The position numbers and the translations under genes are program-made. The notes beneath the pieces are model-generated. The model saw only the letters and a list, made by a program, of their open reading frames with translations. It was not told the DNA's origin and made no database searches. Shown here piece by piece: positions 1 through 64,000 of a stretch of 64,000 nt of DNA. Origin of the DNA: Octopus sinensis (lineage: Eukaryota); NCBI RefSeq assembly GCF_006345805.1, contig NC_042997.1, positions 18,166,001 to 18,230,000 on the forward strand, written 5' to 3'. Within the stretch, counting starts at the first letter, position 1. Every line of letters begins with the position of its first letter.

Positions 1-232
1 GTATGTGTGTATGTATGTATATATCAATGTGTGTGTCTGTGTTTGTTTCCCCATCACTGCTTGACAACTGGCGTTGCTGTATTTACGTCCCCGAAACTTA
101 AGAATTCAGCGAAAGAGACCGATAGAATAAGTACTAGGCTTTAGACTATAAGTCGATTTGTTCGACCAAAACCCTTCAAAGCGTTGATCCAGCATGGCCG
201 CAATCAAATGACCGAAACAAGAATAAAAGAAT
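1..232 (+). mobile_element. 3' half of tRNA-derived SINE family 1
   Basis: Matches 3' part of the full copy at 21321-21710 (gagaccgatagaataagtact...gcatggccgca.tcaaatgac.gaaacaag). Confidence 0.8.
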
Positions 233-239
233 ATATATA

Positions 240-600
240 TAAAGTTAATTAGAGGATATATTAACCTCGTAAAGGGGTGGTTACATCCAAGGAAGTACTG
301 GTTCAATACCTAGTATTATCGGGGAATTAAATTCCCCTTAAAACAATAGGTATATGTTAAACTGAATTAGGTATATATGTCTGCTGAAATGAACTAATAG
401 GTCTGCATATAACATCTCAATGTATATCTTTTTCTCTGATGAAAATATGCTTATGTCACACAAGTGCAAATTTAATGTACAAATTTGTAATTGAATTATT
501 GAGTATTAATTGAAACGGCTGTAGGAAATAAAGATGACCAATTTGTTAATAATAAATAATTATTAATTTCTTACTCTCCATTTTCTTTTTTCATTTAACT
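240..600 (+). mobile_element. PLE-derived pLTR-like fragment with type I hammerhead motif
   Basis: CTGATGA at 436, GAAAC-ggct-GTA at 512-523; stem I atctttttct pairs with ggaaa(ta)aagat; follows a short (TA)n run. Confidence 0.55.
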
Positions 601-1312
601 GGATATAAACAATGTGTGTGTGTGTGTGTGCGTGTAGCTGAGGTTTCTTCACAGTTACTGTTTACTACTCAGATGTAAATAGTCAACACGATGAAGGACT
701 TTCCAAGGGACCATGCCGTAAGAGTGAATAAAAGGCTACGTAGTTACAATGCAAAACTTATAAGTATACAGTCATGCCTCCTCCTAGAAATATATATGAT
801 GTTTATCAGTTTAGCCCACGTATTGAAAAGAACGTAACCCACTATGTTTTCTTCCCAAAATATAGATAAAAGTTAACCAAACTATCCAACTATATTTGGA
901 AACAATGAATGCGGAACTAAATTCAATATCCACTGGAAACTTGTTAAACAACGTAAGCTGCATCCGATTTACGTCTGATCCGAGATTTTCAATGAATGCG
1001 CACATTTTAAGAAGTTACTTTTAGCAACCTAATATAACACAAGGCGATTAGATTAAGTGGATTTATTATAGTGTGACATCGTATGAAGGCATATACACGC
1101 TAACACAATTCCTTTAAATTTATTTAAACTTTTCAATATTTTGAATTCCACTCGTACACATACATGTGTGTGTGTGCGTATGTTTACATATAGAGGGAAA
1201 GATAGATAGATAGATAGCTAGATGTACAAGCATACATGTGTATACACGCACATACACACACATATATGCTTGTACATCTATCTATCTCTTGATATATAGA
1301 TAGGTGAACATG

Positions 1313-1344
<32 letters not shown>

Positions 1345-1537
1345 CCGGAGTAAACACATAAATGTGAAACAAGGTGGAAAAAAGAGTACTCAAATACCAG
1401 TGGTAGAGTAATATGCTTTATTTAAAGCAGCAGAAAATTCAACAAAACCTGTTACTCTGAGTTTCCCGTTGCCGTTCATCGGCAACGGGAAACTCAGAGT
1501 AACAGGTTTTGTTGAATTTTCTGCCGCTTTAAATAAA

Positions 1538-1538
<1 letters not shown>
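1345..1538 (-). mobile_element. (TA)n-embedded fold-back element (PLE pLTR remnant), copy 1
   Basis: 59-bp inverted arms 1416-1474/1480-1538 (1 mismatch), 5-nt loop, 71-bp unpaired tail; (TA)n on both sides; minus strand reads CCGATGA-acggcaacgg-GAAAC-tcaga-GTA. Confidence 0.75.
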
Positions 1539-1605
<67 letters not shown>

Positions 1606-2052
1606 ATGTTCATCTATCTATATATCAACTCCCCCCTATCTCCCTCTGTGTGTACAAATACACACACACATGTACAAATGGAAGTCAAAATTATCTGCAT
1701 TTTCGACAATATTTTCTTTAGTTTGGCCGCACTGCCTTCAGCGCTCGCATGATAAAAGGTGTTCTCTTATAGTTAGATAACCGTTGTTTGATCTTTCATC
1801 ACTCCAGTTTTCATTCTTGTGCTACAGAGAAAACATAGCATCTCCACTGGCAGTGAGCACAAAGGAAGAACAAAAATCGGAGATCCGGTTTCTCTCCTCT
1901 GAAGATGTCTCAGGGGCTGAAATTCCTCGTAGGTTTTCAGAACAGAAACCAACTACAGAAGAAATTCACGGTGGTGCTCCAGTATGATCGCAGCGGTATG
2001 GTCACATGACTGAACCATATAAAATATTGTTATATACATATATGTAGACACA

Positions 2053-2200
2053 GCCGTGACAGTGTGGTAAGAAGCTTCCTAATAACATAGTTCGTGTTTA
2101 GTTCCACTGTGTGGCACCTTCGGTTAGTGTACTTCACTATAATCTCGGACCGACCGAAGCCTCGTGAGTGGATTTGGTAGACAGAAACTGAAGGAAACCT
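2053..2200 (+). mobile_element. 5' part of SINE family 1
   Basis: gtgtggtaagaagctt...gtggcacctt...gtgagtggatttggtagac similar to 21321-21470. Confidence 0.7.
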
Positions 2201-2499
2201 GGGTGTACTAGCAAAATCGTCGCGCTCGCAAATTCTTAAAACTTCTTAAAACTAATTAACTAATCGATTTGAAATTTCCCATGTTTTCCAGATAAGACAT
2301 CTGGCCATACTGATACCAGTTTTTGTAAAAACCAGTCAAATACTCACTGAGATATTTAGCTAGAAAGAGAACAGATTGAAATCGTTTTGTGCCAACCTCA
2401 CCATGTTTTCCCAACTGAGCTATGTTGAGAGGGCTAAGATCATCCAAGCCTTCATAATTAAACCAACATTCATTCTCTAGCTTCCGTCTTCAAAGTCCA

Positions 2500-3250
2500 T
2501 TCCAACCGTCAGGAGAATTGTGAACAGGTTTGAGAAAGAGAAAATAGTGGAGTGGAAAATTGGGTCTGGAGGTTATAACCGCAAGAGGGATCATCATTTT
2601 AATCTGGAGCTGAGGAGATCAATCAGAAGAGATCCAACCCAATCCATAAGACGCTTGGCACACGAGAGAGGAGTTTCAGCTATGACAGTTCAAAGAGCGG
2701 TGACGGAAGACTTGAAAATGAAATCGCACGTAAGACCTGTGAGACACCTTGTTACTCCAGGACAAAAGGTTAGAAGGTTGGAGAAGGCAAAGATCATCTT
2801 GAACAAAGTGAAACGTAATCCTGGAGTGAACTTTTACTCAGATGAGAAGAATTTCACCCAAGATACGCACACAAACAGACGCAACGGACATGTACTGGCT
2901 TCAGATCTTCACTAGTGAGCCAAAAATGTCATTTTCAGGTACAAAAAACCATGCTAAGGTGATGTTTTTCTTATGTTTGAGAAGAGTCTGACAAGATGCT
3001 TGTTATGTTCAGGTTTTGAAGGATGTAAAGACCCGGATTCTTTCTGAATATTTTGAGACAAAAGACGAGGGAAACCCCAACAAGATCGTTTTACACACAA
3101 GTGCAATGGCTCAAAAATTTCTCAAGCATGAGTTTAGGAATAGGTTTTAGGACAAGGACACTTGGTTCCCTTCATCACCTGATTTGAACACTTTAGACTT
3201 CAGCATCTGGAACGAACTGGTCAGAAAAGCTTGTGAGAAGCCCCATAGTA
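2500..3250 (+). pseudogene. Degraded Tc1/mariner-superfamily transposase
   Basis: ORF 2520-2915 has HTH-like SIRRLAHERGVSAMTVQRAV and FYSDEKNF (first D); downstream frame WFPSSPDLNTLDFSIW (SPDLNP motif with D, mariner/maT-like); stops and frameshifts. Confidence 0.85.
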
Positions 3251-4878
3251 AATCGAATCATTCTAACCAATCTGTGCCAAAAAGATTGATTGTATTATCC
3301 ACAACGAATAATTTTGCTTCGAGTGTCTCTCCTCGAAATGTGACGTCGATACATGTTTTGCTCATGAAATGTAATTTATCGTCCATTACATCACGCGCGG
3401 TTTTCGTTATTTTAGGTAATCATAATTTACCAACTTTTTCCCCAAATATCTGCATTTATAATCGAGATATCGCTACCTGTATCTAACTGCAATATGGTAT
3501 TCACCTCATTTATTTTTGCGTGCACAAATTTTCTTGTTTTTCCGTCGCAATCACTCTCCTCTGAAAACACCTTAGAACTTTGAGTCTCGTAGTCTTGTTC
3601 AACAATGAGCACTCTGTGTCCAAACTTCTGACAACTATAGCACTTTTTGTTTTTAAAAGGGCAAAATTTTTTTTATAGTGAAGGCCTCCGCAATCATTAT
3701 ACGGATTGAAGCCTGACACTTTTTTGATTGTGCTTCCCGGGACGACACATTTGAATTTTTGCAGAGTCTTTATCTTGTATTTTTTTTTTCACATCATGTT
3801 TAAGATTTACCATAGTCTGACATTCTTCTGCGATGATCTGCAGAGATAAATCCTGATTCGCTTGCTCCATTTTTGAGAGAATCCTTGCTCGAATTTCTCT
3901 ATCTTCAGGTGCTGTAAGTCCTGGCATTTGAACATTTCCTGAATAAGATCCTGGAGTTTGAAATTTTTGCACATACGGTTAACTACTTCGGCGTGGGTTA
4001 TAAAATCCTCCTCCTAATTTTTTGTTGAGTTCCATCACTCCAGTCTGGTGTTGAATAATGAACTTCTATCACAAAAAATTTTTGAAAGCAGTTCCACGGT
4101 TTCTTGGAAATCAATCTCACTCGACTATTTTAGGTAGAATAAAGTTACAGCAACGCTCATGTTCGGCAGGAGCTACCTTGCGTAGTAAAAACCTTACTTT
4201 CTACGCCCCGAACCATGACTTGCACTCGTTTTTAAAACTTTCCTTGTATCTTCTACGCAGGAAACATCACGCTCTCCTCTGGATTATACGTAAATTCAAA
4301 AATTACGTTAGCCACGCCGTCTGGCGTAATCGAGCTTACTGGAATTTCGGACTTTGCCGACTGTAACTCAGTTAATTGTTGTTGTTCTATTTATTTTTGC
4401 AATCCTGTAGTTGTTCCTGTTGCTTCTCTTCTAACTGTACTACTGTGACTAATAGGTTTTGCATGATGCAGAAATTGTCAAATAACCAATGCGAATTTCG
4501 AACGATCCTAGTCGCCAAATGTTATATCCTTATGGATAAACGAATACACTGCAACAGTGTAATAACAATATAATCGAAACAAACGGCAGTAACCACACGG
4601 AACTTAACAACAATCATTTAAGAACCAACAATCCAACACGCTAAGTCGAACTGTGAACTTTGAACTCCAGCTTTGAACTGTCAACAAACGAACTGTGGAA
4701 CTAACACGAACTACCTCACTTCGTCAGACCGCTACTAGTTATATGTAGTGGTTCGGTCCATTCTCGCTAGGAGGCGTCGTACTCTCAAACAACAATATAT
4801 ACGCATACAACAGGAATATTTCCACAAAACAGAGTTAATAATAAGAGTAATTTGAGATAATACATATGAGACATTACA
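3250..4878 (-). mobile_element. 3'-truncated Ty3/Gypsy-type LTR retrotransposon (5' LTR, PBS, gag, protease)
   Basis: Protease motif LQLDTGSDISIIN (ORF 3427-3612); zinc-knuckle remnants near 3600-3710; gag-like PEDREIRARILSKMEQ; LTR and PBS upstream on minus strand. Confidence 0.8.
4520..4878 (-). repeat. 5' LTR (~359 bp) of the Gypsy-type element
   Basis: Minus strand starts TGTAATGTC and ends GATATAACA, immediately followed by PBS-like TTTGGCGACTAGGATCG (4519-4503). Confidence 0.7.
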
Positions 4879-5659
4879 CAGTACACCTGGAGTTTTGCAC
4901 TACCATTCTCTCTTCGATGGAGTTATGCTGAAAAGTGGTTACAGGAAACTCGGAGTAACGACATGTAAAATCTCAGATTTTTATTGTTGCTAGGGCTGTT
5001 TGTATATGTTTGTGTGTATGCATGTCGTATCGACGCCGTATGAGCAGTATCGGTGTTTCAAATGCATCGCAGTATTCCATTCCGTCAGAGTTATGTTGCC
5101 ATTCATCAAAATCGATTTGCTTTTCAGCTCTCAGAAGATCGATAATAAAAGTATCAAATAGAAATTTAATCAAGTAGATCCACTAAAGATGCTGTTCCTG
5201 TCTGGAAAGTTGTATAGTAATACGATTTCGGATATCTCATGACGTCGGGAAATATCTCTCGAGCAGATGACCTGCGTATGATGACTAATTTGGCAAAAAC
5301 TTTTTGAAACCAGGCTTCAAAATGACCATGACTACGAAACTGTTTGACCCAGTTAAGAGAGAGAGAGATCAAATGAATTTTGTACGCGGGTGTCTGACAA
5401 AATGGAAGTCATCTGATACTTTATTTCAGACAGCAAGATGGAATGAAACAAAGTAAACAATTCTCCCCACCCACGCAACCCATTCCCAAAAGCTAAATGT
5501 TTGTCGCAGATTTGAAAGCATGGATCACGAGCAGGTATCCGATTCTTTATTCATTCAGACATCTTTTACATTCCTAAAATATCCATTCATTCATTCATAT
5601 TACAGTGAAAGTGCAATGTTGTAAATTTCATATATTGGAAGTGTTTGTGTAAATTTATA

Positions 5660-5831
5660 TTATATTAATGTGTTCATATCTACACATACATGCATATATA
5701 AGTGTATTTTATATGTGCGCGTGTGTATATATAGATACATGTATGTATATGTATATATGTGTGTGTATATACACAAACACACATATATATATATGCGCAG
5801 TATATATATGTATACATATACATACATATAA

Positions 5832-5893
<62 letters not shown>

Positions 5894-5980
5894 CACATAT
5901 ATATTCATCCATCCATCCATACATACATACATCCTTACATACATACATCCACCCATACATACATACATACATACATATAA
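5660..5980. repeat. (TA)n/(CATA)n compound microsatellite
   Basis: Direct reading; gives YIYIYI pseudo-ORFs. Confidence 0.95.
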
Positions 5981-6279
5981 TGTAGATGTATGTTCTGCAG
6001 AGATTCTCTTTTACAAAAGGAAAACTATAGAATGATCACCACTGAAAGAATTTGTTTTGAAATGGAAAAGTAATGGAACTAATTCTAAAGACAACAGAGA
6101 ACACAATAGTTGTTAATGATGAAGACACTAACAACACCAGTCGATCTAACATTATTTGTAAACATGACTGCTTACACCAATGATCACTAATTAATGCATT
6201 AACAATATGTCTGAACTAAATAAATAATTTTGGTTGGGAATGTTTGAAGGATTGAAAGAATACATTATACGTATACTAA

Positions 6280-6308
6280 CGCACGTATATACGCACATAG
6301 ACACATAG

Positions 6309-6341
<33 letters not shown>

Positions 6342-6394
6342 AATCTATATGTCTGTGTGTATTTATGTACATTTTTATATCTGTCTTTATGTAT

Positions 6395-6425
<31 letters not shown>

Positions 6426-6436
6426 ATACATATATA

Positions 6437-6469
<33 letters not shown>

Positions 6470-6499
6470 GATATATATACATATATATATATATATACA

Positions 6500-6583
<84 letters not shown>

Positions 6584-6780
6584 CATATATATATACATAT
6601 ACATGTATATATATACATATATATATATACATATATATAATATATATATATATATAGATATATATATATATATTATATACATATATATATATATATACAT
6701 ATATTATATATATATATATATATAATATATATATACATAATATATATATATATATGTATATGTGTATATATATATTATAC

Positions 6781-6849
<69 letters not shown>

Positions 6850-7030
6850 GTATATGTGTATATATATATTTATACATATATATATAATATATTATATATA
6901 TATGTATAAATATGTATGTATATGTCTTTGTGCGTATTGCGTATATATATATATAAATATGCATGTATACACACACACACATATACATGTATATATATAC
7001 ACACACGTACGCACACACACACGCACACGA
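6280..7030. repeat. Long interrupted (TA)n microsatellite
   Basis: About 700 bp of interrupted TA repeats. Confidence 0.95.
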
Positions 7031-7153
7031 TACCACAACACATTTGACTGAAATGAACCAAATTATATGGAGCAACTGAGACTTGTGACGCCTGTCCTAG
7101 TCCGATCTTTCTACATCACTGAGGTCAGATTCAGCACTACAGCGTCAGGAACC

Positions 7154-7184
<31 letters not shown>

Positions 7185-7779
7185 AAATCACAGTAATGTT
7201 TACTATATGAAATATTCATTGTGCGCAAGAATTAAGTGGTTTATGTGTTTAGATGTGGCATGATAAACCTCAACCTTTACTATCTTGTCAACGCCTGACT
7301 ACTATATTCTCAACACTACCAATTTGACTGCATTCATTCCCGTAGATGCGTAGTATTGGGCAACGAGACAATCTCCTCCTTCAATAGCTTTTGATCAACT
7401 ATCAAACTCACATTTTCTTCCATTTTGCACCCTGCCCAATTTGATTTTGCTTAAATAGCTTATTTGTAATCTTTATGCTCCATTTATGCTCCATTTACCG
7501 GGTGTTTTCCAGTGCATAATCATATTCGTAAGAGGTAGCGTGTCATGTTACAAATGTTACCCGATCAAATCATGTTATCCTCCGTTTTTTTTTCTTAAAG
7601 AAAGTGATTTCATGGTTCTAAGTCCTTCCAGCAAAATATTTTGCCAACACTCATTCTTTTCGATGTCTGTAAACAGAATCAAAAGGTTCTTTTCCATGCC
7701 ATTTCATTTCATTTCATTTGAGCCTAGGAATCTAATCTTATTTGTTGAATGAAAAAGTTTTCGAAATATACTTATCTTA

Positions 7780-8140
7780 CTTTTACTTGTTTCAGTCATT
7801 AGACGGCGGCCATACTAGGGCACTGCCTTGAAGAATTTTAATCGAACGAATCTACCCCAGAACTTGGTACTTCTTCTATCAGTCTCTTCTGCAGAACCGC
7901 TAAGTTACGGGTTCGTAAACACATCAAAACTGGTTGTCATGCAGTGGTGGAGGACAAACACACACACATATGGATGTGTACACATATGGATGTGTACACA
8001 TATATACGAAGGGAATTTTTCAATTTCCGTCTACCAATTCCACTCAGAAGGCTTTGGTCGGCTCGAGGCTGTAGTAGACTGAGCCTGGAACCATGTGATC
8101 GGGAAGCAAGCTTCTTACCATATCACTACGCCCGCACCTA
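7780..8140 (-). mobile_element. SINE family 1 (internally deleted)
   Basis: Reverse complement matches both ends of 21321-21710. Confidence 0.75.
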
Positions 8141-8650
8141 CGTATTCTCATAAAACATTTTCATGCAACGACTTGTGCAATTGAAACTAAATTTGTTTGA
8201 AAGACAAAAGAATCGAAATTATGTTGGTTGAAAAATATGAAATAGGTCCTGATCGCGAAAACATCAATATCTTTTAAAGGAATAAGTATAATGAATTTCT
8301 AAATCCAAGTGTATTTGACCACTGAGTAATCGCATCAGCAGTCACGGGTTTCTGCATTCGATCAGCAGTTACAGTTCATTAATTTTCTCTGAAAAATAAG
8401 AGTAAAGTGTGTCAAACCACCACTCTCCGAGCAAAATAATCTCTACTATTTATGTCATTGCATTAAATTGTTATTACAGAGCTTTGTGACATCGAATTTG
8501 CAAGCAATGCAAGAGGGGAAAGTAAATGATCATAGAAAGATTTTATTACAACAAAAAGGTACTGACTCTCCCAAAATTATAGTTAATGGTTGTTCTAGGC
8601 CTCATGAAAAATAAAAAAAAAATTGTGTAATTCTATATCTCAGAGATAAG

Positions 8651-9447
8651 AAATTTATATTGTGTATATTGTTTATATTAGTCGGACTCGTGTCGTCATC
8701 TTGATAATTACCTACGGGGCATAGCGTAATAGATAAAGACTTTGGTTAATGCATTGCAGTCACTTAGAGGTTCTGAGTTCAATACCAGGCAAGGTACTAA
8801 ATAAATTCACAAAAGATCAACTGAAGCAAAAAATGTCACGAAACGCAAAGAGCAGAATGAGGACAGTGTACCCCTGTGAATCAAATAAAGGGCAAGGTTC
8901 GAAATTCCGATACACCAACCGAGTTCAGCACAAGATACCCGAAGAAGGCTGGAACGTACAACAGCTGAAACATAGTGAAAGCAACTATCAAGATGAAGAC
9001 ACTATTCCGTCTAGTACATGGAAGCACTCCGTCGGTTACGACGACGAGGGTTCCGGTTGATCCGATCAACGGAACAGCCTGCTCGTGAAATTAACGTGTA
9101 AGTGGCTGAGCATTCCACAGACACGTGCACCCTTAACGTAGTTCTCGGGGATATTCTCGGGGATATTCAGCGTGACACAGAGAGTGACAAGGCCGGCCCT
9201 TTGAAATACAGGTACAACAGAAACAGGAAGTAAGAGTGAGAGAAAGCTGTGGTGAAAGAGTACAGCAGGGATCACCACCGTCCCTGCCGGAACCTCATGG
9301 GGATTTAGGTGTTTTCGCTTAATAAACACTTACAACGCCCGGTCTGGGAATCGAAACCGCGATCCTACGACCGCGAGTCCGCTGCCCTAACCACTGGGCC
9401 ATTGCGCCTCCACTCCGACTAGTACAAACAGTATACAAAATAAACTT
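8651..9447 (+). mobile_element. Inverted-repeat element with tRNA-like segment and hammerhead-like remnant, interrupted by a SINE
   Basis: Left arm 8651-8709 is the reverse complement of 8984-9010 joined to 9414-9447; CCGAAGA-aggctg...cagct-GAAAC at 8939-8971. Confidence 0.55.
9019..9413 (-). mobile_element. Full-length tRNA-derived SINE family 2
   Basis: A/B-box-like head tggcccagtggttagg/gtttcgattccc; near-identical to 47879-48266; 13-bp TSD tccg(t/a)ctagtaca at 9006-9018 and 9414-9426. Confidence 0.9.
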
Positions 9448-9865
9448 GTGTGTGTGTATGTGTGTGTGTGTGTTTGGGTGCGCGTGTGCCTGCGTGTGTG
9501 CGCGTTTCGGTATCAATAATCAATAATTGTGTTAATAATGTCTTTGGTAAACATCGTCGTTTACAACAGCTGCCATGTCAAAAAGCAACTTAGTAACTTC
9601 TACGATTTCATTTTTAGGTTATGTCCAAGGATGCTCATAGTGTAATGTCTTCAAAATGAATTTGAACTGTCGTATTGTACTATACAAATAGAAAGATTTG
9701 ATGTTTTCTTCGAGGTATTGCGCACAATCTTGGCAGTAAATAAACTTTTCCTCTTCGTGAACGTTTATTAGCATTACATTTATTATATAAATAAATATTT
9801 ATATAAAAAGCATTACAGATATCCTGAAAAGAAATTTCATTTCATAGTTTCTTGTTATTTTAAAG

Positions 9866-9894
<29 letters not shown>

Positions 9895-9897
<3 letters not shown>

Positions 9898-10419
9898 ATA
9901 TTTATAAAACTGTAGTTGTGTGAGTGTCTGTCCCCTTCGATTTAGATTCCTAACTACTCCCACATTTTGCGGTGCAGTTTAACCAAATTCGGGTATCTTA
10001 TAGTCGTGATTCATATCGAGCCCGTCTGAGTATTAGCGCGCGTCTACGATGAGTCTACGATTTTAAAAATAATTTAACATCATTTTTTATTCCATTTTAA
10101 CGCATATTTTTTCGTGTGTCGATGGCGGCGGAGTTGGCGTCCATGGTCATACCTGCACCTGTGTTGCTTCTCCCCCTTCTTCCCTCCCTCGTGAAGCTGT
10201 GGGGAAGGGAGTGTAAGGAAATCAACGTCGTAAAGCATTGTCAAGGAGACCAGCATTCTTTTAGAACAACGACTTCATGGCTTGAAGACACCAAAATTAC
10301 CATCATTTTTTATTCCATTTTTAATGCATTTTTTTGCTATTTTTTTGCTATAACTCACTAAAAATGCTTATATAGTTATTTCCCTTACAAACTCGAGCAA
10401 CGCCGGGCGATACTGCTAG
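9895..10419 (+). mobile_element. Non-autonomous Helitron-type element
   Basis: 5' TC, 3' CTAG preceded by GC-rich hairpin-like ctcgagcaacgccggg; inserted between A and T in (TA)n, no TSD. Confidence 0.7.
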
Positions 10420-10430
10420 TATATATATAT

Positions 10431-10812
10431 GAGTTAAGTTAGAGGTCATAACAACCGTCTAAGGGATACTAGTATCCAATGAATCCACTAGTCGATCGAA
10501 AGTTTCCCAGTGGGTCAGCATGTAGCATGAATTGATTATCACGGTTCTCACTTTCTTCTGTTTCTTTTTCTTTTTACTTTTATTATATTTACTTTTCCAC
10601 TCTGATGAAGTTCCGTGATTCAAATGAGCATAATGAAATACTTAAAATGATAACTATTATTATTTTAATAGTGGTGGTTAAGCCTGGGAATCCCGCTAAC
10701 GGAAACAGCTGTTAAGTTGAGATTCTGTCTTTATGTAATTAATTAATAAATGATAATTCATGTAAATCAATTGTTATTCATCAATTTTATCTCCATTTTC
10801 TGCTTTCCTTGT
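10431..10812 (+). mobile_element. (TA)n-embedded PLE pLTR-like fragment with degenerate hammerhead
   Basis: CTGATGA at 10602, GAAAC-agct-GTT at 10702-10713; TA runs on both sides; 3' end motif aattttatctccatttt resembles the element at 240-600. Confidence 0.5.
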
Positions 10813-10857
10813 ATATATATATATAATAATATATATATATATATCTATATATATATA

Positions 10858-10900
<43 letters not shown>

Positions 10901-11442
10901 GGTGTGTGTGTGTTTGTGTGTGTTAGTGAGTGTGTGTGTGTGTGTGTGAGTGTATAAGTATGTATGTATGTATGTATGTATGTATGTATGTATATGTGTG
11001 TGTGTATGTGTGTGTGTGTATGTGTGTGTGTGTAAAATGGCGGATCTGGAAGCAAATAAAACTATAAAGATAACATGCAAATATTAGATTAAAAGCCCTA
11101 GGCTAGAATATGTTGAAGGCTGTCTGTGAGACTGAACCCACATTTCCTTTATTTGCGCAGAGGTCCAGCATTCCAAAAAAAAGCAAAAACAAAAAAAAAA
11201 CAAACAAAGAACTATTTCACGTTTTCATGAAGTTTATCAATTGTTAAAACGTCAACAACATACAATTCTTGCTATTTCTAAAATAGATAGAGACATTTCA
11301 AGGATTGCCTTGCTCCAGTGGTAGAACGCCTGACCTGTTTACAGGAGACATGGGTTGAGTAACCCGGGAAACTTTCACCTTTTTTTTATCCACGGACTTT
11401 TAACCCAATATTTGCACGCAGTTATTTATTTCTCTATTTACT

Positions 11443-11480
<38 letters not shown>

Positions 11481-11559
11481 GTATATATATATATATATAT
11501 GTATGTATAGATTTATATGTACACATACATAGGTATGTGTATGTGAGTGAGAGAGAGAA

Positions 11560-11612
<53 letters not shown>

Positions 11613-12004
11613 GCTGTTTTTTTCAGTACCATTTATACCACGCAACCTTTTCAAGCCAACGACACGAAGTGTTATGGTTTTTTAATTAAGCATGTATTTC
11701 TTTTATAAGGGAAGAACAATGCTAATTTTATTCATTAAGAATGATACTCGAAAAAGTACACAAACTTTTAATACTAAAAATCGAAACGCTATTGTTTTAT
11801 TTATTCAGCCATGAGGTATTTTAGAAAGAATTTAGGAACACGCATGAAGCATGAGTTTAATAGATGAATTTCTTTTACGGTTCTCTTCAAGGCATTTTTG
11901 CAGGAAGTGAAATTAAAGCCAAGAATTTATAGCAGATTTTCTTTGTAAAATCTTAGCAAAATACCCGGTCTTGTAATTTGCGTGTTTGTATGTGTCTTAT
12001 CGTT

Positions 12005-12200
12005 CAAAGCCAGCGATTCTGAGGGTTGGGGGGACGAATCAATTACATCAATTCCAGGGCCTGACTGGTATCCTATTTTATCGATCCCGAAAGGAGGAAA
12101 GAAAAACTTGACCTCGGCAGGATTTGAACTCTGAATGTAAAAAGCTAAAAGAAATGCTACAAACGATTTTGTCCGACACGCTAAGGTTCCTACCAGCTGG
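12005..12200 (-). mobile_element. SINE family 3 (diverged)
   Basis: Reverse complement resembles 23447-23660 (gagttcaaatcc...gatcgataaaatagg.taccagt). Confidence 0.65.
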
Positions 12201-13490
12201 CTAATGATAATAGAAATGCAAATCGAATCTAAACTCGAAACATAGTAAGTTAATTGAAAATCAAGTTTCACCGATACCGAAATAGATTTAATGTCACTGT
12301 TTTAATAACGATTTTTCTTAGTAAACTGGACTCGCAAACTGTCTAATATTTTTGAAATATTTTTTAAAACTCAGTTATAGAAAGGAATCAATCTCACATG
12401 TAGAAATTAAGACATCAACCAAATATTCTGTATCGTCATTAGATATGTTTTAGTGTAAATGGAAAACACTATTAGGTCTTAAAACCTAGATTACCTTATT
12501 CTTATCAGCTATTTGAAGAAGCAGAGGCTAAGATAGTAATCCTCATTAATTTCATGAGTGAAGTGGCTTGCACATTTTTGATGGGATAGAAGGCTACAAG
12601 CAGGCCTAAAATAGATGTGTTTACTCAAACACATAGATGTGTTTACTCAAATAACATATTATTGTTGCGTCACAAACTTTAAGTAGATACGATGCTGGTC
12701 ACTGAGAAAATGCGTCATTGAGAAAAATGACGAAAATCTTGCGTTAATTTACTCTCAGTTTTTATTGTTATATAAAATTCTAAGTATAGAACGATTCCTT
12801 TATTATGGAAACTAACCATTTAGTGACCCGTAGTTCAAATCCTATCCGGATTGACTTTGAATTATGAGAAGTGTTCTGATTAAATGAAGTAACATAAAAA
12901 GAAGCGTCTAGACATAATAAAATCAGCCATACTGATCTCTGACAAGAGGTCAAATTTGTTTAATTACTCCCCGTATGTCAGTTTGCCCTTTAAAACAGAA
13001 TAAGAATCAAGTCTGATTCTTGGGGAATCAGTATTGTCTTTGATTGGTAGATAAAAATTAGTTATGTACTTGTATAGGAAACTAATATCCTCACAGAAAT
13101 ACTAATAAAACTGTTTTGCATACCATGACTTGAGAATCAGTATACTGAACAACTTACATTGGCAGTGATAGAAATGATATGAAGCCCATTGAAATTATAT
13201 GTTCACATGTACAAACTGATATAAGTTATCTGAATTAGTTCATTGAAGACTACAGACAAATCTGAAGCAAATCGATGATAACATTTAACGATAGTTCCGA
13301 TGGTATTTGATAATGTACCCAATAATAAATTTTGCTGGCCCTGTAAAAGGCAAATGTTTCCGGACCTATTGTTACTTAAATATTAAAATGAAAATCAAAT
13401 ACTGAATTTGATTCGTGCGATTTGAAATTCCTGTATATTCACGTTTTAAATACTAAAGGGAATACATTGTTCTGACCTGCCTTTATGTAG

Positions 13491-14176
13491 GACAAGAAAA
13501 TTAAACAGCTATTGGCCTGAAACTAGGAAAAGATGTGTGTGTGTGTTGCTAGGAAGGCACGCATTCATAGGATCTGACAGCACTAGTGCATTTGTTGGTA
13601 AGGGAAAGAAGCAGACATTCAAGATGGTGGTGTCTGATGTATACAAGTGCAATGCGATGAGAATGGTTGGCTCATCGTTTCATATAGATGATGAAAGGCT
13701 GCAAGCATGTGCACAGTTTGTTTTTTCTCTCTATGGGTACAGTAACTATGATACCGACCTTGTTCGCTACAAACTATTCTGCACCAAGAATGCCCAAACA
13801 TGTCATCTTCCACCGACTCAAGATGCACTCGAGTACCGTGTGAAGCAGGTAAATTACCAAGCAGGTAAATTACCAAGCATGCATCTGGCGATCAGCACTG
13901 AATGCATCTGCTACCACACCAAGTCCAGATGGCCATGGCTGGGGTCTCAAAGATGATTCATTGGCTATCCACTGGATGAACAAACCATCAGCACCAAAAG
14001 CATTCCTGTTATTGATATCTTGTAAATGCAGTACTAGCCAGTATAACGGTAGTCAGTGCACATGCCTTATGAATGGTTTGTCGTGCACTGATGCCTGTCA
14101 ATGCAGGTCATGCACAATTACCACAAATATTGATAAAATAGAATCCAGTGATGAGGATGAGGATGAAGATTATTAA
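13491..14176 (+). pseudogene. Transposon-like gene fragment with H3TH-like GxD motif and C-terminal tesmin/CXC-like Cys cluster
   Basis: HAFIGSDSTSAFVGKGKK, LPPTQDAL, GHGW, CKC...CTC...CTDACQC. ORFs 13537-13956 and 13961-14176 join in frame if the 16-bp tandem duplication aagcaggtaaattacc (13843-13874) is removed. Confidence 0.7.
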
Positions 14177-15149
14177 TGAATAATGATGACTGTTTTTTCC
14201 CGCACATTTTCTCATTCTGTGAAGTGTATTATTGGCTGTGGTAAGACTTGCACTGGTGGTGAGTGAAATTGCTTGACTTTTGGGGGTTATGTTATGTTTG
14301 TGGATATGATTACCCTTTACTTAGGAAAGGAAAGTGCTTATATCATTATTATTGAAGATAGCGGACTCAAATTTCACATGCAATTGTAGAAATAAATATT
14401 AAAAACAACTATGTTGTTTAACTTAATGAATATTAAATTAATTGCAAAAAGAAAGAATGAAAGTCAATATACTGTGAAAAAACATTAAAAAATGGACGTT
14501 TTTTCAGACAAATTGGAGAGCTTTTCCAATTTTGGACAATGGAAGATGAAAGATTTACCATGGGTATGGTAAAGAGGTATATTTCCTTCATTTCAGTGAC
14601 ATATAGGGCGTTAATAGGCAAATATTTCCAATGGTTACCTGTGTATCACATATTTCCATTTTTTATAGCCTCGAGACTCACATTTACTTATAAAAAGCTG
14701 TTGTCCTAATTACCTGACAGGTTGTGCGAATAATAACAAGTGAAAATGTCATCCCCATAGACCCAGGAACAATGTGGTACCATCAACCGAAGTGCACATT
14801 TCTGGATCTGGCCCACCGACTATCATCAATTGTCGGCTGTCTATCTACTCTTCATTTCGAGCATTCAACGACAATATGAGTCTTTAAAGGCAGCTGCTTC
14901 CATAAATTCTAAAATAAAATTTTGGATTTATGGAGGGTCAAATTTGGGAACAAGAACAAGGAAACCGAACGAAAACAAGCATGGAGGGTCGTTAGGGTAA
15001 TTCTCTGTGTTACTTGTACTGTTTTCCATTTTTTTTCTCTCGTTGTTTGCGTATTTAACTCGTTTGTTTTCATACTTGATGTTGTTTACAGAGTTGGTGA
15101 TGTCCTGTACTAATATATGCATATATATATTATTTACAATATTATTCAT

Positions 15150-15229
15150 ACATATACATACATACATACATACATAGATACACACACACACGCACACACA
15201 TACACACACACATACATACATACATATAT

Positions 15230-15319
<90 letters not shown>

Positions 15320-15365
15320 TGGTAGGTAGTAGGGAGGTAGGTAGGTAGGTAGACTGACTGACTGT
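15150..15365. repeat. (CATA)/(CA)/(GATA)n compound microsatellite
   Basis: Direct reading. Confidence 0.95.
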
Positions 15366-17384
15366 CTGTTTTGAAACACCAACAAAGGATCTGCTGCAAA
15401 GCAAAAATATTGATAATAATAATAATAATAACAAAAATCCCAATAACCCCCTCTCAGAACAAATGCTACGAGAAAATTTAATGGAATGTTCTATTAGGAA
15501 ACAATTGCATTATGACGTCATTTGTTTGGTCTTCTAAACTATGCAAGTCTCTGTATTTCTACTTCACACTTTTAATTATTTTGGCGGATATAACTAAAGC
15601 TTTTATAGACCCATGTAATAACGCCTTGAGGTATTTAATCAATTCTTTGTCATACCTTCGTGCATAGACCAAATGAAGAACATTTATTCAACGAAATTAC
15701 TAAAAGCTAACCTTGGCGATGTGCATTTGAATTTTTTCATCTTCTGTGTAAGAAAAAAAATATCTGTAGTTTTACGTAAACACTCGAATTCACACTAAAA
15801 AAAGATACATCAGTGCACATACGCGCGCGCACAAGCTTCATCATAGATTATTTTGTGTAAATAGTTTTATTTATTTATTTTTGCTTGAGACATTCTATTT
15901 CCCCCTTTTTATCTGTTCTACCTTCGTTGTCTTTCGCTATTACATTTTACGGTCTTCCACGTTGAAACATCAGTTTCCGGAGTAAGTTTGGTTTAGTCTC
16001 GTTTAACATTTTGTATAAAAATGATTTCTTAGCCGATTTCCAGATCTTTCTGCTAAAAGTATTTCATTCTATATTGTTTTGATATGGCCTACAGATATTC
16101 TGTCTTGGGAGTGCCTGATAGACAGTATTGCTGCACTGGGAAAGGGATTGTTATTATATGTGGTTGTATGCGACGCATTTATTTATTTTTTATTTTATAT
16201 CTTCCTATGTGTTTCCAACGTAACCTGAGCCTATTTTTAAAAGATCCAATGTATTTATATAGCTTTAATTCATGTTTTCTATAGAAACTTTTATAAAATT
16301 AGTTTTGAATTGTGTTCAAGAATCTTCTTGACGTATTATTGAAGCTGCTGTGCTTCTCACAAAACGATATGTATTTTCATATTATTCATATTAATCCTTC
16401 ATATAAAACACTATATATAAATCTAAATACTTTTGTCCAATCATGGCCGATTTCTGTTGTGTGATCGATGATAAATATAATTCTCGTAAGATAGCTTACT
16501 TTCAGTGTTGGTGACGATTGCTATGGTAAAATTTTATCATGGCATTAACAATATCTGTTAAGGGTGATTTTAATTGAACTTAAAATAGGATTTTATCAAT
16601 GAGATAAAACTATAATATTTAAACAATTCTATCCATAACATATATTTGATACAACTATAAGCAGCAATCAGCTGGAAAACCCCATCAATTTCATATAGAC
16701 CTAATGAGTGAAGACACCTCATTGTCTTTGTTTCTGCTCATTGAAAAATAATTAGCAGGTTGTGAACTCATTAAATAGTTTTATTTAGGAGAAAGGAAGA
16801 TCTTCCATACTATTTGACTGCTAATGTTAATGCTGTTGGTGTACAGTTTGAGCAGAAGCAAGTAGATGCATATAGGAAAAATGCGAGCCCTAAAATAATT
16901 CTAGAGAGTTGATATTCTGATGAAGGAGGAATTAGTGTAATGGTTAATGCAGGGCCTTGGTTGGGAGATTCAGAATAAGCAAATAATAGCGGTAGAAAAG
17001 GCAGCAGGAAAAGGTAACTGATAGAACATCAGTGTATATTAGTTACTGAATCATTACCAATCAGCTTTATTTTTTTCTGTACGAATTCTGTTTATAGCCG
17101 CATCACATTCCAGATGTGAAAGCAGAATGGGTTTTATCTGATCTTTGTAGCGTGTCAGCAGAGTTGTTCAGAGCTGAAGCATCTTCAAGCTACAAAGAAG
17201 AATGTTAGTCGCTGGAGTAAAGTGTTTGCTATGTTATGAATGTGAAATCGCCAGGAAATACCTGCAATGAAAGTGAGTCCTAGTATTTGTAACGACATAG
17301 ATGGTTTTGATCTGTCACTGATGATTAGTGATCGTTTAACGAGGAAATTTGAGGGGTAGCTGCGAGTTAGCGGCAAAGAGCTAT

Positions 17385-17545
17385 CAGGCTGTGTAGTATG
17401 TAAGTTAGTTTCGCACATCTGGAATTCCAGGTTCGATTGCATTGCACAACACATTGGGCAACCGTCTTCTACCACAGACGCAAGTTGACCAAATCCTTGT
17501 GAGTAAAATTTAGAAGAAGGAATCTCAGCAAAGCAAGATCCCATC
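17385..17545 (+). mobile_element. Diverged 5' half of SINE family 1
   Basis: ggctgtgtagt...caggttcgatt...ttgggcaa...ccttgtgagt. Confidence 0.55.
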
Positions 17546-19555
17546 ATATATATTCATATGTGTCTCTGAGTGTATATATGTGTGCGCATGTATGTGAGTT
17601 TATTCATGTCTGTTTGTGTGTATTTATGCATATATGTGTGTACGTTTTTGCGTTTGGTATATTCGATTAGAAATATCTTGAGGTATTATTACTGTTTGAC
17701 TAAGTTACAATCTCTCGCATCAATTTTCACTTTTAATTTTGTATACTACGAAGACAACGAAATAAATACTTGACCATATACTGAAGTTGCTATAGTTAAC
17801 TAAAATCCTTGAACGCGTTACTGTAGCATAAGTGCAGTTTAATGACTGAAAACCAATGAAAGAAAAAGTAAAGGAAATTATGTAAAAATTATCGTTATTG
17901 TTCCTTTCACGTGTAGTTGTTGCCGCTGTTTAACCCCGCCTGATTAGCCCCCCACTGAACAAATCTTTTATTAAAACCCTTTTGCAGCCATAACCCGTCT
18001 GTCTGTTTATATCTCAAGGACTACACTGTCCAATGTGTACTTGCATGTTTCAAGAGAGTAAGGTGTGATGAAAGAGATAGAGAGAGAGTGAGAGAGAGGG
18101 AGAGAGAGAGAGAGAGATGTAGCTGCTATTTTAGCATCTCGAGTGACCACTCAGTAGCCACATCATTCACTCGGGAAGAAAGAAGTTATTATGAATAGTA
18201 GTGCGAGGTCAGAAGTCGCTGCTGGAATGTTGTTAACGGACAGGCTTAGAGCTGCTACAGTCGTTTCCATTCACTACGAAACTTCTGTTTCTTGAGTTCC
18301 TCTTGTATTTGTGTATACTTAAAGTAATTTTCATTCCAGCAATACAAAACAGTAAAAATTGATACTTGACCTACTGCTGTCTTTCACTATTTCTTATCTG
18401 AACCTTTACATTCTTTGCCCCACTTACCCTTCTTTTTTAATTATTTTCTGTAAAGCTTCACTTTACATTCCAGCTGTGTCTACTTTCAGACCTCTTACAC
18501 ACATTCATGCCGCTTTTTTTTATCTTGCTATGTTCCCATTATTTCATAATCACCCATTCCTTTTCCACCGTCTTCTGTTACTCTTTTCTCTCCAAGACAG
18601 TAACCTCTTACTTTCTTAAGAAGGGTTCTATCCAAATCGTTTAGCATTCCCTTTCGCCGCCCACACCCGCATATTAACATGATCTATTTGCAGAGTATAT
18701 TGAACTGGTTAGTGACGCCTCAAACCACGACCAAATATTCTTAAATTGTAGTGTCCTACTTTTTGCTTTGACGGATTAAGAATTTCTGTCTAACTAGATG
18801 TATGAATATATATGTGCATGTATTTGAGCTCATATATAAACAAACAGATGCAACGCATGAGCTCAGTAAACAAATAGTAATGTGTAAAGTGTATCATTTT
18901 AGAGCTAAAAAGTGTCAGTGTAACTAAATTATAGAGCTATGGAAAGTAAACTTTGTCTTCGTAAGCCATCCGTCAAATACGGGAGACATAATTAAACAGA
19001 GTAGGAAAATCTTTGCGATAAACATTATTATTTATTTAATATATACCTCAAATATACCTCAAACTAGAAGGAATTAAGCGATATGTCTATGTATATATTT
19101 ATTTATCAACTATAATAATATTCCTTGAAAAACAGTTACATCTATTGGAACATATCTGTGCATGTATTTATGCGTGCTCGTACACACACACACACACAAC
19201 ACATACACACACATACACACAAATAAACAGATTATATGCATATACTGTTACATACATATATAAATATATGTCTGTGTGAATATATGATGATGTATACATG
19301 CATAATACACGCACATACGCTCACACACAGGGATATGCATGCGATATATTAACACAAACACATACACACACTCATATACACACACATATATGTATACATA
19401 TATACACACATAAACACAAACACACACATATATATATACGTGTGTACGTGTGCGTGCATGTGTGTGTGATGCATATAGTATCCGTTAGCTTCAACAAAGA
19501 TAGAGTGCTCAAGGAAATGTTAGTTGTAAAATATATGAGATGTGTATGCCGTCTA

Positions 19556-19628
<73 letters not shown>

Positions 19629-19979
19629 CATATAGGTTAAGGATTCATACAGTGTTGATAGACTAAGATTTTTTAAAATACAGTTAAAAAAAGTTGCTAT
19701 TCGGTAATAATCTTTTCTACTAAAGGCTCAAGGCCTGAAATTTGTGGGAAGCAGGTAAGTCGATCACATCGACCCCAGTACTTGTCATTTGGTAAATTAT
19801 TTGGTAAATTAAAAATTTGGGATAATAAAACATATAAAAGACATATTAAAATGACATTAAAATTCCAGAAAAAATACAGAAAAAATAAATATACAAAATT
19901 ACAAAATTGTTCATCTACAAAATTGTTTCGGAGACCAACCTTCACCATTATTATTTCATAATAATCAGTATTTTAAAAA

Positions 19980-20700
19980 TATAAGAAATCAATATTTTTT
20001 AATCTATATATTGTACTCTTGTTAAGTCTCGAGCCACTTCCTTTCGATGCAATCTTACTGTTTGTTTGATCCTCGAGAGTCTTTGAAATATTTGGAATTC
20101 AAAGACTCTAAAGCAATTTGTTCTAGTCTGATTGCTTTGTCCTGATTATTTTCAATTTATTAAAACATTTATTAGTATTGATGTATATTGCTTAACTTTG
20201 GTATGGTTAAGTAATCTCTGTAATTTTCAAAGATTCGACAGCATTCTTATTGTTTAATATGCCTTCTTAAACCTTTTATTATCTCCAGTTTCTTAAGAAA
20301 CACTACTTCCTATTAAGATATTTAAACTTATTTTATTTTTCTCAATGAATCAATGGTAAACATCTAGTGGCTAAAATCATGCCATTTCCTGACTTGAGCT
20401 ATTTTCCCTAATTATATTTCTTTCGATATACATATCGTTGCTATTTTGCAAAAGTGTCGTAAGTCCAAAACATTGCTTTTTCAGAAAACGAAAAGATAGT
20501 TTCACCATTCCATAGCAAAACCGTTGTAATATACTTTGACAATTTTTGATATCTTGGCATCGGAAGCAGCAGGAGATACGATAGTTTGACCAAAAGAACC
20601 GGCAATATATTCACGTCACTTACACTGATCAAGTTCTCTTAATATTTTATTTATATTGCACTCCTCAATTTCTCTCTTTCTTGGAACGCGACAACGATTT
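19980..20700 (-). pseudogene. Highly degraded hAT (ZMYM1-like) transposase remnant
   Basis: Minus-strand fragments LEQIALESLNS...D.RG(S/Q) resemble the hAT CRGQ region; many stops. Confidence 0.3.
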
Positions 20701-21320
20701 ATTTTTGTAATTTTCAGTATCACTCAGCAGTTATTCATTATCATCCTCAATTACCATTTTTTCGCTCTTTCCTATTATGCATTAAAGAAAGATGTGTAAG
20801 ATTGCAACTTTTCCTTCATAAATTAATAACTGCATCCATACTAGTAGGATAAATTTATATGCAATATTGCGATGATACAATAAATTTCACTGTTACGATT
20901 AACGATAATAACACAATAAATAAACTCAGTTGGTACTTTGAAAATTTATCCGATGTAAAACCCTCTTCAAACTACCATGCAAAGAGTTATATTAATAAAA
21001 AGTACAAAAGCTAGAACACACTTACTTTACTTAGTGTCAATAACAATATGTTTGTTGTTATTCTAAATGATTATCTTTAATTACCATTAAATGTTTCCCG
21101 AGAAACAAGTACTTCGCTAAAGAATCAGCTTAAAGTTAATAACTTAAAATGGATAATACAGAGTGAATACCATGCTTTAGGAAAGAATTATCTTAGACAG
21201 CATTATCAAAGGGGAAAATGTGAGACACAAGTAAGCATAAAATTATCCAGTACATATCTAAATGCATGCTAGGACAATGATCTCGTGTTTGAAAAGTATA
21301 ACTTTTTAATTCTTGCGATA

Positions 21321-21710
21321 GGAGTGGCTGTGTGGTAAGTAGCTTGTTTACTAACCACATGGTTCCGGGTTCAGTCCGACTGCGTGGCACCTTGGGCAAC
21401 TGTCTTCTACTATAGCCTCGGGCCGACCAAAACCTTGTGAGTGGATTTGGTAGACGGAAACTGAAAGAAGCCCGTCGTATATATGTATATATATATGTGT
21501 TTGTGTTTGTGTGTCTGTGTTTGTCCTCCTAGCATTGCTTGACAACCGATGCTGGTGTGTTTATGTCCCCGTTACTTAGCGGTTCGGCAAAAGAGACCGA
21601 TAGAATAAGTACTGGGCTTACAAAAGAATAAGTCCCGGGGTCGAGTTGCTCGATTAAAGGCGGTGCTCCAGCATGGCCGCAGTCAAATGACGGAAACAAG
21701 TAAAAAGAGT
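21321..21710 (+). mobile_element. Full-length tRNA-derived SINE family 1
   Basis: A-box tggctgtgtggt, B-box-like gggttcagtcc, central (TA)/(TG) tract, conserved 3' domain; multiple copies in window. Confidence 0.9.
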
Positions 21711-22940
21711 ATACTTTGAATGACTGAATTTGAATACAGAAGTAAGATTCCCTAGATAGATAACTCTACAACTGAGAGTAAAAAAAGTCGTACCCTCATC
21801 TTTTGTTCCGTAAGACGTGTGTGATAAAGCTTTGATAAACTATCAAAAATGAAAAGATAAATCGCTTTTTACAAATGAATAGTAAAGAGTCAAAGCTGAA
21901 GTCAACACCTATAGATGATTCAAATGAAATTATTTTTGAATCCTAGATAGGTGTTGATTTTAAATTTGATTTTACTGAATAGGTAAATGAACTCAAAATT
22001 AATGGCATAAATTGCATAACATCGTATATAATATGAAATAAATGGCGTTCATTCACTGGAACATGCATAATATTGACTTGACTTCTCTCCAATTAAAATT
22101 TGTGTTATTCATTCTGTGAGTATTATAACATACCAATATGATGTACATGTTTTGGATTGACGAAGTGCTGCTTTAAAACTTGACCTAAGTATAACCAGTC
22201 GTTGTTTGGTTAATTAAAAGGTGTAACCAATAACCCGTTATTTGAACACTATGCTAGCCAGGTTACCACATGAACTGCTGCTGAGGTGATCGTCCGGATC
22301 CCCCACTAATTATATACATACACATATTATACATATAACTCTTCAACTTATTTCAGCTTGTGGTTTTAGAGTCAGTTTTGACTACTATTTCCGGCGTAGA
22401 TACCCTAAATTATAATTATATATATATATGGTTTTGTTAAGCAGCATTGATTTTTACAATTCTGTAAATAATAATTATATCTTATAAGCGATGACTAAAG
22501 AAAATAGTCTAATAATGGGGCATATAAGCCCATCGACAGAAAAATGCAGGTTTTCCTGTACACGTGTGACTCGAACCCAGGCCTGTTTCACACCTGTTTG
22601 TTTACGCGACCAAGTGTGCTACCGTTACACCAGTGAACTTAACCTGCTTCTTTCTGTCAGATTTAAGAACTATAATTAATTCGTAGTTGTTTTTGTAAAC
22701 AAACTTTCATGTGCTTTCACTGCGATGGATGTGTTAAGCAGTGTTGAGTTTTACAATTCTGTAAATAAGATCACTGCGCAATGACTATAGAAAATAATAT
22801 ACGTACTTCATTTATACTAACTGAAAGATATACTGACATTGGAATTGCAGAATATTATGTAATATATTAAGTCATCTTTCCCGACTATGTTGTATAAAGT
22901 TCTGAAACAACTGTCACTTATTTAAATGCCAATTAAGTTT

Positions 22941-22950
22941 CTATCTATCA

Positions 22951-23042
<92 letters not shown>
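22941..23042. repeat. (CTAT)n microsatellite
   Basis: Direct reading. Confidence 0.95.
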
Positions 23043-23446
23043 GTATATATGCATACATATAATATAGGGAGGGCAATGGGCAATGAAAAAGTTCATGACA
23101 CGTTTACACTGATATCTTAACAGTATTATTCGAATAAAGGAATTTGACTTAAATCTGGTTTCCACTGAAGACAGTGCATTTCTCATGAAAGCAATCTAAG
23201 CTAGAACATTTTACGGACATGCTTAACTATTACATACTGGAGTTTACCTGGAGGAATATTAGACCAAAAATGTAACGGGCGCTACTATATGTTGAAGTAG
23301 AAAACTAGGAAATCTTAATGAATTTAAATTTCACCCTTAATGTAGAAATCCATTAAACAAATGATTTGAGTAAGAAAAGTAGGAGAAATATTATAAGGCA
23401 AATATAACTTACATAGAGTTATTCCAAAAAATATGAAACACACTCA

Positions 23447-23660
23447 GGCGGTGAGATGACAGAATCGTAAGCACGCCGGGCAAAATGCTTAGCAGCATTT
23501 CGTCCGTCTTTATGTTCTGAGCTCAAATTCCGCCGATGTCCTTATTTTTCATCTTTTCGTGGTCGATAAAATAAGTACCAGTTGAGTACTGGGGTTGATG
23601 TAATTGACTTACACCCAGTCCCCGAAGTTGTTGACCATGTGCTCAAATTTAAAACCAATA
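23447..23660 (+). mobile_element. SINE family 3
   Basis: ggcggtgag.tg.cagaatcgt...gag.tcaaattccgccga...gtcgataaaataagtaccagttgag; similar copies at 24447, 24652, 25360, 31122. Confidence 0.8.
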
Positions 23661-24446
23661 TTTTTGATCGTAGGAGGATACTTTGATGAGTATTTCATTT
23701 GAACATCAAGATAGTTACGATGAAAATATGACATACGCGATGGAAGGAGAAATAAGAAATGCATTAAGATTTTTTTTTTATAGTTTCGAATGAATTCCTT
23801 CCTCAGCTAAGATAAGCAGTAAGCAATTTATACCAAACAGCGTGAAAGAAATTAGGAAACACTTTGACTGTAGAGAAGAGTTGTTGAAGCTAGAAGAATG
23901 CGTCGTGAGCGTTAATTATACTTTAACAAACGGAAGTTTATAAAGGCAATTAGAAAGATTGAAGAAACTAAAGAATTGCTAAGTAGGCAAACGAAATAAC
24001 TTATGAATCAGATTCGTTTTTGAAGTACATATTGGATAGACAGTGGATAACATTGCAGAAGAATATTACACTAGGTCAGGTAATAGAACAAAAAATTGGT
24101 TTTGGAGGACAGAGAAGTAAGAGGTTTCAAGGAACATAATGAGAGGTTGTGTAAGTAGCTAATTATTATTGTTATCATGGTGGTGGATTGCTGGAATCGT
24201 TAATGACTTGCGCTATTTGTCTTTTGACGACAGCGCCTGCGACGACGCTGCTGTATCCGCTGTTGCTTTCTCCATGGACAACATTAGTGGCGTGGAGAGA
24301 GTAGATGTGCATGTATTTGAAACCGATGGTCTTCTATTAAAATAGCTACAACCTTCCATCAACCCCGAAAAACTTTCCACGTGTAGGTCCTTAGATTCTC
24401 AAAACTTACGGGAAATTGTATTATTATTATTAGCGAAACTTTAGAA

Positions 24447-24580
24447 GGCGGTAAACTGCCAGAAACTTAGCGACATTTTGTCCATCTCTGCGTTCTGATT
24501 TCAAATTCCGCCAAAATCTAAGTACTAGTTGAGCACTGATGCTGACAAAATTTCAGGTTTTGTGCTATAGTAGAAACGAT
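24447..24580 (+). mobile_element. SINE family 3 (deleted copy)
   Basis: ggcggtaaactgccaga...tcaaattccgcc...aagtactagttgagcactg. Confidence 0.6.
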
Positions 24581-24651
24581 TGTTATTGAAATGTTGAGTG
24601 GAAGAAAAGACAATTTTAGACAAAATACCTTTTAATATTTATGTTGGTATA

Positions 24652-24870
24652 AAGCGGTGAGCTGGCAGAGTCGTTAGCATAACGGGCAAAATGCATCGCG
24701 GCATTTTACCCGTCTTTACGTTTTGAGTTCAAATTCCGCCAAAGTCGACTTTGCCGATTATCCTTTCAGGGTCGATGAAATAAGTACCAGTTGAGTACAA
24801 GGATCAACGTAAACGACTTACACTCTCTACCAAAATTGCTGGCCTTGTACCAAAATTTGAAACCAGTATT
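24652..24870 (+). mobile_element. SINE family 3
   Basis: Aligns by eye to 23447-23660 over its full length. Confidence 0.8.
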
Positions 24871-26017
24871 TATGTTCGGAGCTCAAACTCGATGGAAGCG
24901 ATTTTGACAATGGTTCTTTTGGAGTCAATAAAATAAGTTTTCATACTGATTAAATCCTTTAGACGCTTTCCTAACAATCTTTGGCCTTGTTTAAGAAACA
25001 ATTATGATTATTTCATTGTTCATGTTAGTATATACAACGTGGGTGTTAATTACTGTTCTCTGTTTGAGATCTGATGACTTGAGACTGGAAATAATTTTCT
25101 TACAATATTAACTGCTTCAAAGAATACAATTCTGTGTTTGCTACTGATGACTGTTTTTACTTATAGTTGTTTAACATAGAACAGACGCTTTATGTGATAT
25201 GAGCTAAGAGCTCTTACTATTATTGAAATCCCATTTATTCTCATACTTTCTATTCTTTAGAGCTCTCACCTAACAATTGGGTACTTATTCATAGTTTTAA
25301 ATGTTTTGGTGAGTATTGTGGTACCCTCGTACATTTACGTTTTTTCTATTATAAGCATAACACCTGAAAATTTTTTTTGGGGGGGAGGGGTCTAGTCGAT
25401 TACATCAATCCCACACCTAAACTGGTTCTTATTTCTTTGAGCCGGAAAGGGTAAAAGGCAAATTCAATCCGGCGGAATTTGAACTCCACGCTTGTGTATT
25501 ATCAGTTATAAAACATGTTTTTCTATCAGTACATACATCAGAATTGTGTTCTATGATATTTGATATTGAAGTTATATTGGGTGTATGGTTGATTGTTCTT
25601 CAAGTAACACTATTTTTCTGTCTTCTACCACCACCACGTTAATATTGATCGCAGCCTTTTAAATAGCTGTGCTTCTTTAAAGCAAATTTTTGCTGTGTTT
25701 TTGAGCAGTTACCCGAATGGGTCATTTTTCTTTATACCTTTTTTCGCTGCCAACTCTACGACGCTTCCATCTTAAATTTTCTTTTTTTCTTAAAATTTCA
25801 TGAATTGATATTGTTTTTATTATCATTTATAGTCTCTTTCCATTTGTTCATATAGTCAGTTCTATTAGATGCTACAAACTTGAATATTATTTCCTCAATA
25901 TTTACAAGCTATTCTGAATTTCTTTGCATTGCTTAACAACAACAGATACCTTTTGTCACCTTTTCTGACAATTTAACAGCATATCACATTAGATCATGGA
26001 TAAAGGTTGCCAGCAGT

Positions 26018-27752
26018 TAATAATAAAAATAATGATAATAATAATATTGATAACAATAATAATGATAATAATAAATTCGTTTATTGGCCACAAGGGCTCA
26101 CATAAAATTACATTAAAAGACATACAACATAAAAGACAAAAACAGGACGATACAATTGGTCTTACAACATGTAAACAATATAATAATTAAAATTAAACAA
26201 TTTAAAACTTCCAATAGGGGAGGCGCTTTAAGGACTTCGGGGAAAAACACAAAAGCCACGGGTGCCTGAACTACAGGGCAAGAGCCCTTCTTTTGTATAC
26301 AGGTGCAAGCTCAGAATTGGTCCTTTCACATGGCCATTCTTCCAACACTCACCAACCTTTCAACATACTTGCTACAAGGTAACACTTACCTCTCTCCACC
26401 CTCAACTTTCTTTTGAAGTGAAACTTCAAAAAGTTGATGAGGGTTTGGCTAAAGAGGAAAGTGTCTGTCTTTAGCCCTTTCAAACGGGTTCACCGTACTA
26501 CCGCTTTCGCTACAGCCACTAGGCAAATAAAAATTGCCTTCCACTCCCGGCCAAAAGAGGGTAGCAGGGCAGTCCTCACAATGAATTCAGCTGATAATCG
26601 ATCCGTCCAACACGCAATAGCAGGTGTTCGACATAAAGCCACAGGTAAGCAATACTCGGGCACTGGACTAGGGCGTGCAGAATAGTTTCATAGTTCTGAG
26701 CGCACCTCGGGAAGGCCCGGCTAACGGCACTTCCGTGCCTGTAAAGTTTATCCCGAACAGGCAGCGCCCCTCCGTTGCGCTGCCAGGCAAGGTATTTCTG
26801 GAAGTTATCCATAGGCCCAGGCCTGAAAGTTCTCCGAGACAGACCGGTTAGTTGACCTTCATCGACGCCCAGAGTTTCCCTGAGAACGTTGTCGCGCTTT
26901 CCCTCCACAAGCCCCTTACAGAACGCTAGTTTAGAACTACTACCGACCGCATTGCCCGCCTGGCGGAGGGCTGTGAGCGCTTGACGGTACTCGAGGTGCC
27001 AAGCGCCCCTCCTCGGTCTACGCCTAATCTAAGATTGCACCTCAGTCGAAGAGACGAACTGTGGAAAAGCGTGTCTTACAAACGGTGACCACACCTGCTC
27101 ACCGTCAAGGAAATGCTGGAGATGCCGCAACCTCAGCGCATGTCTGCGCATCGGTAACCACGGCATACCCAGCCCTCCATTCAGTGGCTGTTGACAGCAG
27201 ATTGAGCGCTTGACCAGTGGAAAGCGCCCCTTCCACAGAAAGCGGAAGAGTAAGTGCATCAGCTTGGTCAACCAGCAAACAGGCAAGGGACAACAGTCAA
27301 ACGGTAATAGATGACGGATGCGATGTGCGCATTCGCCACCTCCGCTCGACCTTTCAGGGACAGATTTCTCTCGGCCCATTTCTGGGTGAGATTGGCTACC
27401 CTGCCCGTTACCTCATCCCAGTTATTCTCCACCTGGGAGTCCGAACCAAACCAAACTCTGAGCAATTTAACGGGACCGTCTGTCAAGCGTCCAACCACGC
27501 TATTGGACGGCTTGGACTTACCTCTCCAGGTGCCGAGTTGCAATCCCACTGACTTTTTCGCGTTAATTTTAACTCCTGTCACCGCTTCATATTCCTGTAG
27601 TGTTTCGCCAATCAGGTCTATATGCCTGTGGTTCGACACTATGACGGTGACATCATCAGCGTAAGCAGACACACGTCTACCACATCCTAGATCACGCAGG
27701 ACACCCCTAAAAGCCTCCAACTTTCGCAGTAATGGCTCAAGAGTCAGTACAT
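26018..27752 (-). mobile_element. 5'-truncated Tx1/L1-group LINE (RT C-terminus, CCHC finger, AAT-repeat tail)
   Basis: SAYADDVTV (RT), WAERNLSLKGRAEVAN, PLNGGLGMP, CAQNYETILHALVQCP; GC-rich against background; AATAAA and (TAT)n at 3' end; frameshifts. Confidence 0.9.
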
Positions 27753-27764
27753 ATGTTTTTTACC

Positions 27765-28130
27765 TTTTGTCTTTTACTTGTTGGCACCACCTTGAAGAAT
27801 TTTTAGTCGAATGAATCGACCCCAAGATTTATTTAAAAAAAAATCCAGGTTCTACCGGTCTCTTTTACCGAACTGTAAATTACGGGGATGTAAACACACC
27901 AACACCGGTTTTCAGCATATTGTGACAAATACACACAGATAAATAGATACACACACACACACACATATATGTGACGAGCTTCTTTCAGTTTTGGTTTCCC
28001 AAATCCACTCACAAGGCTTTGGTCGGCCAGAGGTAATAATAAAAGACAATTGCCCAATGTACCACGCAGTGGGATTGAACTCAGAATCATGTGGTTGGGA
28101 AGCAAGCTTCTTACCATACAGTCACGCCTG
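27765..28130 (-). mobile_element. SINE family 1
   Basis: Reverse complement similar to 21321-21710. Confidence 0.8.
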
Positions 28131-29789
28131 GGCCTATTTGTACGGAAAAAAATTCTCTTTTCAAATTATTTAGCCGTTAACGATTCTTGGTTACGATTCT
28201 CGGTTACTTTTATATTTTAAATATTGTAAAGATTCCTTTGCTAGATATTCAGTATGCCTTCTCCTTTTGGGGTCACAGTGAGAAGTAGTAACCCAAAAAG
28301 AGATAGCAATGATCACATCCCAAGGCAAAAAAAAGAATGTAAAAAATATTGACTGAATTTAGAATAGATATGAAAAAAGAAACATTTACACAAATGGACA
28401 CAATTGAAGAAAATACTAGAGATCAGTACCTTGACAGACATAAGCCAACATTTTAACACTAACTTTACAAGTGTGGCCAGCCAAAAGGAATCGATGGACA
28501 TAGGGTCTTGGAAAAATTAACATGGGTGTGATTTGATACGAGGGACAGTGCTTCTTAGTTTGAGTAATACAATCAGGAACAATTGGTAAGGAAGGCAATA
28601 TACATCTGTGTAACCCAAATCATTAACACTATGTGAAAATTCGCTTACCTTTCTCCTTTTAAACGCCCAGTGTTTGCAGCCTTCAAGGCAACTTATTAAA
28701 ATGTAAGCAAATCTATGTCTAGACACAGACTCCTTTGCATAACAGTTGACGACCTGACATTAATTACTAAAAGCATGAAGCTAAATACCAATTTTTCGGT
28801 TGATATGGTATGCTTTGATGAATATTTATAATTTTGTATTCAAATTATGAAAGCTTTACACAAGCATATATAGTGTCAACGTGGAAACGATGAAATGCCA
28901 GAGGACTAAAATTAAATGAAAAGTATAATTAAAATAGCAGATGATGTATTTGTGTATAAAATTCATTCAAAGTTAGTTACCTACAGACATTATTTTAAGT
29001 TGCCTAATCAGTGAATATCATCCACTCAAAATCTTTATTTCCTCAGTTATCGTAGGTTTTTTCATTGAAGAGGTTTCTTAAAGCTAAAATATATCTGGAG
29101 TTTCCCCAGTTCTTTCTAAAGACAAGACTCACTAACCATACTATGCCACCATTCAATATTATTTTACAACTTTAGGTTCAACACATTAGAAACATGTTCA
29201 CCTACGTAACTGTTTATTTTTTTCTTACTTTGGAAGAATTAAGCGAATCTATCTTTTTTGGAATATTAAGAGACGATATAGTTAGTATTGAAATAACACA
29301 TCGTGTTTGTATTCTGCAATGTTTTTCGTCCAAACAGAGAAATATTTATGTAAAAATGTTTCTAGATGCAAGTAACTGTCGTAATCTGTTTTGACAAAAG
29401 ATATATCAAATACAAGTGACAGAGCTTGAACTAGTGACCTTTAGGTCGGTGGATGAATACATTGTCCATTCAAATACCCTGTCGCCATTGACCGCTGTGC
29501 TTATACGATATCATACAACTTTAAAAGAGCAAAGGTGCCATTTACAACATGAACTCATCTGAATTTCTCAATAATTCTGTATTCAATGAATTTGTAATGT
29601 ATGTCGTTAGTATGAGGCGTTAAACCGGAGGAATTTGCAGAAGCGGGTTGTAATTTACAGAGGTCATTGAACGTTAGTCATATCAATCGACATAAAGAAT
29701 CATTTGAATATAAAGAAGCGCCTTTGCAACAATCATTTTCCATCTATTAATATTAATACTGACGTAAATGATAAGAACAAAATATGAAA

Positions 29790-29925
29790 ATAGTGACGAA
29801 GATAATGACGGCGACGACAATGACAACAACAATAACAACTACTACTACTATTACAAAAACAACATCAACAACAACTATAATAAAAATAATGCTAATAGCA
29901 AGAACAACAACAACAATAGCTATAA
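29790..29925. repeat. Degenerate (AAC/AAT)n trinucleotide repeat
   Basis: Gives poly-N/T/V pseudo-ORFs. Confidence 0.85.
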
Positions 29926-30792
29926 TCCTGATAAAATCCTCAAACCTTTTCACGGATGCAACTGTGACATTTTGTCCAATTAAATCTCTCACAATTCTGT
30001 ATAAAATATGCAGGTCATATATTGCTTCATATTCATACACCGATTGTTGTAACCTTGGAAAAAGACCAACTTATATGTTGATTCTGTTTAAGAGCTGGAA
30101 ATGAGTGTAACGTATTCATTTCACACTTTGTCTATCATTACACATTTTCTAACATCGAATAATCAGACAATAATTGACTATTGGCTCTGTTTACTGTTTA
30201 ATTTCCATATTCATTCCACTATTATTTGAATAAAGGGGTTACATTCCCAATAAGAAGCCTTGGAAATGTCATAAAAAACGGCATGAAAACAACTTAGATA
30301 AAACAGAAAAACTATGTGTATGTATGTATGTATGTATGTATGTATGTATGTATGTATGTATGTATGTGTATGTATGTATGTATGTATGTATGTATGGATA
30401 CTCAAAAACGTATAAACAAACAAAAAACAGATATGTAAATGGTTCTTGAAAAGGAGGGAATGAAACAAAAACTTTGGTGAATTTGGTTCTTTACCAATTT
30501 GTATTTTTTCGGATATATTGATCATTTACTCACGTATCTTCAATATATGTGTATACAGGTGCATTTTGGTATATACACGATAACCTATAGCAAAATGCAG
30601 AAATTTGTCTATGAGTATGTGTGTTTGTACTCGCATTCACACTTTATAAATGCCTGCATGAATATGTATCATAAATAGACATTCATTTGTATGTATCCAT
30701 ATATATGTGTGCATGTTTATGCTTACATACATGTACACCTATATATATATGCGAATATATTTATACAAGTATATGTATATTTATCTGCATAC

Positions 30793-30875
<83 letters not shown>

Positions 30876-30876
<1 letters not shown>

Positions 30877-31052
30877 TTTATTTAAAGCAGCAGAAAATTC
30901 AACAAAATCTGTTACTCTGAGTTTCTCGTTGCCAAACTCAGAGTAACAGGTTTTGTTGAATTTTCTGCTGCTTTAAATAAAGCATATTACTCTACCACTG
31001 GTATTTGAGTACTCTTTTTTTCCACCTTGTTTCACATTTATGTGTTTACTCC

Positions 31053-31054
<2 letters not shown>
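30876..31054 (+). mobile_element. (TA)n-embedded fold-back element, copy 2
   Basis: Near-identical to the reverse complement of 1345-1538; 49-bp arms 30876-30924/30934-30982, 9-nt loop, same tail; (TA)n both sides. Confidence 0.8.
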
Positions 31055-31110
<56 letters not shown>

Positions 31111-31121
31111 CATACATATAA

Positions 31122-31329
31122 GTTTCAAATTTTGGTACAAGGCCAGCAAGTTCAAGAGAGGGTAAGTCAATTACATCTATCACCATGCTCAACCGGTATT
31201 TGCTTTATCGAGCCCAAAAGGATGAAGGCCAAAATCGACCATGGCGGGATTTGAGCTCAGAACGGAAAGACGGACAAAATGCCGCTAATCATTTTGTCCA
31301 GCGTGTTAAAGATTCTGCTAGCTCACCGC
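31122..31329 (-). mobile_element. SINE family 3
   Basis: Reverse complement starts gcggtgagctagcagaatc. Confidence 0.75.
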
Positions 31330-31337
31330 ATTTATAC

Positions 31338-31412
<75 letters not shown>

Positions 31413-31621
31413 CCCATGGAGGGTTGAATTTGCAACCCCTATCTCAATTTGTATATATATATATAATATATATATATACATCAAATAGTTCGGTTTAAAT
31501 TCCTTTAGTACTTCAAGTTTCAAGCGTGATGCTAGACTTCAGCCATTGGAATTAGAATTCTAATTCCAAAAACTGCATTAAGTAATTCTCATAGACTTTC
31601 AAATATGTAATTACATACATA

Positions 31622-31676
<55 letters not shown>

Positions 31677-31855
31677 TATATATATATATATATATATGAA
31701 TATATATATATATACATAAAACAGAAGTACAATTAAAGGTTACAAACCTCATTCAGGGATAGCAAAATCCTATGAAAGTACTGGTTAATTACCTATACAA
31801 AGAGCATTGGACATTATATTCAATACTCCTCTGCAAGGTAACTATATAAACCGTT

Positions 31856-31923
<68 letters not shown>

Positions 31924-31937
31924 TATTTATTATAATG

Positions 31938-32223
31938 ATAAGATGAGAGAATAGAAAGGTAATTAATAAATTATGATTTATTAATTAAAACATTGACAAA
32001 CATTCCTTACAGCTGTTTCAATTCAGGCTCTCAGAAAATTAATTAATCAAATTAAAAATGATTCTCTTCATAGATAGATACAGGTATACAAAGTAAGTAT
32101 TTAATTTCCTTATGTTGATTAAAATTCTGAGAGCCAGAATTGAAACAGCTGTAAGAGATGTTTGTCAATCTTTTAATTAATAAATAATAAGTTATTAATC
32201 ACCTTTCCATTCTCTCATCTTAT
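31938..32223. mobile_element. (TA)n-flanked inverted-repeat element with hammerhead 3' halves on both strands
   Basis: About 105-bp imperfect inverted arms; cttacagctgtttc (32006-32019) and gaaacagctgtaag (32142-32155). Confidence 0.65.
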
Positions 32224-32269
32224 ATATATACATACATATGAGAATTGAACTTGTTTGGCATGTAACATG

Positions 32270-34210
32270 ATCTGAGAATGCGTTGAAATTGAAACAATTA
32301 CTTCGTAGGAAAGTAGTTTTAGCCATTTAAGAACACACTTAAGCTCCATTGTGCTTATGAGAAACTAATATGGCTATTGATTTTGTAGCGATTATAATGC
32401 TTATCTTAGTCCACCAGGAATGATAATGTGTTTAGTCTGGTATTATAATTATGTTCTAGGAGGATACAAATGTGATTGGGTTCTTAGAAGTAATTGGGTA
32501 TATTGTGGAAAGGTTTATAGGAAATGGAAATTGCTGCCAAGAAAACTGTGGCTTTCACATATTCAGGTAGATTTTTACATATATTTCTTTGTTGTTAAGT
32601 ATTTTGCAATAATTCTTGACTGCACTCCTGGCATCGGTTATCAAGAGCAAACTCTGTTAGTAATTAGATATATAGCTAATGTTGTACAGTTAAATATTCC
32701 AGTAGGAGCATATGAACATTTCACTAAATGTTTATAATGGTGGCAGGTTGCACAGATGGAGTTTAGCACAACACCCCTCTGCACTAAGTTCAAACTTTAG
32801 AGTTGGATGTTGAATATTTCCGTCGACAGGAATATGAGAATAGTTCTAATACGAATTGATATTCCTCATGTGCGCAGGTACTGCTCCTAGAGAAAAATAC
32901 AAGGGTTTTCTTTACACAATGTTCATGTCACAACTATAACTTTGGAGAGATAATAAAAAAATAATATGGAGGTGCAATAAATTTCCCTAGAATTCCGCTT
33001 TGTATAATCTACTAAATGTTGGACTCGTTTTAGAAAACATGCAACGGCCCCAACTGTAAAATCTCTCACTGAAACACTGAAGTCTATGGTGCATTAGAAA
33101 ATTTAGTTGCAATCACTGATTGATTCTGAATTGTGTATCACTCAAATGAAGGGTAATTATTTTGGTTGCACTAGTTTTCCAGCGCTCCTCTTTCTTCCAA
33201 AGGAATTTGTGTGAAGAACTTCAGTGTGATGCCATAGATTTAGCAGGGATTTCTTCATTCCAAACATTTCGTAATTATTTAAAGACATACTGGGTGAGGC
33301 AGAAATTTTGATAAGATATTAGGGAGTTTTCTAAAGGTCTAGATGTTGGGCCTGTATTCATGACTCAGAGCAAGTGCTTATGTAACAAGCAAAGCAAAGA
33401 ACAATTATATGATTATGAATAAGCAAATGAGCCTTTGACAGATGCAAAATGGTAATTAAAGCACTGAGAGCACATGGTTTGAATAACTGAAAAATAAAAC
33501 CATTAAATGTATTTGATTTCTTGTGCAATTTTCAGGTTTTGTCTAAAGGTACTTTAAGAAAATGTGAAGCAAACCTGGAGGTGACATGGATTAGAATTAA
33601 GCTAGCACAGGTAAGAAATAAGGCCCTAAAACTGGGCGATATAGGTGGTTACATGCTTTGTAAAAATGGACTCACTAAATCTAATTCTGCCATATGAGTT
33701 TCGAAATTCAATGAGAATGCATGAATTCATTGCCTGAAAAACACAGGTCTGCTACATTTCCAAAATTATTTCTTTCTCTCAGGTTTTTCCTTGTCACTCA
33801 CAGTAATTGTAACATCAAGCGAATCATATATTTCAAAGCTGAAACTGATTAGAAATGTTTCCTTCTCAAGCCATGCCAGTCTCATAAGTGCCGGTTTCTC
33901 GGGTTCAGTGGCGTATAAATTCCCCACCTGAACGGGACACCGATCCGTCGCAGGATTACTCATTTTTGTCAGCTGAGTGGACTGGAGCAACATGATATGA
34001 AGTGTTTTGCTCAGAAACACAACACATTTTCCGTTCCAGGAATCGAAACCACAATCTTACGATTATGAATCCAGCACCCTAACCACCAAGCCTCCACGAA
34101 ACTGATTAGAACTTGCTTTAAATTATCAATGCATCAAAAATATTTGGGCTGTTTAAACTTAGATAAAATCCGAAATGATTTTTGAGGAGATAAAAGCAAG
34201 AAAGATAACT
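32270..34210 (+). pseudogene. Degraded hAT transposase (ZMYM1-like)
   Basis: KYFAIILDCTPGIGYQEQTLLVIRY, FRRQEYENSSN (CRGQxYDN-like), FFTQCSCHNYN, and C-terminal SKLKLI dimerisation-like motif. Confidence 0.75.
33855..34097 (-). mobile_element. tRNA-derived SINE family 4 inserted in the hAT remnant
   Basis: Head gtggaggcttggtggttagg...gtttcgattcc; perfect 14-bp TSD gaaactgattagaa at 33841-33854 and 34098-34111. Confidence 0.85.
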
Positions 34211-35171
34211 TTAATAAATAAAAGAAGATTGTAGAAATCTGCAAACGAAAGTTTGTTTCCACATTACGGTTTATTTACATTTTGAATGGGTCTTCTTGCA
34301 AAAGTTTAGTCATTTCTTTGGTTTTGTAAAAAATATACTCTTTAAAAAGACATTTTGTTTATTTAGGATTCTGTATTTTTGCGGTTATGTTGTTTAAATA
34401 ACTGTTTTCGAAGGTTGATATATAATGATGTGACTTTTACCCTAAAGCTGTGAACTGAACTGAAAGTAATTTGTTGGCTTTACGTGCGAATATGTTTTAG
34501 AAAACCCCAAAAGATTTGTTTCCAAAATGCTGTTCACTTGCAAATTGGAAAATTCTCCGTAACAAAAATAAATTAAAATTTTTAAGAGGCTATTTCGCTA
34601 AAACATACTTAGGCTCAATGTCTGAGGCCCGCCAAAAAGATCCCAAAGTAACTTCTAAGGCCATCTCTGATTGCAGAAATTCTTTAATTTGTTAGGTCCT
34701 GATGCATTTGAGTTTTCTGATTTCCCAGTTACTTTACTAGTGAGTGTTAAGCGAGAGAGAGAGAGAGAGAGAGAGAGAGGTTAAGCTCCAAGATAGAAAG
34801 TTTCTGCTTGCATTTGGTGTCTCCGTCTTCCTAATGAGATTTATGGTGTCTGATTTTCAATGAATATCTGATAGATAAAGTGAAAATGTTGTGTACCAAA
34901 TAAGATTGTATGTATTAATGTGTTTCCCAGTGATAACGCGCCATAATTCGAGATTAGTAACCTGATGGTGCGGTTGGTGAAGTTGGTGATAAGCATATGA
35001 TTATCATGTTTAAGCATTTTGAACTGTTGGTTTTTCTTTTTGTTGTTACTTTGAATTATTGAATTTCTATTGTCTTTCTATCATAAAATTCATGTACAGG
35101 GAATATGATTTTACGTTTCATGAAGTGCACAATATAGCTTAGCTTGTCCCACTCAACAGATTGTGCTCTCG

Positions 35172-35583
35172 CTTTATTCTTTTACTTGTTTCAGTCATTT
35201 GACTATGGCTATGCTGGAGCATTGACTTTAGTCGAGCATATCGAGCCCAGGACTTATTCTTTGTAAGCTTAGTACTTATTCTATCAGTCTCTTTTGTTAA
35301 ACCGCTAGGTTACGGGGATGTAAACACACCAGCATCGGTTGTCAAGCGATGTTGGAAGGGGGGACAAACACAGACATACAAACATATGCACACACATACA
35401 TATACATACATACATATATACTACTGGCTTCTTTCAGTTTCCGTCTACAAATCCACTCACAATGCTTTGGTCAGCCCGAGGCTATAGTAGAAGACACTTA
35501 CCCAAGGTGCCACGCAGTGGGACTGAACCCGGAACTATGTGGTTGGTAAGCAAGCTACTTACCACACAGCCACTCCTACGCCT
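35172..35583 (-). mobile_element. Full-length SINE family 1
   Basis: Reverse complement closely matches 21321-21710. Confidence 0.9.
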
Positions 35584-36549
35584 ATGCATTGTGGAAGAGT
35601 TGTACTTGGAATCGTTTCTTTTTATAAGTTGGATAAGAATGGAGCGAAAAGGCTGATGATATTTTCAAATCTTTTCAAACTTATGAGATTCTTGCGGCTG
35701 ATGACCAGCATGAAGATCTCACGAGCAATACCTGAAGGAAAAAGATGGGGCGGAGAGGTAATCGTGAAACTGAAGTGAAAGCTTACAATACGGTATATTC
35801 CATTAAAGACAACTGCAAAAGATGCTGAATCAGTTGACGATTTTGTTGTACGGTTTCGAATATGAAAAGTGCTAATGTTATGTTTGATGGATATTTTAGC
35901 ACTGTCAATGTCTTCTTTTGTGCCGTATTACAGAATACTTGAAAATTTGTTGGGTATTTATGTAGTGTATATTTGCTACTTTGTTTTGGTGTACTTTGTG
36001 TGTGAAATGTTAGTTGCTACTTATGTTGACTGTATTCTATAGAGAGATGGACCTGAATAAATGATAATAGGGGTTTCTCAGCGTTTACATGTTTCATCGT
36101 GTGATTTTCGATTTGTGAGATTTTGTGTTTTGTATGTGAGTATATTACCCTTCAAATGTTCTCTCTGTCGTCGTTGTTGTCCTCTAGTCTCAGTTCAACA
36201 GTGATTCTACAAAACTATGATCAAAAGTATTCCAACTAATACAATCCTATCTTTTAAATAGTACCTAGGACTATATAAACTAATCTGTACTTGTTTAAGA
36301 CAGTACGATTTTATTTGAGGGAGATTCGGTTGCTGTCTTTAATAAGCCGAGCGCTCACAAAGAGGATTTTTCGCTGTTTCCGAATTTTTCTGACTCACAA
36401 TGTTTATCCGTGTGTGTGTGTGTGTGTGTGTGTGTGAGCATGTTCAGCATGCTCATCATGCATCCACAGTATCATCGATTTTAAGGTGTATTTTGAAAGA
36501 TACTTAGCTGCTGTTTCTCGGATGACGAGCGGCAGCTTTTGTTCACATA

Positions 36550-37480
36550 ATCCAGGTATTCGCTTCAGATATCAATCTACAAATATCTAAGACAAACTTA
36601 AAATCCATTAACATTATCGATCTGCAAAGAACATGATATTCGCTTTTACTTGCACAAGGATTACTGCTAAATCAAGATGTCTTAACCGTTGGGTAACCAT
36701 TACACATCAAAATCTGCTTCTATCCCACTTGTCTCCAAACTGGATGCTACCTTTGCTCAACGAATGTCATTGGAAATGGTTAGAGTTGGAAAACCTGATT
36801 TAATTCCTAAAGAAACATCGAACTTATTGTTTTCTCTCAGAAATTTAATAATCATTATCTTATATTTTCAACACTCCCATCTGTATTGACAAAGAGTAAT
36901 CCACAACTGGAGAGATATTGTGTGCCAATCCGCTTTCGTCATTGGTCTCTAACAGCTGAAAGACCATCATCATCATTAAATCAAACACTGTATCCAGCTT
37001 GATTCTCATTAACTTGTGAAACAAACGTGTGTCTTTTACAAAGCTACTTCAACGTGGTAAGATGTTACAGCTTGATTTGTATGATTCAAAAGACTCGCTA
37101 GTTTAATAGTTAAGTTTCTTAAAGAATGTCCTTTCAAACAAAATACTACATTGATAAAATGATATCAGCTGAGAAGTTCTGTACTCTTGCGATTAGCTGT
37201 TCATTCGTGGAAAATTAATTTTCCAAGTGCAAATCACGAAACACCAATATGCAGAGTTAATCTCTCCTGTTAATGTTTCTTCTATTGACCAGGTCTCACT
37301 TCTATAGGCCAGAACTGCTTGAATGCATACTTTGAAAAGTACATTTTAATTCTCTAACTGATTGAACAATTCCAAATAAACTAAACTTTGCATGAGGCAA
37401 ACCGTAATGATTGGTGTCTTTGTCTAAAGCTATTTCTATTCCACAGTCTGCCATGCAACATGCAAAATAGCAATAATAAT
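36550..37480 (-). pseudogene. Possible degraded hAT (GTF2IRD2/SPIN-like) transposase
   Basis: Weak minus-strand fragments resembling the N-terminal CLIC...RHF...H zinc finger and the TDGAPAM region; heavily decayed. Confidence 0.25.
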
Positions 37481-37687
37481 ATATGACAAAAGGAAGTTGA
37501 GGATCTAAGGTGGTACATGCGTGTACATAAAATTTAGTTCATCAACAGACATTACTTCGGTTTTTAATTCAGGGATTTTTGATCCATATTTGCAGATATA
37601 ATTTCAAAACATGCCAGCTGTGTTTGAAATGTAATGTTTATCCGTTAAAATCGCATCATCATCATGAAGCTTTTTACTGTTTCTCCT

Positions 37688-38020
37688 TGCGGTCATAGGA
37701 TCGCGGTTTCGATTCTCAGACCGGGCGTTGTGAGTTTTTATTGAGCGAAAATACCTAAAGCTCTACGTGGCTCCAGCAGGGGGTGGGGGGTGGCGAAGCC
37801 TGCTGTACTCTTTCACCACAACTTTCTCTCGCTCTTTCTTCCTGTTTCTGTTGTACCTGTTCTTCAAAGGGCCTGCCTTGTCACACTCTGTGTCACGCTC
37901 AATCTCCCTGAGATTCACGTGTCTGTGGAGTGCTCAGCCACTTGCACGTTAATTTCACGAGGAGGCTGTTCCGTTGATTGGATCAACTGAAACCCTCGTC
38001 GTCGTAACCGACGGAACGCC
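37688..38020 (+). mobile_element. 5'-truncated SINE family 2
   Basis: Similar to 47915-48260 with an internal deletion. Confidence 0.85.
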
Positions 38021-38518
38021 ACGATAGAGTAGCCTATCAGATTAACATAAAATTTCTTTCATTATAATTGAACATAAGACAAACATTACTATATACATTA
38101 TATCACATCTTTATTTATTTACCATTTTAAAGAGATGGAACTTCCTCTGCTGTCTAACATTTCTGCCTTCAAGAAGTTAGCGCTATGTAATACTTTGGCT
38201 TCGTCTTTCACTGAAGATGATGCAAGATAACGCATACACACATACAAGTATATAGCCTCACCTCCTTACATTCAAATTGTTTATTTAACATTTCATTATT
38301 TACCTTTTCAGATCTTATTTTATATTTCGTTCAGAATAAACATGCCTTTATAAAACGTTTTATTATAAGAAAATAAAACGACACTTCGAAAATGGGTGAA
38401 TGTTGTGCATGTGCGTGTGTGTCCCTATTTTGACTATTAAATTCATAGTATAGATTTTTATATCAGATATTCTAATGAACACGAAAAAGAGATAACTATA
38501 AGCATGGCTTCACAATCT

Positions 38519-38559
<41 letters not shown>

Positions 38560-38767
38560 GATATACTTACACACGCATACGCAAACACACGCACACGTTT
38601 ATTTATATATATACATATATCTATATGTGTGTGCGTGTGTGCACAAATACATATTTATTTTTTTAAGTTTATTTAATACCCACACTTAATTTATATAGAA
38701 AGTAAGCCGTGTCGTGATGTAGAGGGTGGTAAAATTGTGTATTTTGTGAGTGATGTCCATATTTACT

Positions 38768-39000
<233 letters not shown>

Positions 39001-39551
39001 GTATATTTCCGTTCTTATCCTGAATCATCTGAACGCGAGGACAATGTGCCGTTTCCTTCGATATAATCTAGTAATTTGATGCTAAATATTTCTTGGAAAA
39101 ATTTCTGGCGTAGCTCCTCTTCACTACTTGGTAATGTTCCTATTTACATTACGCAATTTTTATTATATTATACATTTTGACAGCAGTTTGGAGTATTTGC
39201 TATTAAATGCTACTTTTAATGTACAGTCTATTGCAATTTAACCTTAATTTCTTCTGAAAAATCATTCAATATATTCAACAATCGATACACAAATTTCGTT
39301 TCTCAAAACGATAATTGTTCACATTAAAAATATATTGCGTCTTTATAAAATTCCTTACTCCATACAGTTGTGAGCAGCCTTGATGAAAACAAGCGGTAAC
39401 TCCCTATATCATTGAGATTATTGATTATTAATACATTTAATTTATATAGTATCTATTGTACATACACCTCATGCTGCATCGCAGACGTCTCAGACATTAA
39501 TCTCACCTTTAATATCTCTGAAGTGAAGGGGTCGTTAGTTGTGTAGGCTTG

Positions 39552-39966
39552 ACATACGTGTCGGGGCTTTTGTGGGGATTGAAGTGTTGGACTGATACGC
39601 GAGCCTCTATGCCCATGTTTGGGCACCTATGTGTGTTCATTTCAGTATGTTTTGCTTTTTAGGATGTGAAGGTGGGAGGGCCAAAAGCAGAGAACCTGTG
39701 CACACATAGGTTGAATACATATACACATGCTTGTAGGTATGTATAGAATTAGTTGTGTAAGGATATGTTTACATGTGCCTAGCTGGATACAGGCATGAGC
39801 ATTTATATATATATATACTTATGTCTATTCCTATATGTGTTTGTTTATATTTGATTATATATACGAATACACATAGAGGTGTGTGTGTCTGTCTGTATGT
39901 TTGTATGTATATATGTATGTATGTGGATGTCTTTATATACATACATACATATATATATATATATAC
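39552..39966 (+). repeat. ~420-bp direct duplication, copy 1
   Basis: acatacgtgtcggggctttt...gatgtctttatatacata recurs at 41182-41590. Confidence 0.9.
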
Positions 39967-40699
39967 AGACATTAATGTGCACAATTCGTCGTTGACCTCA
40001 CACTTCTTCCATACTGATATTGTTGGGTACAATGCTAAATTGTTTGCCACCTCATCAGTTTGCTTCAGTGAATACTCATTCTTTTCTTTATCCTTAACAA
40101 TCACCGATGCACCAAACTTTTATGTTCTAAACACTAAGTGGTTTGTCCAGAGCTGTGCAGAAGTAATATAAATAAAATAATATTATCTATAATTTCTTGA
40201 TCAGGTCATCAACAGGGTGGGGGGATTTACTCACAATAGCTCTGAAGCTAACATATGAAAATAAAGGTGTCTTTGTACCCCACCACCCTTATTATAACAG
40301 AACATTCTGGTATTTTACGAAGAGATTACCATGTATTATATGGCTCACTTCTACCCATTGCTCATTAACCAAGATTTCTATGTCGTGAAGTTTTACATTG
40401 GCTAATCACTTTGTGACTAAGTTCACACTTCACACGCTTAATATTGGTCACAATATCAACAGACATACAACAGAACTGAGAAAATCTGTAATTCAAAATG
40501 GCTGATGTATTCCCATTGCGGGAAATAGAGTTTCCTTCTTAGCCTTCAACAAAGAAATATTTCAAGTATATATTTCATTAGTGTCGACAATCACAATAAA
40601 TTCATTAAGAAACTAATCTAAACCTAATTAACGAACATCCGGTCGAACACACACATAAAAACACGTACATGTGTGTTTTTGTGTGTGTGTGTATTTCCA

Positions 40700-40735
<36 letters not shown>

Positions 40736-41181
40736 ATACGTACATAATTATACATATATATGTGTATGTGTGTATATATTATATATATATCTGTATTATG
40801 TATGTATATAATAGTCTGAGAATCCAGAGGTCAGAGAATTATGCACTTATACGTTTATCAATGGAGTTGGTATATTAATCAAGTTATGCGGTATTGTAGA
40901 TCCATTTCAGTCGATCTTACTGATCAGTTTCGTACCTGGTATTTGTTAACAGTTATTATATCAGAGCACGGATAAGTAACACGACGTGTTCTTCAGAGAT
41001 GGCATGTATGGTAAATAAATAACTGGTCTGTATTACTGGAGGTGAAAAATATCACATCCGGTTTGTAGGTGCCATGAAGAAAGACGAAATGCAGTCGTGG
41101 GAAGCCTCAGAGTATGAGAGATTCAAGAGTTTGTTAAAAATAGATGCAATGAGATTAGGGATCCTTAGTAGTGTTTGTTTA

Positions 41182-41590
41182 ACATACGTGTCGGGGCTTT
41201 TGGGGGGATTGAAGTGTTGGACTGGTGCCCGAGCCTCTACGCCCAAGTTTTGGGCACCTATGTGTGTTCATTTCAGTATGTTTTGCTTTTTAGGATATGA
41301 AGGTGGGAGGGCCAAAGGCAGAGAACCCGTGCACACATAGGTTGAATACATATACACATGCTTGTAGGTATGTATAGAATTAGTTGTGTAAGGATATGTT
41401 TACATGTGCCTAGTTGGATACAGGCATGAGCATTTGTATATATATATATTCTTATGTCTATACCTATATGTATTTGTTTATATTTGATTATATATACGAA
41501 TACACACGGAAGTGTGTGTGTGTCTGTCTGTATGTTTGTATGTATATATATATGTATATTGATGTCTTTATATACATATATACATATATA
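41182..41590 (+). repeat. ~420-bp direct duplication, copy 2
   Basis: Highly similar to 39552-39966. Confidence 0.9.
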
Positions 41591-41652
41591 TACATAGATA
41601 CATATATACATACATACATATATACATACACACACACACACACACACACACA

Positions 41653-41708
<56 letters not shown>

Positions 41709-41719
41709 CTGTATCTCTA

Positions 41720-42100
41720 GATTCTGACATTATTATTCTTCGACGACATATTCGTAAATTTAAATCTTTCCCCTCGAGCACCCTTCCAGGGAAAAGAGAA
41801 AGAAAGGAAGAAATGTCATGAGAAATAGTTTGCAGAAAGAAATTAGCAAATAGTTGAAAACAAAGTTGGAGCCTGTTGGCAAGACCCATTTCAACAATTC
41901 CGACATAAGACGGGGAAGAGGTATCTGACCCAAATTCTCTAAAAGGATGTCTATGATAAGGATTTTTATTTCCTTACAAAACTACAGTTCTTTGTCAAGC
42001 TCTTGCTGCCTGCCTTACGGGGTTCTGAACCGAACAAGAATAAAGAACTCTTTAAGAGTGGTAAATTCCTTAAATGCAATGCTTGTGTATGAAAGGTTAT
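41720..42100 (-). pseudogene. Possible degraded Penelope-like RT fragment
   Basis: Frameshifted minus-strand segments in PLE RT order: CSF..KSL..DI, GL(P)TGS...LFANFF, YEYVVE (YVDD-like). Confidence 0.35.
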
Positions 42101-42547
42101 GTAGCATACTCCCTGATTTGGAAGATACGACACAGTTATGTCACTTTTATCTTCATTAAGTGGCATTGAACACAAACAACAGAATTCAGTGACAATCTGA
42201 AATTAAACAAGTAAATAAAAATAGCATCTGTTTCTCTATCTATTTATTATTTGTATATTTATTTACTTTCTATTAGGTGTGGCAAGGACTGATGGAAACG
42301 GAGAGACCTGCATGGGATGTGGGTGAAGAAAATTTCAGTTATCTCAAATATTCGATTCTATGTGCATATGTGTGAGTGTGTATGTGAGTGTGCTTGTGTA
42401 TAAGCATGCATATATGTATATACACATATATGTATATACACATATATGTATATATGCATACAGTATATATACATATATATATACATATATAAGTAAACAT
42501 ATAATCATATATGTGTTTACGAGCGCGCACACTTACATATGTATGTT

Positions 42548-42608
<61 letters not shown>

Positions 42609-43608
42609 CATATGTATAATGTACATAAATGCACATTTGATGGAATATTTGAGATAACTGACTTCTCTTCCATCCCCCTCTCTGTGCTACTCTTTCAATT
42701 TCATCGGTGACACAATGTAACCTTGATAGCTGATGGCTGAAGGCAGATTGAATCAGCATGGGGCTATAGGTAAGGCATCAGTGAGGTAAAAAATATAAAA
42801 TAAAATAAGTTTTCTGTCTAGTTGGCTGCAAGACCAATGAGATTCAAGTTGTTTTGCATCTATCTTTGTCATTTATTTTCGTTAATGTTCTGTGCTGTTT
42901 TGTTTCAATTCGACCAGATGACAGTTTGGTTGCCGATGTGTATTGAATAAGAGAAAAACAGGAAATAAAAAAAAAACAAAAAGCAAAATTCTCACGATAA
43001 ACAAAAAATAAAAGAACTCATTAAGTTGTTCTGCATTTGAATGAATGATTGCAGATATTTTGGTGAAAATGAAATGGAAAGGGAATAAAAGACGATTTAG
43101 CAATGTTCATTTTATTCCTAGATATTTATTTGTATTTTCAACCCATTTTCATGTAAGTATTCTAAAGTTGTTATTATTTAGAGCTAAAGAATATAAGACA
43201 TTATAAAAGTAAAGACACTTTTACTCTGTGCAAGCACATAAGTACATGATATATACACATTTGTACATACTAAACACACACACATAAATGTATACAAATA
43301 TACATATATACACACATATAAATACACTTATATAAATCGTTTGGCAGAAGTGTGAGAGCATCTGATCAAATGCATTATAATTTTTGTCAGCACTGAAGTA
43401 AAAGTTGCTATGTGTAATTTGTGTCGATAAATAAAGTCCCTGCGCAAAGATTCTGTCCCTCCAGCAGTCGCATTCTCGATATTTCATAGACTCAATAGCA
43501 AGAGAACAAAGAAAATAACTGTCTAGCCATGACTACATGAACGCGTAAACTTATCAGTGAAAGAATGATTCATAATATCTAATCTTCTTTGATTGCCAGT
43601 GACAAATA

Positions 43609-44880
43609 TCCATCCATCCATCCATGCATCCATCTATCTTCTTCACCCGCTATTCCCGGGAGGGTCATACAGATAAGAGTCCTCATGCACCTCCTCAGTT
43701 GAGTCCGATCAGAAGGAACTGTTATTACATTTTCCGGCTGGATTCCCATGTGTGGCCAACTGAGATTATAGATATTATCCAATCATCTCATTCATGGGTT
43801 ACCTCTAAGTCTCCTACCAGTTGCCTCTGTTTGAAAGATCTACCATGTAATTCTTTCAGGAGGCATACAAATTACATGTCCTTAGTACCAGACCTGTAAT
43901 CTCTCAGCGCGGAGAAGGGGTTAGACATGGAGAGGTACCTTGATCTCTGAACTACGTATCCTGTAGAATAACGTTACTCTAGAAATCCGGCGGAAAAACC
44001 ACATTTCGGCCGTTTGTATTCATGATTGTACTTTTTCTCTCCTGTACCCGGTAGCGCCATGTGGTCTGCTAACATAAACCGACCGAATGTATACCTACCA
44101 GTTGTGACATAACTTCCACAACGGCTGCGAATGTCAGTCCTATTCATACAAAATATGAAAAGAGAGGTGACAATACGCATCCCTGTCGAACACTCACGTT
44201 GAAATATTTCTACTTAGCACCATTTACTTGAAAACAAACAGCTGGTCATTCGTACAGGGATTTCACGGCAGCCATAAATTGTCCATTAATCCCGAACTCA
44301 TGTAAAACTCTCCACAGCATGGTACATAGCGATATGCTTTTTCAAGGGAAATATCCCCACGATTTCTCGAAGATCTGTCATAGAATGAATATCGAGTCGG
44401 TTGTACCGCGTCTAGGACGGAAGCCGCACTATTTTCCGGCTAGCTTGGACTCGACGATTTTTCTACATTTCTTTCCCAGACACCTAGCGTGGACATTGCC
44501 AGAGATGGTCACCAAGAAAATTCCTCTATAATGAGAGCGTCCTCTCTTGTTTACTTTGTTAAACAATGGAACCATTACTCCTATTTGCTACTGCTTTGGC
44601 GTCTTTCCAGAGGTTCAAACTATCTGACATGTGTGAGTTACCCAGTTAATACCTTCGCCTTAAAGGCTTCTTACATCCCAATTTGAATTTCCTCTTCCCC
44701 AGTGGCCTGACCACATTCGAGCACTTTAACCGCCTCTATGGCTTCAGCCATTGTGAGATTATTCATCGCTCCTGCATGCAATTCGTGTCCACAAGATTTT
44801 GTTGTGACTGATTTGGAAGATAATCAAAGTATTCTCTCCCAAGGATGCTCGTAGTACAGAGAACTTCATCCGAATTCTTA
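43609..44880 (-). mobile_element. 5'-truncated, internally deleted RTE-clade LINE (Expander/Rex3-like)
   Basis: Minus strand reads VMVPLFNK...HYRGIFLVTISGNVHARCL...CGFRPRRGTTDSIFIL*QIFEKSW; 3' (GATG)n tail at 43609-43635. Confidence 0.85.
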
Positions 44881-46151
44881 AAGGCAAGTGAGAAAGAGGG
44901 CTATACATACACATGCACATATATACAATGTATTCATATTTTTTTTTATATAATCTGGTGTAGGCAATTAAAGTAGTATGTGACATATATTATGTATATA
45001 CACTGATGACAGGAAAGTTACTGTGATTTTCCTCGAGACAAAATCTCATATGGATGTGCTGTGCTTGAAAGCAATATATATCAAAGGAAAACGAAAGATC
45101 ATCCTGCCAGATGCCAGCAAGAACACTAGATGCATTTCGGTCATATTGGGTCTTGTCAACGACGCATATTCGCTGCCAAACACAAGATGTACTGCAAGGT
45201 TAGCTGCGAGTATATGTCACTGACAAAGCCCCAAAAGGCAGACACCCGTTTAAGCATTTATGGAGTCACTGCAACATCAATGCACATCTCACTATCAGCC
45301 ATATACTGTGTTTTTAGCACAAATTTACGAAGATATTTTATCTCAGACAATTCCTGGGTATTATGCCTTCTAACGGTGTGTATATATTTAGTAAGGTTCA
45401 CAGTTGGTTATATACATATATTTATGTATACATATATATATATATATGTGTGTGTATGTATGTGTATTTGTATGTATTTGTTTGCGTATATATATATATA
45501 TATACATATGTCTTTCTATCTACATATTTATCTACGTATCTCCCTCAAAATAGATAGGATTACATGCATGTATGTATGTTGACGCACATCAGTTGAATCA
45601 TGACATGCTTCTCATAAGCCAAAAATTTCATATTTTAGTTTTCTCTTATAGTATTTAAATAAATTACCCGAATTAAAAGATCAATTTCTATAGTAAGCGG
45701 GTGTTTGTAAAATAAGCTGTGCAATAAATGTAACGCCACCAAACATTGTTTAGCTTTTTTATGAGTTCATATTGTTAAATAGGAGTGAATTTGCCATTAA
45801 CTCACCTGATTTACGAGTGGTTACGATCTTCTTCTTTCTTCTTTGTAGTCTCAGCTCAGGGCTGCGGACATGCTGGAGCCCCGCTGTTAAACAAGATTTA
45901 TGCAGATAAATCTCTCCCCAAACCGCAGTGTATTGCTTTAAAAGCGGATACAATGGATAGTTCACTATCTCTGAATAACAAGTAGGAGGATCGTGCTGGA
46001 ATGAATATGATCATGGGTCAGCTTCATTAGGGTCGAGCATGATAATAAAGTTGAGAAATAGTAGTTATTGAGAAATAGCAGAGAAATAGTAGTTAATAGT
46101 AGGAAATGATTTAAATAAGTTTCGCTACAGGCGCACACTTTTATTCATGTA

Positions 46152-46663
46152 CCGTAAATCCTCGAGTATAATCTGCATTTTTTCCCCAAAATTTAAAGGT
46201 CAAAATCCCTAGTGCGTACTATATACGAGGTTAAAAATGAAAATTATTTTCTAAGCAATGTCTGAGTCTCTATTTGCTGTCCGGCAATATTTATTCAGAC
46301 ACATTTTGTGATGTCGGGCGGGAAAATACCTTAAGCTAAGCCTGAAAGCAATGAAGTCATAAAAGAATCATCTATAACTTGCAGTAAGCAACATTTATTA
46401 AATATTATTACCGTTATTTTTTTATTTTCTGCAAACAAAATACACACAAAAGCTACACGTTTGCATTATGTTATATATATAATAATAATAAAGGACGTTA
46501 CCGTATACATTTTTACAAACCAAGGATGTTATACACACTTCCTTGGCTCAAGTTAAAGAACGGGTGCGTATTATACACAAGGTTTAGGTTTTTCAGAAGT
46601 ACAGCCCCCTAAAAATCCCCTGCGTATTATACTCAAAGGCGGACTATACTCGAGGATTTACGG
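46152..46663. mobile_element. Tc2/pogo-like MITE
   Basis: TIRs CCGTAAATCCTCGAGTATA / TATACTCGAGGATTTACGG, TA TSD, subterminal repeats tgcgta(c/t)tata. Confidence 0.9.
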
Positions 46664-47454
46664 TATACAGCGAATCCTCAATTAGGACTGTTAGGGTTAA
46701 AAAAAAACGTCTCACTGATAGGACATAGTAATTTACAAGATATAAGATACATTAGCAATTGGTTCAAAAACTTCCAAAAGATTTGACTGAATTCTTTTCT
46801 TATATAAATATAGTTCTTTTAATATTTTTAAGGATAGTGAAAATGTGGTGACAATTCATTCCGAGAAAACTTCTTAAGCCGAGTATTTTGAATCAAATTT
46901 TTGTCTTTTCTCCTTTCCTCCACTCTCATTTGCCTAAAGCAGGAAAGTTCTTTGTTCAAGTTTCACCAAACTTGCATGCGTCAATCGATGCTAAAGTCGA
47001 CACTCATTATTGCTTGAACTTTGCAATTTCATGAAACCTCGTATCAATTTCTTCATTTCATTTGTTAATTTTTTTTCGACTTCTTGATCGCTTCCTCCTA
47101 TGCATCCTATCGATCCATATCAATAAGATTGTGTTTCTTGTCATAATCTTTTTACTGAATTTTTTTTTAAGAATTCAGAAAATTTTTCTGCTGCATTTTT
47201 TTTTATATACTTGCAGCTTCGCCTGTTATAACAATACGAATTCCTGTTTGAGTTTTGACTCTGGTAAATCCAACTGAGATAGCAATGAAAGTGTTTTTCT
47301 CCCCTTCCTGCTGGAATATTTCTTCCATAAATTTATCTTTAATTGTAGGAAAACGCTTAAAATAATAATCCTAATGCATAAGGAAATTGATTCTGGGTTG
47401 CATTCTTTACGCCACAAATACACAAGAACCACCATATTGCTTCTATTCTTTTTT

Positions 47455-47576
47455 ATCTTTTACTTGTTTCAGTCATTTATTTAACTGCGGCCATGCTGGG
47501 GCCTGCAGGGTCTAACGAATCGACCCTGTACTTGCCTTCAAAAGCCTGTACCTGTTCTATCGTTCTCTTTTTGCCG

Positions 47577-47633
<57 letters not shown>

Positions 47634-47812
47634 ATATACACGCGACGGGTTTTTTTCAGTTTCCGTCTACCAAATCTACTCTCAAGGTATTGGCCGGCCC
47701 GAGGCTAAAGAAGAAACACTTGCCTAAAGTTTTCTGCCGTAGGATTGAGCCTGTTGAGCCTTCAACCGTGTGATTAGGAAGGAAACGTTTTACCATACAG
47801 CCACGCTTGCGT
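47455..47812 (-). mobile_element. SINE family 1 (diverged, with TA expansion)
   Basis: Reverse complement similar to both ends of family 1. Confidence 0.7.
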
Positions 47813-47878
47813 CTTGTTTGCGTAGCTGAAGTAATTTGAACATTACTTTTTTTCCTTGCAGTCATTTATGTTGCTTAT

Positions 47879-48266
47879 GTGGAGGCGCAATGGCCCAGTG
47901 GTTAGGGCAGCGGACTCGCGGTCATAGGATCGCGGTCTCGATTCCCAGACCGGGCGTTGTGAGTGTTTATTGAGCGAAAACACCTAAAGCTCCACGAGGC
48001 TCCGGCAGGGGATGGTGGTGATCCCTGCTGTACTCTTTCACCACAACTTTCTCTCACTCTTACTTCCTGTTTCTGTTGTACCTGTATTTCAAAGGGCCGG
48101 CCTTGTCACACTCTGTGTCACGCTGAATATCCCCGAGAACTACGTTAAGGGTACACGTGTCTGTGGAGTGCTCAGCCACTTACACGTTAATTTCACGAGC
48201 AGGCTGTTCCGTTGATTCGGATCAACCGGAACCCTCGTCGTCGTAACCGACGGAGTGCTTCCACAC
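47879..48266 (+). mobile_element. Full-length SINE family 2
   Basis: tRNA-like head; perfect 12-bp TSD tatgttgcttat at 47867-47878 and 48267-48278. Confidence 0.92.
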
Positions 48267-48702
48267 TATGTTGCTTATACTTGTTTATAGTGTCGTTTCA
48301 TTTCTTCCGAAGTCTTACTCTGTTTTTTTGCTTGATGTCACCGCGGTTAGGTCTTTTTACGACATCCAGTTCGTCGTCGAGAGCTAACACTTCCTTCTAA
48401 ACGCATGCACATGTTTTGCTAGAATCCTTTCATTTATATTTATTGAAGCGAAGTTGAATATGTTATTTAGTTGAGGTGACGAAATACTATCGCAATATGA
48501 CACTAAAGTCTTGTCATGACGCGTCGTTATCAAAACAAGTACTAATTTGATGTCTGAGAATAATTTTCTACACAACGTTTCAAAATATCAACTTGCTTAA
48601 TAAAAGTTTTGTTTTCTTGGGGAAGTGGGAATGTTTTGTCAGTTTATAAACTGAGCATACGTATATACATACATACGTACATACGTGCGTGTGGTGTGGT
48701 GT

Positions 48703-48765
<63 letters not shown>

Positions 48766-48834
48766 CTGCATGCATTGTTGAAATCAATAAATTCAATCAG
48801 GGAACACGTTTCATGTTTCCATTTAGATAAAAAA

Positions 48835-49180
48835 AAAGGTAAAATGTTGAAGCTTCCACACATAGTATCAGCGTCGCTCCAGCTAGAAAGGATCATTACC
48901 TCTGAAGCAACTTAACTAATCATGCTGTACCTTACAGTAACCTTGGGGGAGCGTATTGACCAAATCAATAAAATGAATCGTGCGAAGTACCACAAACTGG
49001 TAGAGAAGTGGCAGAACGGAAGATAGAAAGCACAGGGAGTGGGTTGTAGAGGTTTTGCAGAATGCTAACTCAGCGAGGTCTTCAAACCATTCAGTCTGGA
49101 AGTGAAACTACGAAGAAATTGTGAGAATGTCAGAAGGCGAAAGACCCGAGCCACTTGATGATCCCAAGTTATATTACCAC
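48835..49180 (+). pseudogene. Restriction-like endonuclease (RLE) fragment of a HERO/R2-group non-LTR element
   Basis: LPHIVSASLQLERIITSEAT*LIMLYLTVTLGERI...RAKYHKLV...VGCRGF matches the RPD...ELTVPWE...KY...EVGCRGF pattern. Confidence 0.65.
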
Positions 49181-51033
49181 TGGCCCATCCCAGTTCATCT
49201 AGAAATTGTAACATGCACGCTAGTGAACAATCTCTGCCAAGGCTTCCATAAGAAACAGGAATGACAGAACCAGGTATAATAATATTTAAAAAAAACAAGT
49301 CTAATCAGAATATTATAAGCCACAAGCTGGCAGAGATACTGGGAAAATATGTAAAACCCTCAGCGTGTAATAAGATCCACATATGCAGCACCGTCCATGC
49401 TTACATCCATATGTACATATGCACATGCACACACGCACACACGCACGCACACACACACACAAACACACAGAAGAAGTGATAAATGCACACAGCTAGACAA
49501 ATTTGCGTACACACAAATCTACCCTGTTTGATGTTGTTTAAATTCCAACGACATCGTTGTTCTTGGTTAAAAACCGACTGTTTGTTAGTGAGAAATTCGA
49601 AAAATAAAGCATGCACATCCATCCGTACATCGATACCTACAAACATACGAACATGCATGCATGCATACATACATGCAGAATTTGACGGTGTTTATACGTG
49701 AAAAGTTCAATAGAAAATATGGAAAGGTATAAGGACGTGTTTGATAAGGTGGGCTGGTGGGTAAACCAACCTTTATATTGTCGCAGTATTTGGAATGTCG
49801 TCTTTGAAATGGAAAGGATTGTCATTGTATGGCTGCTTAAGAATTCCTAAAATTGTATATAAAATATAATTGTATATAGAGATTCTACAAAAGGTATGTA
49901 GTTAGGGTTGTTTTGACTCCTGGAAATTGATGAATATTATTAATTGAGCTGCTGGTCAGGAAAAGGTGAAACGAATTGCAAGCTGTGATTGTGAAAGGAG
50001 TGCCAGCATATGTTTGTGTGCTTTTGTGTATGTGTGTGTGTCTATATGTATGTGCATGTGTGTGTGTGTATGTGGATAGATAGCTGGATGTGTGGAGGGA
50101 TAGTTTTGCGTTTGTATAGTGTGTGTGCGTGTATGCATTCTGGTGAGAACTTCCGTAGAATAAATAGGCTAACCTTCTAAAATAAATTGTATATACATTC
50201 CAAAGCTAGTAGATTGTCATGTATGCCTTAATACACGAGATACAACAAAAGGAATATAACAATGAAGCACTCACAAAAACAAGACACTAAAATAGATAAC
50301 TTAGGAGTCTACATTTTCGGAAAAACAGCTAAAACTAAAAATATATCAATAAAAATAGGAACTCAAAATTTAAAGAATATAAAAAAGAATAATTGTAAAA
50401 TACATATGAAAATATAAACAAAACTCAGCATACTTCAGTATATAGGTGTGTGAGTTTGTGTGTGTATGTATTGAGAATCCTAGTATCCTCCATACGGGTC
50501 ACAAGTTCCATCGAGTGCCACTTTTAGATAGACTTAACTCTTGGCCTATTTGCGTATTGCAGACCATTTGTTTGCAGACGTGGTATCGCTAAAAAATGCT
50601 AATTATAGAGCGTATCTAGCGTAACTATTAGCTTATCTACTTCCTGATGGGTTGATGATAAAGTGCATTGGTCTTGCCAGCATACAACACACGTAATAAT
50701 ACTACTGCTCAGTACAATTAGCATTTTGTTAACAGTATTCTGCATCGTTGTCTCGACGGTCGTTTACTGAACTCACTACGTAATCTTCGGAAACCTTCCT
50801 AAATTCGACGATCGTGACAAGTGACTCACTTTTCGATAGTCTCTTCTTGAATTGAATGCATTGTGAAAATCATGTTTTTTTTCTAGACGTAAAATCTACT
50901 CTGGCTTTCAAAAAGAATTTACTAGAGCACTTTTGTAGTTCATATTGTCTAAATCTACCTTTCCAGTTTTTACCACGCCTTCTTTCAGTTTAATAACGTA
51001 TATGTATGTATATACGTGCGAGTGTGTGTGTGT

Positions 51034-51082
<49 letters not shown>

Positions 51083-52445
51083 CATAGAAACACACATATG
51101 CGAATATCTATTCAAGTTTTAGAAGTAAATCCTAGTACATGCAACCTAGCTCAGAGCGCAAAGACACTTTCAGGTGATACAGGTTCAGATTAATAATACG
51201 GACTACTGCATTCTATCAAATATTCAAAGTGTAGCAGGTTTTCTACAGACGCATCTACAGAGAATTGTAGATTCGATTCTCACTGAATGTTCACTTTTAA
51301 TTTCGTTTCCTATGTGTCTTTTAGGCCTACATTCACATTTTAAAATATAGAACTAAATATAAATTAAAAGGACGCTAGCCAGTCACAGGATATATCTTCA
51401 GACGTCTTAGCCTTTCTCTTTTCAGTTAGTAACGGTGAAGCATAATGAGTACTTGATACTTAAAACGTATTATCAGAATTTCCTAGTTGAATAGTTAGCT
51501 GAAAGAAATGCGTCTACCTGAGGAAAGTGTTGCCCGAATTATATTTTCCAAATAATACATCCGATACTGGTATGATAATGGAAAACTGGATATAATTAAA
51601 CTTCTGCTTTTTATTCGTTTTCTTTTGACTTTCGAAACTGTTTTGTCTCAAAAATGTGATAAGAAATTTGGATTTGTATTTGATTGGCAAGTAATTTAAT
51701 ATCAGATAGTGAGTTAAAACTGAAATAACTGCGTCGCGGCAGAGCCATGATATCCATTTAAATTACACATACAGTGTTACATCGAATTTCGTTTTCATTT
51801 GCAATGACACGTTATTCCAAAATGATATTAAATTGAGTATAATCGTAAATACGTACTTGATAGTTATCTAACTCAATCACCGCATGAGTTTAAATCTTAA
51901 CCCATCAGTAAAGAAAAAGGAAGAAATAATTTTGAAAGGAACTTGTTTTTAATACATTTTAAAACGTAAAATGTTTTAGTATCTGATTTTTTATATCTTT
52001 GGATAAACCTGATGTAAATCTTTTCCTATCATGGAGATGTTTTCGTATATCTTTTCATATCGTGTTTAATGTTTAGTTGGATCGGGGGGTGAATTCAATA
52101 CTGATTTCCAGCATGCATACAAGTCCTCTAGTTAGAATTTAGATTGGGTAGTGGGCAATATAGAGAAATAAGGTCAGCAGGTGACAACAACTGTGAAAAA
52201 TGATTGAGATGAGTAGAAAAGACGGTGCTGGATTTCCACGGGGCATATGTTAACTAAATAAATTGTGGACACAAATTGGCAGGGAAAAATTAACTAAAGT
52301 AAAACAAAATAGAACAAGCAAACATTAATAATGAGATAACGATAAAATATTAATGAATCAATTACTCGTACTTAAAATAATGACAGTTATGAAACAGAAA
52401 TTATAATAAGATTAAAAATAAAAGTAACAACAACAATGAAAAACA

Positions 52446-52993
52446 TAAAAGGCATCGGAGAGGTAATGCATACCCTGCGCGGCAGATAAATTTTTTTCAC
52501 GAATTATAGTGTGGTTTATAATGCGTGGCTTACCCATGCTTTCTAATTTAACTGAATTATTTATTATGTTTTTTAAAATATCACCATTATAGGTATTTAT
52601 ACTCCGCTGAAATTAAGAAATCAACTCATAAGTAAACGAAACCCTCGAATGTGGCATATGTATGTATGTATGTAAGTACACGTGTCTATGCCCATAAGTA
52701 CATCATGGTCTATACATACGCAGGCGAGGGTTGATTCATATGAAAAAGAAAGTGAACAAAATATGAGCACTTGCTTATTAGTAAATTTGTAAGTTCAATT
52801 TCTAATTTTTTCCTTTTTTAAAAGATGATCAAACCAAATGTTCATTCTTTCGAGCCACTCACCCAATGAATATTTCTGCCAAATGTGGTGAAAATCCGTC
52901 CAGTCGTTTTCCAGTAATTTTGCTAACACACAGACAAGCAGACAAAGACGAATGATTACAATAACCTGCTTTCGCTTACGCGCGCAGGGTATT
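52446..52993 (-). mobile_element. Helentron-associated (HINE/DINE-1-like) non-autonomous element
   Basis: Sub-terminal inverted repeats taccctgcgcg (52471) / cgcgcagggta (52981-52991), terminal gcat...atgc hairpin, (CAGA)-like tract. Confidence 0.55.
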
Positions 52994-54108
52994 TAATACT
53001 AATCATAATAAAATAATTTCTATCTTAGTCACACGGGCTCAAAATATAGAATCCAAACCAATGAAGAATAACGAAAATTGGTTTACAATACGTATGATGG
53101 GTGTATTGGACAAAGTTATATAAAAATTTAGGGAGGAAAGCAAAAGTTATATAATAGAGGGATTAAAAAGGTAATAATCTATGAAATAAATATAAAAACA
53201 ATATAAAAAAGAACAAATATATAAATAGTATAAAACCCAATAACTGAAACAAGATATAATTAAAATTTGAAAATCATGTAAAACATTTATGGTTAACCGC
53301 CCACCCTTCTGTAGGAGCCCTTTAACTGAGTTAGACCAGAACACTCCATAATCTGCCCATCACATTTGATGTACCCAAAGTATCTGCTAATATTAAGAAT
53401 ATCGTGACCTTTTAGGGTTTTGCCTTTATTTATTCATAAATCCGTGGTGAGCAATTTACAGGCACTTTGTCATTTGCATGTCCAAGGGAAACTTTTGAAA
53501 TTATTTTTAATGTTTTTATATGCATGTCTACTGTGTGTTGGTTTCTCTGACGCAATACTGTGAAAAAGGTACCTCGTTACATCGCTTTTTCTTGAGGTTA
53601 ATTTTTCTTATTTCACTTTCTTTTTACCACCAACAATTTTTAATAATGCTTCCTCTTTATTCTCCTTCAGCTCATAACAGGTCAACGGTGTATTATTGTT
53701 AGTTGCTATGGTCATAAGACTGGATGTTTGCCCACTTGTTTCTTAAACCGAGTACGCCCTCCAGAATTTTTAGAGTTGAGACTGATGGTACTTCAGAAGC
53801 CAAAACTCGCTGGTTTGCTTACTTCAGCTGCTCCTGATATTTTCTCCTTGCCTCCTCATTTTTAACCGTTTTAGTTATTCATAGCAAAAGATACTCGAAT
53901 GGATTTTATTATCACACGTATAACAACTATGTCTTTTGCTCTCTGTACCATCACTCTCATGCCTTCTGTCTCGGTGTCCTGAACCAGTTACAACACTATT
54001 ATGACCTTTTCCTTTAGCTCATACTTTAACCCACCTCTTCAACTTGCTCCACGTACAACCATTATTTATCTATGTATGTATCTCAATTTTTCTCTCTCCT
54101 TCTCTCGC

Positions 54109-54137
<29 letters not shown>

Positions 54138-54139
<2 letters not shown>

Positions 54140-54686
54140 AGGGCTTAGTAAAATAAATTACTTTGCCACATACTGAACTCATTAGAAATAGCAGCTAAAG
54201 AAATTTCTTCAGCTATTTCTAATACTTAAAGAAGATCTCTCTCAGATAGTGTTTGCCTAAACCAACTCACAAAAGTATGGGGGAAAAAACATTAAAAATC
54301 AAGTGCAAAGGTTATTTGAGAACGTACGTTTCTAGATTAGTCAATTCGACATTCTTTCTTCAGCTCAGAATTCCTTGAATCGGATTTGGGAACACTGAAA
54401 GTCGGGAGCATACCCTTTCGGCTTCTAATCACCTCTAGAATTCTGCTCGAACTAAAAGTGCTATCAAATTCGAATTTGAATTCGCCTATAATGGTCCCTT
54501 TACATACTGAATACTTGGTGAAATTGATTAATAATTAATTAATTTTACCCTCAATTGTTGAAATTATAATTCATCTCTCTCTGCTAAATGCTGCGGTTTT
54601 CACCGTTAATACATGGTGTTTCTCAAGTTTAACCCACGCTGGTGGAAAGGGGAGAGCAGAAATTCTTCGCTTGCATATTCGAATTT
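54138..54686. mobile_element. Diverged homologous monomer (type B) of the hammerhead array, with one half inverted
   Basis: 54138-54239 is an imperfect reverse complement of the array terminus; 54480-54686 matches the monomer middle in sense orientation; halves meet at palindrome caaattcgaatttg (54465-54478). Confidence 0.75.
54311..54373 (-). ncRNA. Antisense minimal type I hammerhead ribozyme
   Basis: Minus strand: gaattctgag-CTGAAGA-aagaatgtcgaattgactaatcta-GAAAC-gtac-GTT-ctcaaataac; stem I tgag/ctca. Confidence 0.7.
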
Positions 54687-55093
54687 GAGATCTCCCTTTT
54701 TAGTAGGAGAAATAGCTATAACCCTTTGACTGCTATTTCTAAATTCGGTATGTGGTAAGGCAACTCGTTGCTAAACCCTTATTGCTTAGTATTACTTAAA
54801 TTTTCCTCAAATGAGGCTTTTACATGCCGAAGACTACTTGGTGTAATTGATAATTTTTCCAAATTAATTAATTTCACCCTTCATTATTACGGATAACCAT
54901 ATTTTATCTCAGTAGATGACCACAGCATCTTGTTTTGGCTACACGCGGGTGGGAAGGGGCTGTTGACACAATCGTTTCATTCACAAATTGAATTCGGTGT
55001 GATACCAGTTGCGGATTCTAGCTCGCTCTGATACTGAGTTGAGTTGGTGCCTTCTGGTATCTCAAAATTCATATATAATCATTTATGATTATA

Positions 55094-55211
55094 GTATTCT
55101 ACGCTGAGAGAAAAGAAGTTTCGGTAAGATAGAATTATTTAATATTTAATATTTAATTCTTATGCTTTCCTTAAAACTTGATTTCGAAACGTACGTACGT
55201 CCGTGGATAAC
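55094..55211 (+). ncRNA. Type I hammerhead, copy 1 (core CTGA-GA, duplicated gtac)
   Basis: tctacg-CTGAGA...GAAAC-gtacgtac-GTC-cgtgga; cleavage predicted after 55201. Confidence 0.6.
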
Positions 55212-55694
55212 TAAAAAATGTATGATAGATTGCAGTCAATTCATTCTCTCTTACCTGTTTGTGTCTGCCTTCCAAATGCTGTTTTTACTGAGATCTCCCT
55301 TTTTAGTAGGAGAAATAGCTATAACCCTTTGACTGCTATTTCTAAATTCGGTATGTGGTAAGGCAACTCGTTGCTAAACCTTATTGCTTAGTATTACTTA
55401 AATTTTCCTCAAATGAGGCTTTTACATGCCGAAGACTACTTGGTGTAATTGATAATTTTTCCAAATTAATTAATTTCACCCTTCATTATTACGGATAACC
55501 ATATTTTATCACAGTAGATGACCACAGCATCTTGTTTTGGCTACACGCGGGTGGGAAGGGGCTGTTGACACAATCGTTTCATTCACAAATTGAATTCGGT
55601 GATACCAGTTGCGGATTCTAGCTCGCTCTGATACTGAGTTGAGTTGGTGCCTTCTGGTATCTCAAAATTCAATATATAATCATTTATGATTATA

Positions 55695-55808
55695 GTATTC
55701 TACGCTGAAGAGAAAAGAAGTTTCGGTAAGATAGAATTATTTAATATTAATATTTAATTCTTATGCTTTCCTTAAAACTTGATTTCGAAACGTACGTCCG
55801 TGGATAAC
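55695..55808 (+). ncRNA. Minimal type I hammerhead, copy 2
   Basis: CTGAAGA 55705, GAAAC 55787, gtac, GTC 55796-55798; stem I tctacg/cgtgga; stem II gaaa/tttc, aagttt/aaactt, gaatta/taattc. Confidence 0.85.
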
Positions 55809-56292
55809 TAAAAAATGTATGATAGATTGCAGTCAATTCATTCTCTCTTACCTGTTTGTGTCTGCCTTCCAAATGCTGTTTTTACTGAGATCTCCCTTTT
55901 TAGTAGGAGAATAGCTATAACCCTTTGACTGCTATTTCTAAATTCGGTATGTGGTAAGGCAACTCGTTGCTAAACCCTTATTGCTTAGTATTACTTAAAT
56001 TTTCCTCAAATGAGGCTTTTACATGCCGAAGACTACTTGGTGTAATTGATAATTTTTCCAAATTAATTAATTTCACCCTTCATTATTACGGATAACCATA
56101 TTTTATCTCAGTAGATGACCACAGCATCTTGTTTTGGCTACACGCGGGTGGGAAGGGGCTGTTGACACAATCGTTTCATTCACAAATTGAATTCGGTGTG
56201 ATACCAGTTGCGGATTCTAGCTCGCTCTGATACTGAGTTGAGTGGTGCCTTCTGGTATCTCAAAATTCAATATATAATCATTTATGATTATA

Positions 56293-56407
56293 GTATTCTA
56301 CGCTGAAGAGAAAAGAAGTTTCGGTAAGATAGAATTATTTAATATTTAATATTTAATTCTTATGCTTTCCTTAAAACTTGATTTCGAAACGTACGTCCGT
56401 GGATAAC
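56293..56407 (+). ncRNA. Minimal type I hammerhead, copy 3
   Basis: CTGAAGA 56303; GTC 56395-56397. Confidence 0.85.
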
Positions 56408-56891
56408 TAAAAAAATGTATGATAGATTGCAGTCAATCATTCTCTCTTACCTGTTTGTGTCTGCCTTCCAAATGCTGTTTTTACTGAGATCTCCCTTTTT
56501 AGTAGGAGAAATAGCTATAACCCTTTGACTGCTATTTCTAAATTCGGTATGTGGTAAGGCAACTCGTTGCTAAACCCTTATTGCTTAGTATTACTTAAAT
56601 TTTCCTCAAATGAGGCTTTTACATGCCGAAGACTACTTGGTGTAATTGATAATTTTTCCAAATTAATTAATTTCACCCTTCATTATTACGGATAACCATA
56701 TTTTATCTCAGTAGATGACCACAGCATCTTGTTTTGGCTACACGCGGGTGGGAAGGGGCTGTTGACACAATCGTTTCATTCACAAATTGAATTCGGTGAT
56801 ACCAGTTGCGGATTCTAGCTCGCTCTGATACTGAGTTGAGTTGGTGCCTTCTGGTATCTCAAAATTCAATATATAATCATTTATGATTATA

Positions 56892-57006
56892 GTATTCTAC
56901 GCTGAAGAGAAAAGAAGTTTCGGTAAGATAGAATTATTTAATATTTAATATTTAATTCTTATGCTTTCCTTAAAACTTGATTTCGAAACGTACGTCCGTG
57001 GATAAC
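56892..57006 (+). ncRNA. Minimal type I hammerhead, copy 4
   Basis: CTGAAGA 56902; GTC 56994-56996. Confidence 0.85.
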
Positions 57007-57490
57007 TAAAAAAATGTATGATAGATTGCAGTCAATTCATTCTCTCTTACCTGTTTGTGTCTGCCTTCCAAATGCTGTTTTTACTGAGATCTCCTTTTTA
57101 GTAGGAGAAATAGCTATAACCCTTTGACTGCTATTTCTAAATTCGGTATGTGGTAAGGCAACTCGTTGCTAAACCCTTATTGCTTAGTATTACTTAAATT
57201 TTCCTCAAATGAGGCTTTTACATGCCGAAGACTACTTGGTGTAATTGATAATTTTTCCAAATTAATTAATTTCACCCTTCATTATTACGGATAACCATAT
57301 TTTATCTCAGTAGATGACCACAGCATCTTGTTTTGGCTACACGCGGGTGGGAAGGGGCTGTTGACACAATCGTTTCATTCACAAATTGAATTCGGTGATA
57401 CCAGTTGCGGATTCTAGCTCGCTCTGATACTGAGTTGAGTTGGTGCCTTCTGGTATCTCAAAATTCAATATATAATCATTTATGATTATA

Positions 57491-57603
57491 GTATTCTACG
57501 CTGAGAGAAAAGAAGTTTCGGTAAGATAGAATTATTTAATATTTAATATTTAATTCTTATGCTTTCTTAAAACTTGATTTCGAAACGTACGTCCGTGGAT
57601 AAC
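57491..57603 (+). ncRNA. Type I hammerhead, copy 5 (1-nt core deletion)
   Basis: CTGAGA 57501; GTC 57591-57593. Confidence 0.6.
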
Positions 57604-58087
57604 TAAAAAAATGTATGATAGATTGCAGTCAATTCATTCTCTCTTACCTGTTGTGTCTGCCTTCCAAATGCTGTTTTTACTGAGATCTCCCTTTTTAGTA
57701 GGAGAAATAGCTATAACCCTTTGACTGCTATTTCTAAATTCGGTATGTGGTAAGGCAACTCGTTGCTAAACCCTTATTGCTTAGTATTACTTAAATTTTC
57801 CTCAAATGAGGCTTTTACATGCCGAAGACTACTTGGTGTAATTGATAATTTTTCCAAATTAATTAATTTCACCCTTCATTATTACGGATAACCATATTTT
57901 ATCTCAGTAGATGACCACAGCATCTTGTTTTGGCTACACGCGGGTGGGAAGGGGCTGTTGACACAATCGTTTCATTCACAAATTGAATTCGGTGATACCA
58001 GTTGCGGATTCTAGCTCGCTCTGATACTGAGTTGAGTTGGTGCCTTCTGGTATCTCAAAATTCAATATATAATCATTTATGATTATA

Positions 58088-58200
58088 GTATTCTACGCTG
58101 AGAGAAAAGAAGTTTCGGTAAGATAGAATTATTTAATATTTAATATTAATTCTTATGCTTTCCTTAAAACTTGATTTCGAAACGTACGTCCGTGGATAAC
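58088..58200 (+). ncRNA. Type I hammerhead, copy 6 (1-nt core deletion)
   Basis: CTGAGA 58098; GTC 58188-58190. Confidence 0.6.
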
Positions 58201-58684
58201 TAAAAAAATGTATGATAGATTGCAGTCAATTCATTCTCTCTTACCTGTTTGTGTCTGCCTTCCAAATGCTGTTTTTACTGAGATCTCCCTTTTTAGTAGG
58301 AGAAATAGCTATAACCCTTTGACTGCTATTTCTAAATTCGGTATGTGGTAAGGCAACTCGTTGCTAAACCCTTATTGCTTAGTATTACTTAAATTTTCCT
58401 CAAATGAGGCTTTTACATGCCGAAGACTACTTGGTGTAATTGATAATTTTTCCAAATTAATTAATTTCACCCTTCATTATTACGGATAACCATATTTTAT
58501 CTCAGTAGATGACCACAGCATCTTGTTTTGGCTACACGCGGGTGGAAAGGGCTGTTGACACAATCGTTTCATTCACAAATTGAATTCGGTGATACCAGTT
58601 GCGGATTCTAGCTCGCTCTGATACTGAGTTGAGTTGGTGCCTTCTGGTATCTCAAAATTCAATATATAATCATTTATGATTATA

Positions 58685-58798
58685 GTATTCTACGCTGAAG
58701 AGAAAAGAAGTTTCGGTAAGATAGAATTATTTAATATTTAATATTTAATTCTTATGCTTTCTTAAAACTTGATTTCGAAACGTACGTCCGTGGATAAC
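58685..58798 (+). ncRNA. Minimal type I hammerhead, copy 7
   Basis: CTGAAGA 58695; GTC 58786-58788. Confidence 0.85.
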
Positions 58799-59282
58799 TA
58801 AAAAAATGTATGATAGATTGCAGTCAATTCATTCTCTCTTACCTGTTTGTGTCTGCCTTCCAAATGCTGTTTTTACTGAGATCTCCCTTTTTAGTAGGAG
58901 AAATAGCTATAACCTTTGACTGCTATTTCTAAATTCGGTATGTGGTAAGGCAACTCGTTGCTAAACCCTTATTGCTTAGTATTACTTAAATTTTCCTCAA
59001 ATGAGGCTTTTACATGCCGAAGACTACTTGGTGTAATTGATAATTTTTCCAAATTAATTAATTTCACCCTTCATTATTACGGATAACCATATTTTATCTC
59101 AGTAGATGACCACAGCATCTTGTTTTGGCTACACGCGGGTGGGAAGGGGCTGTTGACACAATCGTTTCATTCACAAATTGAATTCGGTGATACCAGTTGC
59201 GGATTCTAGCTCGCTCTGATACTGAGTTGAGTTGGTGCCTTCTGGTATCTCAAAATTCAATATATAATCATTTATGATTATA

Positions 59283-59396
59283 GTATTCTACGCTGAAGAG
59301 AAAAGAAGTTTCGGTAAGATAGAATTATTTAATATTAATATTTAATTCTTATGCTTTCCTTAAAACTTGATTTCGAAACGTACGTCCGTGGATAAC
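59283..59396 (+). ncRNA. Minimal type I hammerhead, copy 8
   Basis: CTGAAGA 59293; GTC 59384-59386. Confidence 0.85.
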
Positions 59397-59879
59397 TAAA
59401 AAATGTATGATAGATTGCAGTCAATTCATTCTCTCTTACCTGTTTGTGTCTGCCTTCCAAATGCTGTTTTTACTGAGATCTCCCTTTTTAGTAGGAGAAA
59501 TAGCTATAACCCTTTGACTGCTATTTCTAAATTCGGTATGTGGTAAGGCAACTCGTTGCTAAACCCTTATTGCTTAGTATTACTTAAATTTTCCTCAAAT
59601 GAGGCTTTTACATGCCGAAGACTACTTGGTGTAATTGATAATTTTTCCAAATTAATTAATTTCACCCTTCATTATTACGGATAACCATATTTTATCTCAG
59701 TAGATGACCACAGCATCTTGTTTTGGCTACACGCGGGTGGGAAGGGGCTGTTGACACAATCGTTTCATTCACAAATTGAATTCGGTGATACCAGTTGCGG
59801 ATTCTAGCTCGCTCTGATACTGAGTTGAGTTGGTGCCTTCTGGTATCTCAAAATTCAATATATATCATTTATGATTATA

Positions 59880-59994
59880 GTATTCTACGCTGAAGAGAAA
59901 AGAAGTTTCGGTAAGATAGAATTATTTAATATTTAATATTTAATTCTTATGCTTTCCTTAAAACTTGATTTCGAAACGTACGTCCGTGGATAAC
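59880..59994 (+). ncRNA. Minimal type I hammerhead, copy 9
   Basis: CTGAAGA 59890; GTC 59982-59984. Confidence 0.85.
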
Positions 59995-62089
59995 TAAAAA
60001 AATGTATGATAGATTGCAGTCAATTCATTCTCTCTTACCTGTTGTGTCTGCCTTCCAAATGCTGTTTTTACTGAGATCTCCCTTTTTAGTAGGAGAAATA
60101 GCTATAACCCTTTGACTGCTATTTCTAAATTCGGTATGTGTAAGGCAACTCGTTGCTAAACCCTTATTGCTTAGTATATATATATATATATATATATACA
60201 GACATATATATATACATATATACATGGGCAAATAAAAAGAAAACAGGAGTCAGTTGGTCGTACACAGTGACTATATTAGATTGATGCTCTGTGAAAGTTT
60301 TAGATGGAAAAATAGGAGTGACGTTTCAATTTTGGAGGATTCCACTGAACAATTGTTGAAACTAATTTGCTTGAGACCAGTTCTTTTAGTATTTCTACAA
60401 CTTTATCCAGGTTACCAAGTGTCACTAGTAAGTGTTAAGTGTATAACGGTGGATGTATTCCATTTCAGTTGAAACACAGTAGAAATAATATTTAAGTTCT
60501 GAAAATAACTTTCTCTAAAATATTGGAAATTGTTGTTATAAGATTACCACCTATCTATTTTGTTTTGTTGTTCAGGTGGTATTTATCGTAATAGTAATGT
60601 CTGCCAAAAATAATATTCAAATAAGAATGTGTCTCAGGTTAGTCTAGGAATTCATTGATGCGAGATAGTACATTGTCACGGTTAAGGTTATTTGAATATG
60701 TTTTCAAACTAACATCCTCAACCCATGTAACATGACATGATTTATCCATTGATACTTGTACTGTTTGTATATATGAGTTGGTTCCTATGACTCTCCATCA
60801 CAACCCCAATCACAGTTTCATATATTAAACAGTTTCTCAGCTATTCATACTTATTGACTTCAAAATTGCTTGCTTAACACTAATCATTTTAGTTGATTGC
60901 AGATAGCTATACCATAACAATTTTTTTTTCTATTTTTATGGTAATCAGTTTCACTTTATTGAAAAATCTGAAAAGTAGACCAACATTATATTGATAAGCT
61001 GTTTTCAGATGAAGTTTTATTGAATGAGTAAGGAACTTAATACAATACAATGCAGTCTCAATAAATCTGCTCTGCAAATACCAAAGAATAAGGAAATAAT
61101 GAGATAGAAAAGATTGAAAAAATAAACAAGAATTTATTAACCAATCATGTCACAAACACAATAATGTTGAATTTCAGTGGAAAGGTTGCCAACTTTATAT
61201 TTTGCCATTTTTAACGTTTTTTCTATTTTTCATTTTATTTACTTTTTGTTAGGGTGGGAATCTTAATACTTTTGCAGTATTTGGGAATTAAGAAAGAAAG
61301 AGAGAGAGAAAGAAAGAAAGAACGAAATAAATAAATAAATAAATAAATAAATAAAACAACAAAGAAAATTATTTGGTTGAAAATTTCATCAAATTTTATT
61401 CCTGTTCTCTGGAAGAATTATTAGACGTAGATAATAATAATAAAAAAAAAGTGGTTGAAATACATTCACAACAAAATCTAATAACTTATCATTCTTTGTA
61501 TATCTAAAAAAAAATAACTTATTTAATTTTTATGCTATTTTGTCTTTCCTTTCGTGTATTTAATTGTATTTCCCTTCTTAGCTGTAAGAAATTAGAGTAT
61601 CCTCAGCCTTTTGATATTTTTTATGCTGAGAAAACATCTTGCATTGCAATTAAAGATTTTGGATAAAACTAACTGAAAACGAAATAAAATAAAAATGTAT
61701 TCCACGTTATGTCCAGTATGGTGAATATTTTGACAGTGTTATATTTATTGTAAATCGCTGAAAAATGGGAAGAATAATGTCATGAGTTATCGTGAATGAT
61801 ATTAAGTAAAAACGAAATCCTTGTGAGGAAAGTTTGCAACATGTTTCAAGAATTGTTTAGCACTTATTTTATATTTACACTGGGACGAAAAATATCACTT
61901 GCAGTTCGTTTTCATAATAAAAATTTCTTTCGTTTAGGCACAAGACAACAGCGTTTGAACTCGTAAGCAAAGTAATAACACCAAAACAGCAATACATTTT
62001 GTACAGTTCTTTAATTTCTCCGGCTGTGACCTTATATTATAATTAGAATTATGACACAGAAATGATAATGTATGCATGGGTTTTCTTTA

Positions 62090-62820
62090 ATCAGTAACTT
62101 TTATTCAAGTTCCTACTTAGACTATAATTCTTGGATATACCTTAGTGTGTCTGGGTAAGATTTCAAAATTACGAACACTAAGTAATCTTGCATGGAATGA
62201 TCTGACCTTCATCCCTCCCAACCCTGTCTTCGAGAGAGTACATAAACTGTACTGGAAATCAAACTTGGTAAATTTGGGGTAATATCAAGGAAAATTTTGG
62301 TAAATGAAGCCTAATTAGCATAACAAACCGATTATAACTGTCTCTAAGATTAAGCAATGCTTGAAAAGGAGTCTAAATCCATAGCTTGTGGGAAAAGCAT
62401 GGAAATCACAATTATATACATTAAAGAAATCAATAGAAAAGTCGAGATATCCAATGAAAAATGTACCAATTGCTCCACTTGCATTCTGGTGACTTGGATA
62501 TTCAAAAGAAACACTAAATCATTTTCTAAATGCTGTCGTCTAAATGAGCAAATATTTCTACATTATTGCATGCTATTAGACAGTTTACCCTAAGTTGTTG
62601 CTCTCCTAGTTTTGTTTTAATGTGTATCTAATGAAATAACAATGCTCCTATTTGTTGATTCTCTTAACTATCACAGAAAGATGTTGACCAAAGAAAGCAT
62701 AGATATAATTAAGAAAAATAAACCAATCACTCCAAAGAAGTTCTACAATGAAAGCCTGTTGGAACGATTTAATTTGCATTCTGATGGCTTTTTATACTCG
62801 GAAGAAACAGGACAAGTCTT
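62090..62820 (+). pseudogene. Possible degraded Penelope-like element 3' region (RT thumb, GIY-YIG tail, hammerhead-like remnant)
   Basis: SYLDYNS motif near 62107; YHRKMLTKESIDI resembles the GIY-YIG C-terminus; CTGATGG...GAAAC...GTC at about 62781-62818. Confidence 0.35.
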
Positions 62821-64000
62821 ATATATGCTCTCACCTGAAGGAACATATATAAATATATATTCATAAATAGATACGCGCACGCAAACACACACACGCACAC
62901 ACACATACACACACACACATACATATATATCCAAATATATTCAATGCTTGTTTCTATGTAAAGTTATATATAAAAATAGTTGAACATTAAATTGGAGGAT
63001 CAGTTAATATACTTTAGTAGGGTAACATATTCATTAGTTTTTACAAGATAAAAATTGGCAATGACTTCAAAGCTTTAGCTTATTAGCCGTCATCTGATTG
63101 TCTGATGACGGCTTATCCATCCATCCATCCATACATACATACATACATACATCCATACATCCATACATACACACATATGCACACACACATGCACACACAC
63201 TCACATACACGTATATATTCGGGTATGTTCATTATTCAATATTCAAATTCTGAATTTTAGCTTCCTAAGTCAACACCATCATCATCATCATCATCATAAG
63301 CATAGTCGTCATCACCATCATTAGCATAAATATCTGAATGGCTTGTATTTAAGCAAATTAAAAGATGTTTATGCATTATGTAATATACTGGATATAATTG
63401 AAATCGATAGAAATCAGTAGCATGTAGAACAAAGGAAAATTATGAGAAATATTTGTTCCAATACCGCAACTGGATGCATGGCAGTTCAAAGATGTCAGAA
63501 ATTCTTGGCATTGATATCATGAAAGAGAGACTCAATCAAAAATATAACAATGGTTTGAATCAAATGAATAGCTTCTCCATTGAACCGTCCAACCAAAGAT
63601 CAGTCTCAATATAACTGAGGAGGAGAAAAATAGTTGTAATACTTATAGATACGAAATAGCTAATCGAGAAATAATTTAAAGTACCGGCTCATAGGTTTTG
63701 ATTTCAAATCATCTGTAGATATTTCATTGGGTGTTTAAGTTACATATACAAGTCAGTTTATGCATGGCAATTCAATTAACTGATTATAATTACTAGATCA
63801 TCTGTCGTGTCTTAGCCAAATATATATTTACCTCCCACTTGCTTAAAGCTATAAAGCCAGAACATCAAACCATATATTTATTTGCCAAGACCTTAGGGAC
63901 AAAAGACAAGTAATAATTAAAGGCAGTAGAAAAACGAGCAGTGGTATTTAGTTGCCCTCTGTTGTTAAATAGTTCCTTCGTGTGCCGAGTTCAAACCCAG

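What the first reader, a model, noticed from the sequence alone, without database searches (positions are those of the whole stretch)
54138..54686. A diverged sister monomer, split and half-inverted, is fused to the array head
Seen: 54480-54686 on the plus strand is homologous to the monomer middle (tacatactgaatacttggtgaaattga vs tacatgccgaagactacttggtgtaattga; cacgctggtggaaaggg vs cacgcgggtgggaaggg) and ends in attcgaatttg. The minus strand from about 54476 restarts with attcgaatttg and continues through gcagaattctag (vs gcggattctag), a hammerhead and the gagatct...ccctta terminus into (TA)n. Joined, the halves give a nearly complete ~550-nt type-B monomer colinear with type A. The inversion sits on palindrome caaattcgaatttg, and the B-to-A junction shares tga. 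Inference: one insertion primed from both strands of a (TA)n break, with template switching between two related RNAs. This would imply a multi-member family of co-mobilised ribozyme RNAs.
Basis: partly seen in the sequence, partly recalled or inferred. Interest (0 to 1): 0.8.

Follow-up and report, generated by a model that had tools for sequence, protein, structure and literature searches.

The report
Chimeric two-armed retrozyme insertion
Pieces of two related but separate families of small ribozyme-bearing repeats are joined without a spacer at this one site, likely because a Penelope-type reverse transcriptase jumped from one RNA to the other while inserting them, and the outward-facing two-armed layout seen here is the usual way both families sit in this genome.

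Summary
The locus reads (TA)n, inverted B[210-557], B[8-221], A[494-599] plus nine A units, (TA)n. B is not a decayed sister of A. It is a separate young family with its own un-inverted 557-nt arrays.

The inversion is the family norm. 65 of 80 B and 31 of 60 A insertions are head-to-head, ending on (TA)n at two fixed sites about 100 nt apart (T1, T2). Both arms come from one template variant. This is the published Penelope-like layout of an inverted copy plus tail, here on non-LTR retrozymes.

The direct B-to-A join is the unusual part: none in 189 other sampled insertions. Both outer ends are T1, and the two B arms tile almost exactly one monomer circle. I put one insertion with a template jump at about 50%, two successive insertions with loss of at least 437 nt at about 38%, and an assembly chimera at about 7%. 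No empty allele, junction-spanning read or RNA was obtained.

The parts
54109..54129 (.). left (TA)n target tract
   Evidence: sequence
54130..54475 (-). inverted B arm, B210-557, ending outward at B terminus T1; 99% identical to a natural B monomer
54313..54372 (-). type I hammerhead motif of B: core CUGAAGA at 54363-54357, GAAA with palindromic stem III loop, predicted cut after 54321 (GUU); first pair of stem II is a non-canonical A.A
   Evidence: read from sequence; motif survey; not detected by Rfam; cleavage untested
54464..54479 (.). perfect 16-nt palindrome at the inversion junction: native 8-nt palindrome B210-217 plus 4 nt that fit a fold-back; TTTGA occurs only at B8 and B217
   Evidence: 0 of 61 other asymmetric junctions have a palindrome half of 7 or more
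54475..54688 (+). forward B piece, B8-221, with two substitutions not seen in other sampled B segments
54686..54688 (+). B-to-A junction, 3-nt overlap TGA, non-homologous (B221 aligns to A208, A494 aligns to about B447)
54686..60177 (+). A array: A494-599 plus nine ~599-nt units ending at A terminus T1; all units share two near-private variants (A at 17, G at 514)
56890..57012 (+). type I hammerhead motif of one A unit (repeated in each unit), predicted cut after 56996 (GUC)
   Evidence: fold with stems I and II formed, z -1.5; cleavage untested
60178..60222 (.). right (TA)n target tract

Best explanation
This site holds arms of two separate young non-LTR retrozyme families joined without a spacer, likely made in one Penelope-type insertion in which the reverse transcriptase jumped from an A RNA to a B RNA. 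Shown: the layout; the two families; the family-wide head-to-head rule with two fixed outer ends on (TA)n; shared variants between arms; intact RT plus GIY-YIG ORFs whose elements end on (TA)n in the genome. Inferred: a Penelope-like dimer nicks both strands of a (TA)n tract and each 3' end primes internally on a structured RNA. On the right, copying began at A's T1 site, went round about 9.2 times (likely on a circular monomer), jumped by TGA to B221 and stopped at B8, next to B's T1 site. On the left, copying began at B's T1 site and stopped at B210, where the other copy had entered. That end folded back for 4 nt on the native palindrome and joined through TTTGA.
For: Head-to-head T1/T2 in 65 of 80 B and 31 of 60 A loci; no T2/T2 seen in 60 T2-picked loci. 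Arms of one locus differ by 0.5% against 2.0% between loci. They share rare substitutions in 12 of 58 B and 11 of 37 A loci, against 4 of 3229 and 6 of 1317 mismatched pairs. Same-family discontinuities inside arms occur in 8 of 80 and 3 of 60 loci, so jumps or local deletions are common. The B arms tile one circle with a 7-nt gap and 12-nt overlap; the chance of that overlap is about 4-12% by simple geometry. Other B arms also stop at B1-12 (7 of 65, 1.4 expected, p 0.0005). All nine A units share two variants; the other letter is found in 167 of 167 and 233 of 237 segments from other loci. There is no (TA)n at the B/A join, whereas the three distinct sites with an A copy and a separate B copy within 400 nt all keep a spacer. 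Both monomers fold well as circles, z -6.1 and -4.9 against 40 shuffles. PMC11167929 shows in vitro that a Penelope protein cuts and extends both strands at AT-rich DNA from two internal starts. PMC11702581 section 7 reports two-RNA insertions for L1.
Against: No other mixed-family insertion in 189 sampled (95% upper bound about 1.6%). T1/T1 is seen in only one other locus (L096). The start at B8 is a family hotspot, so it fits an ordinary B insertion equally well. T1 arms show no stop at T2, which simple collision on a circle would predict (one search list). Elements do land next to older copies on shared (TA)n (L055, L159), and 2 of 80 B loci have lost the T2 end with its (TA)n (L151, L160), so both steps of the rival occur. 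Shared variants between arms or units could also come from gene conversion or later tandem expansion. No sequence link between A/B and the sampled autonomous elements.
Confidence: 0.5

Rival explanations
1. Two successive insertions. An ordinary B head-to-head insertion (T1 left, T2 right) came first. An A array then landed in the (TA)n at B's T2 end, and at least 437 nt of B plus that (TA)n were lost, at insertion or later, by joining at TGA. The part lost is the inverted-repeat partner of the left arm.
For: It restores the T1/T2 rule (96 loci). B8 is a normal inner end (7 of 65 in B1-12). Single-arm A copies are common (28 of 60), and 2 of those 28 lack (TA)n at the 5' side. Neighbouring insertions on a shared (TA)n and loss of the T2 end both occur. 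Loss of one arm of an inverted repeat is a known route to stability (general knowledge, no call).
Against: It needs two uncommon steps, plus a break point within 12 nt of the start of the inverted repeat (4-12% by chance). In the three A/B neighbour sites seen a spacer survives and one partner is old (85-90% identity). Both parts here are equally young (99%).
Confidence: 0.38
2. Assembly chimera: a B locus and an A locus were joined through a chimeric long read.
For: The arrays carry scattered one-base indels that suggest unpolished long-read consensus. Continuity of the two flanks could not be shown.
Against: The join has a 3-nt overlap, like the 1-3 nt overlaps at 45 of 96 head-to-head junctions. 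It lies inside a 213-Mb contig, and no N gap is seen across 52500-61500.
Confidence: 0.07
3. L1-type twin priming on one chimeric RNA, or homologous recombination between an A and a B array.
For: The end of the inverted arm (B557) and the start of the forward piece (B8) are neighbours on the unit, as in twin priming (PMC11702581 passages).
Against: In most other loci the outer end of one arm and the inner end of the other are not neighbours, and outer ends are fixed at T1/T2. There is no poly(A) and no visible target duplication. The B/A join is not at homologous positions, and the search with the B/A junction found it once.
Confidence: 0.05

Closest known systems
Animal non-LTR retrozymes (PMC7229834; bioRxiv 10.64898/2026.07.22.740005)
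   Same: Non-coding, low-GC tandem units, each with a type I hammerhead motif; dispersed monomers to multimers; proposed to depend on Penelope-like elements.
   Different: Units of 557 and 599 nt are above the 150-450 nt of PMC7229834 but within the 51-972 range of the preprint. The head-to-head T1/T2 layout and cross-family joins are not described in the parts I read; the word 'inverted' occurs 0 times in PMC7229834. Expression, cleavage and circles are untested here.
Insertion units of endonuclease-positive Penelope-like elements: inverted 5'-truncated copy plus tail at one end (PMC8557442, PMC3846280, PMC11167929)
   Same: Head-to-head arms, two fixed 3' ends, AT-rich or (TA)n targets, hammerhead upstream of the ends, palindromes at some inverted junctions.
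   Different: No ORF. The tail is about 100 nt rather than 30-40. Arms can be many units long. No pLTR of an autonomous partner was found that matches.
L1 two-RNA and twin-primed insertions (PMC11702581, section 7)
   Same: One insertion holding pieces of two RNAs or three pieces of one RNA, joined by short overlaps.
   Different: Different enzyme class. L1 primes at a poly(A) 3' end with a 12-18 bp duplication; here both ends are fixed internal sites on (TA)n.

Membership tests
non-LTR retrozyme | tandem non-coding units without LTR or ORF | tested here: met
   9 A units in the window; B arrays of 557 nt in L029 and L011-L020; no frame of 130 aa or more in 54100-60200
non-LTR retrozyme | type I hammerhead motif in each unit | tested here: met
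   Core, GAAA, NUH and stem I present. Among the common variants B's core changes only at the free position 7 (A, C, U), and stem I differs between A and B by two double changes that keep pairing. 69 of 576 stem-III hits had no core found upstream. Rfam does not detect the motif. In B the first stem II pair is non-canonical and the isolated motif did not fold as a hammerhead.
non-LTR retrozyme | self-cleavage of the RNA | not testable with these tools
   needs an in vitro assay
non-LTR retrozyme | expressed as linear and circular monomer RNA | tested here: inconclusive
   Only indirect signs: circular folds, shared variants across units, arms that tile one circle. No RNA run was laid.
non-LTR retrozyme | dispersed by retrotransposition | tested here: met
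   141, 416, 821 and 277 exact terminus-plus-(TA)n matches across the genome, with fixed 3' ends and ragged 5' ends
Penelope-like element insertion unit | inverted 5'-truncated copy adjoining the 5' end | tested here: met
   68 of 80 B and 32 of 60 A loci are head-to-head
Penelope-like element insertion unit | tail at one end only (two start sites) | tested here: met
   T1/T2 in 65 and 31 loci; the tail is about 100 nt; the window itself is an exception (T1/T1)
Penelope-like element insertion unit | RT plus GIY-YIG ORF | tested here: not met
   A and B are non-coding. Such ORFs (775-883 aa in the longest copies) lie elsewhere in G000.
Penelope-like element insertion unit | sequence relation to the pLTR of an autonomous element | tested here: inconclusive
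   blastn and a profile of the T1-T2 module over 42 GIY-YIG loci hit only what look like neighbouring A/B-like insertions; 42 loci drawn from 149 matches among 5029 candidates

The most novel reading that the evidence does not exclude
One Penelope-type complex copied two different circular ribozyme RNAs in a single insertion, and two polymerases shared one B circle, each stopping where the other had started. The locus would then be a genomic footprint of rolling-circle reverse transcription on circular retrozyme RNA, and the twin hairpin T1/T2 module would be the element's internal priming signal.
Probability: 0.35. Interest if true: 0.72.

Novelty: new variant of a known kind. Interest (0 to 1): 0.48.

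Why it matters
That Penelope-like elements move animal retrozymes has been argued from co-occurrence and pLTR similarity, and the preprint I read says the mechanism remains open. Here hundreds of young retrozyme insertions carry the Penelope signature directly: outward-facing arms, two fixed ends and (TA)n targets. The arms also trace to one template variant. With intact RT-endonuclease ORFs in the same genome, this gives a small defined RNA for testing internal priming, two-strand priming and copying of circles in vitro. The chimera itself is a one-off. It matters mainly as a possible trace of a jump between RNAs, which would let these families exchange parts.

Tried and rejected
Rfam: no match at gathering score in the window; only three weak unrelated matches in 54100-55400.

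Public runs: 24 listed, no RNA holder listed. Four contig sets (X1, X2, X3, X5) cover the unique left flank, but their contigs stop at or before the (TA)n, and none of the listed pieces crosses the B/A join (longest 44 nt B-only, 42 nt A-only; two runs were read only to about 76-80%). This is a hole and is used neither for nor against.

Empty paralogue: the left flank is single-copy and the right flank starts with an old repeat; the loci were not compared further.

A search with the whole B+A stretch returned ordinary A arrays among the 150 of 263 rows listed.

A 9-bp RNA helix between the two ends of the forward B piece had pairing probability 0.0 in the circular fold; rejected.

Two-RNA origin of L285 and L104: the differences are singletons or a short overlap, not different subfamilies.

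Editing signature among shared private variants: A>G 7 of 18 in A and 3 of 32 in B; not convincing.

5' ends near the predicted ribozyme cut: 11 of 147 (B) and 7 of 92 (A) in a 21-nt window; about twice uniform, not tested further.

Autonomous partner not identified.

Literature: retrozyme + head-to-head gave 0 papers; Penelope + chimeric + template switch + hammerhead gave 1 review, listing only. A search with a taxon name guessed from recall found nothing on these repeats; the taxon is not established. Subscription papers and bioRxiv supplements were out of reach and may bear on novelty.

Full report
Observation. Both pieces align to the A unit well above shuffles, and only in the stated orientations (z 9.9 and 8.3). 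I used unit coordinates from natural monomers: A is window 56592-57190 (599 nt) and B is a unit of the tandem array L029 (557 nt), both cut to end at the terminus next to (TA)n, called T1. The window reads (TA)n, B557 to 210 on the minus strand (54130-54475), B8 to 221 (54475-54688), A494-599 and nine A units (54686-60177), (TA)n. A and B are 71% identical over aligned pairs and 55% over columns.

B is its own family. The inverted arm has 1759 first-look candidates in G000; the 40 scored include copies at 99-100% and un-inverted tandem arrays. A has 1270 candidates. Exact terminus-plus-(TA)n patterns match 141 (B T1), 416 (A T1), 821 (B T2) and 277 (A T2) places, with 0 for reversed controls. 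Older subfamilies at 76-90% identity exist.

The inversion is the norm. I fetched the first 80 listed B-T1 places and the first 60 listed A-T1 places, leaving out the window's own. B: 65 are head-to-head with the other arm ending about 100 nt into the next unit (T2), 1 is T1/T1, 2 have the other end elsewhere and 12 are single arms. A: 31 are T1/T2, 1 was cut by the fetch and 28 are single arms. Among the first 30 B-T2 and 30 A-T2 places, 19 and 26 have a T1 partner, 5 and 2 are single, the rest are cut by the locus edge or a gap, and none is T2/T2. After removing 11 repeats these samples hold 189 insertions. T2 ends also lie on (TA)n (56 of 65 and 30 of 31). In the circular folds, T1 and T2 each lie a short way 3' of a hairpin in both families.

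One template for both arms. Within a locus the arms differ by 0.5% on average, against 2.0% between loci. Rare substitutions are shared by both arms in 12 of 58 B and 11 of 37 A loci, against 4 of 3229 and 6 of 1317 mismatched pairs. Inner ends of the two arms fall within 15 nt of each other in 14 of 65 and 15 of 31 loci, against about 5 and 4 by permutation. Gene conversion could mimic the shared variants.

Known frame. PMC8557442 and PMC3846280 (passages) describe Penelope-like insertions with an adjoining inverted 5'-truncated copy, a 30-40 bp tail at one end and (TA)n bias. PMC11167929 (parts 1-2 of 4) shows cutting and extension of both strands, a predicted dimer and two internal start sites that match the tail. 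PMC7229834 (passages) defines non-LTR retrozymes. bioRxiv 10.64898/2026.07.22.740005 (parts 1-3 of 5; supplements closed) links them to Penelope pLTRs. G000 holds young RT plus GIY-YIG ORFs, 781 aa in the best copies and 98-99% alike, whose elements end on (TA)n. They carry a CX4CX2C motif before the endonuclease, as PMC8557442 describes for the Neptune and Nematis clades. They show no detectable match to A or B, so the partner is inferred, not identified.

Hammerheads. Rfam misses them. By inspection the core is intact. Position 7 is the one that varies among B subfamilies, and stem I differs between A and B by two double changes that keep pairing. The first stem II pair of young B is A.A, so B may cut weakly or only as a dimer (inference). 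Activity is untested.

What is special here. Over 297 locus records, an A copy and a separate B copy lie within 400 nt at three distinct sites, always with a spacer and one older partner; a fourth hit (L215) looks like one old sister element. The window has a direct non-homologous join with a 3-nt overlap, and both outer ends are T1. The inversion junction is a perfect 16-nt palindrome, unlike 0 of 61 other asymmetric junctions. Its last 4 nt match a fold-back of the inverted arm and also the start of the forward piece, because TTTGA occurs at B8 and B217 only. The plus strand thus leaves B twice right after B221. All nine A units share two variants nearly absent elsewhere, as repeated copying of one circle would give, though later expansion of one unit would too.

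Mechanism. I favour one event with a jump from A RNA to B RNA (about 0.5). It explains the missing spacer, the T1/T1 ends and the tiling of one B circle together. Two insertions with a deletion (about 0.38) keep the T1/T2 rule and use steps seen elsewhere in the sample, but need a break close to the start of the inverted repeat. These odds are my judgement; no call separates the two. An assembly chimera (about 0.07) is not excluded, since no read crossing the join was seen (not evidence either way). PMC11702581 (passages and section 7) gives L1 precedents for two-RNA insertions.

Earlier notes of this scan had nothing on this genome or sequence. Notes on other genomes report similar two-armed Penelope insertions; they are unchecked leads.

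Verdict. The feature is real. The elements are new members of a known class with a Penelope-type insertion rule and a longer tail. The A/B fusion is a rare local event whose origin is open.

Noticed in passing
L096 (G000:C1:65618184-65625484): The only other T1/T1 locus: a very short inverted B T1 stub (about 17 nt) facing a 669-nt B arm.
   Followed up: partly
A and B units around T1 and T2 (window 54720-54900; L029): Both termini follow a hairpin and a CCCT motif. A helix enclosing T1 has pairing probability near 1 in both families and differs between them by a pair-keeping change. The A T1 motif resembles a telomerase template (recalled resemblance, untested).
   Followed up: partly
L313:2616-2838, L299:700-1250, L215: Further short head-to-head elements on (TA)n: an older sister of A/B (L313, probably L215) and an unrelated hammerhead family with a palindromic stem III loop (L299).
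   Followed up: no
L322-L328, L330-L332: Young Neptune-type Penelope family with intact ~781-aa ORFs. A minimal hammerhead-like motif with a UUGAUAA-type core lies about 60 nt before the (TA)n end (read from sequence).
   Followed up: partly
L113, L129, L155, L168 junctions: Short tandem re-copies of unit sequence near T1 inserted at junctions, which suggests repeated slippage or re-priming there.
   Followed up: no
L259 and L260 (G000:C1:81166516-81171192): The same head-to-head B-like insertion occurs twice, 1.6 kb apart: a local duplication or an assembly repeat.
   Followed up: no
window 55186-55200: The first full A unit has a 4-nt duplication in the stem III palindrome and a one-base loss in the core; either real damage or assembly error.
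   Followed up: no
window 26576-27759 (minus) and 2481-2915: Broken non-LTR retrotransposon (RVT_1 and zf-RVT matches just under cut-off) and a transposase-like fragment with an HTH match.
   Followed up: no

What the first reader, a model, noticed from the sequence alone, without database searches (positions are those of the whole stretch)
54311..54373. Antisense hammerhead with compensatory stem I changes, giving ribozymes on both strands of the locus
Seen: the minus strand reads gaattctgag-CTGAAGA-(24 nt)-GAAAC-gtac-GTT-ctcaaataac, versus array gtattctacg-CTGAAGA-(75 nt)-GAAAC-gtac-GTC-cgtggataac. The core and GTAC loop are identical, while stem I changes acg/cgt to gag/ctc with pairing kept and stem II length differs. 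This covariation is the best in-window evidence that the fold is selected. Inference: the shared GTAC palindrome could allow A/B heterodimeric cleavage. The GUU triplet and an A-A mismatch at the base of stem II may reduce activity.
Basis: partly seen in the sequence, partly recalled or inferred. Interest (0 to 1): 0.72.

Follow-up and report, generated by a model that had tools for sequence, protein, structure and literature searches.

The report
Inverted arm of hammerhead retrozyme insertion
The minus-strand hammerhead motif is real, but it sits in one truncated, flipped copy of a 557-base non-coding repeat that occurs thousands of times in this animal-type genome. It was likely left there by the way Penelope-type retrotransposon enzymes paste such ribozyme repeats head-to-head into TA microsatellites, so it is an ordinary member of a known class and not a purpose-built antisense ribozyme.

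Summary
**Observation: confirmed.** The minus strand 54373->54311 reads exactly as described.

**What it is.**
- It is not a locus-specific antisense ribozyme. It lies in a 5'-truncated, inverted copy of a genome-wide 557-bp tandem-repeat family, "B".
- B is collinear with, and distantly related to, the neighbouring 599-bp array "A".

**Why it is antisense.**
- Both families insert into (TA)n with fixed 3' ends and variable 5' ends.
- About half of the insertions are two head-to-head arms: 16 of 33 loci and 20 of 52 clusters. The order is always minus-then-plus.
- This matches the published Penelope-like-element (PLE) insertion footprint (PMC8557442).
- Hammerhead motifs on both strands are therefore a routine by-product.

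**How good the hammerhead evidence is.**
- GUU and a mismatched 10.1/11.1 pair are norms of the B-like superfamily, which gave 2987 pattern hits against 0 in the control.
- Stem I is invariant within B-likes: 0 of 18 pairs covary.
- Support for stem I comes only from comparison across families.
- Cleavage activity and expression are untested.

**Window-specific features.** The insertion is an A/B chimera, and its two B pieces add up to one B unit plus 12 nt.

**Verdict.** This is a new member of a known kind, the animal non-LTR retrozymes. This scan has already noted the same kind of element on other DNA, including two other pieces of this genome.

The parts
54109..54139 (.). (TA)n microsatellite next to the 3' end of the minus-strand arm
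   Evidence: Tandem Repeats Finder. Sequence.
54122..54475 (-). Left arm: a 5'-truncated copy of the 557-bp repeat family B. Read on the minus strand it runs B402-557 then B1-199. Its true 3' end is about B192, fused to (TA)n.
   Evidence: 98-99% identical to the canonical B monomer. 99-100% identical to copies on many contigs. End sequence.
54311..54373 (-). Type I hammerhead motif of the B copy. Stem I 5' strand 54364-54373; CUGAAGA 54357-54363; stem II 54333-54356 (A.A at 54356/54333, AGA/UCU, GUC/GAC, loop GAAUU); GAAA 54329-54332; helix III A-U and C-G pairs with a GUAC loop, 54322-54329; predicted cleavage after U 54321 (GUU|C); stem I 3' strand 54311-54320.
   Evidence: Read directly. 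The structure is compatible with 92.8% of cells in 14 B-like sequences. No Rfam hammerhead hit at E<=10.
54464..54479 (.). Perfect 16-nt palindrome TCAAATTCGAATTTGA, holding the head-to-head junction between the left arm (B402) and the right arm (about B200)
54475..54688 (+). Start of the right arm: family B segment B200-413, in plus orientation
   Evidence: 99% identical to the canonical B monomer.
54686..54688 (+). B413|A88 junction, with TGA shared by both families (3-nt microhomology)
   Evidence: Among the 45 matches, only the window's own site spans this junction.
54686..60177 (+). Family A array: A88-599, then 8 full 597-599-bp units, then A1-194. It carries 9 hammerhead motifs (GUC site, G-C at 10.1/11.1, 75-76-nt stem II).
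   Evidence: Rfam Hammerhead_1 scores 17.7 bits, E 0.057, below the gathering score of 34.
60175..60222 (.). (TA)n microsatellite next to the 3' end of the plus-strand arm

Best explanation
The minus-strand motif at 54311-54373 is a complete hammerhead-type sequence motif inside a 5'-truncated, inverted copy of a genome-wide 557-bp tandem-repeat family (B), a relative of the neighbouring 599-bp array (A). Its antisense orientation is likely a by-product of Penelope-like, target-primed reverse transcription into a (TA)n microsatellite, which builds two head-to-head arms.

Shown:
- A and B are non-coding, AT-rich, dispersed tandem repeats.
- Their 3' ends sit at two fixed TA-like sites next to (TA)n, and their 5' ends vary.
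- In about half of the insertions a minus-strand arm lies to the left of a plus-strand arm, so the 5' ends meet in the middle.

Inferred:
- Multimeric or circular A and B RNAs, predicted to be processed by their hammerheads, are copied by the reverse transcriptase/GIY-YIG endonuclease of autonomous Penelope-like elements (PLEs).
- Both DNA ends of a cut (TA)n would prime on UA-rich sites of the RNA, and the two cDNAs would then be joined head to head.
- At this locus the right arm would have started on A RNA (A194), run about 9.2 units, and switched at a TGA microhomology to B RNA (B413), stopping at about B200.
- The left arm would have started at about B192 of B RNA and stopped at B402.

Predicted function of the motif:
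- The B hammerhead has a 2-bp helix III with a palindromic GUAC loop. It is predicted to cleave, if at all, as a dimer within multimeric B transcripts.
- This solitary, truncated copy is most likely an inert passenger.
For: B is a family, not a one-off.
- The 351-nt query gave 46 matches at up to 99-100% identity, from 40 scored of 1759 first-look candidates, with 557-bp spacing on several contigs.
- B-like hammerheads with N7 other than A gave 2987 pattern hits against 0 in the control.

Homology with A.
- The canonical B monomer is collinear with A.
- A88-297 is 64-66% identical. The rest is 31-38% identical, apart from the hammerhead core and helix III, which are identical.

Architecture of the window.
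- maps (TA)n | B(-) 402-557,1-199 | B(+) 200-413 | A(+) 88...194 | (TA)n.

Generality of the architecture.
- In 33 surveyed loci, 38 of 43 internal 3' ends have (TA)>=5 within 20 nt. The ends cluster at B199-200 (8), B285-296 (12), A194-200 (14) and A290-309 (8).
- 5' ends are variable.
- 16 of 33 loci are head-to-head.
- By my count of the first 100 rows, 20 of 52 clusters switch from minus to plus and 0 switch from plus to minus.

Published PLE footprint.
- PMC8557442 (passages seen) describes 5' truncation, partial tandems, an inverted 5'-truncated copy at the 5' end, and a microsatellite bias that includes (TA)n.

PLEs in this genome.
- GIY-YIG gave 5029 first-look candidates; 147 of 150 scored passed the cut-off, with open frames up to 883 aa.
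- One 780-aa frame carries RVT_1 plus a C-terminal GIY-YIG domain.
- Two copies of that PLE end ...ACAAATAT(AT)n.

Non-coding nature.
- The longest ATG ORF is 34-37 aa in trimers, and GC is 34-35%.

Dimer prediction.
- The monomeric hammerhead fold of B scores -3.0 to -4.7 kcal/mol against an MFE of -7.7. The homodimer gains -10.0, through the ACGUACGU palindrome.

Precedent.
- Axolotl HHR_Amex2 has a U.U mismatch at the base of helix II, and short-helix-III motifs cleave far better as dimers (PMC7229834, passages seen).
Against: - No RNA evidence. No listed run is on record as RNA, and only contigs could be laid.
- Rfam's Hammerhead_1 model does not detect the B motif at E<=10. The A motif is below the gathering score.
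- The B motif lacks the G10.1-C11.1 pair, has GUU, and its hammerhead fold is not the predicted MFE.
- In B the 10-nt palindrome AACGUACGUU could pair U17 with A14 of a partner, which would compete with the active core. This is my inference.
- No sequence is shared between A/B and the 20 GIY-YIG loci examined. The only blastn hits were a neighbouring B insertion in L172, so no autonomous partner is identified.
- The two window-specific junctions (54475 and 54687) were not bridged by any listed contig of the eight runs laid. They rest on the assembly alone.
- In 9 of 10 head-to-head loci where both ends are visible, one arm ends at each of the two fixed sites. In the window both arms end at the first site, so this locus departs from the common pattern.
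Confidence: 0.72

Rival explanations
1. One reading: a locus-specific antisense ribozyme. The minus-strand hammerhead would be kept here by selection so that both strands of the locus are self-cleaving, possibly acting with type A RNA as an A/B heterodimer through the shared GUAC palindrome.
For: The core and helix III are identical in A and B, and two stem I pairs are compensated. ACGUACGU is self-complementary, and a heterodimer is predicted to form with a gain of -6.4 kcal/mol.
Against: - The copy is 98-100% identical to many other B copies. Its only private change is a 1-nt deletion in stem II, so nothing is locus-specific.
- The inverted arrangement recurs at 16 of 33 and 20 of 52 loci.
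- The arm holds a single hammerhead, so it cannot release a unit.
- Homodimers are predicted to be more stable than the heterodimer.
- 0 of 33 other loci combine A and B.
Confidence: 0.04
2. The B-type motif is a catalytically dead relic. B would spread by PLE-type copying or by array expansion without any self-cleavage, and the motif would persist only because the family is young.
For: - No Rfam hit.
- A.A or U.U at 10.1/11.1 in 13 of 14 B-like variants.
- GUU is the norm.
- The hammerhead fold is weaker than the MFE.
- 0 of 18 pairs covary within B-likes.
- PMC8557442 notes that PLE clades without canonical hammerheads proliferate well.
Against: - The core positions CUGA-GA, GAAA and helix III are invariant across six subfamilies that differ by 3-18% over the monomer. 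They are also identical between A and B, whose flanks are only 31-38% identical.
- The changes that do occur fall at N7, the loop, N17 and wobble-compatible stem positions.
- Axolotl motifs with a U.U mismatch cleave as dimers (PMC7229834).
Confidence: 0.25
3. The inversion is a later DNA rearrangement or an assembly artefact. A plain insertion B402...B413|A88... would have had its first 357 bp flipped in place, or the assembler would have misjoined repeats.
For: The inverted piece and the direct piece are contiguous in a canonical B array (about B192/199 next to B200), as an in-place inversion would leave them. No listed contig from other runs bridges the junctions.
Against: - The flipped piece ends exactly at the family's canonical 3' terminus next to (TA)n, as in L029, L002 and L024.
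- Head-to-head pairs with outward (TA)n-bound 3' ends recur genome-wide at different junction positions, and never in the opposite order.
- A 3-nt microhomology at B|A is too short to cause an overlap-based misassembly (inference).
Confidence: 0.08

Closest known systems
Animal non-LTR retrozymes (Cervera & de la Pena 2020, PMC7229834; Li, Clavereau & Pollet 2026 preprint, 10.64898/2026.07.22.740005)
   Same: - Non-coding, AT-rich tandem repeats, each with a type I hammerhead.
- Dispersed through the genome as dimers up to long multimers.
- Two coexisting related families with different unit sizes (axolotl 330/350 nt; here 557/599 bp).
- Proposed dependence on Penelope-like elements.
   Different: - Units are longer than the reported 170-400 nt.
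- The B type has A.A or U.U at 10.1/11.1 and GUU as its norm.
- Expression, circular RNA and cleavage are untested here.
- The (TA)n, two-site, head-to-head footprint is not mentioned in the passages of these two papers that I searched: 'inverted' and 'microsatellite' have 0 occurrences in PMC7229834, and the preprint has no relevant use of either word.
Penelope-like element insertions (Craig et al. 2021, PMC8557442)
   Same: - 5' truncation and partial tandems.
- An inverted 5'-truncated copy directly at the 5' end.
- Insertion bias for microsatellites, including (TA)n.
- Hammerheads with a minimal helix III.
   Different: - A and B encode no RT or endonuclease, so they would be non-autonomous.
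- No sequence is shared with the 20 PLE copies examined.
- Arrays reach 9 or more units, rather than a partial tandem of a 3-4-kb element.
Amphibian satellite hammerheads, including axolotl HHR_Amex1 and HHR_Amex2 (PMC7229834)
   Same: - Very short helix III capped by a palindromic tetraloop.
- Weak activity as a single motif and efficient cleavage as a dimer.
- HHR_Amex2 has a mismatch (U.U) at the base of helix II.
   Different: - Here the mismatch is A.A (B0, B1), U.U (B2-B4) or G.U (B5).
- The cleavage triplet is mostly GUU.
- No activity has been measured.
Twin priming of LINE-1 insertions
   Same: One insertion is made of an inverted 5' part and a direct 3' part. The inverted part starts, at the flank, next to where the direct part begins (about B192/199 and B200), and there is microhomology at the join.
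   Different: - The enzyme family is different (PLE rather than LINE).
- The templates are multimeric or circular.
- The two arms here began on two different repeat families.

Membership tests
Hammerhead ribozyme, type I (Rfam RF00163) | Conserved core CUGANGA ... GAAA ... NUH | tested here: met
   The copy has CUGAAGA, GAAA and GUU (H = U), read. These positions are invariant in 14 B-like variants, apart from N7 and N17.
Hammerhead ribozyme, type I (Rfam RF00163) | Three helices around the core, with helix I open and helices II and III closed | tested here: met
   Stem I has 4 proximal and 4 distal pairs, stem II has 3+3 pairs, and helix III has 2 pairs plus a GUAC loop. 92.8% of cells are paired, against 31-55% when partners are slid. 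The monomer fold is weak: -3.0 to -4.7 kcal/mol against an MFE of -7.7.
Hammerhead ribozyme, type I (Rfam RF00163) | G10.1-C11.1 pair at the base of helix II (near-universal, by recalled knowledge) | tested here: not met
   The window copy has A.A. 13 of 14 B-like variants are unpaired at this position, and one has G.U.
Hammerhead ribozyme, type I (Rfam RF00163) | Score at or above Rfam's gathering threshold (34 bits) | tested here: not met
   There is no hammerhead match at E<=10 in a 111-nt scan or in the whole window. The A type scores 17.7 bits.
Hammerhead ribozyme, type I (Rfam RF00163) | Site-specific self-cleavage | not testable with these tools
   This needs in vitro transcription, or RNA ends from raw reads. 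No RNA run is on record.
Animal non-LTR retrozymes | Head-to-tail repeats, each unit carrying a type I hammerhead, dispersed in the genome | tested here: met
   B arrays with 557-bp spacing on several contigs. A arrays with 599-bp spacing.
Animal non-LTR retrozymes | Non-coding, low GC, and no LTR, PBS or PPT | tested here: met
   The longest ATG ORF is 34-37 aa and GC is 34-35%. No terminal LTRs were seen in the maps. PBS and PPT were not searched for.
Animal non-LTR retrozymes | Unit size about 170-400 nt | tested here: not met
   The units are 557 and 599 bp.
Animal non-LTR retrozymes | Expressed as unit-length linear and circular RNA | not testable with these tools
   No listed holder is on record as RNA, and contigs cannot show RNA ends.
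PLE-type insertion footprint | Fixed 3' end with variable 5' truncation | tested here: met
   42 of 43 3' ends fall in four narrow clusters. 5' ends are scattered.
PLE-type insertion footprint | Inverted 5'-truncated copy directly at the 5' end | tested here: met
   The window shows it, as do 16 of 33 loci and 20 of 52 clusters, with none in the opposite order.
PLE-type insertion footprint | Microsatellite target | tested here: met
   38 of 43 3' ends have (TA)>=5 within 20 nt. The window is flanked by (TA)n on both sides.
PLE-type insertion footprint | RT plus GIY-YIG ORF in the element, or a demonstrated autonomous partner | tested here: inconclusive
   A and B have no ORF. PLEs with open 780-883-aa frames exist in the genome and end in (TA)n. 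No sequence is shared with A or B in the 20 copies examined.

The most novel reading that the evidence does not exclude
The locus is a fossil of a single retrotransposition event that used two RNA templates. The right-hand reverse transcription began on an A RNA and went about nine times round an A circle or multimer. It then jumped through a 3-nt microhomology onto the very B circle that the left-hand reverse transcription was already copying. The two B pieces (B413->about B200 and about B192->B402) together cover one 557-nt B unit, with a 12-nt overlap and a 7-nt primer-sized gap. This is what two polymerases running into each other's start on one circular RNA would leave. If so, it is direct genomic evidence for circular-RNA templates and for two retrozyme families sharing one PLE ribonucleoprotein.
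Probability: 0.3. Interest if true: 0.6.

Novelty: new member of a known kind. Interest (0 to 1): 0.35.

Why it matters
- It removes a tempting over-reading. Hammerheads on both strands of a locus need no selection for an antisense ribozyme, because the insertion mechanism produces them routinely.
- Two abundant, young, related retrozyme-like families (557 and 599 bp) share a conserved 3' module (A88-297) and a hammerhead island. This makes them a good natural system for asking which parts a Penelope-type enzyme needs in cis.
- The B-like superfamily has thousands of copies with A.A or U.U at 10.1/11.1 and GUU. That is a natural test of how much deviation a dimer-dependent hammerhead tolerates.
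- The A/B chimera is a rare record of template switching between families.

Tried and rejected
- **RNA evidence.** The look-up of sequencing runs listed 22 runs, but no holder is on record as RNA. Laying 8 runs gave only short contigs of repeat depth, which cannot show RNA ends, strand or level. No listed contig bridges the 54475 or 54687 junction, so neither is verified or refuted. The variants seen in those contigs, read on the minus strand, are N7 A->C, loop A->U and one distal stem I A->G.
- **Rfam.** No gathering-level hit in the window. The mir-297, mir-1277 and similar hits at E<=10 are microsatellites.
- **Palindromes as joining hot spots.** Rejected. 5 of 17 B and 5 of 24 A 5' ends lie within 3 nt of a 6-nt palindrome, against background fractions of 0.29 and 0.19.
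- **Within-family covariation.** 0 of 18 pairs change on both sides. The family is too uniform for this to be informative.
- **Shared module between A/B and PLE copies.** None was found in 20 loci. The hairpin words GAAATAGC/GCTATTTC occur in only 2 of 20 loci.
- **ORFs next to GUAC-loop hammerheads**. Only microsatellite translations and a few unrelated-looking frames turned up; none was scanned further.
- **Other copies of the B413|A88 junction.** None among the 45 matches (40 scored of 554 candidates).
- **Literature.** One search found no paper on these particular repeats.

Full report
**1. Observation**

On the plus strand, a 599-bp unit is repeated from 54686 to 60177. Each unit carries tattctacg CTGAAGA (75-76 nt) GAAAC gtac GTC cgtggataac. 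Of the nine copies, six have an intact CTGAAGA, three read CTGAGA, and the first also has a GTAC duplication.

The 12-mer GAAACGTACGTY (up to 1 mismatch) occurs 10 times in the window. The mean in 100 shuffles is 0.22, and no shuffle reached 10.

Read as a type I hammerhead, the minus-strand copy has these features:
- the full core: CUGAAGA, GAAA and GUU;
- a 2-bp helix III with a GUAC loop;
- a 3+3-bp stem II that starts with an A.A mismatch;
- a stem I of four proximal pairs, a C.A mismatch, one more pair and four distal pairs.

Compared with the array's motif, two stem I pairs are compensated on both sides (C-G to A-U and A-U to G-C). One changes on one side (U.G to U-A). One is broken (C-G to C.A).

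**2. Rfam**

No family reaches its gathering score in the window. In short scans the array motif matches Hammerhead_1 at 17.7 bits, E 0.057, against a gathering score of 34. The minus-strand motif gives no hammerhead match at E<=10.

The genome itself (2.72 Gb, 13516 contigs) holds canonical type I hammerheads. Of 74 scored candidates, 65 matched at E<=10 and 8 passed the cut-off. Many of these also use GUU.

**3. The minus-strand copy belongs to a family of its own**

- The 351 nt around the motif match many places at up to 99-100% identity: 46 matches, from 40 scored of 1759 first-look candidates. On several contigs they are spaced 557 bp apart.
- A canonical unit, "B" (557 bp, taken from L029), is collinear with the array unit, "A" (599 bp).
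- A88-297 is 64-66% identical between the two. The rest is 31-38% identical, except for the hammerhead core and helix III, which are identical.
- Both units are non-coding (longest ATG ORF 34-37 aa in trimers) and have 34-35% GC.
- A is also genome-wide: 251 matches, from 39 scored of 851 first-look candidates.

**4. Architecture of the locus**

| Window position | Content |
|---|---|
| 54109-54139 | (TA)n |
| 54475 -> 54122 | B on the minus strand: B402-557, then B1 to about B192/199 |
| 54475-54688 | B on the plus strand: B200-413 |
| 54686-60177 | A on the plus strand: A88 through 8 full units to A194 |
| 60175-60222 | (TA)n |

- The two arms meet head to head inside a perfect 16-nt palindrome (54464-54479).
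- B413 joins A88 through a shared TGA.
- In canonical B arrays the two B pieces have the same orientation. The antisense position of the hammerhead is therefore an inversion of part of a B unit, not a separate invention.

**5. The architecture is general**

In 33 other loci:
- 38 of 43 internal 3' ends have (TA)>=5 within 20 nt.
- The ends cluster at B199-200 (8), B285-296 (12), A194-200 (14) and A290-309 (8), with one outlier.
- 5' ends are scattered.
- 16 of 33 loci have a minus-strand arm to the left of a plus-strand arm.
- In 9 of 10 such loci where both ends are visible, one arm ends at each of the two sites.
- None of the 33 loci combines A and B.

I grouped the first 100 listed rows of the 2987 B-like pattern hits into 52 clusters. 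Twenty switch from minus to plus and none switches from plus to minus.

Among the matches, only the window itself spans the B413|A88 junction.

**6. Comparison with known mechanisms**

- *PLE insertions.* Craig et al. 2021 (PMC8557442; passages read) describe PLE insertions as highly 5'-truncated and as partial tandems. They often have an inverted 5'-truncated copy directly at the 5' end, and they show a strong bias for microsatellites, including (TA)n.
- *Animal retrozymes.* Cervera and de la Pena 2020 (PMC7229834; passages read) describe animal non-LTR retrozymes. [quoted passage not shown] In the axolotl there are two coexisting families. One has a U.U mismatch at the base of helix II, and both cleave far better as dimers.
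- *Derivation from PLEs.* A 2026 preprint (10.64898/2026.07.22.740005; abstract and passages) argues that such retrozymes derive from PLEs.
- *PLEs in this genome.* GIY-YIG gave 5029 first-look candidates. Of 150 scored, 147 passed the cut-off, with open frames up to 883 aa. [quoted passage not shown] Two copies of that element end ...ACAAATAT followed by (AT)n.
- *(TA)n near PLE copies.* A (TA)>=6 run lies in the downstream flank of 17 of 20 GIY-YIG loci and in the upstream flank of 10 of 20 (my count). This is only a weak contrast.
- *No identified partner.* No sequence is shared between A/B and these 20 PLE copies, so the partner element is not identified.

**7. Most likely mechanism (inferred)**

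- The two DNA ends of a cut (TA)n prime reverse transcription on UA-rich sites of multimeric or circular A or B RNA, and the two cDNAs are joined head to head.
- At this locus the right arm starts at A194, runs about 9.2 units, switches at a TGA microhomology to B413, and ends at about B200.
- The left arm starts at about B192 and ends at B402.
- The direct B piece therefore begins within about 8 nt of where the inverted piece was primed. The two B pieces cover one 557-nt unit with a 12-nt overlap.
- That pattern fits twin priming on one B template, possibly a circle.
- It could also be chance or an in-place inversion, and other loci show no such regularity.

**8. Is the B hammerhead selected and active?**

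Within the B-like superfamily stem I never varies. In 14 variants, 0 of 18 pairs change on both sides and 4 pairs change on one side to wobble pairs. The 10.1/11.1 position is unpaired in 13 of 14 variants: A.A with N7 = A or C, U.U with N7 = U, and one G.U. GUU dominates.

Support for the fold therefore comes from elsewhere:
- Core positions are invariant across subfamilies that differ by 3-18%, and between A and B.
- Across 24 distinct stem I classes of GUAC-loop hammerheads, 2.79 of 4 proximal pairs are formed, against 1.86 +/- 0.17 for shuffled partners. No shuffle out of 10000 reached the observed value, and seven different fully paired triplets occur. This test is not corrected for relatedness.

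Energetically, the monomeric hammerhead fold of B (-3.0 to -4.7 kcal/mol) loses to another fold (-7.7). Dimers gain -10.0 (B/B), -12.4 (A/A) and -6.4 (A/B).

I predict dimer-dependent, possibly weak, cleavage for B in multimeric transcripts, and no role for this solitary copy. Nothing here measures activity or expression.

**9. Verdict**

The locus is one more instance of a hammerhead retrozyme inserted PLE-style, and so a new member of a known kind. This scan has noted the same kind of element before, on other genomes and on two other pieces of this genome. I tested the earlier notes' "two fixed end sites, one arm each" rule on my own loci: it held in 9 of 10, and the window is an exception.

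The features worth keeping are:
- the A/B chimera;
- the one-unit-plus-12-nt coverage of B;
- the conserved A88-297 module;
- the family-wide non-canonical 10.1/11.1 position.

Noticed in passing
window 55095-55211, 57492-57603, 58089-58200: Three of the nine A-array hammerhead motifs read CTGAGA instead of CTGAAGA, a 1-nt loss in the core. The first also has GTACGTAC in place of GTAC in helix III. These may be real mutations or homopolymer errors of the assembly.
   Followed up: partly
window 54686-54688: The B413|A88 junction has a TGA microhomology. The only copy found is in the window, among the 45 matches, and 0 of 33 other loci combine A and B. It looks like a template switch between two repeat families.
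   Followed up: partly
monomer positions A88-297 (e.g. window 56485-56694) and B85-293: This is the only long block conserved between A and B (64-66% identical, against 31-38% elsewhere). It contains both alternative 3' termini and an inverted repeat, GAAATAGC...GCTATTTC. It is a candidate cis signal for the reverse transcriptase.
   Followed up: partly
G000 places listed (e.g. L102, L110, L118): Other families of GUAC-loop hammerhead motifs have 55-90-nt stem II inserts and mostly U.U or G.U at 10.1/11.1. The pattern gave 617 hits against 8 in the control.
   Followed up: partly
L031-L060: A separate, canonical hammerhead family has the form GUAC CUGAAGAG ACCC...GGGUC GAAAC AUGU GUY GUAC, followed by aataaa. 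Eight of 74 scored candidates pass Rfam's cut-off, and many have GUU.
   Followed up: no
L177 1253-3592 (G000:C6:82396500-82401000): [quoted passage not shown] About 700 nt downstream the element ends in (TA)n. Its 3' region has only a degenerate hammerhead-like stretch (...GAACCGAAACATGT...).
   Followed up: partly
L165 977-1034 (+) and the reverse strand: Near a GIY-YIG copy, a hammerhead-like motif with a GAUC palindromic loop (GAAAC GATC GTA) occurs once on each strand.
   Followed up: no
window 49394-49464, 51040-51110, 47572-47648 and others: The sub-threshold Rfam 'miRNA' matches (mir-297, mir-1277, mir-3149) all lie on (GT)n, (TA)n or (CA)n microsatellites and are artefacts of low complexity.
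   Followed up: yes
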